IMG/VR virus record: IMGVR_UViG_3300043436_004117
Coordinates: 1-39,207 of that record
Direction: 5' to 3' (one strand)
Origin: a virus
Taxonomy: Duplodnaviria > Caudoviricetes
Length of the DNA: 39,207 nt
Both the position numbers and the translations under genes were made by a program. The notes below the pieces were generated by a model. That model saw only the letters and a list, made by a program, of their open reading frames with translations. It was not told the DNA's origin and ran no database searches. This document shows positions 1 through 39,207 of this stretch, in pieces; position 1 is the stretch's first letter, and the number at the start of each line of letters is the position of its first letter.

Positions 1-102
1 ACATAAAGATTTCCCTCTAGCGGTGCGCTTTGTTGTTAAACAGCGCCAGCAGATTGACTATGACCGCGCTTGGCGATTCACTAGGGAGTAAGTAACCACA
101 GT

Positions 103-363
103 CTAGTCTCTGCCTGAGTGTTTGTTGGTCAACAGGTATTTTGCGTGGCTATCAAGGCAAGCCGAGGAACAATAGAACCACTCGTCGTAAACACGCGCAA
201 CGCCTAGTTCTAGCGCGCAAACACGCGTCAAATAGTTATCTTGTGCGGTTGTGATTCCTTTGCCGCACCAAGCGCAATCCTCATCGTTTCTATTCGAAAA
301 CCGAACATAGAGAATCAAACTCACTATGAACACGCCGAATACATACCAAAGGCCCTGCATCAC
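103..363 (-). CDS. small membrane-anchored protein with putative zinc-binding motif
   Basis: N-terminal TM helix; CAWC and YCSSAC motifs; 4-nt overlap with upstream gene. Confidence 0.7.
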   Translation of the reverse strand: MMQGLWYVFGVFIVSLILYVRFSNRNDEDCAWCGKGITTAQDNYLTRVCALELGVARVYDEWFYCSSACLDSHAKYLLTNKHSGRD

Positions 364-959
364 TGTTCCTCCTCCAAAATGTCGTCCGAGTCCGCTACTT
401 GCCAGCCATAACTAGAAAGTTCCTCTTTTAGTTGTGCGTTCGTCAAAGGTATGACTATTGACTCAGCAATTTCTGCGCTCTTCTCTAGACCCTCACCAAT
501 TGGGCCTTCGGGGTCGTTGTAAGAAGCAAATTTCCAGCAGGCTTCACCTTCATCGTCTATCCCCAAAATACCCATCACCAAAATCAGATGGTTGGTTGTC
601 ACATCTAGAGTTTGGACAACCAAAGCGGTCTTCACATCTGGATTGGTTTCTGCCATCTTTGCTAGTTCGCCTTTAGCAAGCGCTCGTTCTGTAACAGGTA
701 GTTCTGCAATAAAGGATTCGTCTATTCGACCAATAACCACAGCGCCCACCAAAGAAGCAAGCATGCCGTCAAGGTGAATTCTATTTTTGTCGGATAAATC
801 AAACCCTGACTCGTTTATAGGTTGCGCAAATACAGACCTCGAATGGCCTATCGCGAACGAGGTCGTTAGTATCGCCCCGTCGCGATGCCACATATGTATG
901 GCTTCTTCCAGCAAAGACAAAGAAATCTCGTCGATGGTTTGGTTCATATTATTTGTCAT
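360..959 (-). CDS. hypothetical protein (~199 aa)
   Basis: Long ORF in a tightly packed operon; ATG at 959 overlaps the end of the upstream gene and is preferred to the track start at 1004. Confidence 0.7.
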   Translation of the reverse strand: MTNNMNQTIDEISLSLLEEAIHMWHRDGAILTTSFAIGHSRSVFAQPINESGFDLSDKNRIHLDGMLASLVGAVVIGRIDESFIAELPVTERALAKGELAKMAETNPDVKTALVVQTLDVTTNHLILVMGILGIDDEGEACWKFASYNDPEGPIGEGLEKSAEIAESIVIPLTNAQLKEELSSYGWQVADSDDILEEEQ

Positions 960-1191
960 CAGCGGATTTCTTTTGAACTCTTTTGATTGTTGCCGCGACA
1001 GCATCTGGGGTGAGAACAGGGGCTTTCAGTTTGATTCGCACATCGTTAAGTAGGCGTGATATTTCTGCCTGCTTGACACCAGATGCAACCAAATCAACGA
1101 TGAGTTGATTCCTCTCGTCGTAGGCGTGCAAGCCAAGGACAATTGTTTTTTCTAGTTTTGCGAGTTGCTTTAGTTGTTCGTCTTTTGTCAT
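949..1191 (-). CDS. putative HTH DNA-binding protein
   Basis: RNQLIVDLVASGVKQAEISRLL resembles an HTH; ATGA coupling. Confidence 0.6.
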   Translation of the reverse strand: MTKDEQLKQLAKLEKTIVLGLHAYDERNQLIVDLVASGVKQAEISRLLNDVRIKLKAPVLTPDAVAATIKRVQKKSADDK

Positions 1192-1469
1192 TTTGGGGGA
1201 TCCGTCTTAATTGAATTGACCTCTACTGAGACCACTTGTGATTTTTTGATAGTTGCGTGGTTACCGTTGTAGAACATGACTCGTGCTAGCGATGGCCTAG
1301 TAGGTGTCGCCCACCTAATTAGAATCGCTCTCCTTCCATTTTCTATTTCGACCCTTGCTCTCTTCGAAGCGAAAACAATCATCTGCTGGTGGGTGAATGA
1401 CGCCACTGGCTCTGATTCGATTCGGTTGTGAAGTGATGCCGATTCTAGTTGGTGACTGTGCTCGGTCAT
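1188..1469 (-). CDS. hypothetical protein
   Basis: ATGA overlaps on both sides. Confidence 0.65.
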   Translation of the reverse strand: MTEHSHQLESASLHNRIESEPVASFTHQQMIVFASKRARVEIENGRRAILIRWATPTRPSLARVMFYNGNHATIKKSQVVSVEVNSIKTDPPK

Positions 1470-1819
1470 GTTTGGTGTCTTACATTCGCGGCAAGGGAGC
1501 GTTGGGCATCTAGGCGCGCTCGAAGAGATAACAAGCCTTCCTTGCAGGCTTGCCGTCTAGCCTCAGCAATTTTCCAGTTCCTAAAGGCCTCTGCGCATGC
1601 CCAATCGCATCGCGCTTGCTTTTCTTGCGCGGTCATCTTGACTTGGCTGTCGATAAGGCCGATGAGGTGTTTCGCAGACTGCAATTTGAAGTCGGCTTCC
1701 TTCTCGGCGGCCGAATCGGACAGTTCGGCATAGATGTAGGTTTGGCGTTCTAACTCTTCCGAGAGAGCAACAATCCCCTCTTCGATTTCTGCTTGGGCTA
1801 ATAGTCGATGGGTAATCAT
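1466..1819 (-). CDS. helical/coiled-coil phage protein
   Basis: Amphipathic helical sequence; ATGA coupling. Confidence 0.7.
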   Translation of the reverse strand: MITHRLLAQAEIEEGIVALSEELERQTYIYAELSDSAAEKEADFKLQSAKHLIGLIDSQVKMTAQEKQARCDWACAEAFRNWKIAEARRQACKEGLLSLRARLDAQRSLAANVRHQT

Positions 1820-2316
1820 TGCATCGCTTTCTTTGTGGCTTTGACTCGCGCTAGGGCCAGCGATAGATTCCCGTTTTCGAGGTCGCTCTCTAGTTCGTCG
1901 AGTATTTCAGTTAGAAGGCGCGCCGATATGTTCGGGCGGTGGGTTTGTGTTTCTCGTCCGTTGACGAAGGCTGGCGCTACATAGACCGCGCATTTCAATC
2001 GGCGTTCGGTCAGCCGCGCTACGAGTCCAGCCTTGTGTAGTACCGACAATGCGCCTGAAGCCGTACCGTGATGCCAGCCTGTTTTGTCTGATAGTTCTTT
2101 CCAAGTCAATCCGTCGTCGCGGCTGAAAAGCAAAAGCGAAAGCGTGCGTTTTTGGTTTTGGCCTGTCGTGCCGTTTTTGTCTTGGCGTTGTGCGCGTTCC
2201 TCACTGGTGTCGGATCCACTCCAACCGCTAGTCCCTCCGTAGGGCAGGACAACTAGGTGTTGGTTGCCTACCTCGAAAAGTGTCGGTGTTGTATTTGGTT
2301 CTGGTTTTTCTCTCAT
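1816..2316 (-). CDS. winged-helix DNA-binding protein
   Basis: GLTWKELSDKTGWHHGTASGALSVLHKAGLV wHTH pattern; RBS AGAAAGGGAA. Confidence 0.75.
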   Translation of the reverse strand: MREKPEPNTTPTLFEVGNQHLVVLPYGGTSGWSGSDTSEERAQRQDKNGTTGQNQKRTLSLLLFSRDDGLTWKELSDKTGWHHGTASGALSVLHKAGLVARLTERRLKCAVYVAPAFVNGRETQTHRPNISARLLTEILDELESDLENGNLSLALARVKATKKAMQ

Positions 2317-2327
2317 TGTTTCCCTTT

Positions 2328-3485
2328 CTAAATGATTGAGACCGTGTTTAGCATCGGCGCTTCATCGCTGAGGCGTTCAAGTGCGATTTGTGCGTACTCA
2401 GGATTGAGTTCGAATCCGATGTAGTCGCGGTTGTGGCGTAGTGCCACGACGCCAGTAGTGCCAGAGCCGTTGAAGGGGTCTAGTACAACGCATCGTTTCT
2501 TTTGGTGCGTGCCGCAAGCGCAGGAAGGCTCCCATCCCACTAACCGTTTGGGGATTGTTTCCATGTCGACGCTTTGAAGCCTTGTCGTTTTGTCGCGACC
2601 CGGTACTACGCCGAGAGTGTGGTCGCGCGTGCGGCGTTCTTTGATTTCGCCTTTTTCGACAACGCGCTTGTATGGGGAACCGCAGTCTGCGCAACAGCCT
2701 GCTTCGGATGTTCCTGCAAGTATTGAAGGGAGCACCAAGGCTTCAGGCATCACTGCGAAGTGTGCGCCCTTGAAACTTGCTGGTGGGATAGTCCATACCG
2801 ATCGCTTGTTGCGGCCATTTGGGTTTACGAAGCGGTCGCCCATTTCATCGACATCGATTCCTCCCTCACTGGTCTTTGCTGATGGCCTGTCTGTTTTGAA
2901 GGCGTGCTTTGCTCGCTCGATACTTACTTCGGAGACTGGTTCTTTGATTGCTTCGTTGTCGAAGTAGTAGCGAGAGGACTTGGTGAGCAGGAATACATAC
3001 TCGTGTGATTTGGTGCAACGGTCGGTTACGGACTCTGGCATCACATTTGGTTTGTGCCAAATGATGTCTTGCCGCAACCACCACCCGTCGGCTTGTAGTG
3101 CTAGAGCCACGCGCCAAGGTATGCCGACGAGGTCTTTTGGTTTCAATCCTTGAGGAACGATCGCTGAGTGGGCGTGCTCCATATGGCGTTCATTGTTTTT
3201 CGCACCGAGGTTTCCTGCTGGCCCTTTGCCTGAGCCTGCGTATGAGTCTCCGAGGTTAAGCCATACCGTTCCGTCGTCTCGAAGGACGCGTTTGATTTCT
3301 CTGAACACCACAACCATTTCGTTTATGTATTCCTCTGGGGTTTGTTCAAGACCGATTTGGTCATCGGTGCCGTAGTCGCGGAGACCCCAATACGGCGGCG
3401 AGGTGATAACGCAGTGGATTGAGGCGTCTGGTATTTCAGTTAAGCGTTGTCGAACATCGCCTTGGAGGACTTTTGCGTCAGCCAT
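2328..3485 (-). CDS. N4-C/N6-A DNA methyltransferase (beta class)
   Basis: TSPPY catalytic motif before the [12 protein letters not shown]-binding motif; IIWHKPN and HEY motifs; Cys-rich insert. Confidence 0.95.
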
Positions 3486-3517
3486 GATTCCCTTTCTTAT
3501 TTTTCATCATGCCAATT

Positions 3518-3853
3518 CTAGTCGGCAGGTGTGCGGTGCCGCAGAAGGCCTAGTTCATATGAGCGCGCTGGGTTGGCATGGATGTAGTCGTGGTGCGCGC
3601 GGCATACTGCAATCAGGTCTTCGAGAGTGTCTTTGCCTCCCTGCGAACGCATCAATGCGTGGTGCGGATCGATACGACCAGCACACCGCACTTCGGGAAC
3701 GAGGAGTCGAGCGACGCAACCGCCGTCGCGCGCAAGCACCTGTTGATAGACATCCTTGGGCACCGCTTTGGCCTTGGCCTTCATGGGTTTGCCGCGTTTA
3801 AGTGGTGCGGATTGTTTGAGTGGGGTCTTGCGTTGTAGGGGTGAGCGTTTCAT
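3518..3853 (-). CDS. HNH endonuclease
   Basis: RDGGC...DPHH...RSQGG...LIAVCRAHHDYIH; basic N-terminus. Confidence 0.85.
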   Translation of the reverse strand: MKRSPLQRKTPLKQSAPLKRGKPMKAKAKAVPKDVYQQVLARDGGCVARLLVPEVRCAGRIDPHHALMRSQGGKDTLEDLIAVCRAHHDYIHANPARSYELGLLRHRTPAD

Positions 3854-4471
3854 TTAGAAGTTCACCACCTTCATCTCGTCGAGTTGCTCTCTCAGGTTCC
3901 AGTCGTTGTTGTAGCCTGCTCGGTTCCACTCGTATGAGTTGACTGCAATCTTCCATCGCGCTTCGGTGAGTTGCTTTAGGTGTCGATAGAAAATGTGGTC
4001 GTGGGCGTGGTAGCCAAGTGCGTGGACAAGTTCGTGTGCCAAACACTCCCAAGCGTCGACCGTGTCCGTTCCTAGATTGAGTTGAACGCGGTGGCCGCTC
4101 TCGTAATGGCCGCTGGTCGTCTCTCGGTTGCGATTGACAATCTTTATTGATGGCAACCGTCGCTTTCGATTCGGATGCTGTTTCATCAGAATCTTCCAAA
4201 GCCTTACTGCTTCCTTGTCGACATCGAAACCGCATTGTGCAGTCTTGGCATCCGCGGCCTTGGCTCGCTTCGCTTTCTGTTTCTCAGTCGCTTTCAACTT
4301 GGTGGCCTCGCGCTTCTTCTCAAGCGCAGGTGCGGTTCGTTCAACCAGTCGACCAGCCTTCGATGAGCAGGGCAGGCAGTACCTTCGAACATCGTCGCGT
4401 CGAGGTCTTGATGGTGCAAGCACTCCGCTGTTGCAGTTGAGGCACTTCCACCGAACTTGTTTTGTAGCCAT
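3854..4471 (-). CDS. zinc-ribbon plus HExxH metallopeptidase-like protein (SprT/WLM/YgjP-like)
   Basis: CLNC...CLPC zinc ribbon; LAHELVH...HAHDHIFY. Confidence 0.7.
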   Translation of the reverse strand: MATKQVRWKCLNCNSGVLAPSRPRRDDVRRYCLPCSSKAGRLVERTAPALEKKREATKLKATEKQKAKRAKAADAKTAQCGFDVDKEAVRLWKILMKQHPNRKRRLPSIKIVNRNRETTSGHYESGHRVQLNLGTDTVDAWECLAHELVHALGYHAHDHIFYRHLKQLTEARWKIAVNSYEWNRAGYNNDWNLREQLDEMKVVNF

Positions 4472-4500
4472 CTTGATTCCCTTTCTTGTTGGCTAAGGAC

Positions 4501-4529
4501 ATCATAGCCGATTGTGGTCGGCAAATCAA
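4501..4529 (-). promoter_or_regulatory. sigma70-type promoter with dyad in spacer (copy 1)
   Basis: TTGATT-tGCCGACcacaATCGGC-TATGAT, 17-bp spacer. Confidence 0.8.
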
Positions 4530-4539
4530 ATCAGGGTTT

Positions 4540-4960
4540 CATCGCGTTTTTGACAGAGTGCCCCTCCCCATTCGTCAGGGGTAGCCAGTAAGCGACGAAC
4601 GGTTCGAGGTTGAAATGTAAGAGCCGGGTAAGGACAGAGTGCCACAAGAGACCTCTCGGCCTGCTTGCATCCTCCCACGAATTCTGTCGTGTCAGCGTCA
4701 GCCAGTTTCATACGGTGCCAAAGGCCTTATGCCTTGACACTAAGAGACTGGAACCTGTGCTCTCGTTCATCGAGTGACTGGCTCTTGTCGGGACGGCTAA
4801 ATCCCTGCCAGCGACTAAGCGAGTCGCGCACAGGCCGGGCAGTTTGCTCCCATGAGTCGTAACGGATGACCCACCTACTCGCCTGTCCGGGTTTGATGTC
4901 ATCGGGCCTTGCCCGGATCGGTTTCCTTGGTTTGATTCCCTTTTGTCGTTTTTGGACTGG
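4540..4960 (-). ncRNA. candidate large structured non-coding RNA / RNA-primed origin
   Basis: No credible CDS; many hairpins; 11-nt direct repeat; G-tract followed by AAAAACGC; candidate -10 TATGTT at 4963-4968. Confidence 0.5.
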
Positions 4961-5020
4961 CAAACATACCTCGCGAGTGTGCGTGGCTATTTAGGTGCAG
5001 GTGGGTGTTATGCTTTGTCC

Positions 5021-5099
5021 GTCGAGAACATGAGTTTCCTATCTACTTGACAAAGAAAGCCCAGACGGTTCCCCTTTCTCCGTCTGGGCTTTTCTTTTG
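5021..5099 (+). ncRNA. candidate ~80-nt small RNA
   Basis: Extended -10 TGtTATGCT at 5006-5014; ends in hairpin plus U-tract. Confidence 0.4.
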
Positions 5100-5100
5100 T
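5050..5100. terminator. bidirectional intrinsic terminator
   Basis: 13-bp stem AAAGCCCAGACGG/CCGTCTGGGCTTT, 11-nt loop, T-rich tails on both strands. Confidence 0.85.
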
Positions 5101-5111
5101 CTTGGTTTGGT

Positions 5112-5399
5112 TTAGTAGAAGAAGTCTGCGTTGTATTCTGACTGCTCGTATTTTGGGCCTAGTTTCGAACTTGCGTCTTCGAGGTGGGCGTTGACTCTTG
5201 CTATTTCGAATAGTTTTAAGGCTTCGCGTATGCATCCGTCGACAACCCGTTGTTGCAGGTCGAGCGCGCCATCTAGGGGTGGTACATGGCTGTTGGATGG
5301 GTAGTCGTTCCACCAGTCGAGTGGCGGCAGATTGTCGAGTTGGTTTGCGTCGACTTCTATTTCGAGCGTTACTTGGAGGAGGCGAACTTCTCTAGTCAT
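5112..5399 (-). CDS. hypothetical protein (~95 aa)
   Basis: ATG at 5399 overlaps the ERF stop. Confidence 0.65.
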   Translation of the reverse strand: MTREVRLLQVTLEIEVDANQLDNLPPLDWWNDYPSNSHVPPLDGALDLQQRVVDGCIREALKLFEIARVNAHLEDASSKLGPKYEQSEYNADFFY

Positions 5400-6054
5400 C
5401 GGTGCGCACCTTGTCTTCGACCCAAGCGAGCGCGTCGGGATGTTGGCTTGGGTCAAGGTCTGCCAGCGTGCCGTACTTGGCTACGAAGCCCTGCTTAATA
5501 CCTGCCGCGAGGCCGTTCGGTAGTTCTGACAGGATTTCCCTTATGGCCCGTTCCTCTGGCGTTCTAGGCGCTGATGGAGCCTTGGGTGGGGTTGTTGTAC
5601 CACTCGACGGGGTTTGGCGCGTCCTAGGGGCACTGGTGCGCTGTCCTGCGGAAGCCCCGTCGTCGTCCTCGGTTGCTAATCCGAGGCAGGCTTGGAGGTG
5701 GTAACGGCGGCCGTAGGAAATAGCCGATCCCGTTTCCTGCGCGGTTCGGCCCGAAGGCAAAGCCAAAGGCTCGAAACGGAGCCACTCGCCAGAGGTATGA
5801 AGAATCGTTGTGCTAATCAAAACGAACTCTGGGTTGTTGGTGCAGGCGTTTTGCATTACGACTAATCCGTGTTTTGCCAGTATCGGCCTTACGGTTTGAA
5901 TCGTGTCTGCGAGGTCGGCGTATTTGTAACCGTAGTTTCCTCCTGACTTCATTTGCACTTTGGCTTCGCGGCCTTTTTTGATTTCTGTCAAAGCGCCAAG
6001 TGCCGCGACAAGCGCAGGACTTAACTCTTTGATGGATTCGCTACTTTGCCACAT
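5392..6054 (-). CDS. erf: ERF family single-strand annealing protein
   Basis: YKYADLAD...AQETGSAISYGRRY...GLATEDDDG signature; ATG at 6054. Confidence 0.92.
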   Translation of the reverse strand: MWQSSESIKELSPALVAALGALTEIKKGREAKVQMKSGGNYGYKYADLADTIQTVRPILAKHGLVVMQNACTNNPEFVLISTTILHTSGEWLRFEPLALPSGRTAQETGSAISYGRRYHLQACLGLATEDDDGASAGQRTSAPRTRQTPSSGTTTPPKAPSAPRTPEERAIREILSELPNGLAAGIKQGFVAKYGTLADLDPSQHPDALAWVEDKVRTDD

Positions 6055-6565
6055 TGTGTTCTCCCTCGGTGATTGTGACTGTGTATCCAGTAACACGCTT
6101 GGCGCGGTACTCGTCTGGCGCTAGGCCGAGAACTTTGCGGAAGGCCGTCTTCGGATCGGCGGTAAAGGAGAAAGCATCCTGTGTGAGTCGCCATACCTCT
6201 CTCGCGGCGTTCGCTAAAGGTCGGTGCATCTCGCCCGTTGCTGGGTCTACTGCGACGCGTTGAATGATTGCTGAAATAGCGTCTTCCATCATTCGCTCTC
6301 TGCTGGAGTCGTCAATCCAAGTCGACGAAGTTCGCGGTTTGCGCTGTACCAGCCCTACGCCTTGAATCTCTGTTGAGTCGGTTTCCATTCGAGCCGCGAT
6401 ATCTTCTTGAATCTCGTCGGTCATGTATTTGAGCACCGAAGTAAGCGAGTAGCACAAGTCGAGCCGTTTGGCTAACTCTTGCAGGGTTCCTTCGGTTAAG
6501 GATTCAAGAGAGAGAATTTTGGTCTTAAAGACAATCTCCTCAAGTATCTGATTGGTGGTTTCCAT
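6041..6565 (-). CDS. hypothetical protein (recombination module)
   Basis: 174-aa ORF with RBS, overlapping erf. Confidence 0.75.
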   Translation of the reverse strand: METTNQILEEIVFKTKILSLESLTEGTLQELAKRLDLCYSLTSVLKYMTDEIQEDIAARMETDSTEIQGVGLVQRKPRTSSTWIDDSSRERMMEDAISAIIQRVAVDPATGEMHRPLANAAREVWRLTQDAFSFTADPKTAFRKVLGLAPDEYRAKRVTGYTVTITEGEHNVAK

Positions 6566-6622
6566 TTTGCTAACCCTTTCTAGGTTGTTTTCTGGTGAGA
6601 CTAAAGGCTGGGTGTATCGCGG

Positions 6623-7165
6623 TTATTCGCTGTCAGCCCAACGGTCGGTTGTTACTACTACCACGGCCTCGTCGGTTACTTCCCCGACTGGTATGACCGT
6701 CGCCCAAGCGGTCGCCATGCCGCCTTTGCCTGAAGTGATTACTACGCGCGCTGGTCGCTTCACTTTGCCTTCGAGGTAGCCCTTGGCGAATATTGTGGCT
6801 CGACGCTTTGGGTGCGCTGTAATGAACTCGCCTGTCGCTTTGTTGTCATCGTCCAAAAGCATCCAGCATTCGCCGTACTGCCCGTTAATCAATCGCGCGT
6901 TGACAAGGTTGCCTTTCGTGTCAAATAGTGCAACAAACTCTGCAAGGCCTCCGTCGTCTGCGATTTGCGCTTCTTTGAATAAGCGCTCGGCGCTGAGTCC
7001 GCTTGCCCATTGGCTTATAAAGCCGTCGGTATCGCAACGCTCAAAGGATTCGATCGCGTCTCGTTCCTTTTGGCGTGCCTTCTCGCGCAGTTGGTCTCCT
7101 GTGGTTTTCATAGTGGTTTCCCCTTCGTGGATGGTTGATATTGCTGGTGTTTGGTTGGTTTCCAT
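6623..7165 (-). CDS. conserved actinophage-type hypothetical protein, leaderless
   Basis: ESFERCDTDGFISQWA motif; ATG 6 nt after the -10 of promoter copy 2. Confidence 0.75.
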   Translation of the reverse strand: METNQTPAISTIHEGETTMKTTGDQLREKARQKERDAIESFERCDTDGFISQWASGLSAERLFKEAQIADDGGLAEFVALFDTKGNLVNARLINGQYGECWMLLDDDNKATGEFITAHPKRRATIFAKGYLEGKVKRPARVVITSGKGGMATAWATVIPVGEVTDEAVVVVTTDRWADSE

Positions 7166-7171
7166 GAGGCC

Positions 7172-7200
7172 AGCGTAGCCGACCGAGGTCGGCGTTTCAA
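7172..7200 (-). promoter_or_regulatory. promoter with dyad in spacer (copy 2)
   Basis: TTGAAA-cGCCGACCtcGGTCGGC-TACGCT, perfect dyad. Confidence 0.8.
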
Positions 7201-7214
7201 CTCTTTAGGCGCTT

Positions 7215-7380
7215 TCGCAGATATTGTGCGCCTATCGCGGATTATCAGGGATTATCATCATGATATTGAGCATATTTCGCAGAAAATAGCGAAAAAAGGC
7301 CAAAAACGCCTCAAAAAGCCGAGATATCAGTAAATATCATCAAATATCATCATGATATCGAGCATATTTTTGAGCATTCG
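7215..7380. repeat. ApT-rich phased repeat island A
   Basis: Recurrent ATATCATC/GATAT/GAGCATATTT units at roughly 10-bp spacing. Confidence 0.75.
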
Positions 7381-7535
7381 CCCCTCGGCGCTACAAAGGC
7401 CACGAACGGTAGCCCTAGACCCCAACCAGACGCGCCCAAAGCGCCCGTGTTGGCCTTAAAGGGTACGCAGGCGTTAACCGCCCCAGACTATTTTTCAGCC
7501 CGTACAAAGGCCGTTTACAGGCCTGTCGAAAGTGG

Positions 7536-7949
7536 TCAGATTTCTTCGGTCGGTTCCGCTTCGGCCGCAACTTCGGCCTCTGGCTCTACAACTACGACCG
7601 TCGCTTTGGTTCGCTTCTTCGGGGCTGGAGCCAAACCAAAAAACGCGGTCAAGACTTCCTTGGCAACTTTGACGCTTTCGAGTTGGGCTTCGGTTTCTTG
7701 GCCTTCGACGCCTTGAATACCGATCCCGCCCTTGCCGTATTCGGAAAGAACCATCACTTGACCAGTTTTGAGCACCAACGCGACAGGCGCAGGATAAACC
7801 GACGCCGCTTCAGCGACCGTAGCCAAAATGTCGTCCGAACCAAAATGCGTCACGCGCAATTCGTCAGGTGTGTCACTAATTCGGTGCTTGGCTTGGCTAT
7901 CGGTAATGACAAAAAGGCCAGCCTTGGAAAGAGAATGGGCGATGCTCAT
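7536..7949 (-). CDS. hypothetical protein, leaderless
   Basis: TAGACT 6 nt upstream of ATG; acidic C-terminal tail. Confidence 0.7.
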   Translation of the reverse strand: MSIAHSLSKAGLFVITDSQAKHRISDTPDELRVTHFGSDDILATVAEAASVYPAPVALVLKTGQVMVLSEYGKGGIGIQGVEGQETEAQLESVKVAKEVLTAFFGLAPAPKKRTKATVVVVEPEAEVAAEAEPTEEI

Positions 7950-7958
7950 TGTTACAGT

Positions 7959-8111
7959 CTATCTAGTCCGCGTAACTTGGCTCGTTGATGTAGCACTCAA
8001 ACTGTCTGACAATTTTTTCATCAAGTGCTCGACCGCTTGCAGTTCCTCGTCGCCCTTCGGAACTGTCCTCCTGAGAAAGTGCAACAACCACTGAATCTCC
8101 GACTTGGTCAC
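7959..8111 (-). CDS. small hypothetical protein (50 aa)
   Basis: GTG start preceded by AAGGAG; helical sequence. Confidence 0.55.
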   Translation of the reverse strand: MTKSEIQWLLHFLRRTVPKGDEELQAVEHLMKKLSDSLSATSTSQVTRTR

Positions 8112-8277
8112 TTTGGACTCCTTTACAACGACGGCACGACATACAAGCGCCGTGACTATGGAACCACGCATCATAGTCGCACTGGCACGCGAGCCAGTAG
8201 GGAGCGTCGATGTATTTTTCGAGGTGCGCTTCGCAAACGGGAATCCCGTCGCCCGTCATGTACAAATCAACTGACAT
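7963..8277 (-). CDS. Cys/His-rich hypothetical protein
   Basis: TAGGGT -10 6 nt upstream; CEAH, CQC and CMSC motifs; 3' half overlaps another ORF. Confidence 0.5.
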   Translation of the reverse strand: MSVDLYMTGDGIPVCEAHLEKYIDAPYWLACQCDYDAWFHSHGACMSCRRCKGVQSDQVGDSVVVALSQEDSSEGRRGTASGRALDEKIVRQFECYINEPSYAD

Positions 8278-8308
8278 ACCACAACCCTAGTCGGGTCGTG
8301 CACCTGAG

Positions 8309-8572
8309 TCAGTCTTTTGTGGTAGTAAGCACCGTCATTGTTTTGACCATCCCGTTGGGAATGTTGATGATGTGATCCGCGTATTCGTCTGGGCCAACGG
8401 ACTGCGCAATTGAAATGTGGCCCGTTTGACCGCCTTCGCCTTGTTCGAGAAGTATCCCAGTGCTAGTGACTATGTAATCGCCCTTGTCAACTATGTCTGA
8501 AATATGCACCCAAGTTCCGTCCTCGTGTGCGTGTGCATCTGCCCAAGTAACCAGAACAACTTTTCGCTTCAT
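8309..8572 (-). CDS. small beta-rich phage protein
   Basis: VLVTWADAH...STGILL...IPNGMV pattern, often found next to phage phosphoesterases; leaderless. Confidence 0.75.
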   Translation of the reverse strand: MKRKVVLVTWADAHAHEDGTWVHISDIVDKGDYIVTSTGILLEQGEGGQTGHISIAQSVGPDEYADHIINIPNGMVKTMTVLTTTKD

Positions 8573-8582
8573 GGCAATAATC

Positions 8583-9593
8583 CTAATCTGCTAACCAGAC
8601 TTTGTAGGCCGCTGTTGTGCGTCCTTTGACGGGGTCAACGAAGTGCAAACGCTGAGAGGGGATAGCCGAAGCCGCCAGCATAACGCCTGCGTATCGGTTG
8701 TCGGACTCGGTAGAGCCAGTCTGATAGACCGATCCTTGCCCGTTAGCCAAGGCCCACTCGTTATGGGTGTGATAGTGCCCTACAAAGCAGTCTCGGAATT
8801 CCCAAGGGTATGCGCCCGACTGCCAACGCTCAACATGCCTCACGATTGTCATTGGGCTTGAAAAACCGCCTCGACCTACTTCGTCGCCGTGTATTAGCAA
8901 AGCGCGATAGTTGCCGATTTCGACGCGTTGAATGTCCTCTGGGGAATCTTCCCAAGTAAGCCGAGGCTCATCGGCTAGAAGTTGGCGAGCCAGTTCATAA
9001 ACCATGCGGTCGATATTGTCCGAACGCGGAACGGCGTCTCGTCGGGAACCAATGCGTCCGTGATTTCCCCATTCTCCGACCACTTTTACTTTGTTGTAAA
9101 TAGAAAGTGCAAAACGAACAACATCGATAAGCAACCTTGAGACGGTCACATACTGATGAAAAATAGTGCCGTCAATCTCGTGCGCCTGTGTCGGGAAGTT
9201 GAAAAGCCCCTCGACCATATCGCCGCCAAGCATGATGACGCATTCATCAACAGGGTGGTCGGCTCGTTGAATTTCCGTTATCGCGGCCGCTTTATCACAA
9301 AAAAGCATGACTCGGTCGCGCATAACCTGCGTGTTGTATGTCGTGGTCAACTTGGAGCCTTGCCAATCCGACAAATGCCACAGCGCAACTTCGGCACCTT
9401 TTTTCTTTTTGGTAGGCGTAGGCCCGACCACTTTAGGAACGCCACCCATAGCAAGCATGGCCTGCTTCGCGGCTTCGTGCGTCACAAAAACCAAATCATC
9501 AGTGCGTTCTTTGGCTTTGGCTAATTGCCTCTGCGTAGTTCTAAGAGCACTGCGCAACTCCTCTAAGGCTTGGGCTTCCTGATATTCATTCAC
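8583..9593 (-). CDS. calcineurin-like metallophosphoesterase (Mre11/DP1-like)
   Basis: SDWQ, GDMVEG, GNHGR, HGD and GHYH motifs; N-terminal coiled coil; GTG at 9593. Confidence 0.9.
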   Translation of the reverse strand: MNEYQEAQALEELRSALRTTQRQLAKAKERTDDLVFVTHEAAKQAMLAMGGVPKVVGPTPTKKKKGAEVALWHLSDWQGSKLTTTYNTQVMRDRVMLFCDKAAAITEIQRADHPVDECVIMLGGDMVEGLFNFPTQAHEIDGTIFHQYVTVSRLLIDVVRFALSIYNKVKVVGEWGNHGRIGSRRDAVPRSDNIDRMVYELARQLLADEPRLTWEDSPEDIQRVEIGNYRALLIHGDEVGRGGFSSPMTIVRHVERWQSGAYPWEFRDCFVGHYHTHNEWALANGQGSVYQTGSTESDNRYAGVMLAASAIPSQRLHFVDPVKGRTTAAYKVWLAD

Positions 9594-9816
9594 AGAGACA
9601 GTCTCCCTTACGGTGACGGCGCAGAGCCTCTGGCTTGATTTCATAGCCTCTACGGTTCAGAACCTTTGTGATAACTGTTCCAGCAATCGAGGCGTCCTCG
9701 CAAGCCAATTTGAAGTCTTTACGGTCGGCCTCTGTCATTTTTTGCAGTGCTAACCCAACAGAGCAAGGTGGCCCTTTGATTACCGCTTCCGCTTTGATTT
9801 CATCAAACATCCCCAT
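9586..9816 (-). CDS. small HTH-like protein coupled to the phosphoesterase
   Basis: CSV...LRRHRKGDCLC; RBS GGGAG. Confidence 0.7.
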   Translation of the reverse strand: MGMFDEIKAEAVIKGPPCSVGLALQKMTEADRKDFKLACEDASIAGTVITKVLNRRGYEIKPEALRRHRKGDCLCE

Positions 9817-9897
9817 GCGTATCTCCCTGTTAGATGCCTAACAGAAAGTGTACTCAAAGGTTGTGCATAAATATGTGCAAAAGTAGACGGCGACTTC

Positions 9898-11238
9898 TTA
9901 AATCTTGATGATGTAGTTCGTCACGATGTACGGCTGAAGGTTTTGGTGCGCTTGCGAAGCGTTAGCCCCTGCGACCGTGTTTGCAGTTCCAGTTCCAGCA
10001 AATGGGTGTGCGTGGTTTGCAGATTGCGTTCCTGTTGAACCTGAAAGAGTAACGGAGTGTGCGTGGTCGTTTGATGTGCCATTAGTGTTGATGAAGTGTG
10101 TGTGACTACCATCGCTGTCGATTGGGCTTCTAGTCCCCACAGACGATCCCGTTGAGGGGTTTGGTTTGCCAGCCACAGAGTCGAGCGTTGTCGAGGAGTG
10201 AGCGTGGCTCTGCGTTGCCATACCTTGAACATCGATTGAGTGGTCATGCGTACCATTTGCGGCGGTAGTACCGCTATGAAAGTGGTCTAGGTTTTGACCA
10301 CTTGTTCCAAATGCACCTTGTTGCGCATGATCGTGGCTCGCATTGTTTGGATCTGATGTTCCAGAAACATTGACAGTATGACTATGCGCTACAAGTCCCG
10401 ACTGCGCATCGCTCAGAGTGACCGTCTTTGCACCACCTGTTTCTCCAAGTTGGTCAAATTCAGTCTGTCCTGCGTCAAGCCCAACAGCAATTCGACCCTG
10501 CAAAATTGGGACGCGGAACTGGCCTGCAGGTGGTGAAACCTGACCAGCAGAGTTGTTGTACTGGTTGCCAATAACAGCAAAAAGAGCCGAATACATCGCT
10601 GAGAAATAGGGCGCACCGTCGCAAAGTAGCCAACCAGCAGGCGCGGTGCTACCAGCAAAAGCCATTATTGAACCTGTCGGTGCAAGCGCCTCTCTTACAG
10701 TTGGCGAAAGAGCACTCAAAGAAACCGAGTTATTAGCAAGCGTGTCGTATGCGTCCTTCGAGAAAACGCGCAAGTCATCAATTAGGCCTGAAGTAATAGA
10801 CCCTGTACCAGCAGGAACACGAACTCGAGCCAAAACCAAAGACGAAGCAGGCACAGCCGGATCGACAGGAGAAGGGCTAGGTGTTCCCGTAACGACAGCA
10901 ATAACAGCGTCGTCTCCAGCAGGGCCAGTAGCGTTCGGGTCTCGAACCTGAAGAACAACAAGGTCGTGTCGGCTTCCCGAACCCGGCGCGGCAGAAATAG
11001 GGATTCCAGTAGTTGACGCTTGTTCCCTAGCCAGATACTTCCCTTGAAATACCTGATTGTCGCCCTGAATCACCGCTACACCAGCCGCCACTTGAACCGA
11101 CATCGCTACAGGGGACGAAGGAGCAACTAACAGAGAGGTAGTACCTAGGACGCCCTCTGTCCAAATACTGTCAAATACGGTGCGGTCAATCCGAGCCGGA
11201 TAATCGACATTCTGAAGCCACAGGGTGTTGAAAGGCAT
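9898..11238 (-). CDS. tail fibre protein with tail-collar domain and HxH repeats
   Basis: PTGSIMAFAGSTAPAGWLLCDG collar; eight HxH motifs; NLQPYIVTNYIIK end. Confidence 0.9.
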   Translation of the reverse strand: MPFNTLWLQNVDYPARIDRTVFDSIWTEGVLGTTSLLVAPSSPVAMSVQVAAGVAVIQGDNQVFQGKYLAREQASTTGIPISAAPGSGSRHDLVVLQVRDPNATGPAGDDAVIAVVTGTPSPSPVDPAVPASSLVLARVRVPAGTGSITSGLIDDLRVFSKDAYDTLANNSVSLSALSPTVREALAPTGSIMAFAGSTAPAGWLLCDGAPYFSAMYSALFAVIGNQYNNSAGQVSPPAGQFRVPILQGRIAVGLDAGQTEFDQLGETGGAKTVTLSDAQSGLVAHSHTVNVSGTSDPNNASHDHAQQGAFGTSGQNLDHFHSGTTAANGTHDHSIDVQGMATQSHAHSSTTLDSVAGKPNPSTGSSVGTRSPIDSDGSHTHFINTNGTSNDHAHSVTLSGSTGTQSANHAHPFAGTGTANTVAGANASQAHQNLQPYIVTNYIIKI

Positions 11239-11239
11239 A

Positions 11240-11377
11240 TCAGGAGTCTATCTCATCGTCGGCACTTGCGTTGTGGTTCTCGCCTATCAGCATCGCCTTC
11301 AGTGCCACATTGTCCAGCGTCAGTCTTTTGATTTCGTCTAACAATCCGTTGATGATTGCGTCAGCATTGACTTCCAT
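11240..11377 (-). CDS. small coiled-coil protein (45 aa; not in ORF track)
   Basis: MEVNADAIINGLLDEIKRLTLDNVALKAML...; TAATG coupling to upstream gene. Confidence 0.65.
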   Translation of the reverse strand: MEVNADAIINGLLDEIKRLTLDNVALKAMLIGENHNASADDEIDS

Positions 11378-12654
11378 TATTGGTTCTCCAGTGTTTCTAT
11401 TCTTTGGGACAGTTCTTGCACTGCCTTGACAAGCGGTGCAATGAACTCATGATAGGACAGTGCTTGAAATGAGTCAGGGTCATCCTTGTCTCCCAGAGCC
11501 CACATAGCGTAGTCGCCTGCCCCTTCGTCAATCAAAGCCTGCTTGACCTCTTGAGCAATTAAACCTGCGCGCAAACGATGTCCAACTTCCCACTCTAAAA
11601 TCTTTTCAGTGTTATTGGGGTCAGCACTATCTTCATCTACCCATCTAGGATAAATGTTTGTGTACTCAGTTGGCTTGAGCCTGTTAATGAATGAAAGACC
11701 TAGAGGCAATGGCCTTTGATTATCTTTGAACCGACCGTCAGAAGGGTTAAAGAATTGGTAAGACCCCATTAGGTTCCAAGCAGGAATACCGAAGCCGGGC
11801 ACACCACCCCAGAACCCCGTATTGTTACCAGCAATCGGAACTCCTGCACCTGCCGACAGTCCTTGCTGATTGAAGAACCATCGCCATCCAACGCCATTCA
11901 GATGCACTCCAGTATAGTTTTCGCCACCACTTCCAGTACCGCCACCCATCATCAAAGTCTTGTTACCGCCGGTAGTTGCGAACTCAATACCGAACCAGTT
12001 GCCACGACTACCGTCACAACGCCAAGAACCGTATGTCAAGTTATTTGGATAAAAGTGTGCGGCGTTGTTAGGAGAGTAAATGCCAGTGAAGTTGGGAAAC
12101 TCAATCCACTCGTTGGAGTAGTTGCGACCAGTCGTAGTCCAGAAAGGAAAGTTGAGTCGCCCATCATTAGCAATGTGTCCTACATCGCCTGCACCACGAC
12201 GAAACCTAGCGACTTCTGTTGAGTCACTACCAGCGTTGATGTACCAACGATTGCTGTGATACTCCAACTTGCCAAAGCCTGCACCTGCATCGCCACTCCA
12301 TGTCGCTGTGCTGTTCTGTGTAATGCGAGTTGAGTTAGCAGTGAGGGCAATGTTTGATTGCATCGTCAATTGACCTGTCATCGTGTCGCCAGACTTGAGG
12401 ACATAGTTACCAGTGAGCGTGTCTACATATTGCTTAGTGGCGGCATGTAGTGGGCTTGTCGGATTGGCGTTGAGTGTCAAAAACCCCGTCATGGTGTCGC
12501 CAGCCTTAAGCACATTTTCAGGGCAAGGACAACCACCGCCACCAGTACAAGGAGTGTGAGCAAGCAGTTCGACGGCCTGCATGCGAGCCCTTAACGAAGC
12601 AAGAATCGCACCTAACTCATCTGATTGAGAGGTAGTAGAACGAGGACGAGTCAT
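11377..12654 (-). CDS. tail fibre/spike with C-terminal intramolecular chaperone (peptidase S74)
   Basis: KAGDTMTG repeats, HAATKQYVD, SDGRFKDN...GLIAQEV...LVKAVQEL; ATG at 12654. Confidence 0.88.
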   Translation of the reverse strand: MTRPRSTTSQSDELGAILASLRARMQAVELLAHTPCTGGGGCPCPENVLKAGDTMTGFLTLNANPTSPLHAATKQYVDTLTGNYVLKSGDTMTGQLTMQSNIALTANSTRITQNSTATWSGDAGAGFGKLEYHSNRWYINAGSDSTEVARFRRGAGDVGHIANDGRLNFPFWTTTGRNYSNEWIEFPNFTGIYSPNNAAHFYPNNLTYGSWRCDGSRGNWFGIEFATTGGNKTLMMGGGTGSGGENYTGVHLNGVGWRWFFNQQGLSAGAGVPIAGNNTGFWGGVPGFGIPAWNLMGSYQFFNPSDGRFKDNQRPLPLGLSFINRLKPTEYTNIYPRWVDEDSADPNNTEKILEWEVGHRLRAGLIAQEVKQALIDEGAGDYAMWALGDKDDPDSFQALSYHEFIAPLVKAVQELSQRIETLENQ

Positions 12655-12656
12655 AA

Positions 12657-13259
12657 TTAATTCTTGTACCCATAAACACGAATCGTCCCACCAGTCATAG
12701 TACCGACGCTTACACGAATGAAAAATTGTGTCTGACTGACAGCAGGGTTGTGTTCTCCACCTGCAATCATCCAACCGGGCCCTAGATTGCCAGTGCTGAA
12801 AATCGCTGTCCTCGTCGCTGAAAATGGTGAAAATACATTTATTGAAAATCCATTAGAGCCCGCGGCGGCATTGGTTTGTGCAATTAACAAACGCCCAAGA
12901 TTATTTGTATTTGTATTAGTGACTGTTCCATTAAAATTTATGCCATAGGCATTTCCAAAGAATCCAGTGGTATCGGCGGTATTGAAACCAAACTCAAACC
13001 AGTTACCTGAAGTGCTTGGCGTTGTTCCATTAAGAGTGATGAGATAATTATCAAAAGAGGCACTGAAAGCACCAGTTACAGGAACAGATGCGACTGCAGT
13101 AGTTCCTATCGCTTGGCTTTTAATCAAACGCAAACCCATCCCTGTATTGATAACAGTCTCAACATCTTCTGCTAGAGCACGAATATCGTTATCGCCCTGC
13201 GAGACAGGGTCAGTACCTAATGGATAAGGGAAGCCAAAGATAGGTGTATTTGATGGCAT
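12657..13259 (-). CDS. minor tail protein
   Basis: TPIFGFPYP N-terminus and GTIRVYGY end; ATG at 13259. Confidence 0.75.
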   Translation of the reverse strand: MPSNTPIFGFPYPLGTDPVSQGDNDIRALAEDVETVINTGMGLRLIKSQAIGTTAVASVPVTGAFSASFDNYLITLNGTTPSTSGNWFEFGFNTADTTGFFGNAYGINFNGTVTNTNTNNLGRLLIAQTNAAAGSNGFSINVFSPFSATRTAIFSTGNLGPGWMIAGGEHNPAVSQTQFFIRVSVGTMTGGTIRVYGYKN

Positions 13260-13267
13260 TAGTGCTC

Positions 13268-14458
13268 CTAGGTTAAGTAAGTGAACAACATATCGTCCCA
13301 ACTAATCGCAGGGTCAACATCGTCCCATTCGATTGTACTTGGCACTGAGTTCCAAGGTTGAGGGGTTTGTACAGCGGTCATTTTGATTGACGAAGCGCCA
13401 TTGGCGTCAACGACTAGTTCAATAGTCAAGATTTGTACGATTACCAAAGCACTAGGAACGGTTAGATATGGGATAGTTGCATCGGGATACGAAGGGACAA
13501 CGGTTGCTGGTTGAACCAAAAGGACAAAGTCCCCGATTTGATAGTTAGAGTCCGTGAAATATCGCTCAGGTATCAACTCAAAAGACCAGATTATTGAAGG
13601 CGACTGCGTAGTCTCAAGCATCCCCAAAGCCTGCTCCAACAAGTTTGATTGGGTTTGTTCCTGACTGAACGACCTGTATTTCTCCCATCTTCCACGCGGA
13701 TCCGTTGCCAAAGTAGATGCAAGGCTTACTTCCAAAACGGTGAACGCCGTATCTCCCGACACAAGGGCCACATTGCCAAATAGGGAAGCCCCAGAGGGCT
13801 TGGAAAGGTTACGCAGGTTAGTTCCTAGTTGCGCTGGCATAGCGCGTAGAGGTGCCGCGTCGGCGGTTGAAACCACCAGTTCTAGGTTTTCGTTAATATC
13901 CCAAGTCATATTGCCATCGGCCTGAGCAAGTCCAGTGATTGCCTCAAGAATGTTCTGGCCGGGTAAATACGAACGCGATCGAAGTATTACTGGCCCAGAG
14001 TCCAACAATGTCACGCCAAGATTGCCATTCAGTTGCGCTTGCGTGTGCTGTATCAAATCCCAAACAATGTCGCCTTGCGAAATAGATGTGAAAGTAAGCG
14101 GAGTTATTACATGGCGACTAGCCAAAATGCGACGGTAGCAAACAGCCTGAACGGTGAGAAGGTTCTCCCCGTTTTCTCCCCATTGCTGGGCAACAGAAAC
14201 AACGCGAAAACGGTCGAGCGCGACACCGTTCTCATAAGCCCAGATATCCGTTTCTAATTCTCTGATTTGCACGCCGGGAATGGAGTTGCCCACCATCTGA
14301 ATTGAAAGACTGCATCCGTCGTCAAGGTTGCGAGTCAAAGACCACGAAGCAAAAGAAGAGAGCGCCTGTGTAGGGGTTGTGCTAGTCGACGGGCCAATAG
14401 CCAACTGAAACGGCATCACCGCCGAAGCGCCAAGACCTGATATCGAAGGACTAGTCAT
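13268..14458 (-). CDS. minor tail / baseplate hub protein
   Basis: Position after the distal tail gene; size and beta-rich sequence. Confidence 0.75.
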   Translation of the reverse strand: MTSPSISGLGASAVMPFQLAIGPSTSTTPTQALSSFASWSLTRNLDDGCSLSIQMVGNSIPGVQIRELETDIWAYENGVALDRFRVVSVAQQWGENGENLLTVQAVCYRRILASRHVITPLTFTSISQGDIVWDLIQHTQAQLNGNLGVTLLDSGPVILRSRSYLPGQNILEAITGLAQADGNMTWDINENLELVVSTADAAPLRAMPAQLGTNLRNLSKPSGASLFGNVALVSGDTAFTVLEVSLASTLATDPRGRWEKYRSFSQEQTQSNLLEQALGMLETTQSPSIIWSFELIPERYFTDSNYQIGDFVLLVQPATVVPSYPDATIPYLTVPSALVIVQILTIELVVDANGASSIKMTAVQTPQPWNSVPSTIEWDDVDPAISWDDMLFTYLT

Positions 14459-14461
14459 GGT

Positions 14462-15328
14462 TTACAGGTGCCAGCGATCGAAGTAGCAAAGCGTGAAGGC
14501 AGGACTGCCTGCATAGACAAAGGACTCTAATTTGATTGAGTTTTGCGCTGGGATAACGCGAAGGTCATCCCAATTCCACTCGGTGAAGTTTGTTAACCCA
14601 TAAATAGAGTCATTTGGGTCGTTATTTCTAAGGATGGTTCTGTTAGCGGTATCGATGTTGATGGTTTGGCCTGCTACTAGCGACAAACCTGTAAAACGAA
14701 TCTCAATATCGTTGATGGTAATGACGGGGTTAGTAACATCCGAGGTTACGGTTCCCGTCCAATCCATAGGTGCGTTGCCCACAGGCGTAAAGTAAGTGAC
14801 TCCAACTGGCGGTGAGAACGGATAGTCGCGGTCGAAATCCAAATCGTAGTCGCGTCCAAACTCAATCGGTTCTGTGAGAGGCGCAACCGCGCATGTATCT
14901 TCCAGCGAAGATGTAAAAGGTTCGGAAGCAACCCACTGGCAGACGAGAGTAAGTGCCTTCGGCGCATTAACAGTAAAAGGCGCGTCAACACCACGCAAAA
15001 CTAGCGAACGAACATGGGTTGGGTCAGGGTCGTTTTGGTCGATTGTATAAACCAATGTGGGTCGGAAACGCGGAGAGACAAAGGGCGTCACGCGGTCTAT
15101 TAAGTCCTGCGTCTTATGAGGGTCGCATCCTGTGTTGTCGAGACGCAAAGCAATCGTTACCGCGCGCGCCCCTACGAAGGCTGTTGTGTCAATAGTGCCG
15201 TCTGATAGTGCTTTGTTGATTGAAACTTCGCGCACCGTTGGGTAGCCAATGGAGAACTCCATTACAACAAAACCGTCTTCACATTCGAGGTCAAGGGTGC
15301 CAAGCGATGGGTGCGTTAAGTAAATCAT
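14462..15328 (-). CDS. distal tail protein (Dit-like)
   Basis: Follows the tape measure; GYPTVRE...DGTIDTT...GARAVT pattern. Confidence 0.78.
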   Translation of the reverse strand: MIYLTHPSLGTLDLECEDGFVVMEFSIGYPTVREVSINKALSDGTIDTTAFVGARAVTIALRLDNTGCDPHKTQDLIDRVTPFVSPRFRPTLVYTIDQNDPDPTHVRSLVLRGVDAPFTVNAPKALTLVCQWVASEPFTSSLEDTCAVAPLTEPIEFGRDYDLDFDRDYPFSPPVGVTYFTPVGNAPMDWTGTVTSDVTNPVITINDIEIRFTGLSLVAGQTINIDTANRTILRNNDPNDSIYGLTNFTEWNWDDLRVIPAQNSIKLESFVYAGSPAFTLCYFDRWHL

Positions 15329-17613
15329 CCGAACGACCTCACTTTTTCAGCGACTAGAACCTTCTGCGCAACAAAATCCGCATCTATTGGTGCGACAAAT
15401 GTAGCGTTTTCAATGTTAACTGCCGCTCCGCTTCCTCGCGCTAGGTCTGCCAGACCGCTTTGTTCCATCAACTGCAAAGCACGAGCAGGACGCGATATTG
15501 GAATGACGGCCTCCGGCCCAGCCTCACCAATAATGGCTGGTGTTCTCGAACCAACGATCGCGCCGTTTGCTAGTTCAGGTAAGCCAGCGCCTGAAAAAGC
15601 AAAAGAAACATCAACCGCGAACTGGTCACGCAGTCTTTGGAGTTGTTTCGCGCTCAGTTTCTTTGATTTCAGTCTAATTCTGTATCCAGCAATCACCTGA
15701 CTGATACCAGCGACAAGCGCTGTACCAGCGTCAACGCCTGCCTGCTTGAATTGCCCTGCCGCGTTGAGGCCGATTTGCTGACCTACGGATTGAACCTCAG
15801 CCACCAGAGTGTTGGCTTTGATTACGCCGTCGGCGCTCGAAAGTATCTCGGTAGCGATAGCACTACCAGCGTCAACGCCTGCAGACAAGACCTGCTGTAA
15901 CGCCGCCTCGGAAAGACCAGCCGCCATAAGGCGATTGATTAGCACAGAGAAGTCTTTAGTTTTGTTCGCTTGGTCGGTTAGGGCACTAAAGAAACCCGAT
16001 CCGCTTTCTTGGCCTGCTTTGTAAGCATCGCTGAAAGAAAATGAAGAGGTCACTGCCTCGGATACGGATGTAGCAAAGTCGTTGAAAGCGTCCTTCGCTT
16101 TAGACAAAACATCATTGGCTTTCTCAAGCGTGGATTGGAATCCAGAACCCATCAAGTCACGCAGTTTCTTGATTTTTTCTGCGTTCTTATCAATAGCGGC
16201 AGATGCTGTAGCAGTGGACTTGCCTAATCCTTCGGTGCTAGTAGCGGTGGCGTTTGTCGCTCCTGCAAGTTGCTGATTGACTTCTAGGTTTTCAATCTGA
16301 GCCTTAGTCATCCCCGATGTATTGACCCCGGCTTTGTCCGCGGCGTCGCCAATCCGACCAAAAGTGACCTCGGAGAGTTTGCCTAGTTCACCAATAGGGA
16401 TGCCTATCTTGCGGAATATTCCTGTGAAACGGTTAATGCCGTCAACAAACCCGTTGATTACTTTAACCCAGATATTTGCCATGAACTCGAAGTAACCGAT
16501 TACAAAGTTGACAACCGTATTGACAATTTTGCGGAAACCCTCGAACTTTGTGTACGCCAAAACTATGCCTGCGACCAAAGCCGCAATCGCTATGACTACT
16601 AGACCGATTGGGTTCATAGCCATAGCCGCGTTCCACGCTATTTGAAGCCCAGTGGCTAGTTTTGTGAAAGCGGTGTACACCTTAATTGCAGTATTAATAG
16701 CCAAAACACTCACAGCCAATGATGCGATACCAATACCAAGCGCAAGGACAACAGTTTTATTTTCAGTCATCCAGTGCACGAGGCCTTGTGCGATTGCCGA
16801 CAACCTCTCAAAGACTGGAATTAGTGCCGTACCGACATCTGCTTGCATATCCTTGAACGAGGCAGACAAAATTCGTTGTCTGTTAGCAAGACTGTCAGAT
16901 GTGTTAGCAAAGTCGCCTTGGGTCTTGTCCGTCTGTTGCATCAGCGCACCGTGACGAGCAAGAATTTTCTCTTGCTCGGTTAGTTGCCCCGATCCATCTC
17001 CGATACCGTTCGCCATTGCATACGCTTTGACGGCCGCTTCGGAGAGGTCAATACCAAACTTCTTGAGAGGCTCCGTTTCGCCTGCAAGACCGCTTTGGAA
17101 TATTCGAGCGGCGTCCGCTACCTCAAGGTTCATAACAGAGGCAAAGTCCGCGGCACGAGTTGAAATAGACTCAATAGTTCCGACTACATCGCCACCAGAA
17201 CCAGCGATTTTCTCAGCAAATGACGAAAACTGCACTGCCATACCGTTGAACTCGGTCTGGCTTAAACCATATGCGGTAGCGGCATTCTTGGATAAATTCA
17301 AAATGCCTGATGAGGCTTGTCCAAATACAACATTGACCGCGTTGATTGACTCGCCTAAGTCGCTGGCTTGCCCCACCGCCTTTTGTGCCATTGCACCAAC
17401 GGAAGCAAGAGCAATGGTTGCAGGCAAGGCGGCCTTTTCAATGCCACCCTTCCAGTTAACCCATGATTTTGTCGAGACATTAACTTGATCAGTAACACCC
17501 TCAACGGAATCGGAAACCTTGTCAAGAGCGTCATCAACGCCTTTGGTCAGTTCTTTCTGAAATTTGTCTGTTTTGGCGCGAATCTCAACAAAGGCTTCAC
17601 CGACATTACTCAT
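15325..17613 (-). CDS. tape measure protein
   Basis: 762 aa, Ala/Gly-rich helical; GETEPLKKFGI, NPIGLVV and IGEAGPEAVIP motifs. Confidence 0.95.
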   Translation of the reverse strand: MSNVGEAFVEIRAKTDKFQKELTKGVDDALDKVSDSVEGVTDQVNVSTKSWVNWKGGIEKAALPATIALASVGAMAQKAVGQASDLGESINAVNVVFGQASSGILNLSKNAATAYGLSQTEFNGMAVQFSSFAEKIAGSGGDVVGTIESISTRAADFASVMNLEVADAARIFQSGLAGETEPLKKFGIDLSEAAVKAYAMANGIGDGSGQLTEQEKILARHGALMQQTDKTQGDFANTSDSLANRQRILSASFKDMQADVGTALIPVFERLSAIAQGLVHWMTENKTVVLALGIGIASLAVSVLAINTAIKVYTAFTKLATGLQIAWNAAMAMNPIGLVVIAIAALVAGIVLAYTKFEGFRKIVNTVVNFVIGYFEFMANIWVKVINGFVDGINRFTGIFRKIGIPIGELGKLSEVTFGRIGDAADKAGVNTSGMTKAQIENLEVNQQLAGATNATATSTEGLGKSTATASAAIDKNAEKIKKLRDLMGSGFQSTLEKANDVLSKAKDAFNDFATSVSEAVTSSFSFSDAYKAGQESGSGFFSALTDQANKTKDFSVLINRLMAAGLSEAALQQVLSAGVDAGSAIATEILSSADGVIKANTLVAEVQSVGQQIGLNAAGQFKQAGVDAGTALVAGISQVIAGYRIRLKSKKLSAKQLQRLRDQFAVDVSFAFSGAGLPELANGAIVGSRTPAIIGEAGPEAVIPISRPARALQLMEQSGLADLARGSGAAVNIENATFVAPIDADFVAQKVLVAEKVRSFG

Positions 17614-17649
17614 AGCGGACAGTCTAGGGCATAGGGCATAAGAGATAGA

Positions 17650-17686
17650 GCCGACCTAGGTAAAACAACAAAAAACCTAGGTCAGC
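17650..17686 (-). other. hairpin between chaperone and tape measure genes
   Basis: GCTGACCTAGGT/ACCTAGGTCGGC 12-bp stem with U-rich loop. Confidence 0.5.
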
Positions 17687-17690
17687 AGAC

Positions 17691-18298
17691 TCATCTTACT
17701 TGAACAGAGAAGTCTTGCCACGCATCGTCATCCGATCCGTACCAAGTCGGAACGCCATTAGTTTTTGCAGTCAACGGTGGTTCAAGTGCGCTTTCTATTT
17801 CAGCCATTTGCTTATCGTCTGCATGTTCTTTGATGGCGAAAAGGTACAGGTTCACAACCCGATCGACGGGCAGTGCGAGTGGGTCTACTCCTCGTGCTCC
17901 GCACCAGCCGTCGAACTGCTCCCAATTGTGGATGACCCATCCGATGACGACGACTGCTGAGTAGGGTTTGGCTGGCCTGTGTATTCGGTAATTAAGTCTT
18001 GAACCATCTCGGTCAAAACGGAGAAGTCAAGGTCGTCTTTGAAGGAATCAAAAACCTTATGAGCGCCGGGTTCGAGAAAGGTACGAACAACATCGCAAAG
18101 CGTCTCTCGTTTCTGTTCAGCACCTCGAATTTCACTTTCACCTTCAGGGACTGGTGCTTGCAGTGCCTCAATAGCGTCGGCAATCTCGGTTAGGTCAACA
18201 TTGCTTCGAAGCCTGACAACATTTTCGTCGACAATCCATTCGATTGGGTTTGCTCGACGACGAGCGGCCGCAGTGCTAAATGACTTCTGTCGAGTCAT
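17691..18298 (-). CDS. tail assembly chaperone, long form via -1 frameshift
   Basis: Slippery A_AAC_CCT at 17963-17969; -1 frame reads YSAVVVIGWVIHNWEQFDGWCGARGVDPLALP... to TGA at 17691. Confidence 0.8.
17885..18298 (-). CDS. tail assembly chaperone, short form
   Basis: Upstream of the tape measure; EYTGQPNPT followed by a Ser-rich tail. Confidence 0.85.
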   Translation of the reverse strand: MTRQKSFSTAAARRRANPIEWIVDENVVRLRSNVDLTEIADAIEALQAPVPEGESEIRGAEQKRETLCDVVRTFLEPGAHKVFDSFKDDLDFSVLTEMVQDLITEYTGQPNPTQQSSSSDGSSTIGSSSTAGAEHEE

Positions 18299-18309
18299 TG
18301 TTCCTCCTA

Positions 18310-18750
18310 TTAGTTAAGCGCCAAAGGCAAAGCATCTCTGAGAAAAGGTGTCGGTTTTATTCCTTTGACGCGCTTTGCATAAGCATACTGTGCGGTTGCA
18401 CCTGCTTTGTATCGCCTAGCCCCTGCACCTGACTTATTGACAACAGGCCAAGCGAGGAAATTACCCTTCACTGGATAGATGTACCCATTGCCTTTATCGG
18501 CTGTGCCTTCGTGGATGAAGAGACCGTACTTGAGGTTCGTACCGACGCGCACAATAACGCTGGTGCCAATACTGCTCATCTCCGTAGTCAAGGATTGCTT
18601 CAAGCGACCCGTATCCGTAGGACACAAAGCCCTCGCACCGCGAAGCACCTTATTTCCTCGGCGTTGCATATCCTGATAAACCGCACCATTTGGGCTTGCC
18701 AATAGCAGTTTGACTCCTGCAGGGTTGATAACGAAACGCTGGTCAGCCAT
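18310..18750 (-). CDS. HK97 gp10-like tail completion/neck protein
   Basis: CPTDTGRLKQS, YGLFIHEGT, PTPFLRDAL; ATG at 18750 (TAATG). Confidence 0.82.
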   Translation of the reverse strand: MADQRFVINPAGVKLLLASPNGAVYQDMQRRGNKVLRGARALCPTDTGRLKQSLTTEMSSIGTSVIVRVGTNLKYGLFIHEGTADKGNGYIYPVKGNFLAWPVVNKSGAGARRYKAGATAQYAYAKRVKGIKPTPFLRDALPLALN

Positions 18751-19025
18751 TAACCTGTGCCAATCATCTTGGCAACCATCGAGGCCACCGAGCCTCCTAC
18801 AGCACCGCCAGCACATGCAATACCAGCAAGGAACCAGCCAACAGAGGTCATTCGTTTCTCGATGTGCTCCACTCGCGTTTCTAGTTCCTTTAAGGCTTCT
18901 GTTCTTTTGGTGTCTTGAGCGTCCAGTTTTGCTGAAAGGGCATCAACTTTCTCTATGACATGACCGATGCGTTCAAATAGAATCGCAACTGCTATTTGAG
19001 GATCGGTAGGCATCGAAGTCGGCAT
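18750..19025 (-). CDS. coiled-coil membrane protein (lysis cassette)
   Basis: Coiled coil plus C-terminal TM. Confidence 0.65.
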   Translation of the reverse strand: MPTSMPTDPQIAVAILFERIGHVIEKVDALSAKLDAQDTKRTEALKELETRVEHIEKRMTSVGWFLAGIACAGGAVGGSVASMVAKMIGTG

Positions 19026-19040
19026 GGAATTCTCGCTTAA

Positions 19041-19571
19041 TTATTTCAATCCACTTGATTTTAAGCATTGAATCCACGCATCGCGGAATGCTTTAGGGTT
19101 GTCAGCCATAGCCGGTGAGATTTCGACATGTAGCCAGCGACCGCCGGGAGTTCCGGCATTGTTTTTTGCGTCAAAAATGCGAATACCGGCAATCCCCTCG
19201 CCGCGCGAACACCTGAAACCTGCACCCCAAGCGGTCTTGTCTTTGGGGTCTTGCTGGGGCCAGCGATAGGCGTAGTCGTGAATCTCCTCGATACCGAGCG
19301 CGGCAGTGTTAGCAATAAGGAAGTTCCAGCACTCTAAAGCCTTGGTGCGGTCTTTGTATCCCATATCTACTGCGCGTCCAGTTGCGTGCACTGAAAGATA
19401 AGCAGGGTTTGTAGGGTCGGCCTTTGCCTTTGCGTTATTCATGCGACGGTTTGAGAAAATCCCAAGGTTGGAAAAGCCCCATCTCTTAGAAGCAAGACGC
19501 AGAAGTTCCTCAGTGCCTTTCCTCGGCCCTGCCGCAACGCCGTCGGTGTTGCCTGTGTATTTACGCGCCAC
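19041..19571 (-). CDS. endolysin, zinc peptidase (M15-like)
   Basis: SVHATGRAVD and WLHVEI zinc-ligand motifs; adjacent to holin-like genes. Confidence 0.8.
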   Translation of the reverse strand: MARKYTGNTDGVAAGPRKGTEELLRLASKRWGFSNLGIFSNRRMNNAKAKADPTNPAYLSVHATGRAVDMGYKDRTKALECWNFLIANTAALGIEEIHDYAYRWPQQDPKDKTAWGAGFRCSRGEGIAGIRIFDAKNNAGTPGGRWLHVEISPAMADNPKAFRDAWIQCLKSSGLK

Positions 19572-19755
19572 GACCGAAGGCCTTATCGTTCTTGTTTAGG
19601 TAACGAAGTGCTGTTGGAATCGCGGCGGCCCAAACTGCGTTAAGAGTCGCGGTTGGGTCTTGAGTTGCACTGTAGGTTGCTACAGCACTGGCGAGTAGCG
19701 AGCGCAAGTACGAAGCGACTAGTGCTTTTTGGGCTTCTGTGAGTTTGATATTCAT
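19561..19755 (-). CDS. holin-like protein
   Basis: ASYLRS...ALRYLNKNDKAFG small hydrophobic protein next to the endolysin. Confidence 0.65.
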   Translation of the reverse strand: MNIKLTEAQKALVASYLRSLLASAVATYSATQDPTATLNAVWAAAIPTALRYLNKNDKAFGRGA

Positions 19756-20042
19756 GATGTTGGTTCCGTTTCTTTCTTCTTAGATTTCATGCCGTTTGCG
19801 CTGAGAACTCCAGCAAGCGAACCTGTCAGAAAGACTAGCAGGGTACTGACGAGGTCAATAAAGGCGGCATCGTTCGGGGCTTGAACGGTGACTGGCTGGG
19901 TCACAAATACAAGTGCGTAAAGCAGAGTGAACACCGACATGGCAAAGACAACTGCGAGAGTGATGCCAATAATGAAAATTAGACGAGCGTGCAGTTCCTC
20001 GCCTGTGTGTCGTTTTTCTGGGTTACGAATTGAGCGCGTCAT
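19752..20042 (-). CDS. two-TM membrane protein (holin-like)
   Basis: Two TM helices and a basic C-terminus. Confidence 0.7.
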   Translation of the reverse strand: MTRSIRNPEKRHTGEELHARLIFIIGITLAVVFAMSVFTLLYALVFVTQPVTVQAPNDAAFIDLVSTLLVFLTGSLAGVLSANGMKSKKKETEPTS

Positions 20043-20208
20043 CGGGTATCAAATCCTTTGTGCAGAAGTCGGAAGCGTGGCAGATAGGTGGAGTGCATTC
20101 AGCGGATTCCCAATTGTCAGGGTTTTGACATGGGTAGCGATAATGGCCGTCGTAGCCACAACTGGATATTAGAAGAGTAAGTCCTAATGCAAAGATGGTG
20201 GTTTTCAT
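20023..20208 (-). CDS. small lipoprotein
   Basis: Signal peptide with lipobox LISSC; four further Cys. Confidence 0.7.
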   Translation of the reverse strand: MKTTIFALGLTLLISSCGYDGHYRYPCQNPDNWESAECTPPICHASDFCTKDLIPDDALNS

Positions 20209-20222
20209 AGTTCTAATCCTGT

Positions 20223-21476
20223 CTAAGCAATTTTTGTCATCGTCACAATGGATGATGGGATAGCAGGGATCACGCCATTGATTGGCAGGTATTCTATTGC
20301 GATGTTTGCATTGTTTGTGTAGTACATGAGTTGGGCATATTCACCTGCCCCTAACTGGACAAAGAAGTTCCACGCGGCTACAACGAAACGATTACTAGGC
20401 ACGATGAGTCGTGTGGCAGAGTCTGCAACTGCCGTTCCGTTTTTCGCAAGCCAAATCTCTACAGTATCACCAGATCCACCACCACTACGATGATGCAACT
20501 GTGACGAGAACTGCAAGTTGTACAGCCCTGCACTCGTAACAGTAAATCGATTGTTTGCCACCACTGTCACACCTGAAGAGAAATCTGTTATCTCGGCAGG
20601 TATCGGCGTCGGCGTATTGATTGTCGTGACGACATCAACATTGCTATGGAACGCACCATAAGCAACGAGAGATGGTGGAGGCAAGACCGCCGCTAGTTCA
20701 CAAATAGCATCTTGAACATTGGTGCTCTCTAAGCCTTCGCAAGGCTCGAAAGAAACTCCGTCTGCTTCGGTTGAACCCGGTGGCCCCGGTGGGCCGGGTT
20801 CTCCTTGTGGGCCTTGTGGCCCCGGTGGGCCAACTATGCCCTCATCAATGAATTCAAGCAATTCACAAATTGCGTCCTGAACATTTGTGCTTTCGAGTTC
20901 TCCGCAAGGTTCAAAACGGACATTTGAAGCCGAGAAACGGCAAACAGGCTCGCCCGGCTCGTGAGGAATCGGCTCCGCACAACAAATACCGAACTGTGTC
21001 TGCTCTAGACCTACCGTCAGACGCGTCTCAACGCCGATACAGCCCCCTTGTGCCCCTATGAAGGCCTGCGCTGGGTTGGTGCGTTCCCAATAGTCAGGGA
21101 AGGCTCCTGTGAGCGCGTTGTAGATAACGGCCGCGTCGCCCAGAAGGTTGCTGTACGCGGTCTGGAGGCTACTTTCGCTCGGTGCGCGCCCACGATCGTC
21201 TACTACAGGAATGCAACGCAACAATATGACATTCAACTCGACCGCGATTAGCCCGTCAAAGCAAATGACTTCGGTTGTGTCCTCGGCAGGGAATTCGCTC
21301 GAACGATAAATGCGTTCTGGGATAACTATCAGCGAGCCACAGCAGTCATCCCAAGCGATCGCGCCTGAGCCTACATAGGTTGTCGTTATCGACTCCCTAC
21401 CGCAGTCCTCTAGCGCCGTCAGTGCTGTCTGTTGTACCCATTGCGCTACATCGAAAGTAGAAGGTGAAATGCTCAC
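20223..21476 (-). CDS. tail terminator-like protein fused to collagen-like repeat and beta-sandwich domain
   Basis: AWDDCC and QGGCIG N-domain; Gly-X-Y run; two STNVQDAICEL repeats; GLYNLQFSSQL C-domain. Confidence 0.65.
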   Translation of the reverse strand: MSISPSTFDVAQWVQQTALTALEDCGRESITTTYVGSGAIAWDDCCGSLIVIPERIYRSSEFPAEDTTEVICFDGLIAVELNVILLRCIPVVDDRGRAPSESSLQTAYSNLLGDAAVIYNALTGAFPDYWERTNPAQAFIGAQGGCIGVETRLTVGLEQTQFGICCAEPIPHEPGEPVCRFSASNVRFEPCGELESTNVQDAICELLEFIDEGIVGPPGPQGPQGEPGPPGPPGSTEADGVSFEPCEGLESTNVQDAICELAAVLPPPSLVAYGAFHSNVDVVTTINTPTPIPAEITDFSSGVTVVANNRFTVTSAGLYNLQFSSQLHHRSGGGSGDTVEIWLAKNGTAVADSATRLIVPSNRFVVAAWNFFVQLGAGEYAQLMYYTNNANIAIEYLPINGVIPAIPSSIVTMTKIA

Positions 21477-22171
21477 CGCACACGCCTCGCTATGTCTGGC
21501 GAATACACCGCAGAATGCTGGCGAAGTTTGTCAGGGTTGTTGGTGTAGATGAACTGGTCGCAGATAGGCAGGCCGATTCTGTTTTGAGCAAATAAAACCT
21601 CTGGGTTTGAGAGGTCAACCGTTACACCTTGACGGGTGACGCTGATTGCGTTGCTGGGAAGGCGACAATCCATACCGTCCCAACCTGCGAGCAATTCGCA
21701 GGCAAGTTCGCCCATTGCCAACTCTCCCAAAATAGGAACATCAATGCCGTATTTGTACTTGACCTCGATAGGTGGAAGTTCGCATTGTTCATCACAAGGC
21801 CAGCATTGGCCTAGGCGGTAAAGAACTCCACGCCCTAGGTAATACTCGTCCGTGTCTAGTACAAGGCCATCGACCTTAACTTCAGAAATTGAACGCACTG
21901 GCTTCGAAGTCAGCGTTATCGCACAACATTTGCGTCGGCTGTCGTACCCCAAACGCCACTCAACGCCCGGCCCAAAGTCATCCTGCCAAGGAACATAACA
22001 AGGAGACGAACAAGGCATCGTGTAGGACTCGGTTTGCTCGCAAATACCGAACCTTCGACCCGTCATCGACCACAGAATCGACTGTGAAGCGTTAACGGCC
22101 GCCTCTACAAGCGACGGATCGTATTCAGAAACATCGCAAGGGAAACGAACAGGCCAAACTTCACAACTCAT
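21473..22171 (-). CDS. head-to-tail adaptor
   Basis: LWSMTGRRFG...CRLP...TRQGVT pattern; position. Confidence 0.82.
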   Translation of the reverse strand: MSCEVWPVRFPCDVSEYDPSLVEAAVNASQSILWSMTGRRFGICEQTESYTMPCSSPCYVPWQDDFGPGVEWRLGYDSRRKCCAITLTSKPVRSISEVKVDGLVLDTDEYYLGRGVLYRLGQCWPCDEQCELPPIEVKYKYGIDVPILGELAMGELACELLAGWDGMDCRLPSNAISVTRQGVTVDLSNPEVLFAQNRIGLPICDQFIYTNNPDKLRQHSAVYSPDIARRVR

Positions 22172-22231
22172 CGCTGTAATCCTATCTTATTACCACCAAC
22201 CATTCGGCTAGCAGTTCTCGATTAACTACGA

Positions 22232-22903
22232 CTATGGGATAACTGGAGCGACATAGGGAATACATCCTTCTGTATCGCTTGGTGGTTGCGCTGTTGTAAC
22301 AACCATTCCAAAAATCTCGCCTGCAGGGAAAGTCTGAATGAAAGCGTTAGGTGTGTATGGGCCAGAACCCCACGCAGATGAAGCGGCGAAGGCGTCACCC
22401 ATAACACTCAATGTCAAAGCACCATTTTCGATTGTGATATCACCATCGATTTTGCCGTTGCGGATGAAAGGAACAAGGAAGTATCCCCACTCCTGCGTAC
22501 CGGGAGTGGTGCAGTCAACGCCTGTGCGCTTCGTCCAAACTTCCAACGCGAAAGATGAATCATTAACATCGGTTCCGAAGGTCGCGCCGATTGTATTGCC
22601 ACCAGAAACAACAGGATTAGCCTGCGCAATGATGTCCAAAGCGTCTGGGTTAATTTCAGCGAACTGAATCGCTACGGAGACGCGCTTGAGAATGTCTGGG
22701 TCTTTGTCGTTGATGCACAAATCGCCCCACGCATTTTTCTGGATAAATTCCTCGCCTGCTTCGTACTCGCCTGTCAAAGTGACAGACACAAAGCAATCAG
22801 AAACCAGCGTCGAGCAAGAGCCCTCAACTACATCTCCACAAGCGTCAAGACGAGTCAAACGGACTGTCTTGCCTTTGATTGATTTAAGGATTTTGGTAGC
22901 CAT
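22232..22903 (-). CDS. major tail protein
   Basis: GKTVRLTRLDACG...FALEVW pattern of actinophage tail tube proteins. Confidence 0.85.
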   Translation of the reverse strand: MATKILKSIKGKTVRLTRLDACGDVVEGSCSTLVSDCFVSVTLTGEYEAGEEFIQKNAWGDLCINDKDPDILKRVSVAIQFAEINPDALDIIAQANPVVSGGNTIGATFGTDVNDSSFALEVWTKRTGVDCTTPGTQEWGYFLVPFIRNGKIDGDITIENGALTLSVMGDAFAASSAWGSGPYTPNAFIQTFPAGEIFGMVVTTAQPPSDTEGCIPYVAPVIP

Positions 22904-22915
22904 TTGATTTTCTCC

Positions 22916-23695
22916 TTAGATGGAAGTCTCGAATTTGCCCTCAACACCGTACACCGAGCAGTCCCAACCTAGGACATAGTCTCGTTGCGCAATGATGCTG
23001 ACTTCGTTGTTTGATTTGCTGACGGCGTTTTCTCTTGTATCTACATCGCCTCGATAAATAACTACAGGGCCACTTGCATACATTTTGAATTTGTCAACAG
23101 GCGAAGAAATAGCGTCGTATCCTGCGCCAGCAACCACTGGTGTACCCAACTTAGTTACCAAGCGACCGCCTTGAACCTGCAGGTATTCCCAAAGGTAGGT
23201 TGCCGTTAAGCGACTCATATGGATTACGCCTTGACCACCGTAGTTTTCAGCCAGTTTCTGTTCAAGGTAACCAAGAACAACGCCCGGCCCAAATGAGGTG
23301 AGTGACAAGGTGCTTAGTGCATCGACACCTAACTGCGACCAAACAGACTGTTCAACGGTCGTCTGCTCGCTCGCTAGCAAGCGTTGGATCGCATTAGCGC
23401 GGTGCTCTTCAAGAGTGTGCCCAATAACAGCGTCGTTGTTGTATGTGTAAACCGTAAATGGTTCGTACTGGCTAACGAAGCAATAGTCATCCTCGTCAAG
23501 AGCAGGAACCTCAGCAACATTGCATGGGCCGTAAGTCGTCTTTGTCAGACCGCAGGCCTGCGACTGCCATTGAACACCAAGTCTCCAGTGTTCATCTGTT
23601 GTTAGTCGTGGTTCTGCTACAGAAAAGATGCCGTAAGGCAGGGCTACAACTGGTGGTGCCTCTACGAGTTGCCATGTGTCCAATTGCGTGCCCAT
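22916..23695 (-). CDS. major capsid pentamer protein
   Basis: PYGIFSVA...HWRLGVQW...C; directly after the MCP, as in Rosebush/Patience-like phages. Confidence 0.7.
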   Translation of the reverse strand: MGTQLDTWQLVEAPPVVALPYGIFSVAEPRLTTDEHWRLGVQWQSQACGLTKTTYGPCNVAEVPALDEDDYCFVSQYEPFTVYTYNNDAVIGHTLEEHRANAIQRLLASEQTTVEQSVWSQLGVDALSTLSLTSFGPGVVLGYLEQKLAENYGGQGVIHMSRLTATYLWEYLQVQGGRLVTKLGTPVVAGAGYDAISSPVDKFKMYASGPVVIYRGDVDTRENAVSKSNNEVSIIAQRDYVLGWDCSVYGVEGKFETSI

Positions 23696-23736
23696 ACCTT
23701 CGACTCCTTCTTGTGATTACTTACTTGTGCGCCTGA

Positions 23737-25398
23737 TTAGATAGCAGGTGCGTCAGTTGGGCAACAACCCGTGTAGCCACCCTCTGCGAGTGTCACATTG
23801 ACTCGGTGAGCCTTGGGGCCAAGTTGAGCGACGAGGTACATCTGCTCTGTCCATGCGGCTGTGTAATCGTTGGTTGCGTTGAGAACGCTGTCACGAACAA
23901 CACCAAGGTCGATGGTGCCACCGTCACCTCGAACATATCCACCTGCTGGGTACAGCAAGAAGTTCAAGTCGGTTGGGAAGGCTGGCAACGGCAGGTTGTA
24001 AGGCACATTGAATCGCTGGATTGGTTGCCAGTCGTGTACAAACTGTGCACGAACGCCACGCACTGCAAAATGCTCGTCAATCTGTGCGTTGGTCACTGCT
24101 GTCATATTTACACCAGCACGATTAGCAAGGTCTGCGCGAAGCATCTCTTTTGTCCAGAGTGGGAACACTGCTTCAAGCACACTGTTCACGCCCATACGGT
24201 ACTTGGAACGGTAACTAGCAACTGACAAGTCAACTGCACCGAGCAAACGACCAGCCGATGATGTCTGAGTCACTGGTGTCATGTTAATGAATTCAGCAGA
24301 AAGCACAATCTTGTCGATGATTTGTGCCGACATTCTGTGGAGGTGGGCATTAACAAGTGCATCAACATAACGGCGTGTCAGTTCAGGGAACGCACGATCG
24401 GTGAGGTTGCCGTTGGTAACACAGATACCTTCAGCGATGAGGCGGTAGTCAGTGAAGTCAGGACAAGGAATGTAAACACAAGGCTTGGTGGCTTCAGAGT
24501 CGTTTTGGTCTGCTTCTGTCCATTCCCAAGTGCCCTCAATCTCGGAGGTTCCAAGGTCATAGTCAATGCCAAGGTAGTTAGGAACATTAAGTCCACCACG
24601 AGTGATTTGGACTGTTGGCAAATCAATAAGGCCATCAGCGGCATCAATCCCGAACATGGTGTACAGGTTGTTAGATGGTGCGCACCATCCAGCGGCAGTC
24701 AAAGCCTCTGGTGCGGTTGCGCGGTCAAGGACATCCATGTTGTATGCAAGGTCTGCGCCCAACTTGTGCTCGATTGGCAAGTTGATGCTTGCTACAGGAA
24801 CCATGCCTGAGCCGTTCGAAAGTGTGCGAGCCTTGGAGTGCATTGCCTTAGCAATACCCATCTTGTCAAGGTTTGCACCACCAGCGAAGCCGGGAACATC
24901 AGCGGCGGCAGTGATAACTACCTCTGGCTGTGCCTCTGCTACTTGTGGTGTGGATGAACGGCGAGCCACCGCACTTGCGGAGGGTGCCTTTGGTGTCTTG
25001 TCTGCGCTCGCGGTCACGAGTTCACGCTCCTGTTCGGTTGCCTCGGCCTGAACGACCTCGGTGGTGGTTGGGGTTTCCTCAGCGACCTCAACGGCGGCTT
25101 CGGCTTCTTCTGCGTCGTCGTCACCCTCGGGATCGGATTCTGCGGAGATTTCTGTTTCAGCAATATGTACACGCTCGGCAAGAGAGGCAACTGCCTCTGC
25201 TGTTTTTGCTTCTGCTTCAACGCGAGCAACTTGCTCAGCGCGGATTGCCTCAATGCCATCTGCGATTTCAGTCATAACAGCGACATCGGTTGATTCAGCG
25301 TCAATCAACGCGTCGAATTCGGCAACAAGGTCGGCTTCAATCTTTGCGACTTCTTCGTTTGATAAGTCTGCGATGTTTTCTGGGATTACGGTCTGCAT
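23737..25398 (-). CDS. major capsid (hexamer) protein with N-terminal scaffold region
   Basis: Acidic helical N-terminus; LTAAGWCAPS, DLGVVRDSVLNATNDY. Confidence 0.92.
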   Translation of the reverse strand: MQTVIPENIADLSNEEVAKIEADLVAEFDALIDAESTDVAVMTEIADGIEAIRAEQVARVEAEAKTAEAVASLAERVHIAETEISAESDPEGDDDAEEAEAAVEVAEETPTTTEVVQAEATEQERELVTASADKTPKAPSASAVARRSSTPQVAEAQPEVVITAAADVPGFAGGANLDKMGIAKAMHSKARTLSNGSGMVPVASINLPIEHKLGADLAYNMDVLDRATAPEALTAAGWCAPSNNLYTMFGIDAADGLIDLPTVQITRGGLNVPNYLGIDYDLGTSEIEGTWEWTEADQNDSEATKPCVYIPCPDFTDYRLIAEGICVTNGNLTDRAFPELTRRYVDALVNAHLHRMSAQIIDKIVLSAEFINMTPVTQTSSAGRLLGAVDLSVASYRSKYRMGVNSVLEAVFPLWTKEMLRADLANRAGVNMTAVTNAQIDEHFAVRGVRAQFVHDWQPIQRFNVPYNLPLPAFPTDLNFLLYPAGGYVRGDGGTIDLGVVRDSVLNATNDYTAAWTEQMYLVAQLGPKAHRVNVTLAEGGYTGCCPTDAPAI

Positions 25399-25404
25399 CT
25401 CAAT

Positions 25405-25508
25405 GCTCCAATAAATAAAGGAATTGTCTGTCTTGATGCGACCGAGTGCGACCCGGACTTCGCGTCTCTAACGCTAGGCGATTAAAGACTTACTAGAAAT
25501 GTATCACA
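25405..25508 (-). promoter_or_regulatory. MCP promoter and structured 5' leader
   Basis: TGaTACATT extended -10; hairpins GTCTTTAA..TTAGAGAC and CCGGGT/ACTCGG; GGAG RBS. Confidence 0.5.
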
Positions 25509-25524
25509 GGCAAAGTGGCAAACA

Positions 25525-26475
25525 CTACATTTTGTCGAAATTTGTGCAAAGCAAAAAAAGTGACTCTTCAAAGTTGTCGAGAGATTTTGATGGATGCAGT
25601 TCCGCTGAGCGTTTGTAAGCAAGTCCAGATGCAGATGCGTATTCGTCTGGGTTGTTGAGTCTAAGTATTTGCTCCACCCAATCCTCAACGCGACGCGAAG
25701 ATACAAATATGCCAGCGTCACCAAGCGCCTCTTTAAGTCCGACAGTGGGTGAAGCAATCACGGGAATACCAGAAGCAAACGCCTCAACCGCGACCCGACC
25801 GTAGGTTTCTATTTTTGAAGGCATAAGGACAATACGGCTTCGAGAGTAAACCGAGCGCATATCGGTGGTGGTTGACTGTATTTCAACATTCGCTGGTGGT
25901 CTGCTGGACTTAATTTGATGCCCATATGAACCCTCAACTCCAAGAAAAAGATGGTTAGGCAAAGCCTGAACTAGTTGCCAAAAAATGTCACCGCCTTTGT
26001 TCTGGTTCAAATTGACCAGAGTGATGCGCTCTCCGCGTTTAGTTTTGTATTTCACAGGGTCGACAGGAGGCAGAAGCACCAAAGACTCGCTTATTGGTGT
26101 GACTGCTTTTGATGCCCATTCAGAATTGAAAACAGAAAGCAGGCTTCGACATTGTCGCGGTACTTCGGCAGAATATGCCTTCGGATCGTGATTTATGTAA
26201 ACAACTGGACAGCGTTTACTGAAGAAGTGATTGGCGTTATGAGTTGCTGAGGTTTGCGTCAAAACAACATCAGCCCATTCGTAGGCTTCAGTTTCTTTCC
26301 CTGCGTAGACAGGGACGACCTCAATATTCTCAAAAATGGTGAAACTGCGACGCAGGTCAAAGACTCTAACTTCGTGACCTCTGGTTTGCAGGCCAAGGAG
26401 AATTTCATGGAGCATCATCGTTGCCCCTGTGCAGTAGTTAGGTGGATATCCGTCCACCCAAGCGACGATTCTCAC
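25525..26475 (-). CDS. glycosyltransferase, GT4 (GT-B fold)
   Basis: RGHEV, NKGG, ETYGRVAVEAFASGIPVIAS (EX7E). Confidence 0.92.
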   Translation of the reverse strand: MRIVAWVDGYPPNYCTGATMMLHEILLGLQTRGHEVRVFDLRRSFTIFENIEVVPVYAGKETEAYEWADVVLTQTSATHNANHFFSKRCPVVYINHDPKAYSAEVPRQCRSLLSVFNSEWASKAVTPISESLVLLPPVDPVKYKTKRGERITLVNLNQNKGGDIFWQLVQALPNHLFLGVEGSYGHQIKSSRPPANVEIQSTTTDMRSVYSRSRIVLMPSKIETYGRVAVEAFASGIPVIASPTVGLKEALGDAGIFVSSRRVEDWVEQILRLNNPDEYASASGLAYKRSAELHPSKSLDNFEESLFLLCTNFDKM

Positions 26476-26645
26476 GCGGTGCGGACTTCGCCACCAAGCC
26501 TGTCAGCGTATGTTTGCGCTTGCGAAAGAGAAGCAAAGGAGCGCCCTGTGAAGGTTCCGTTTAGCCAAACCTGATAAGACCCGACATTGGTATCCGTTGC
26601 TGTTCTTGAATCGTTGCTTTTTTTCTTACGGCAACCGCATCCCAT
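26472..26645 (-). CDS. small MGCGC-type head-module protein (57 aa; not in ORF track)
   Basis: MGCGCRKKK...ADRLGGEVRTA; GTGA overlap with the GT4 start. Confidence 0.7.
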   Translation of the reverse strand: MGCGCRKKKSNDSRTATDTNVGSYQVWLNGTFTGRSFASLSQAQTYADRLGGEVRTA

Positions 26646-26646
26646 T

Positions 26647-28704
26647 TTATTCTCCCTTGACTCTTTTGGTTAGTTGTTCAATCTTACTCGCGTGGACTTT
26701 GCGGATAAGTTCGGCTTTTCTGGTTTCAGGGCTACGACCAATGCTGGCCGCCAACGCTGAAATTTGCTCTGCTATTTCTGCTGGCTCATAGGCAGGCAAC
26801 GATAGAGAGGCAACTAAGCCTTCAAGTTCGCGAACACGGATTTTGGGGAAGCCCGGAACATTGACCGCGAGCACCGCGACCAGTTCGAGGTTGCCACCAA
26901 TACGACGCCAATCGCCTGAAACATCTGAAGCCATAAGGCCTCGGATATGGTTCGGTTGGAGTTCAGGTCGAATACAGCCCGACACCCAAATACCAAAGGC
27001 GTCCTCGCCTGCGGTTACATCAGCCGCGGCTAACGCGGTGTTGTCGTAGTGCGCCGAAGTATCACGAGCACCGAGGTTGTGGGGCGCGTGGTTACCGTTC
27101 ATAGTGATTTGGCCTACAGGGAAACGAGCGCCATCTTCGCAGAGTATTTCACCTGTAAGGAAATGGGCATAGTTAGTGGCGCTGGCAGGTGGTTCGACGC
27201 AACGGTTGGTGTGACCGATATGGCACTGACCCCACACGGCAAGGTGACCAAAGATGCGCCCCTCGTCCGTAACCGTCAAAGGCGTCGGTGCAGACAGGTT
27301 TGGGTTTGCGAACCAGTCCGAAGGAGGAACGATCGGTGCGCTAATCGGGTGGCCGCTAGCAACAATCGAACCTTCAGTTTCGCGAGACTCCATTTGGCGC
27401 TTTACTTTTTCAGCCCAAACACGGCCGGGGTCGCCTCCCCACAAAGCCCAAGCGATACGACCAGCAGACGGGAAGCCGTCCTCATCTGGACTCCAGCCTT
27501 GACCTTTTTTGTCGACTTCGTGACGAGCGAAATAGGAAACCATACGGTTGACGGTGCTGGGCGACAGGTTTTTGCCGTTCGAAATATCGCGTGCGCGAGC
27601 AACACCAACTGCGGTGCCTCCGCGTCCGTATTCTTCACGCCATTTGAGTCCTAGTTCGGCTTCGTCCTGTGCGCCCTTTGGTGGCACAAAGTCAATGTCT
27701 TCGAATGATTGGAAGGTATTAAGGTAGCCAGAAACCCTGCGAGTGACCGCTAGCGAGGCCGTCAAAGCCGCGACAGACTCGATAAACGCCTCTTGAAACG
27801 CAGGGAACGGAACAACGGTCGCGCCCATGATGCGTGCGCCAGTGATGCGCATCTTCATATCCTCTGCGGAGAGCACAGTATTTCCGTCCTCGTCTACGGT
27901 TGGCTCGGCTGGTTCCACCATAATGACTTCGTATTCAACGGCGTCAAGGTCTACTGAAATGCCTCGAAGTTCGCCTTTGCGGATTAGTTTTTGCAGGCGC
28001 TCGACATTTTCATTTTCAGAGTCAATGAAGCGTCCATAGCCGTGTAGTTCGCGTCCTGCTCGTTCAATGCGTGTGATGTTCCCGATAAGCACAGCGTCCA
28101 TATGGGCTTCGGTTGTGCGGTCGATAGCCATCAAAGGCAACGGAAGGTCGCGGTAGCCGAGGGCATTCTCCTCGATGTAGCGTCCGTCTCCTGTCCAGAC
28201 TCCTTCGACTACCAGCAAGGTGTGGAAGTCGTCGGCGTCGTCAATCTCGTCCAGTTCGTCGTCGGAGTCATCGTCGGGGTCGTCCATATCGTCCGCGTCG
28301 TCGTCCAGTTCGCTATCTGCCTCGTCTGCTTGCCAAGCATTACAGTAGAAGCCTCCATCGACGAAGTCGTCCCAACGGGTGCAGTACGCCTTCTCTCCTG
28401 ATTCGTCGAGTTTGCTCTCGTCATAGAATTCGCAGTTACCGCACGCACGACCTTCAGGTACATCGTCGCTTAACGCTGGTCGGTAGTTATCTGGAAGCGC
28501 AAAAGCCTGTGTTCCAGACTTTGAGGTATCCAAAACATCAACTTCATCTATCACAGGCACAATTTGTAAACGCACGCGAGAAATGGTAGCAGTTCCACTC
28601 TCTTTTGCGTCGCGTTCTACAGCAGAGCAATAGCCCTCTGGACTTTCTTTGTCTTGGTTTTGACGCACACAATCATCGAAGTCGTCATATCCTGCAAATG
28701 GCAT
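26647..28704 (-). CDS. multidomain capsid maturation protease
   Basis: TGDGRYI, GISVDLD and PAFQEA protease region; C-terminal GRIFGHLA...SGDWR...VNVPGFP domain; extra inserted domains. Confidence 0.85.
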   Translation of the reverse strand: MPFAGYDDFDDCVRQNQDKESPEGYCSAVERDAKESGTATISRVRLQIVPVIDEVDVLDTSKSGTQAFALPDNYRPALSDDVPEGRACGNCEFYDESKLDESGEKAYCTRWDDFVDGGFYCNAWQADEADSELDDDADDMDDPDDDSDDELDEIDDADDFHTLLVVEGVWTGDGRYIEENALGYRDLPLPLMAIDRTTEAHMDAVLIGNITRIERAGRELHGYGRFIDSENENVERLQKLIRKGELRGISVDLDAVEYEVIMVEPAEPTVDEDGNTVLSAEDMKMRITGARIMGATVVPFPAFQEAFIESVAALTASLAVTRRVSGYLNTFQSFEDIDFVPPKGAQDEAELGLKWREEYGRGGTAVGVARARDISNGKNLSPSTVNRMVSYFARHEVDKKGQGWSPDEDGFPSAGRIAWALWGGDPGRVWAEKVKRQMESRETEGSIVASGHPISAPIVPPSDWFANPNLSAPTPLTVTDEGRIFGHLAVWGQCHIGHTNRCVEPPASATNYAHFLTGEILCEDGARFPVGQITMNGNHAPHNLGARDTSAHYDNTALAAADVTAGEDAFGIWVSGCIRPELQPNHIRGLMASDVSGDWRRIGGNLELVAVLAVNVPGFPKIRVRELEGLVASLSLPAYEPAEIAEQISALAASIGRSPETRKAELIRKVHASKIEQLTKRVKGE

Positions 28705-28713
28705 GCCGTAAGT

Positions 28714-28917
28714 CTAGGCGTTTTCTTTGCTTCGGTTTTTGATTTTGATGATTTTGCTAACTCGGTCAGGCGCGAAGTTTCGCCAAGCGCCGTGACCCAT
28801 CGCACCGCCAAAGCATCGAATCGATCCGTCGCTATCGAAACCTCGAAACACAAAGGTTCCGCGTTCTCCTTTGACCTTGAACTCTTGACCGTTTTCTAGC
28901 GATGTCGGATCTATCAA
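28714..28917 (-). CDS. small SH3-like hypothetical protein
   Basis: TTG start after AAGGAG; FKVKGERGTFVF...RNFAPDRV. Confidence 0.65.
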   Translation of the reverse strand: MIDPTSLENGQEFKVKGERGTFVFRGFDSDGSIRCFGGAMGHGAWRNFAPDRVSKIIKIKNRSKENA

Positions 28918-28971
28918 AACGGCTCCTTGCCCTGTGGAAATCTTGTCTCTGCTTGACTGTAAATTGTAGCG

Positions 28972-29631
28972 ATGACTCGCCACCCAATTAGCGTGATGAT
29001 GCCTTATCGCCCAACCCCAAGCAGGAAACCTCTCCAAATTGCTGTCACTAAATGGTGGGAAAGTAACTTCAATATCACCCCAATCAGGTTAGACAGCGCC
29101 CACAAAATCTTTAACCTCGCCGCGGTTAGGAACAAGTGCGTTGACGAAAGCCCTACTGAAATAGTCATCGTGACGGACGCAGACATTATTTGCGAACCAA
29201 AAGCGATCGTTGAAGCAGTTGAGAGTGTGGCCACTACTGGCAATACCTGCGTGCCATACAACAAACATCATGTTTTGACTAATAAAGGAACAAAAAACTA
29301 TCTCAAAGGTCAAGATATCGGCGCACAACCGCACATCGCTTTCGAGAGCACCGATGGTGGCATCGTCGTAACGACGAAGTCAATGTGGCAACGGCACAAC
29401 GGACAAGATGAGAGGTTTGTTGGTTGGGGTGGTGAGGATATTTGTTGGGCTTTGGCATACGAGACCCTCATTGGAACTCTGATAAGACTTGATGCCATCG
29501 CTTGGACAATGCACCACCAACCAGCCCCAAGAAACATCGACGCTGAGAACAAAAACAAACTGAGAACTAGATATGTCGAAGCGCAAGGCGATTTAGCCAA
29601 GATGAGCCAGTTAATTAAGGGCAACAGATAG
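28972..29631 (+). CDS. glycosyltransferase, GT-A fold (GT2/GT7-like)
   Basis: PYR, DAD, GQDERFVGWGGED. Confidence 0.9.
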   Translation: MTRHPISVMMPYRPTPSRKPLQIAVTKWWESNFNITPIRLDSAHKIFNLAAVRNKCVDESPTEIVIVTDADIICEPKAIVEAVESVATTGNTCVPYNKHHVLTNKGTKNYLKGQDIGAQPHIAFESTDGGIVVTTKSMWQRHNGQDERFVGWGGEDICWALAYETLIGTLIRLDAIAWTMHHQPAPRNIDAENKNKLRTRYVEAQGDLAKMSQLIKGNR

Positions 29632-29640
29632 TCTCTCCCC

Positions 29641-30339
29641 ATGATTGATGCAGGCTTTACAGTCACGGTTCCTTGGCGAACCACACCGACAAGAGCACCA
29701 TTATTTGAAGCGTTGACCAATTGGTACAAAGAACATATGGGGCTTGACATTTTTGCCTATGACAGTCCGCAAGTCACCGACGACCTGCACAAACACCAAC
29801 GCCACTTCAATACGGCGGCGTCCCGTAATTACTGCGTCGAACAGTCACCTACTGAGATAGTCGTTATTAACGACGCTGACACGATTCCGAATAAAGATGC
29901 CCTTATTGAGGCGATTGAATATGTAAAGCGGACAGGCCAGACTTGTCTGCCGTACACCAGATACAACATTGTTAATTACGAAGCAACGCGCAAATACCTA
30001 GATGGAGAAGCCATAAGCCCTCGCTCATGCACTATTTACGCCCCTGCGGTCGGTGGGATTCTTGTGACGACTAAGACGATGTGGAACCTTCACAACGGTC
30101 AGGACGAGAGAATGTTTGGGTGGGGCTATCAAGACACCGCATGGCATACGGCCTATGAAACCCTAATTGGCGAGATGCATCGTATTGACGGAGATATTTA
30201 TTCACTGACTCATAAGTTGGCTGAGAGGGGAGCCAATATTGCGAATAACCGAAGTCACTTTCAGCGATATCTAAATGCCAAAGGCAACATCGACGCTATG
30301 GCTTCACTCGTTTCAGGCAACCGTCTGCCAAGAAACTAA
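29641..30339 (+). CDS. glycosyltransferase, GT-A fold (paralogue)
   Basis: PWR, DAD, GQDERMFGWGYQD. Confidence 0.88.
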   Translation: MIDAGFTVTVPWRTTPTRAPLFEALTNWYKEHMGLDIFAYDSPQVTDDLHKHQRHFNTAASRNYCVEQSPTEIVVINDADTIPNKDALIEAIEYVKRTGQTCLPYTRYNIVNYEATRKYLDGEAISPRSCTIYAPAVGGILVTTKTMWNLHNGQDERMFGWGYQDTAWHTAYETLIGEMHRIDGDIYSLTHKLAERGANIANNRSHFQRYLNAKGNIDAMASLVSGNRLPRN

Positions 30340-30346
30340 ATGACGA

Positions 30347-30529
30347 TCACCAGTGGCTTCTGATATGTCTCTGCTCTGCGGTTCGGCGTGGTTTGCGGAC
30401 TTTGGGTCGCGCTTGGATTTCCATCTGGCGAATGCGCCCGATTAGGTAACCGAACACACCGCCGAAGAAAAGAAATCCGAACAAGGCTAATTGAAGCCTG
30501 CCCTCTGAGATTGTTATTGCGTCGTTCAT
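30347..30529 (-). CDS. small membrane protein
   Basis: Single TM; RBS AAGGA. Confidence 0.6.
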   Translation of the reverse strand: MNDAITISEGRLQLALFGFLFFGGVFGYLIGRIRQMEIQARPKVRKPRRTAEQRHIRSHW

Positions 30530-30548
30530 GGGGTTTCCTTTTTGGTTT

Positions 30549-30806
30549 TCACTGGTTTTTGGTGCGTGCGAGCAGGACTCGCATTTCTTTAACGAACTTG
30601 GCTTCTTCGGGATCGTATGGCTGGAAGTCGTGCACTACTGATTCAGCGCAAAGGTTGAAATGATTGCGACCACCAATCTTGCGCATGACTACGGTTCGAC
30701 CGTTCAGGTAGAACCAACCTTCAACAGTTCTGAAGTAGTAGTCGGGTTGCATATAGGTCAGCGTTCCTCGCTGTGCGTGGAATGTGAGTGTGTTTTGTGT
30801 GCTCAT
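30549..30806 (-). CDS. hypothetical protein (~85 aa)
   Basis: ATG at 30806 after GAAAGG. Confidence 0.6.
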   Translation of the reverse strand: MSTQNTLTFHAQRGTLTYMQPDYYFRTVEGWFYLNGRTVVMRKIGGRNHFNLCAESVVHDFQPYDPEEAKFVKEMRVLLARTKNQ

Positions 30807-30820
30807 TTTGGTTTTGCCTT

Positions 30821-31228
30821 TCAGTATGAGAATGTGTCGTTGTATTTGGCTTGCAGGGCTTTGAGTTCTGCGACCAGAGACTGCCACTCTGTCTGCAAAG
30901 CATCTGAGATGGTGTCTGTGTTGCCTTGTACTATGACGATCTGATACCACTCGTCGGTGTCTCGGCGTGCGTCCATCGCCTCGCCTAGCGCCTTGATTCG
31001 TGCTTTGAGTTCTTCAGCCCAATCGCATGCTTGGCTGTAGGTCGCTTTGATTTCTTGCTCCTCTGCGGTCAAGCACTTGTGGGCAAGTTGCAGGGTCTTT
31101 ATTACGCGCCCGTTTTCGCCTTTAACTTGGGTCGAGTCCGCGTTGGTCAGGTAGTACTTGCCTGCTTTAGAGGTAGCCCAAACGAGGCCTCCCATACCGC
31201 AGTTCTTACAGGTGATGATTTTCTTCAT
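30821..31228 (-). CDS. hypothetical protein with CxxC, leaderless
   Basis: ATG 7 nt after the -10 of promoter copy 3; CKNCG...W...GKYY. Confidence 0.7.
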   Translation of the reverse strand: MKKIITCKNCGMGGLVWATSKAGKYYLTNADSTQVKGENGRVIKTLQLAHKCLTAEEQEIKATYSQACDWAEELKARIKALGEAMDARRDTDEWYQIVIVQGNTDTISDALQTEWQSLVAELKALQAKYNDTFSY

Positions 31229-31235
31229 GGGGTGA

Positions 31236-31264
31236 ACAGTACCCGACCTTGGTTGGCTCATCAA
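31236..31264 (-). promoter_or_regulatory. promoter with dyad in spacer (copy 3)
   Basis: TTGATG-aGCCAACcaagGTCGGG-TACTGT. Confidence 0.75.
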
Positions 31265-31306
31265 CCGTATCCGAGCCAATCCCAAGCACTTATCTGGGAA
31301 GGGATC

Positions 31307-31343
31307 GCCCCTTGCCGTCAGGGAGGTAATAACGACAAGGGGC
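31307..31343. other. GC-rich hairpin (possible terminator)
   Basis: GCCCCTTG.CGT / ACG.CAAGGGGC; no clear U-tract. Confidence 0.35.
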
Positions 31344-31474
31344 TGAGGGCGTCCCTACCCCTGCCAGAAGCCTAGTGGGGTGCACATAGCCTGCAGGCGG
31401 TTTTCGAGCCACACAAGGCCACACGGCGCGCCTAACAGGGAAACCTAAGCGCCCGACCGAGGCCTATCAAAGCC

Positions 31475-31745
31475 TTATGCTCGAACTGCTCGAAAATATC
31501 ATCGAATATCAGCGCATATCTTCGAATATCAGCCAATATCAGCCAATATCGGCAACATATGCTCAAATATCATCGAATATCATCATGAGATTTCGCATAT
31601 CATCAAGATTTCGAGCGTTTTTCAACCGATCGGTGCGATTTCGAGGGCTTTTTCGCAAAATATCATGTTCTCATGCTGGCTCATGTTGAGCAGGTTGCCC
31701 TATTTGGCGCTCATGTTGTTCATATGCCCCTCATGTCGTTCATGT
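31475..31745. repeat. ApT-rich phased repeat island B
   Basis: AATATC units at ~10-bp spacing, followed by TCATG units. Confidence 0.75.
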
Positions 31746-31808
31746 CTGGCATAAGCGGAACAGGGACGGGCGCGTCGCCCTTTGAAGTGCTACTCGGCGT
31801 CGGGTTTG

Positions 31809-33311
31809 CTAGACAATTTCTACTAGAAACTCCAGCCCCTCCGCAGTCTCTCGTCTTTCAATTATTCGCATCGATGTTCCCTTGGGGAGCAGAAACTCAT
31901 ATTCATTAGTTAATCCACTACTCCTCGCGGCAGACATGACGATACCTTTCTGTCCCTCTGGTGCCGCTATTCGTAAAACTGCTCCGCCTCTATCGCTCAA
32001 GCGACCAGCGAAGCGCTCGGCCTGACTGCGCACAAAAGAAGTCGACTGATAACCAGCATCAGTAATTGTCTCTCCAACGCTTAGGCTGGAGATATTTTCA
32101 AGAAGGTCTCCCTCAACTCCTCGATAGAGCCAAGTATCTGCCTCTAGTCCGGGAGTTCTATCAATTAGAGCGTCTAGGTTTTGAATGTTTTGTTCAGCCT
32201 CTGCAATTTTTTCTGCTGATAACTCATCAAGAACATCAGATTTGTTGCGCAAAATTGCATTCATATCGCGATATCCAGCCTTCTGATAACTGACAAGTGC
32301 TTCTAGTTGTTCAGGAGGCAATCTTTTCTCTGTCAAACCGAGTTCTCTGTAAATTCCTTCAGTTTCAATTGTTTTCTCAAACGGGTCACCATTATCGCCG
32401 CCGAACTGCTGTGGATTTAACGACAACTGTGCATCTGGTTGTTTGATTGCATTCAGAGGCTCACCAATTATGCTCCCGTCAGGTCTGGTTTCGCCTACAT
32501 AGTAAGAGTTGTAATAGCAACGGCAATTCACAACCTCGCCAGCAGGTGCGCCCGGCGAATGAGGAAACATCATCTGTACTCCACCAACCGTAAAAGGCTG
32601 GCTGAAAGGTATCGGCACCGCTTCGGTTTGTTGCCAAACAGAGAGATGGTTTGCCCTTGTACGGGCATCCAAGGTTGCGACCCAAACTTTCTCAACGGGG
32701 CCATACTCACCGAGGGCTTGGTCGGCGGCATAGTTTCCGTTGATGTAGGCCGCTGAGGTTTCAGTGCGTGCAATCGTGTCGGCTCGATACTCGGAGAAGT
32801 TGCCTAGTTGTTCGAACTGTTGCTTCAACATTTCCGTTGGCGCACCGCTTTCCAAAGCCTTCGAGGTTCGCTTACGCATATCGTTCCAGATTGTGTTGCC
32901 GACACCACGCAGGCGGTTCTCGGCGTTCAGCGAGTATTCGACCGCTTGCTGGTTGACAACATCTGCCCATTGCGAGACTGAGGACGCAGGGATTGAGTTC
33001 AGGCCTGACGACACTGTGTAGGCCGACACTGCGCCAGCCAGATAAGTTTCGTTGATGGCAGGTATCACACGGCTTTGTGCGACGAGGTTCCATTCTGGTA
33101 TTACCTCATCGATGATGAAAATGTCGCCCGACGCTACAACTGCCGTCTCGTCGACGGATTTGATGAGTTTGCGATAAGCCCTAGTGGTTATTTTTTTGAT
33201 TTCAACGGCGATGAGTTCGGCTAGGTCTTGTGACCTTGCTTCAATCCAGTCCTCGTACTCTTGACGGTTCCGAGGGTTAGGAATGTCCGAGGGCGACAAC
33301 AAGTCTGCCAT
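31809..33311 (-). CDS. MuF-like head morphogenesis protein fused to ADP-ribosyltransferase
   Basis: IARTE, KVWVATLDARTR.NH, NCRC (MuF); MN..LR, LYRG, STS, EYEFLLPKG (R-S-E ART). Confidence 0.92.
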   Translation of the reverse strand: MADLLSPSDIPNPRNRQEYEDWIEARSQDLAELIAVEIKKITTRAYRKLIKSVDETAVVASGDIFIIDEVIPEWNLVAQSRVIPAINETYLAGAVSAYTVSSGLNSIPASSVSQWADVVNQQAVEYSLNAENRLRGVGNTIWNDMRKRTSKALESGAPTEMLKQQFEQLGNFSEYRADTIARTETSAAYINGNYAADQALGEYGPVEKVWVATLDARTRANHLSVWQQTEAVPIPFSQPFTVGGVQMMFPHSPGAPAGEVVNCRCYYNSYYVGETRPDGSIIGEPLNAIKQPDAQLSLNPQQFGGDNGDPFEKTIETEGIYRELGLTEKRLPPEQLEALVSYQKAGYRDMNAILRNKSDVLDELSAEKIAEAEQNIQNLDALIDRTPGLEADTWLYRGVEGDLLENISSLSVGETITDAGYQSTSFVRSQAERFAGRLSDRGGAVLRIAAPEGQKGIVMSAARSSGLTNEYEFLLPKGTSMRIIERRETAEGLEFLVEIV

Positions 33312-35148
33312 ATCGGTGCTCCTGTCGAGCCGCGAGCAAAGCGCGAGTGTAGGTGTCCAATATCTCGATTAGTTCTTCCGCGTTGGCGTGGTAACGGTTC
33401 GCTATTTCAGGAACCAAACTCCATGCGCCTTCGAGAAGAGAGTCGAAGTTGCTGTACAGCGTCGCGTCGATTTGGGTATGGAACGAGTACGGATCGTCGC
33501 ATTGAATAGAGGCGGCACCGCCGGGTTGTCCCTTACCAGCGGCAGAACGAAGGCGTGACCCTGCTCGTTCGAGCGCCCGTCGAACAATAATGTCGCAAGC
33601 CGCGGACAGTTGATTGCCGATAGTGGCTCTTTCAGGTAGCGCGCGCGGTGCGTTTGGCGTTGCTGTCTCTTCGGTTTCAGTAATTGTTCGTTCTTCGATT
33701 GCTGGGACTGTGTTCGAGATAATTTCCCCTGCTTGCTCTTCGGTTAGATAAGCAAGTTCGGCAAGGATGGAAGGAGCCAAGGCAGGCGCGCCTTTCATTA
33801 CCGAGAGAAGTATGCGTTCACGCTTTTCTTGCTCATCTGGGGCGTCCTCAACAGACAGGCCAAGTTCGCGGAGCAAAGCGTCAGCGGAGAGTTCAATGCG
33901 ATCGTACGCTTCGATGGCGTTCGAGGATTTGTCGGGTCGGGTTCTCAGGTCGCTTGTGTCGTACCAAACCATCGCTTCGGATTCGTCGAAGCCCTCGCTC
34001 ATCAAGGCGGCTCGAAGGAAGCCAATCGTCAAGGCGTGGACGACCGTTTCCATTAAAGGCTCGATATGTAGGGTGATTGCTTCTTCCGCTACCTGCCAAG
34101 CGCCCCAATGGTTCATGGCGCTGGTTCCTGTGAGGATTTCAGGCGGTATGTCCATGCCTAGCGCCAAACGACGAATTGCGTTATCAAGTAGTTCTTTGGC
34201 TTGCGCGTCGAAAGGCGTGGAGAACGATAGGTGCTTGATTTTGTCGACTAGTTCGCCCGGCACTTTGATTACCAAAGGCACTACGGCGGCCGCTGAACCT
34301 CTATCGGTCAAAGGTACGGTCATCGCGTCGATAAGGGATTCAACGAAGTTGTCCTGCGGTGGGGTTATGTCTTCGTCGTCGGGGTCGACGCTTTGCGATG
34401 TTTGTGGGCCTTGCCCGTCGGGGAATACAGCCTCGGCTGGTATTGCTAGAAGGCCTGCACCAGCAAGGCGCGACTGTGCGCTGGCTTGGATGTGCTTGCT
34501 TAGAAGGTCGATTTCGTTAAGCACCGATAGCACTCCGCGTGTAGGTGCGTCGGCTTCCCACGATTTACGGGGATGCTTTCTCCATACTTTGACGATGACC
34601 GCGTTCGGATGTATTTTTCGCCATTCGCGTTCGCTGACCCTGATTTGGATTGAGCCTTCCCATTCGCGCAGTTCTTCGCCCGATAGAACTTCCCAAGTGT
34701 CGAACTGGTCGGAGCCGTAATCGTAAAGGGGTGGCTCGACTACGAGGTAGGCGATACCAACTACGGAGAGGTGAATACCAAACGAGGCGAGCATTTGCCC
34801 TTGGCCTGAAGAGCCGTCGGCAATCATCGCGACTATTTCTGCGGCGCGGCGCTCGGCTGGGGTGATTGATTCATCGTTGAGGTCTATGACTACGGGTTCG
34901 TCGCCTGCGGCAAGTGGTGGTCTAGCCGCCACAAGGTTGACTCGGCTCATTGCGTTACTAATCCAAGAAACCCCGAAGCGAAGTTCACCAATCGTGTCGT
35001 AATACTCCCACGCGTCGTTTTGCCAACTGCGATGATAAACAACTCCACTGGAGCGTTGAACATTTGCGTTTGGGGACGCGATTACCTGCGCCGAAGCGAC
35101 AAGGGAGTTTGGGACATGAGATTTACTTCGACGACGACGATCGGGCAC
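33277..35148 (-). CDS. portal protein
   Basis: WQNDAWEYYDTIGELRF, SRLAGAG, LALGMDIPPEIL, NHWGAW. Confidence 0.92.
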   Translation of the reverse strand: MPDRRRRSKSHVPNSLVASAQVIASPNANVQRSSGVVYHRSWQNDAWEYYDTIGELRFGVSWISNAMSRVNLVAARPPLAAGDEPVVIDLNDESITPAERRAAEIVAMIADGSSGQGQMLASFGIHLSVVGIAYLVVEPPLYDYGSDQFDTWEVLSGEELREWEGSIQIRVSEREWRKIHPNAVIVKVWRKHPRKSWEADAPTRGVLSVLNEIDLLSKHIQASAQSRLAGAGLLAIPAEAVFPDGQGPQTSQSVDPDDEDITPPQDNFVESLIDAMTVPLTDRGSAAAVVPLVIKVPGELVDKIKHLSFSTPFDAQAKELLDNAIRRLALGMDIPPEILTGTSAMNHWGAWQVAEEAITLHIEPLMETVVHALTIGFLRAALMSEGFDESEAMVWYDTSDLRTRPDKSSNAIEAYDRIELSADALLRELGLSVEDAPDEQEKRERILLSVMKGAPALAPSILAELAYLTEEQAGEIISNTVPAIEERTITETEETATPNAPRALPERATIGNQLSAACDIIVRRALERAGSRLRSAAGKGQPGGAASIQCDDPYSFHTQIDATLYSNFDSLLEGAWSLVPEIANRYHANAEELIEILDTYTRALLAARQEHRYGRLVVALGHS

Positions 35149-35212
35149 GAGCGATAGTCTAGGTCATTTCTGCACCTGTTTGGCAATAACTCTAATTTCT
35201 AGTTGGAGTCTG

Positions 35213-35365
35213 CTAGTGGCGCTTGTTGAATCTGAAACCAAATTCGTGAAGGCCAACTACTAGGAGAACGCCTCGCCATTCACTTCCGTTGAGCCAATGA
35301 AGGCGAACAGATGGTCGTAGAGGTGGGTTCAAAGGCTCTTGCTTAAAGTGGTGAAACCTAGACAT
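35213..35365 (-). CDS. small hypothetical protein (50 aa; not in ORF track)
   Basis: MSRFHHFKQ...; overlaps the upstream stop and fills the gap. Confidence 0.45.
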   Translation of the reverse strand: MSRFHHFKQEPLNPPLRPSVRLHWLNGSEWRGVLLVVGLHEFGFRFNKRH

Positions 35366-35540
35366 CGCTTACCTGCGTTCCATAAACGCGAGACGCATAG
35401 ATGCAGGGGTCATTCCCATCTTCAAAGGATGACCGTTCTTCTTCGGTCAAATCTGGGCCGTCGTGTGTTCCGCAGTACACCGTCGAAATCCATCCCTTAT
35501 CGATTCCTTCCTTCAACCAGATGTCGAAGTCTCTAATCAT
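35358..35540 (-). CDS. small hypothetical protein
   Basis: ATGA coupling; GW...CGTHDG...GNDPC. Confidence 0.7.
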   Translation of the reverse strand: MIRDFDIWLKEGIDKGWISTVYCGTHDGPDLTEEERSSFEDGNDPCIYASRVYGTQVSDV

Positions 35541-35818
35541 TTTTTGCTCTCTTTCCATGCGTGGTAGTGCATCAGCCCACATGAGCACATCATGCCTGCT
35601 AGGCAACCCTCGTGATGGGTGTAGCCCTCTGGTCGTTTGTATGCCTTTTCACAGACACGAGTCAGAGTCTGTATGTCTTTTAGGTTGCTTGCAATCTCTC
35701 TCCGCAGGTGCTCAATCTCCTCGACGGCATCTGTGCAAGCAGTCGGGATGATGTGTCCTGATATGTCACCAGTCAATGAGGCAATGCGTCGCAGTCGAGT
35801 CACAATGTCATCAGTCAT
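35537..35818 (-). CDS. hypothetical protein
   Basis: MTDDIVTRLR start; ATGA coupling. Confidence 0.7.
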   Translation of the reverse strand: MTDDIVTRLRRIASLTGDISGHIIPTACTDAVEEIEHLRREIASNLKDIQTLTRVCEKAYKRPEGYTHHEGCLAGMMCSCGLMHYHAWKESKK

Positions 35819-36078
35819 TCTGCTGTCTCCCACCATTGACGACCCCACAGGAGTGAGGGGTGTGTACCGATACGAATAGCGATGCGGTCGGCGTGGTACA
35901 CGGTCAGCATGTAGTTGCGATTGTTACGCCACCTGTTTACCTGAGTCCTGCCTACGCCAAGAGCGTCCCCTATTAGCGTGTCATCGCATTCGGCGTCAAA
36001 GAGCGCAAAGAGAACGCGCGCATCGAAATGCCGAGGTTCAGGCATCGGGCCTTTTCGAGTCTTAGTTTGTGCTTTCAT
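35815..36078 (-). CDS. XRE-like HTH transcriptional regulator
   Basis: DTLIGDALGVGRTQVNRWRN...ADRIAIRIGTHPSLLW. Confidence 0.75.
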   Translation of the reverse strand: MKAQTKTRKGPMPEPRHFDARVLFALFDAECDDTLIGDALGVGRTQVNRWRNNRNYMLTVYHADRIAIRIGTHPSLLWGRQWWETAE

Positions 36079-36328
36079 TTTTCCCTCTCTGCCAATGCGG
36101 TGCGCATCGATAGTTGTGCTGGTGGTTTTTGAACCAGAGGTCGAGACAGCGCCACACATAAGCATCGCTTCCGTGTTTCTGCGCTAGCCGTAAGTATTCC
36201 TCCGCTTCGGCTTTGCAGTCGAAATAGTGCCGATAGCCGACGCCGTCGATGACGACTATCCATTCGCCCCATTGCTCTGCCCAGTCGACATGGGGAGGCT
36301 GGATTTTATTGGTCAGTGGTTCTCGCAT
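36062..36328 (-). CDS. hypothetical protein
   Basis: RBS AGAAAGGGAA. Confidence 0.6.
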   Translation of the reverse strand: MREPLTNKIQPPHVDWAEQWGEWIVVIDGVGYRHYFDCKAEAEEYLRLAQKHGSDAYVWRCLDLWFKNHQHNYRCAPHWQRGKNESTN

Positions 36329-36515
36329 TTTTTCCCTTTCTGGATTTGCGCAACTGTTCGTCGTACCTGCGGAGCGCGCCTTTGGCTTCGAACTCGGTCG
36401 CGTAGATTTCGCATCCTCGGTAAACACCGCGATCCCACAGTTCAAGTATCCAGCGTTGCCTTGGTGACGCTGGTGGCGAGATGCGACCGCCGTCGATGTG
36501 GTTGGACTTCCTCAT
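36306..36515 (-). CDS. hypothetical protein
   Basis: ATGA coupling. Confidence 0.6.
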   Translation of the reverse strand: MRKSNHIDGGRISPPASPRQRWILELWDRGVYRGCEIYATEFEAKGALRRYDEQLRKSRKGKNARTTDQ

Positions 36516-36721
36516 CGCTTGACCGTAATCGTGAGCGAGTGGATTGGACGGAAGTTCTCGTCCGAGGTTGAGGCTGTCGCTTTGCCGTAGTAGTTGGCTA
36601 GCGCAAGCGCTCCTTCGTTGCTGGGTGAGTTCCAGCAGTCGTCGCAGAGCAGGTGCTCAGGTTGGAATTCGTAGTTCGTGCCTTCAATGGTCTGAAGTTG
36701 AGCGTGTGGTTTGATTTTCAT
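36512..36721 (-). CDS. hypothetical protein
   Basis: RBS AAAGGGGAA; CDDC motif. Confidence 0.6.
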   Translation of the reverse strand: MKIKPHAQLQTIEGTNYEFQPEHLLCDDCWNSPSNEGALALANYYGKATASTSDENFRPIHSLTITVKR

Positions 36722-36748
36722 TGGGTTCCCCTTTTGGATGTTTTTTGG

Positions 36749-36943
36749 TTAGTCGATTTCGATGCCGTTTGCTCCGCAGAGCGAAACTATCTGGGCGAGC
36801 AATCTTGATGATTCTTTGTAGTTGTCCCAATTGGCGTCGGTCTTGGCGTAGTCGTATGCGAGGCGCGTTGCGATGACTTCCTCGTGGGCGGTGACAAGCA
36901 GTGCTTGAAGTTGGGCTCTGGCAGATGTGGTGGTTGTTTTCAT
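36749..36943 (-). CDS. small helical protein, leaderless
   Basis: ATG 7 nt after the -10 of promoter copy 4. Confidence 0.65.
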   Translation of the reverse strand: MKTTTTSARAQLQALLVTAHEEVIATRLAYDYAKTDANWDNYKESSRLLAQIVSLCGANGIEID

Positions 36944-36950
36944 AATCCCC

Positions 36951-36979
36951 ACGATAGCCGACTGTGGTAGGCACATCAA
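36951..36979 (-). promoter_or_regulatory. promoter with dyad in spacer (copy 4)
   Basis: TTGATG-tGCCTACcacaGTCGGC-TATCGT. Confidence 0.78.
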
Positions 36980-37192
36980 CTAGCGCCTCCTTGAGCCAAG
37001 GGCTAGAAAGGCGCGGTCAAAGGCCAGCGACGATCGTTCCTCGTTGATTACGGCTCTGGCCTCGTCGGGTGTGGATAGCCCCTCCGCGATTGGGTGGGCG
37101 TCTGGGTGGGCGTGGACATCGTAGTAGCCGTCAAAGCACCAGATTATGAAGCCTCGATAATTCCAGCGTTGCCCGTCGTAGTGCTTGCTCAT
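36980..37192 (-). CDS. hypothetical protein (~70 aa)
   Basis: ATGA coupling; YRGFII motif. Confidence 0.65.
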   Translation of the reverse strand: MSKHYDGQRWNYRGFIIWCFDGYYDVHAHPDAHPIAEGLSTPDEARAVINEERSSLAFDRAFLALGSRRR

Positions 37193-37389
37193 TGAATGGC
37201 CTTTCTCACGACAGAGCAGATAGCCACCTGCGCTGAACGCTTGGTCTTGTAAATGCGTGGGTGGTGGCAAAAGCCTTCTCGCAGGTCGATTACCTTCCAG
37301 CCGTTTTCGACGCGCGTGATGGGAAACATCGACAGGTCTTTGCAGTCCAGAATCAACTGGTTGATGGGCGAGTGAGTCTTCGTCATCAC
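37189..37389 (-). CDS. hypothetical protein
   Basis: 4-nt overlaps on both sides. Confidence 0.6.
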   Translation of the reverse strand: MMTKTHSPINQLILDCKDLSMFPITRVENGWKVIDLREGFCHHPRIYKTKRSAQVAICSVVRKAIQ

Positions 37390-37751
37390 TTGCCTGCCTT
37401 GAGTGAATCAACTGCGGCGTACAAGCGGTCGAGGACTTCTTCAGGCTCCGACCAATTGTGGTCTGGGCAATAGAAGTATGAGAATGCCTCTGCAAAGGCT
37501 TCTATGACATCTGGCAGTGCTTCTTTCTTGGTCTTGAATCGTGTGCGCCATCGCTTTAGGTGAGCAAGGTTTAATCCGAACTGTGCGCACCACTCTTCAA
37601 TCGGCGTGCCGTGAATTGTTACCGCGCTGATTTCCCAATGGCTGACCCTCTCATTCACGGTATGCACAGGTGCGTTCTGGTTTTCGTGGCTGGACTTGAC
37701 CAATTCAATCGCGATTGCGTTGGTGGCTAGTTCTAGGTAGTTGGTTTCCAT
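37386..37751 (-). CDS. hypothetical protein, leaderless
   Basis: ATG 7 nt after the -10 of promoter copy 5. Confidence 0.7.
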   Translation of the reverse strand: METNYLELATNAIAIELVKSSHENQNAPVHTVNERVSHWEISAVTIHGTPIEEWCAQFGLNLAHLKRWRTRFKTKKEALPDVIEAFAEAFSYFYCPDHNWSEPEEVLDRLYAAVDSLKAGK

Positions 37752-37758
37752 AGTTCCG

Positions 37759-37787
37759 AGAGTAGCCGATTGGAGTCGGCACATCAA
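37759..37787 (-). promoter_or_regulatory. promoter with dyad in spacer (copy 5)
   Basis: TTGATG-tGCCGACtccaATCGGC-TACTCT. Confidence 0.8.
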
Positions 37788-37829
37788 CCCAATGTGGCTG
37801 GGTTGCCTTGGGCTACGGACAAATCGGCG

Positions 37830-37930
37830 CTTATGTTCAAAATGAACGCAAAAACGGCAACATGAAGCCCATATGTGCGACATGAGCAACTAATGCGCCA
37901 CATGAGGCACATATGTTCCACATGAGGCTC
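37830..37930. repeat. 20-bp-period CATGA array (island C)
   Basis: CATGA at 37861, 37881, 37901 and 37921. Confidence 0.75.
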
Positions 37931-37936
37931 AACTGT

Positions 37937-38227
37937 TCAGGTATCCAAGCGCCGTTCAGCCAAAGCCAAAAGGCCAGTCAGGGCTGATAGGGCCAAGGCG
38001 GCCAAAGGAACGCGCACGAGGCCACTGGTGGGCGCTAGAGCCAAAGCCAGCGCAGGCCAAGGGGCGACCCAGATAGAAAGGCACCAGTCGCAGGTCGAGA
38101 GGTAGCCGAGCCATTCGGAGCGTCGGCTAGCCCAAGCACGGATCGGTTCAGTTATTTTGTCGGCGGTTACCAGCCTTGTGAGGCGGTAAGTAGCCAGAGC
38201 GCCTATTGCTAGCCAAAGTGCGTCCAT
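37937..38227 (-). CDS. DUF1360-like membrane protein
   Basis: ALATYRLTRLVTADKITEPIR...CDWCLSIW. Confidence 0.8.
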   Translation of the reverse strand: MDALWLAIGALATYRLTRLVTADKITEPIRAWASRRSEWLGYLSTCDWCLSIWVAPWPALALALAPTSGLVRVPLAALALSALTGLLALAERRLDT

Positions 38228-38359
38228 TGAGGTTCCTTTCAGGGGTAGCGCAGGGGTTTGTCGCTACGGGTGGCCCTATGGTAGCGGTCGGGTGTATATC
38301 GAGGCGCACGAGGGCTTGTGGCGCGAGTTGTGGGCAATATGCGAAGCAGGTGGGCTTGT

Positions 38360-38720
38360 CATGGTGATATCACGCTGACACTCTGCATAATCTTTGATAA
38401 TCAGCGATACTTCTCGCCTTTTTGCTTGGTTTCGCTACTTTTTGGCGAAATATGCTCAATATCATGATGATATGCGATGATATTTAACAGATTATTCAAG
38501 GTTTATCGAGGTTTACCGAGATTATTCAGGGTTATCAGGGAGTTTCGCAGAGTTATTTGAAGTTATGCTCGCATATTTTGAGCATCACTCTGATTATTTG
38601 AGATTATTCGAGATTATTCGAGATTATTCGAGATTATTTAGCGTTATTTAGGGTTATTTGAGATTATTCGAGATTATTTGGGGTTATTTCGAGATAACTC
38701 CGATTATCTGAGATTATTTC
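38360..38720. repeat. ApT-rich island D with 10-bp tandem repeat
   Basis: About 13 degenerate units of AGATTATTCG at 38591-38720. Confidence 0.85.
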
Positions 38721-39207
38721 TAAATAATCCGTCGATGGACAGGCGACTGTACCGACGCCTTTTGCATCGGCTGGGGAGGAAGCAAAGTGGCGATGCAATG
38801 AACAAGGGCGTCCATACGGTCTGGCGACTTGCCTTCGCCGGGAACGAACGAAGTCATCTGGACTTCGAGCATCGGGAAGAATCCAGCGTGGTGTATCAGG
38901 CCTCGTTCGTAGAGCGCCGATATCGGTTCGGCTCGTGCGCCCTTGCTCTGTTTGGCGGTTATTTTGTCGACGCGCAGGTTTGGGTCAACCGCGTGGATGG
39001 TGGCTCGAACCATGTCGCCACCTTGATTCGATTCGACCACGACGCGCTCGGCGTTCCATTTGCGTGCGGTAGAGGCCACTCGTGCGCCCCATTCCTCTGG
39101 CCTGCCTGCGGTGCTGGCGTCCTCTAGTACCACAGCGCGGTCAATACCCGATCGCCCTTGGACTGGTGCCATAGCGACGACGATTCCGCATTCGGCGGTT
39201 TCTCCCG
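38720..39207 (-). CDS. terL: terminase large subunit, C-terminal nuclease domain (5' truncated by window)
   Basis: GIVVA, VESNQGG, KGARAEPI, SPDRMDALV; frame open to the window edge. Confidence 0.92.
   Translation of the reverse strand, partial: GETAECGIVVAMAPVQGRSGIDRAVVLEDASTAGRPEEWGARVASTARKWNAERVVVESNQGGDMVRATIHAVDPNLRVDKITAKQSKGARAEPISALYERGLIHHAGFFPMLEVQMTSFVPGEGKSPDRMDALVHCIATLLPPQPMQKASVQSPVHRRII

Follow-up and report, generated by a model that had tools for sequence, protein, structure and literature searches.

A large structured non-coding element apparently replaces the replication-initiator gene in a phage group and is probably an RNA-based origin

In a group of related freshwater phages, genome comparison indicated that a conserved, structured, non-coding element apparently replaces the gene of the replication initiator, and we proposed that this element is probably an RNA-based phage origin. 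The element lies on the minus strand of a 39.2-kb virus record (hereafter the window, that is, the whole stretch of DNA analyzed), the completeness of which was estimated at 74% by CheckV. RNA-based initiation has been described in two kinds of plasmid, ColE1 and MRB, and in mycobacteriophage prophages of the plasmid-like type (PMC5043065, PMC3035462, and PMC7157519). The present element represents an uncatalogued RNA family with a fold supported by covariation, and it swaps one-for-one with a lambda-O-like initiator in phages in which no integrase was found. If this reading is correct, some tailed phages would run their growth cycle from an RNA origin without a replication protein of their own, which would also explain some phage genomes with no recognizable replication gene.

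A conserved non-coding element in the early operon

The window phage contains portal, capsid, tail, and terminase genes, and its early operon, on the minus strand, runs in the order Erf, a 114-aa ORF, a terminator-like hairpin, the element, a promoter, a 205-aa ORF (for whose product no relative was found), HNH, a methyltransferase, and an HTH protein. Two genes recognized by profile matches served as landmarks of the slot that holds the element: that of an Erf-like ssDNA-annealing protein upstream (5392–6096, minus strand) and that of an HNH endonuclease downstream (3518–3853, minus strand). Because the window capsid matched mostly those of actinobacteriophages (30–36% identity) and relatives of the window phage encode WhiB-like factors, the host is likely to be actinobacterial. 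The public runs in which the window is best represented are lake, wastewater, and unlabelled metagenomes, and there were no RNA runs among the public runs listed as containing it.

The conserved core, ~370–375 nt of predicted RNA at 4546–4915 (minus strand), was supported by full-length nhmmer and cmsearch matches in seven loci and by covariation. As the preliminary description had claimed, the element lies between a terminator and the next promoter. Upstream, a terminator-like hairpin (5049–5099, minus strand), with a 13-bp stem (5056–5068/5080–5092) and a U-rich tail, closes the Erf operon; it was recognized from the sequence and not listed by the consensus scan, and such a hairpin also precedes the element in the homologues and the initiator gene in the related genome G005. 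Downstream, the phage promoter TTGATT-17-TATGAT (4501–4529, minus strand), found by the consensus scan, bounds the element. A candidate −10 box, TATGTT (4963–4968, minus strand), with no clear −35, was taken as part of the inferred promoter of the element. By eye, TAnnnT-type hexamers were also seen 20–35 nt before a purine tract in L002, L004, L027, L059, and L028, and before the rep gene of G005. This Shine–Dalgarno-like tract (4937–4943, minus strand) is present upstream of all nine sequences compared, with no conserved start codon behind it, and in G005 the same tract is followed by the rep ATG; it may be the remnant of a ribosome-binding site that served the displaced initiator gene, or it may form part of a 5' hairpin. 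On the plus strand, no sigma-70 consensus promoter was found in 4200–5600, a kind of scan that actinobacterial and phage promoters can escape. As a separate observation, the downstream promoter is one of five copies (4486–4530, 7157–7201, 31221–31265, 36936–36980, and 37744–37788) of family D2, a 45-nt motif that resembles a promoter/operator and contains an inverted repeat; the element is also flanked by D2-like motifs in L141 and L142, one of them within the upstream hairpin loop.

All motifs listed in the preliminary description were found on the minus strand where it had placed them: besides TATGTT, these are AGCCAGT (4777–4783), ACTGGCT (4700–4706 and 4583–4589), the direct repeat GGCACTCTGTC (4633–4643 and 4552–4562), and a 3' end made of TTCGTC (4594–4599) and GACGAA (4571–4576), GGGGAGGGG (4561–4569), 9 nt, and AAAAACGC (4544–4551). 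The two alternative ACTGGCT partners proposed for AGCCAGT are present in the window, but no homologue keeps an ACTGGCT copy (0/6), and 4702–4706 covaries with 4747–4751; a 7-mer with two perfect partners arose in 173/1000 shuffles. Similarly, the 11-nt direct repeat is present at both sites (19/1000 shuffles) but is not conserved in the homologues.

Seven full-length homologues (L002, L004, L027, L059, L140, L141, and L142) were identified by nhmmer and cmsearch, and together with the window they form a set of eight sequences. The first copies came from loci around Erf relatives, L027 and L059 came from motif scans, and a sequence-only model run over 38 records matched eight of them, six at full length, adding G006, G008, and G009. 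Pairwise identity was 76–98% within pairs or groups and 48–57% between lineages, and the gene downstream of the element varied. Exact-pattern scans, which miss diverged copies such as L140–L142, gave 24 matches in viral sequences, of which four were full-length (in three contigs, one counted twice via its terminal overlap) and one was L028, from a fragment of a large phage; 1/16 matches in metagenomes and 0/7 in GTDB genomes were full-length, and the remaining matches were mostly due to chance, inside genes. In run X10, two short contigs cover the element alone, without flanks. Several candidates were rejected: HTH-related and distant Erf-related loci, which belong to other phage groups, do not carry the element; a second partial match in G009 falls in a reading frame; and a short match in G028 (E 0.013) was treated as chance.

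The homologues differ by frame-breaking indels, and single-base indels were seen both between homologues and in public contigs. In addition, there is no sense frame that stays open across all homologues; these two properties together show that the element is not coding, which upholds the earlier claim that it contains no credible CDS. On the basis of these alignments, we regard the element as real and non-coding. The window gave no Rfam match at the gathering score, and at E up to 5 over 4300–5200 there were four weak matches, none within the element; among the Rfam families, ARRPOF, PAGEV, GEBRO, GOLLD, ROOL, RNase P, tmRNA, intron, ribozyme, and riboswitch families did not match it. A blastn search with the element found nothing meaningful in GenBank phages or plasmids (72,556 plasmids), and an exact 26-nt pattern from its 3' end was absent from viral contigs. 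Neither this RNA nor any RNA that takes the place of an O-like initiator in an integrase-less phage was described in the literature searched, mainly open-access. Four short motifs of the element were absent from three supplementary files of PMC10690425; since the candidates there are at most 151 nt, fragments of the RNA could be in its other supplementary files. The element represents an uncatalogued large structured family of predicted RNA: the absence of an Rfam match, the seven full-length homologues, and their compensatory changes agree with the suggestion of a large, structured, unclassified non-coding element.

Single-sequence folding of the window element was no stronger than chance (z = −1.06; 17/100 shuffles as stable) and was likewise not significant for L027 (z −1.31), L059 (−0.45), L140 (−0.81), and L141 (+0.86); it was significant for L002 (z −2.73) and L028 (z −3.81). 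The element stands above chance because of its seven full-length homologues with compensatory changes. The preliminary description had held that homologues without covariation would speak against it. In the unfitted MAFFT alignment A8, 90.8% of 358 cells were paired and 30/46 pairs showed two-sided changes; none of 500 shuffles scored as high, and slid controls were 37–47% paired, with the qualification that the structure was derived from the same, related sequences, which favors it over slid controls, and that pairing figures are not probabilities. In an arm-swap test, the arms of each sequence were paired with their own or with other sequences' partner arms (seven sequences, L004 being dropped as a near-duplicate; six for P6). 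Own and swapped arms formed, respectively, 5.0 and 3.7 pairs in P1, 4.0 and 3.0 in P3, 4.7 and 3.6 in P6, 5.0 and 3.5 in P7, 6.0 and 4.6 in basal P8, and 2.9 and 1.8 in apical P8; at the 3' helices there was little difference (P9, 4.9 and 4.6; P10, 3.7 and 3.6).

The predicted fold, read on the minus strand, begins with P1, a 5-bp hairpin with a 3-nt loop (4903–4915; 4915–4911/4907–4903), in which 5/5 pairs form in 7/7 sequences and three show two-sided changes. Near-invariant 5' motifs follow, together with the short helix P2 (4867–4903; 4898–4895/4875–4872), which is weaker than the other helices, with one-sided changes only and one mismatch. The long-range helix P3 (4624–4890; 4890–4877 with 4640–4624) encloses the central domain, with its outer 4 bp formed in 7/7 sequences and two-sided changes at 8/11 pairs; its 5' strand sits in the P2 loop, a predicted pseudoknot. 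Within this domain, P5 (4754–4834; 4834–4828/4760–4754; two-sided changes at 7/7 pairs) closes a variable multi-branch domain, and P6 (4751–4747/4706–4702; own arms 4.67/5 paired, swapped 3.57) carries a variable distal hairpin at 4740–4715 (together 4702–4751). Public contigs from runs X3, X4, and X10 contain two double compensatory changes, 4721/4735 and 4722/4734, paired by eye. A near-invariant linker motif then leads to P7 (4676–4704; 4691–4687/4680–4676), with 5/5 pairs in 7/7 sequences if a 2-nt loop shift is allowed (swapped 3.45), and to the P8 hairpin (4643–4669), with 6/6 basal pairs in 7/7 sequences, two-sided changes at 7/10 pairs, and an invariant GAGA (GNRA) tetraloop at 4657–4654. 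The one-sided changes go through G·U on the minus strand; these wobbles and the invariant GAGA loop fit an element that would be an RNA with the same orientation as the operon. According to the available text of PMC5737381, comparative methods cannot tell RNA from ssDNA.

L028, in a fragment of the large phage G004, which has a ribonucleotide reductase and a sigma factor, is a likely remote homologue as judged from its sequence and predicted helices. It matched the 5' part of the element at E 7e-5 in the 38-record model run and at E 3e-4 in a later search, scores that are not independent, the locus having been found via the 5' motif. With a separate P7–P8 model, the best match had the position and strand expected of a homologue, and all of its helices were paired (E 0.32). 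L028 keeps the 5' motifs, a P3-like long helix, P7, and P8, but its 3' end differs and does not include the G-tract module. Its element follows an evident sigma-70-type promoter where the strand switches between divergent operons, and no replication genes were seen beside it in G004. We also observed that L028 3855–4427 is a strongly folded, ORF-free gap of ~570 nt (z −3.81).

Alternation with a lambda-O-like initiator gene

We addressed the distribution of the element in a group defined by capsid identity of at least 55%, which comprised 15 records and the window (16 in total), 10 of which include the early region; six capsid-related fragments were dropped from the count, being without Erf (6/6) and HNH (5/5 tested). 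Seven of the 10 (the window, G001, G002, G003, G006, G008, and G009) have the element and no phrog_270/HTH_36 initiator. A lambda-O-like initiator without the element is found in three (G005, G013, and G016), and there is no record that has both or lacks both. The initiator without the element is also the state of the more distant G017 and G018. In the window, phrog_270 gave no match over its 53 ORFs, and HTH_36 gave none in a six-frame search. The G005 record is complete and has terminal repeats. Its genes run from Erf via two small genes and a terminator to the 206-aa initiator (phrog_270, E 1.4e-15; HTH_36 above cut-off), followed by HNH and HTH, and the initiator stands behind a −10-like box and a purine tract resembling those before the element. 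The element occupies this slot, between Erf and HNH, in the window, G001, G002, G003, G006, and G008; gene order is rearranged in G009 (element away from Erf) and in G016 (initiator), and the same-slot match concerns G005 and G013 only, with G013 ending just upstream of its initiator. The preliminary description had placed the element where replication genes would be expected, and it is indeed this slot that the initiator of the relatives fills. Taken together, these comparisons indicate that the element apparently replaces the replication-initiator gene in this phage group. By eye, short direct repeats were noticed in the middle of the G005 initiator gene (L110 15600–15660), as expected for the iterons of a lambda-like origin.

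No family of initiators, primases, helicases, or polymerases matched among the 53 window ORFs scanned. The preliminary description had likewise seen no replication protein in the window and had held that a conventional initiator in the missing part of the genome would speak against an origin role; its observation extends to the near-complete carriers, in which we found no conventional initiator either. Terminal overlaps are present in G001, G002, G005, and G009, and G003, G006, G008, and G016 are near-complete as judged from gene order only. The stretch of G003 that is missing from the window encodes methylases, a nuclease, a transglycosylase, and the small terminase, and no replication family. 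Among the carrier ORFs selected (93 and 89 for PHROGs, 44 for Pfam; the selection passed over most structural ORFs and those homologous to window ORFs), no replication protein was found. The AAA_25 helicase/primase family matched 1/17 records, a distant non-carrier, and no carrier; matches to phrog_864, "DNA primase," fall on methyltransferase domains and were rejected. Since many small ORFs belong to no family, an unrecognized initiator in the carriers is possible. Among 2343 ORFs, there was no early-region ORF that co-segregates with the element: only one ORF matched all seven carriers without matching G005 or G016, and that one is a shadow frame antisense to the MuF gene.

On the capsid tree, in which the group is not resolved, the carriers form about five lineages and the initiator-bearers two, the capsids of G005 and G013 being identical; the exclusion thus rests on few independent events. 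The window Erf is 57% identical to that of G005 and 48–54% identical to those of five of the six other carriers, and these identities suggest module exchange in the group. Cumulative GC skew had no consistent extremum at the slot.

The 3' end and comparison with known RNA origins

The 3' module (4566–4602, minus strand) has two overlapping predicted folds, P9 (4602–4594/4576–4568) or P10 (4581–4578/4569–4566), and we infer that it may be a switch that hides or frees the G-tract. A P9-type hairpin is in the minimum-energy fold of 7/8 3' ends; P10 is 87–91% paired, with one pair showing a two-sided change, and there is little covariation in either helix. The 3' end also keeps a short invariant motif. 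It closes (4546–4569, minus strand) with the G-tract (4569–4561), a small last hairpin (4562–4552), and AAAAAC (4551–4546), which are candidates for an RNA–DNA hybrid and a primer end. The preliminary description had called this end ColE1-like, and the likeness held in part: the G-tract is present in 8/8 sequences and the small last hairpin is general, but AAAAAC is kept in 2/8 (the window and L027 only). A possible H-type pseudoknot between P9 and the G-tract was rejected by eye, as its linker would be ~2 nt.

The closest precedent is provided by the RNA origins of cluster A mycobacteriophages. According to the available parts of PMC7157519, the prophages of this cluster have non-coding transcribed origins that alternate with RepA and are dispensable for lytic growth; those without RepA are found in Alma, LadyBird, RedRock, Gladiator, and Et2Brutus, and 400–500 bp were deleted as the ori. 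Both systems belong to phages of actinobacteria, the likely hosts here, and involve a non-coding region of similar size that alternates with a Rep gene among close relatives. However, the mycobacteriophage ori lies beside parABS and serves a plasmid prophage, whereas the element is flanked by Erf and HNH, and the displaced gene is RepA there and a lambda-O-like HTH_36 initiator of the early operon here. No ParA was found among the scanned ORFs, and ParB-like domains occur in the methylase region only. Because no tyrosine integrase was found in the group (9/9 records), an RNA origin here would probably serve lytic growth. On the ori of Alma, RedRock, and Gladiator (three of the five), the element model R1 scored at most 7.5 bits, with matches that lie beyond the ori intervals or at their edge, and neither R2 nor nhmmer matched. 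As an aside, these three ori regions (L157–L159) align with long invariant blocks and paired segments and might constitute a separate family of structured RNA; towards their far end there is a short word similar to the 3' motif of the element, probably by chance.

Replication from the ColE1 RNA II pre-primer is described in the accessible portions of PMC5043065, PMC8683028, and PMC6380287. As in ColE1, no initiator encoded by the element was found (7/7 carriers), and a long folded strand ends in a hairpin, a G-tract, and a small hairpin; the primer end in the ColE1 record is G6, 12 nt, and AAAAAC, and an AAAAAC run at similar spacing is shared by the 2/8 copies only. Models R1 and R2 did not match the ColE1 record at a meaningful E, so a relationship by sequence was not borne out. 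In addition, the element measures ~410 nt, counted from its candidate promoter, compared with 550 in ColE1, a sigma-70 consensus scan found no antisense promoter here, and the element belongs to a phage and ColE1 is a gamma-proteobacterial plasmid. The MRB marine RNA-based plasmids (PMC3035462, in part) and the ARRPOF, GEBRO, and PAGEV motifs (PMC5737381, in part) resemble the element as structured non-coding motifs of 220–350 nt tied to Rep-independent replicons, but they are plasmid elements of other phyla, and the element has no Rfam match. GOLLD and ROOL, as far as the available text of PMC5737381 describes them, are likewise large multi-stem non-coding RNAs with long-range pairing in phage genomes; unlike them, the element is shorter, has neither an Rfam match nor tRNA neighbors, and strictly alternates with an initiator gene. 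At best, the element works like the RNA-origin systems, and it is a member of none.

Models for the function of the element

We consider it likely that the element has a role of some kind in replication initiation, and, on analysis of the evidence above, we lean towards a cis-acting RNA origin that would prime via an R-loop and use the host enzymes RNase H and Pol I. Transcription of the element by the RNA polymerase of the host would begin at the promoter near 4968, and the transcript would fold into the P1–P8 scaffold with its long-range helix P3. The 3' module would then free the G-tract (4569–4561), and a persistent RNA–DNA hybrid would be held on the template. In this scheme, host RNase H would cleave the RNA near 4550 to leave a primer for host DNA polymerase I, and PriA and DnaB of the host would subsequently load on the displaced strand. 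Phage Erf may serve later, recombination-driven rounds. In ColE1, PriA and DnaB load on the displaced strand, and T4 R-loop origins are a further precedent. RNase H cleavage of the RNA primer followed by Pol I extension is established for ColE1 (PMC5043065, available parts). The origin role via a folded RNA primer, as first suggested from the likeness to ColE1, has gained a stronger argument in the exclusion of the initiator and the shared slot, but has lost part of its original one, with AAAAAC in 2/8 copies and no homology to RNA II.

The poor conservation of the A-run, together with the likely remote homologue in G004 that has no G-tract module, counts against a primer, and so does the P1–P8 scaffold, which is more elaborate than a primer needs. 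The first two of these facts would suit a folded strand that is a scaffold and not a primer, either as an RNA that recruits host helicase or primase to its own locus, in the role of the O protein, or as hairpins on displaced DNA that act as a primosome-assembly site or single-strand origin: it would show the same exclusion with the initiator, the long invariant unpaired motifs resemble protein-binding or tertiary contacts, and what L028 keeps is the 5' motifs, P3, P7, and P8, not the G-tract end. Comparative methods do not separate its RNA and ssDNA forms (PMC5737381, in the text available), but the invariant GNRA loop, the many one-sided changes through G·U, and the promoter-like box upstream fit RNA better, and all eight small-phage copies retain the G-tract; we consider such a scaffold unlikely.

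We also regard as improbable a stand-alone large phage RNA comparable to GOLLD and ROOL, whose function would have nothing to do with replication and which would have moved as a cassette into the slot, replication being carried out by an unrecognized protein or by Erf recombination with host PriA. Such an RNA could well have the ornate multi-domain fold seen here and a likely remote homologue in an unrelated large phage, between divergent operons, and it would agree with the element being away from Erf in G009 and with the many unannotated ORFs. It would nevertheless leave unexplained why the initiator is missing in all seven carriers and present in all three non-carriers; moreover, no substitute protein co-segregates with the element, and the window contains no tRNA or tmRNA gene (0 by ARAGORN).

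Quite improbable, in our assessment, is that the RNA itself is the initiator and takes over the task of the lambda-O-like protein of sister phages, opening its own locus and recruiting host helicase or primase via its invariant loops with no Pol I primer step, as a portable lytic-replication module that reaches even G004. A cis-regulatory leader, attenuator, or self-splicing insert for the downstream gene, or a small coding gene, would fit the operon context behind a ribosome-binding-like tract, the two alternative 3' folds, and the short ORFs of 61–78 aa that overlap the element, but is very improbable given a downstream gene that varies, a phage promoter-type motif directly after the element in the window, L141, and L142, single-base indels with no frame open across homologues, and riboswitch, intron, and ribozyme families without a match.

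Three AT-rich arrays with a 10-nt period (window 38482–38723, 31494–31602, and 7243–7369), partly inverted copies of one another, were considered as an alternative origin and rejected, a period-10 array being absent from the other eight related genomes; they are possibly phased protein-binding or bent-DNA sites. Elsewhere in the window, a MuF head-morphogenesis protein is fused to an ADP-ribosyltransferase domain (PF04233 and PF03496; 31809–33311, minus strand), and glycosyltransferase genes lie among the head genes (25525–26475, minus strand, and 28972–30339, plus strand), two on the opposite strand. The relatives carry variable DNA-modification cassettes, with QueC/QueD/QueE, tRNA-ribosyltransferase-like, amino acid:DNA transferase, and Mom-like genes, located at L166 8420–11250 (G009), L162 2063–4452 (G006), and L164 4531–6554 (G008).
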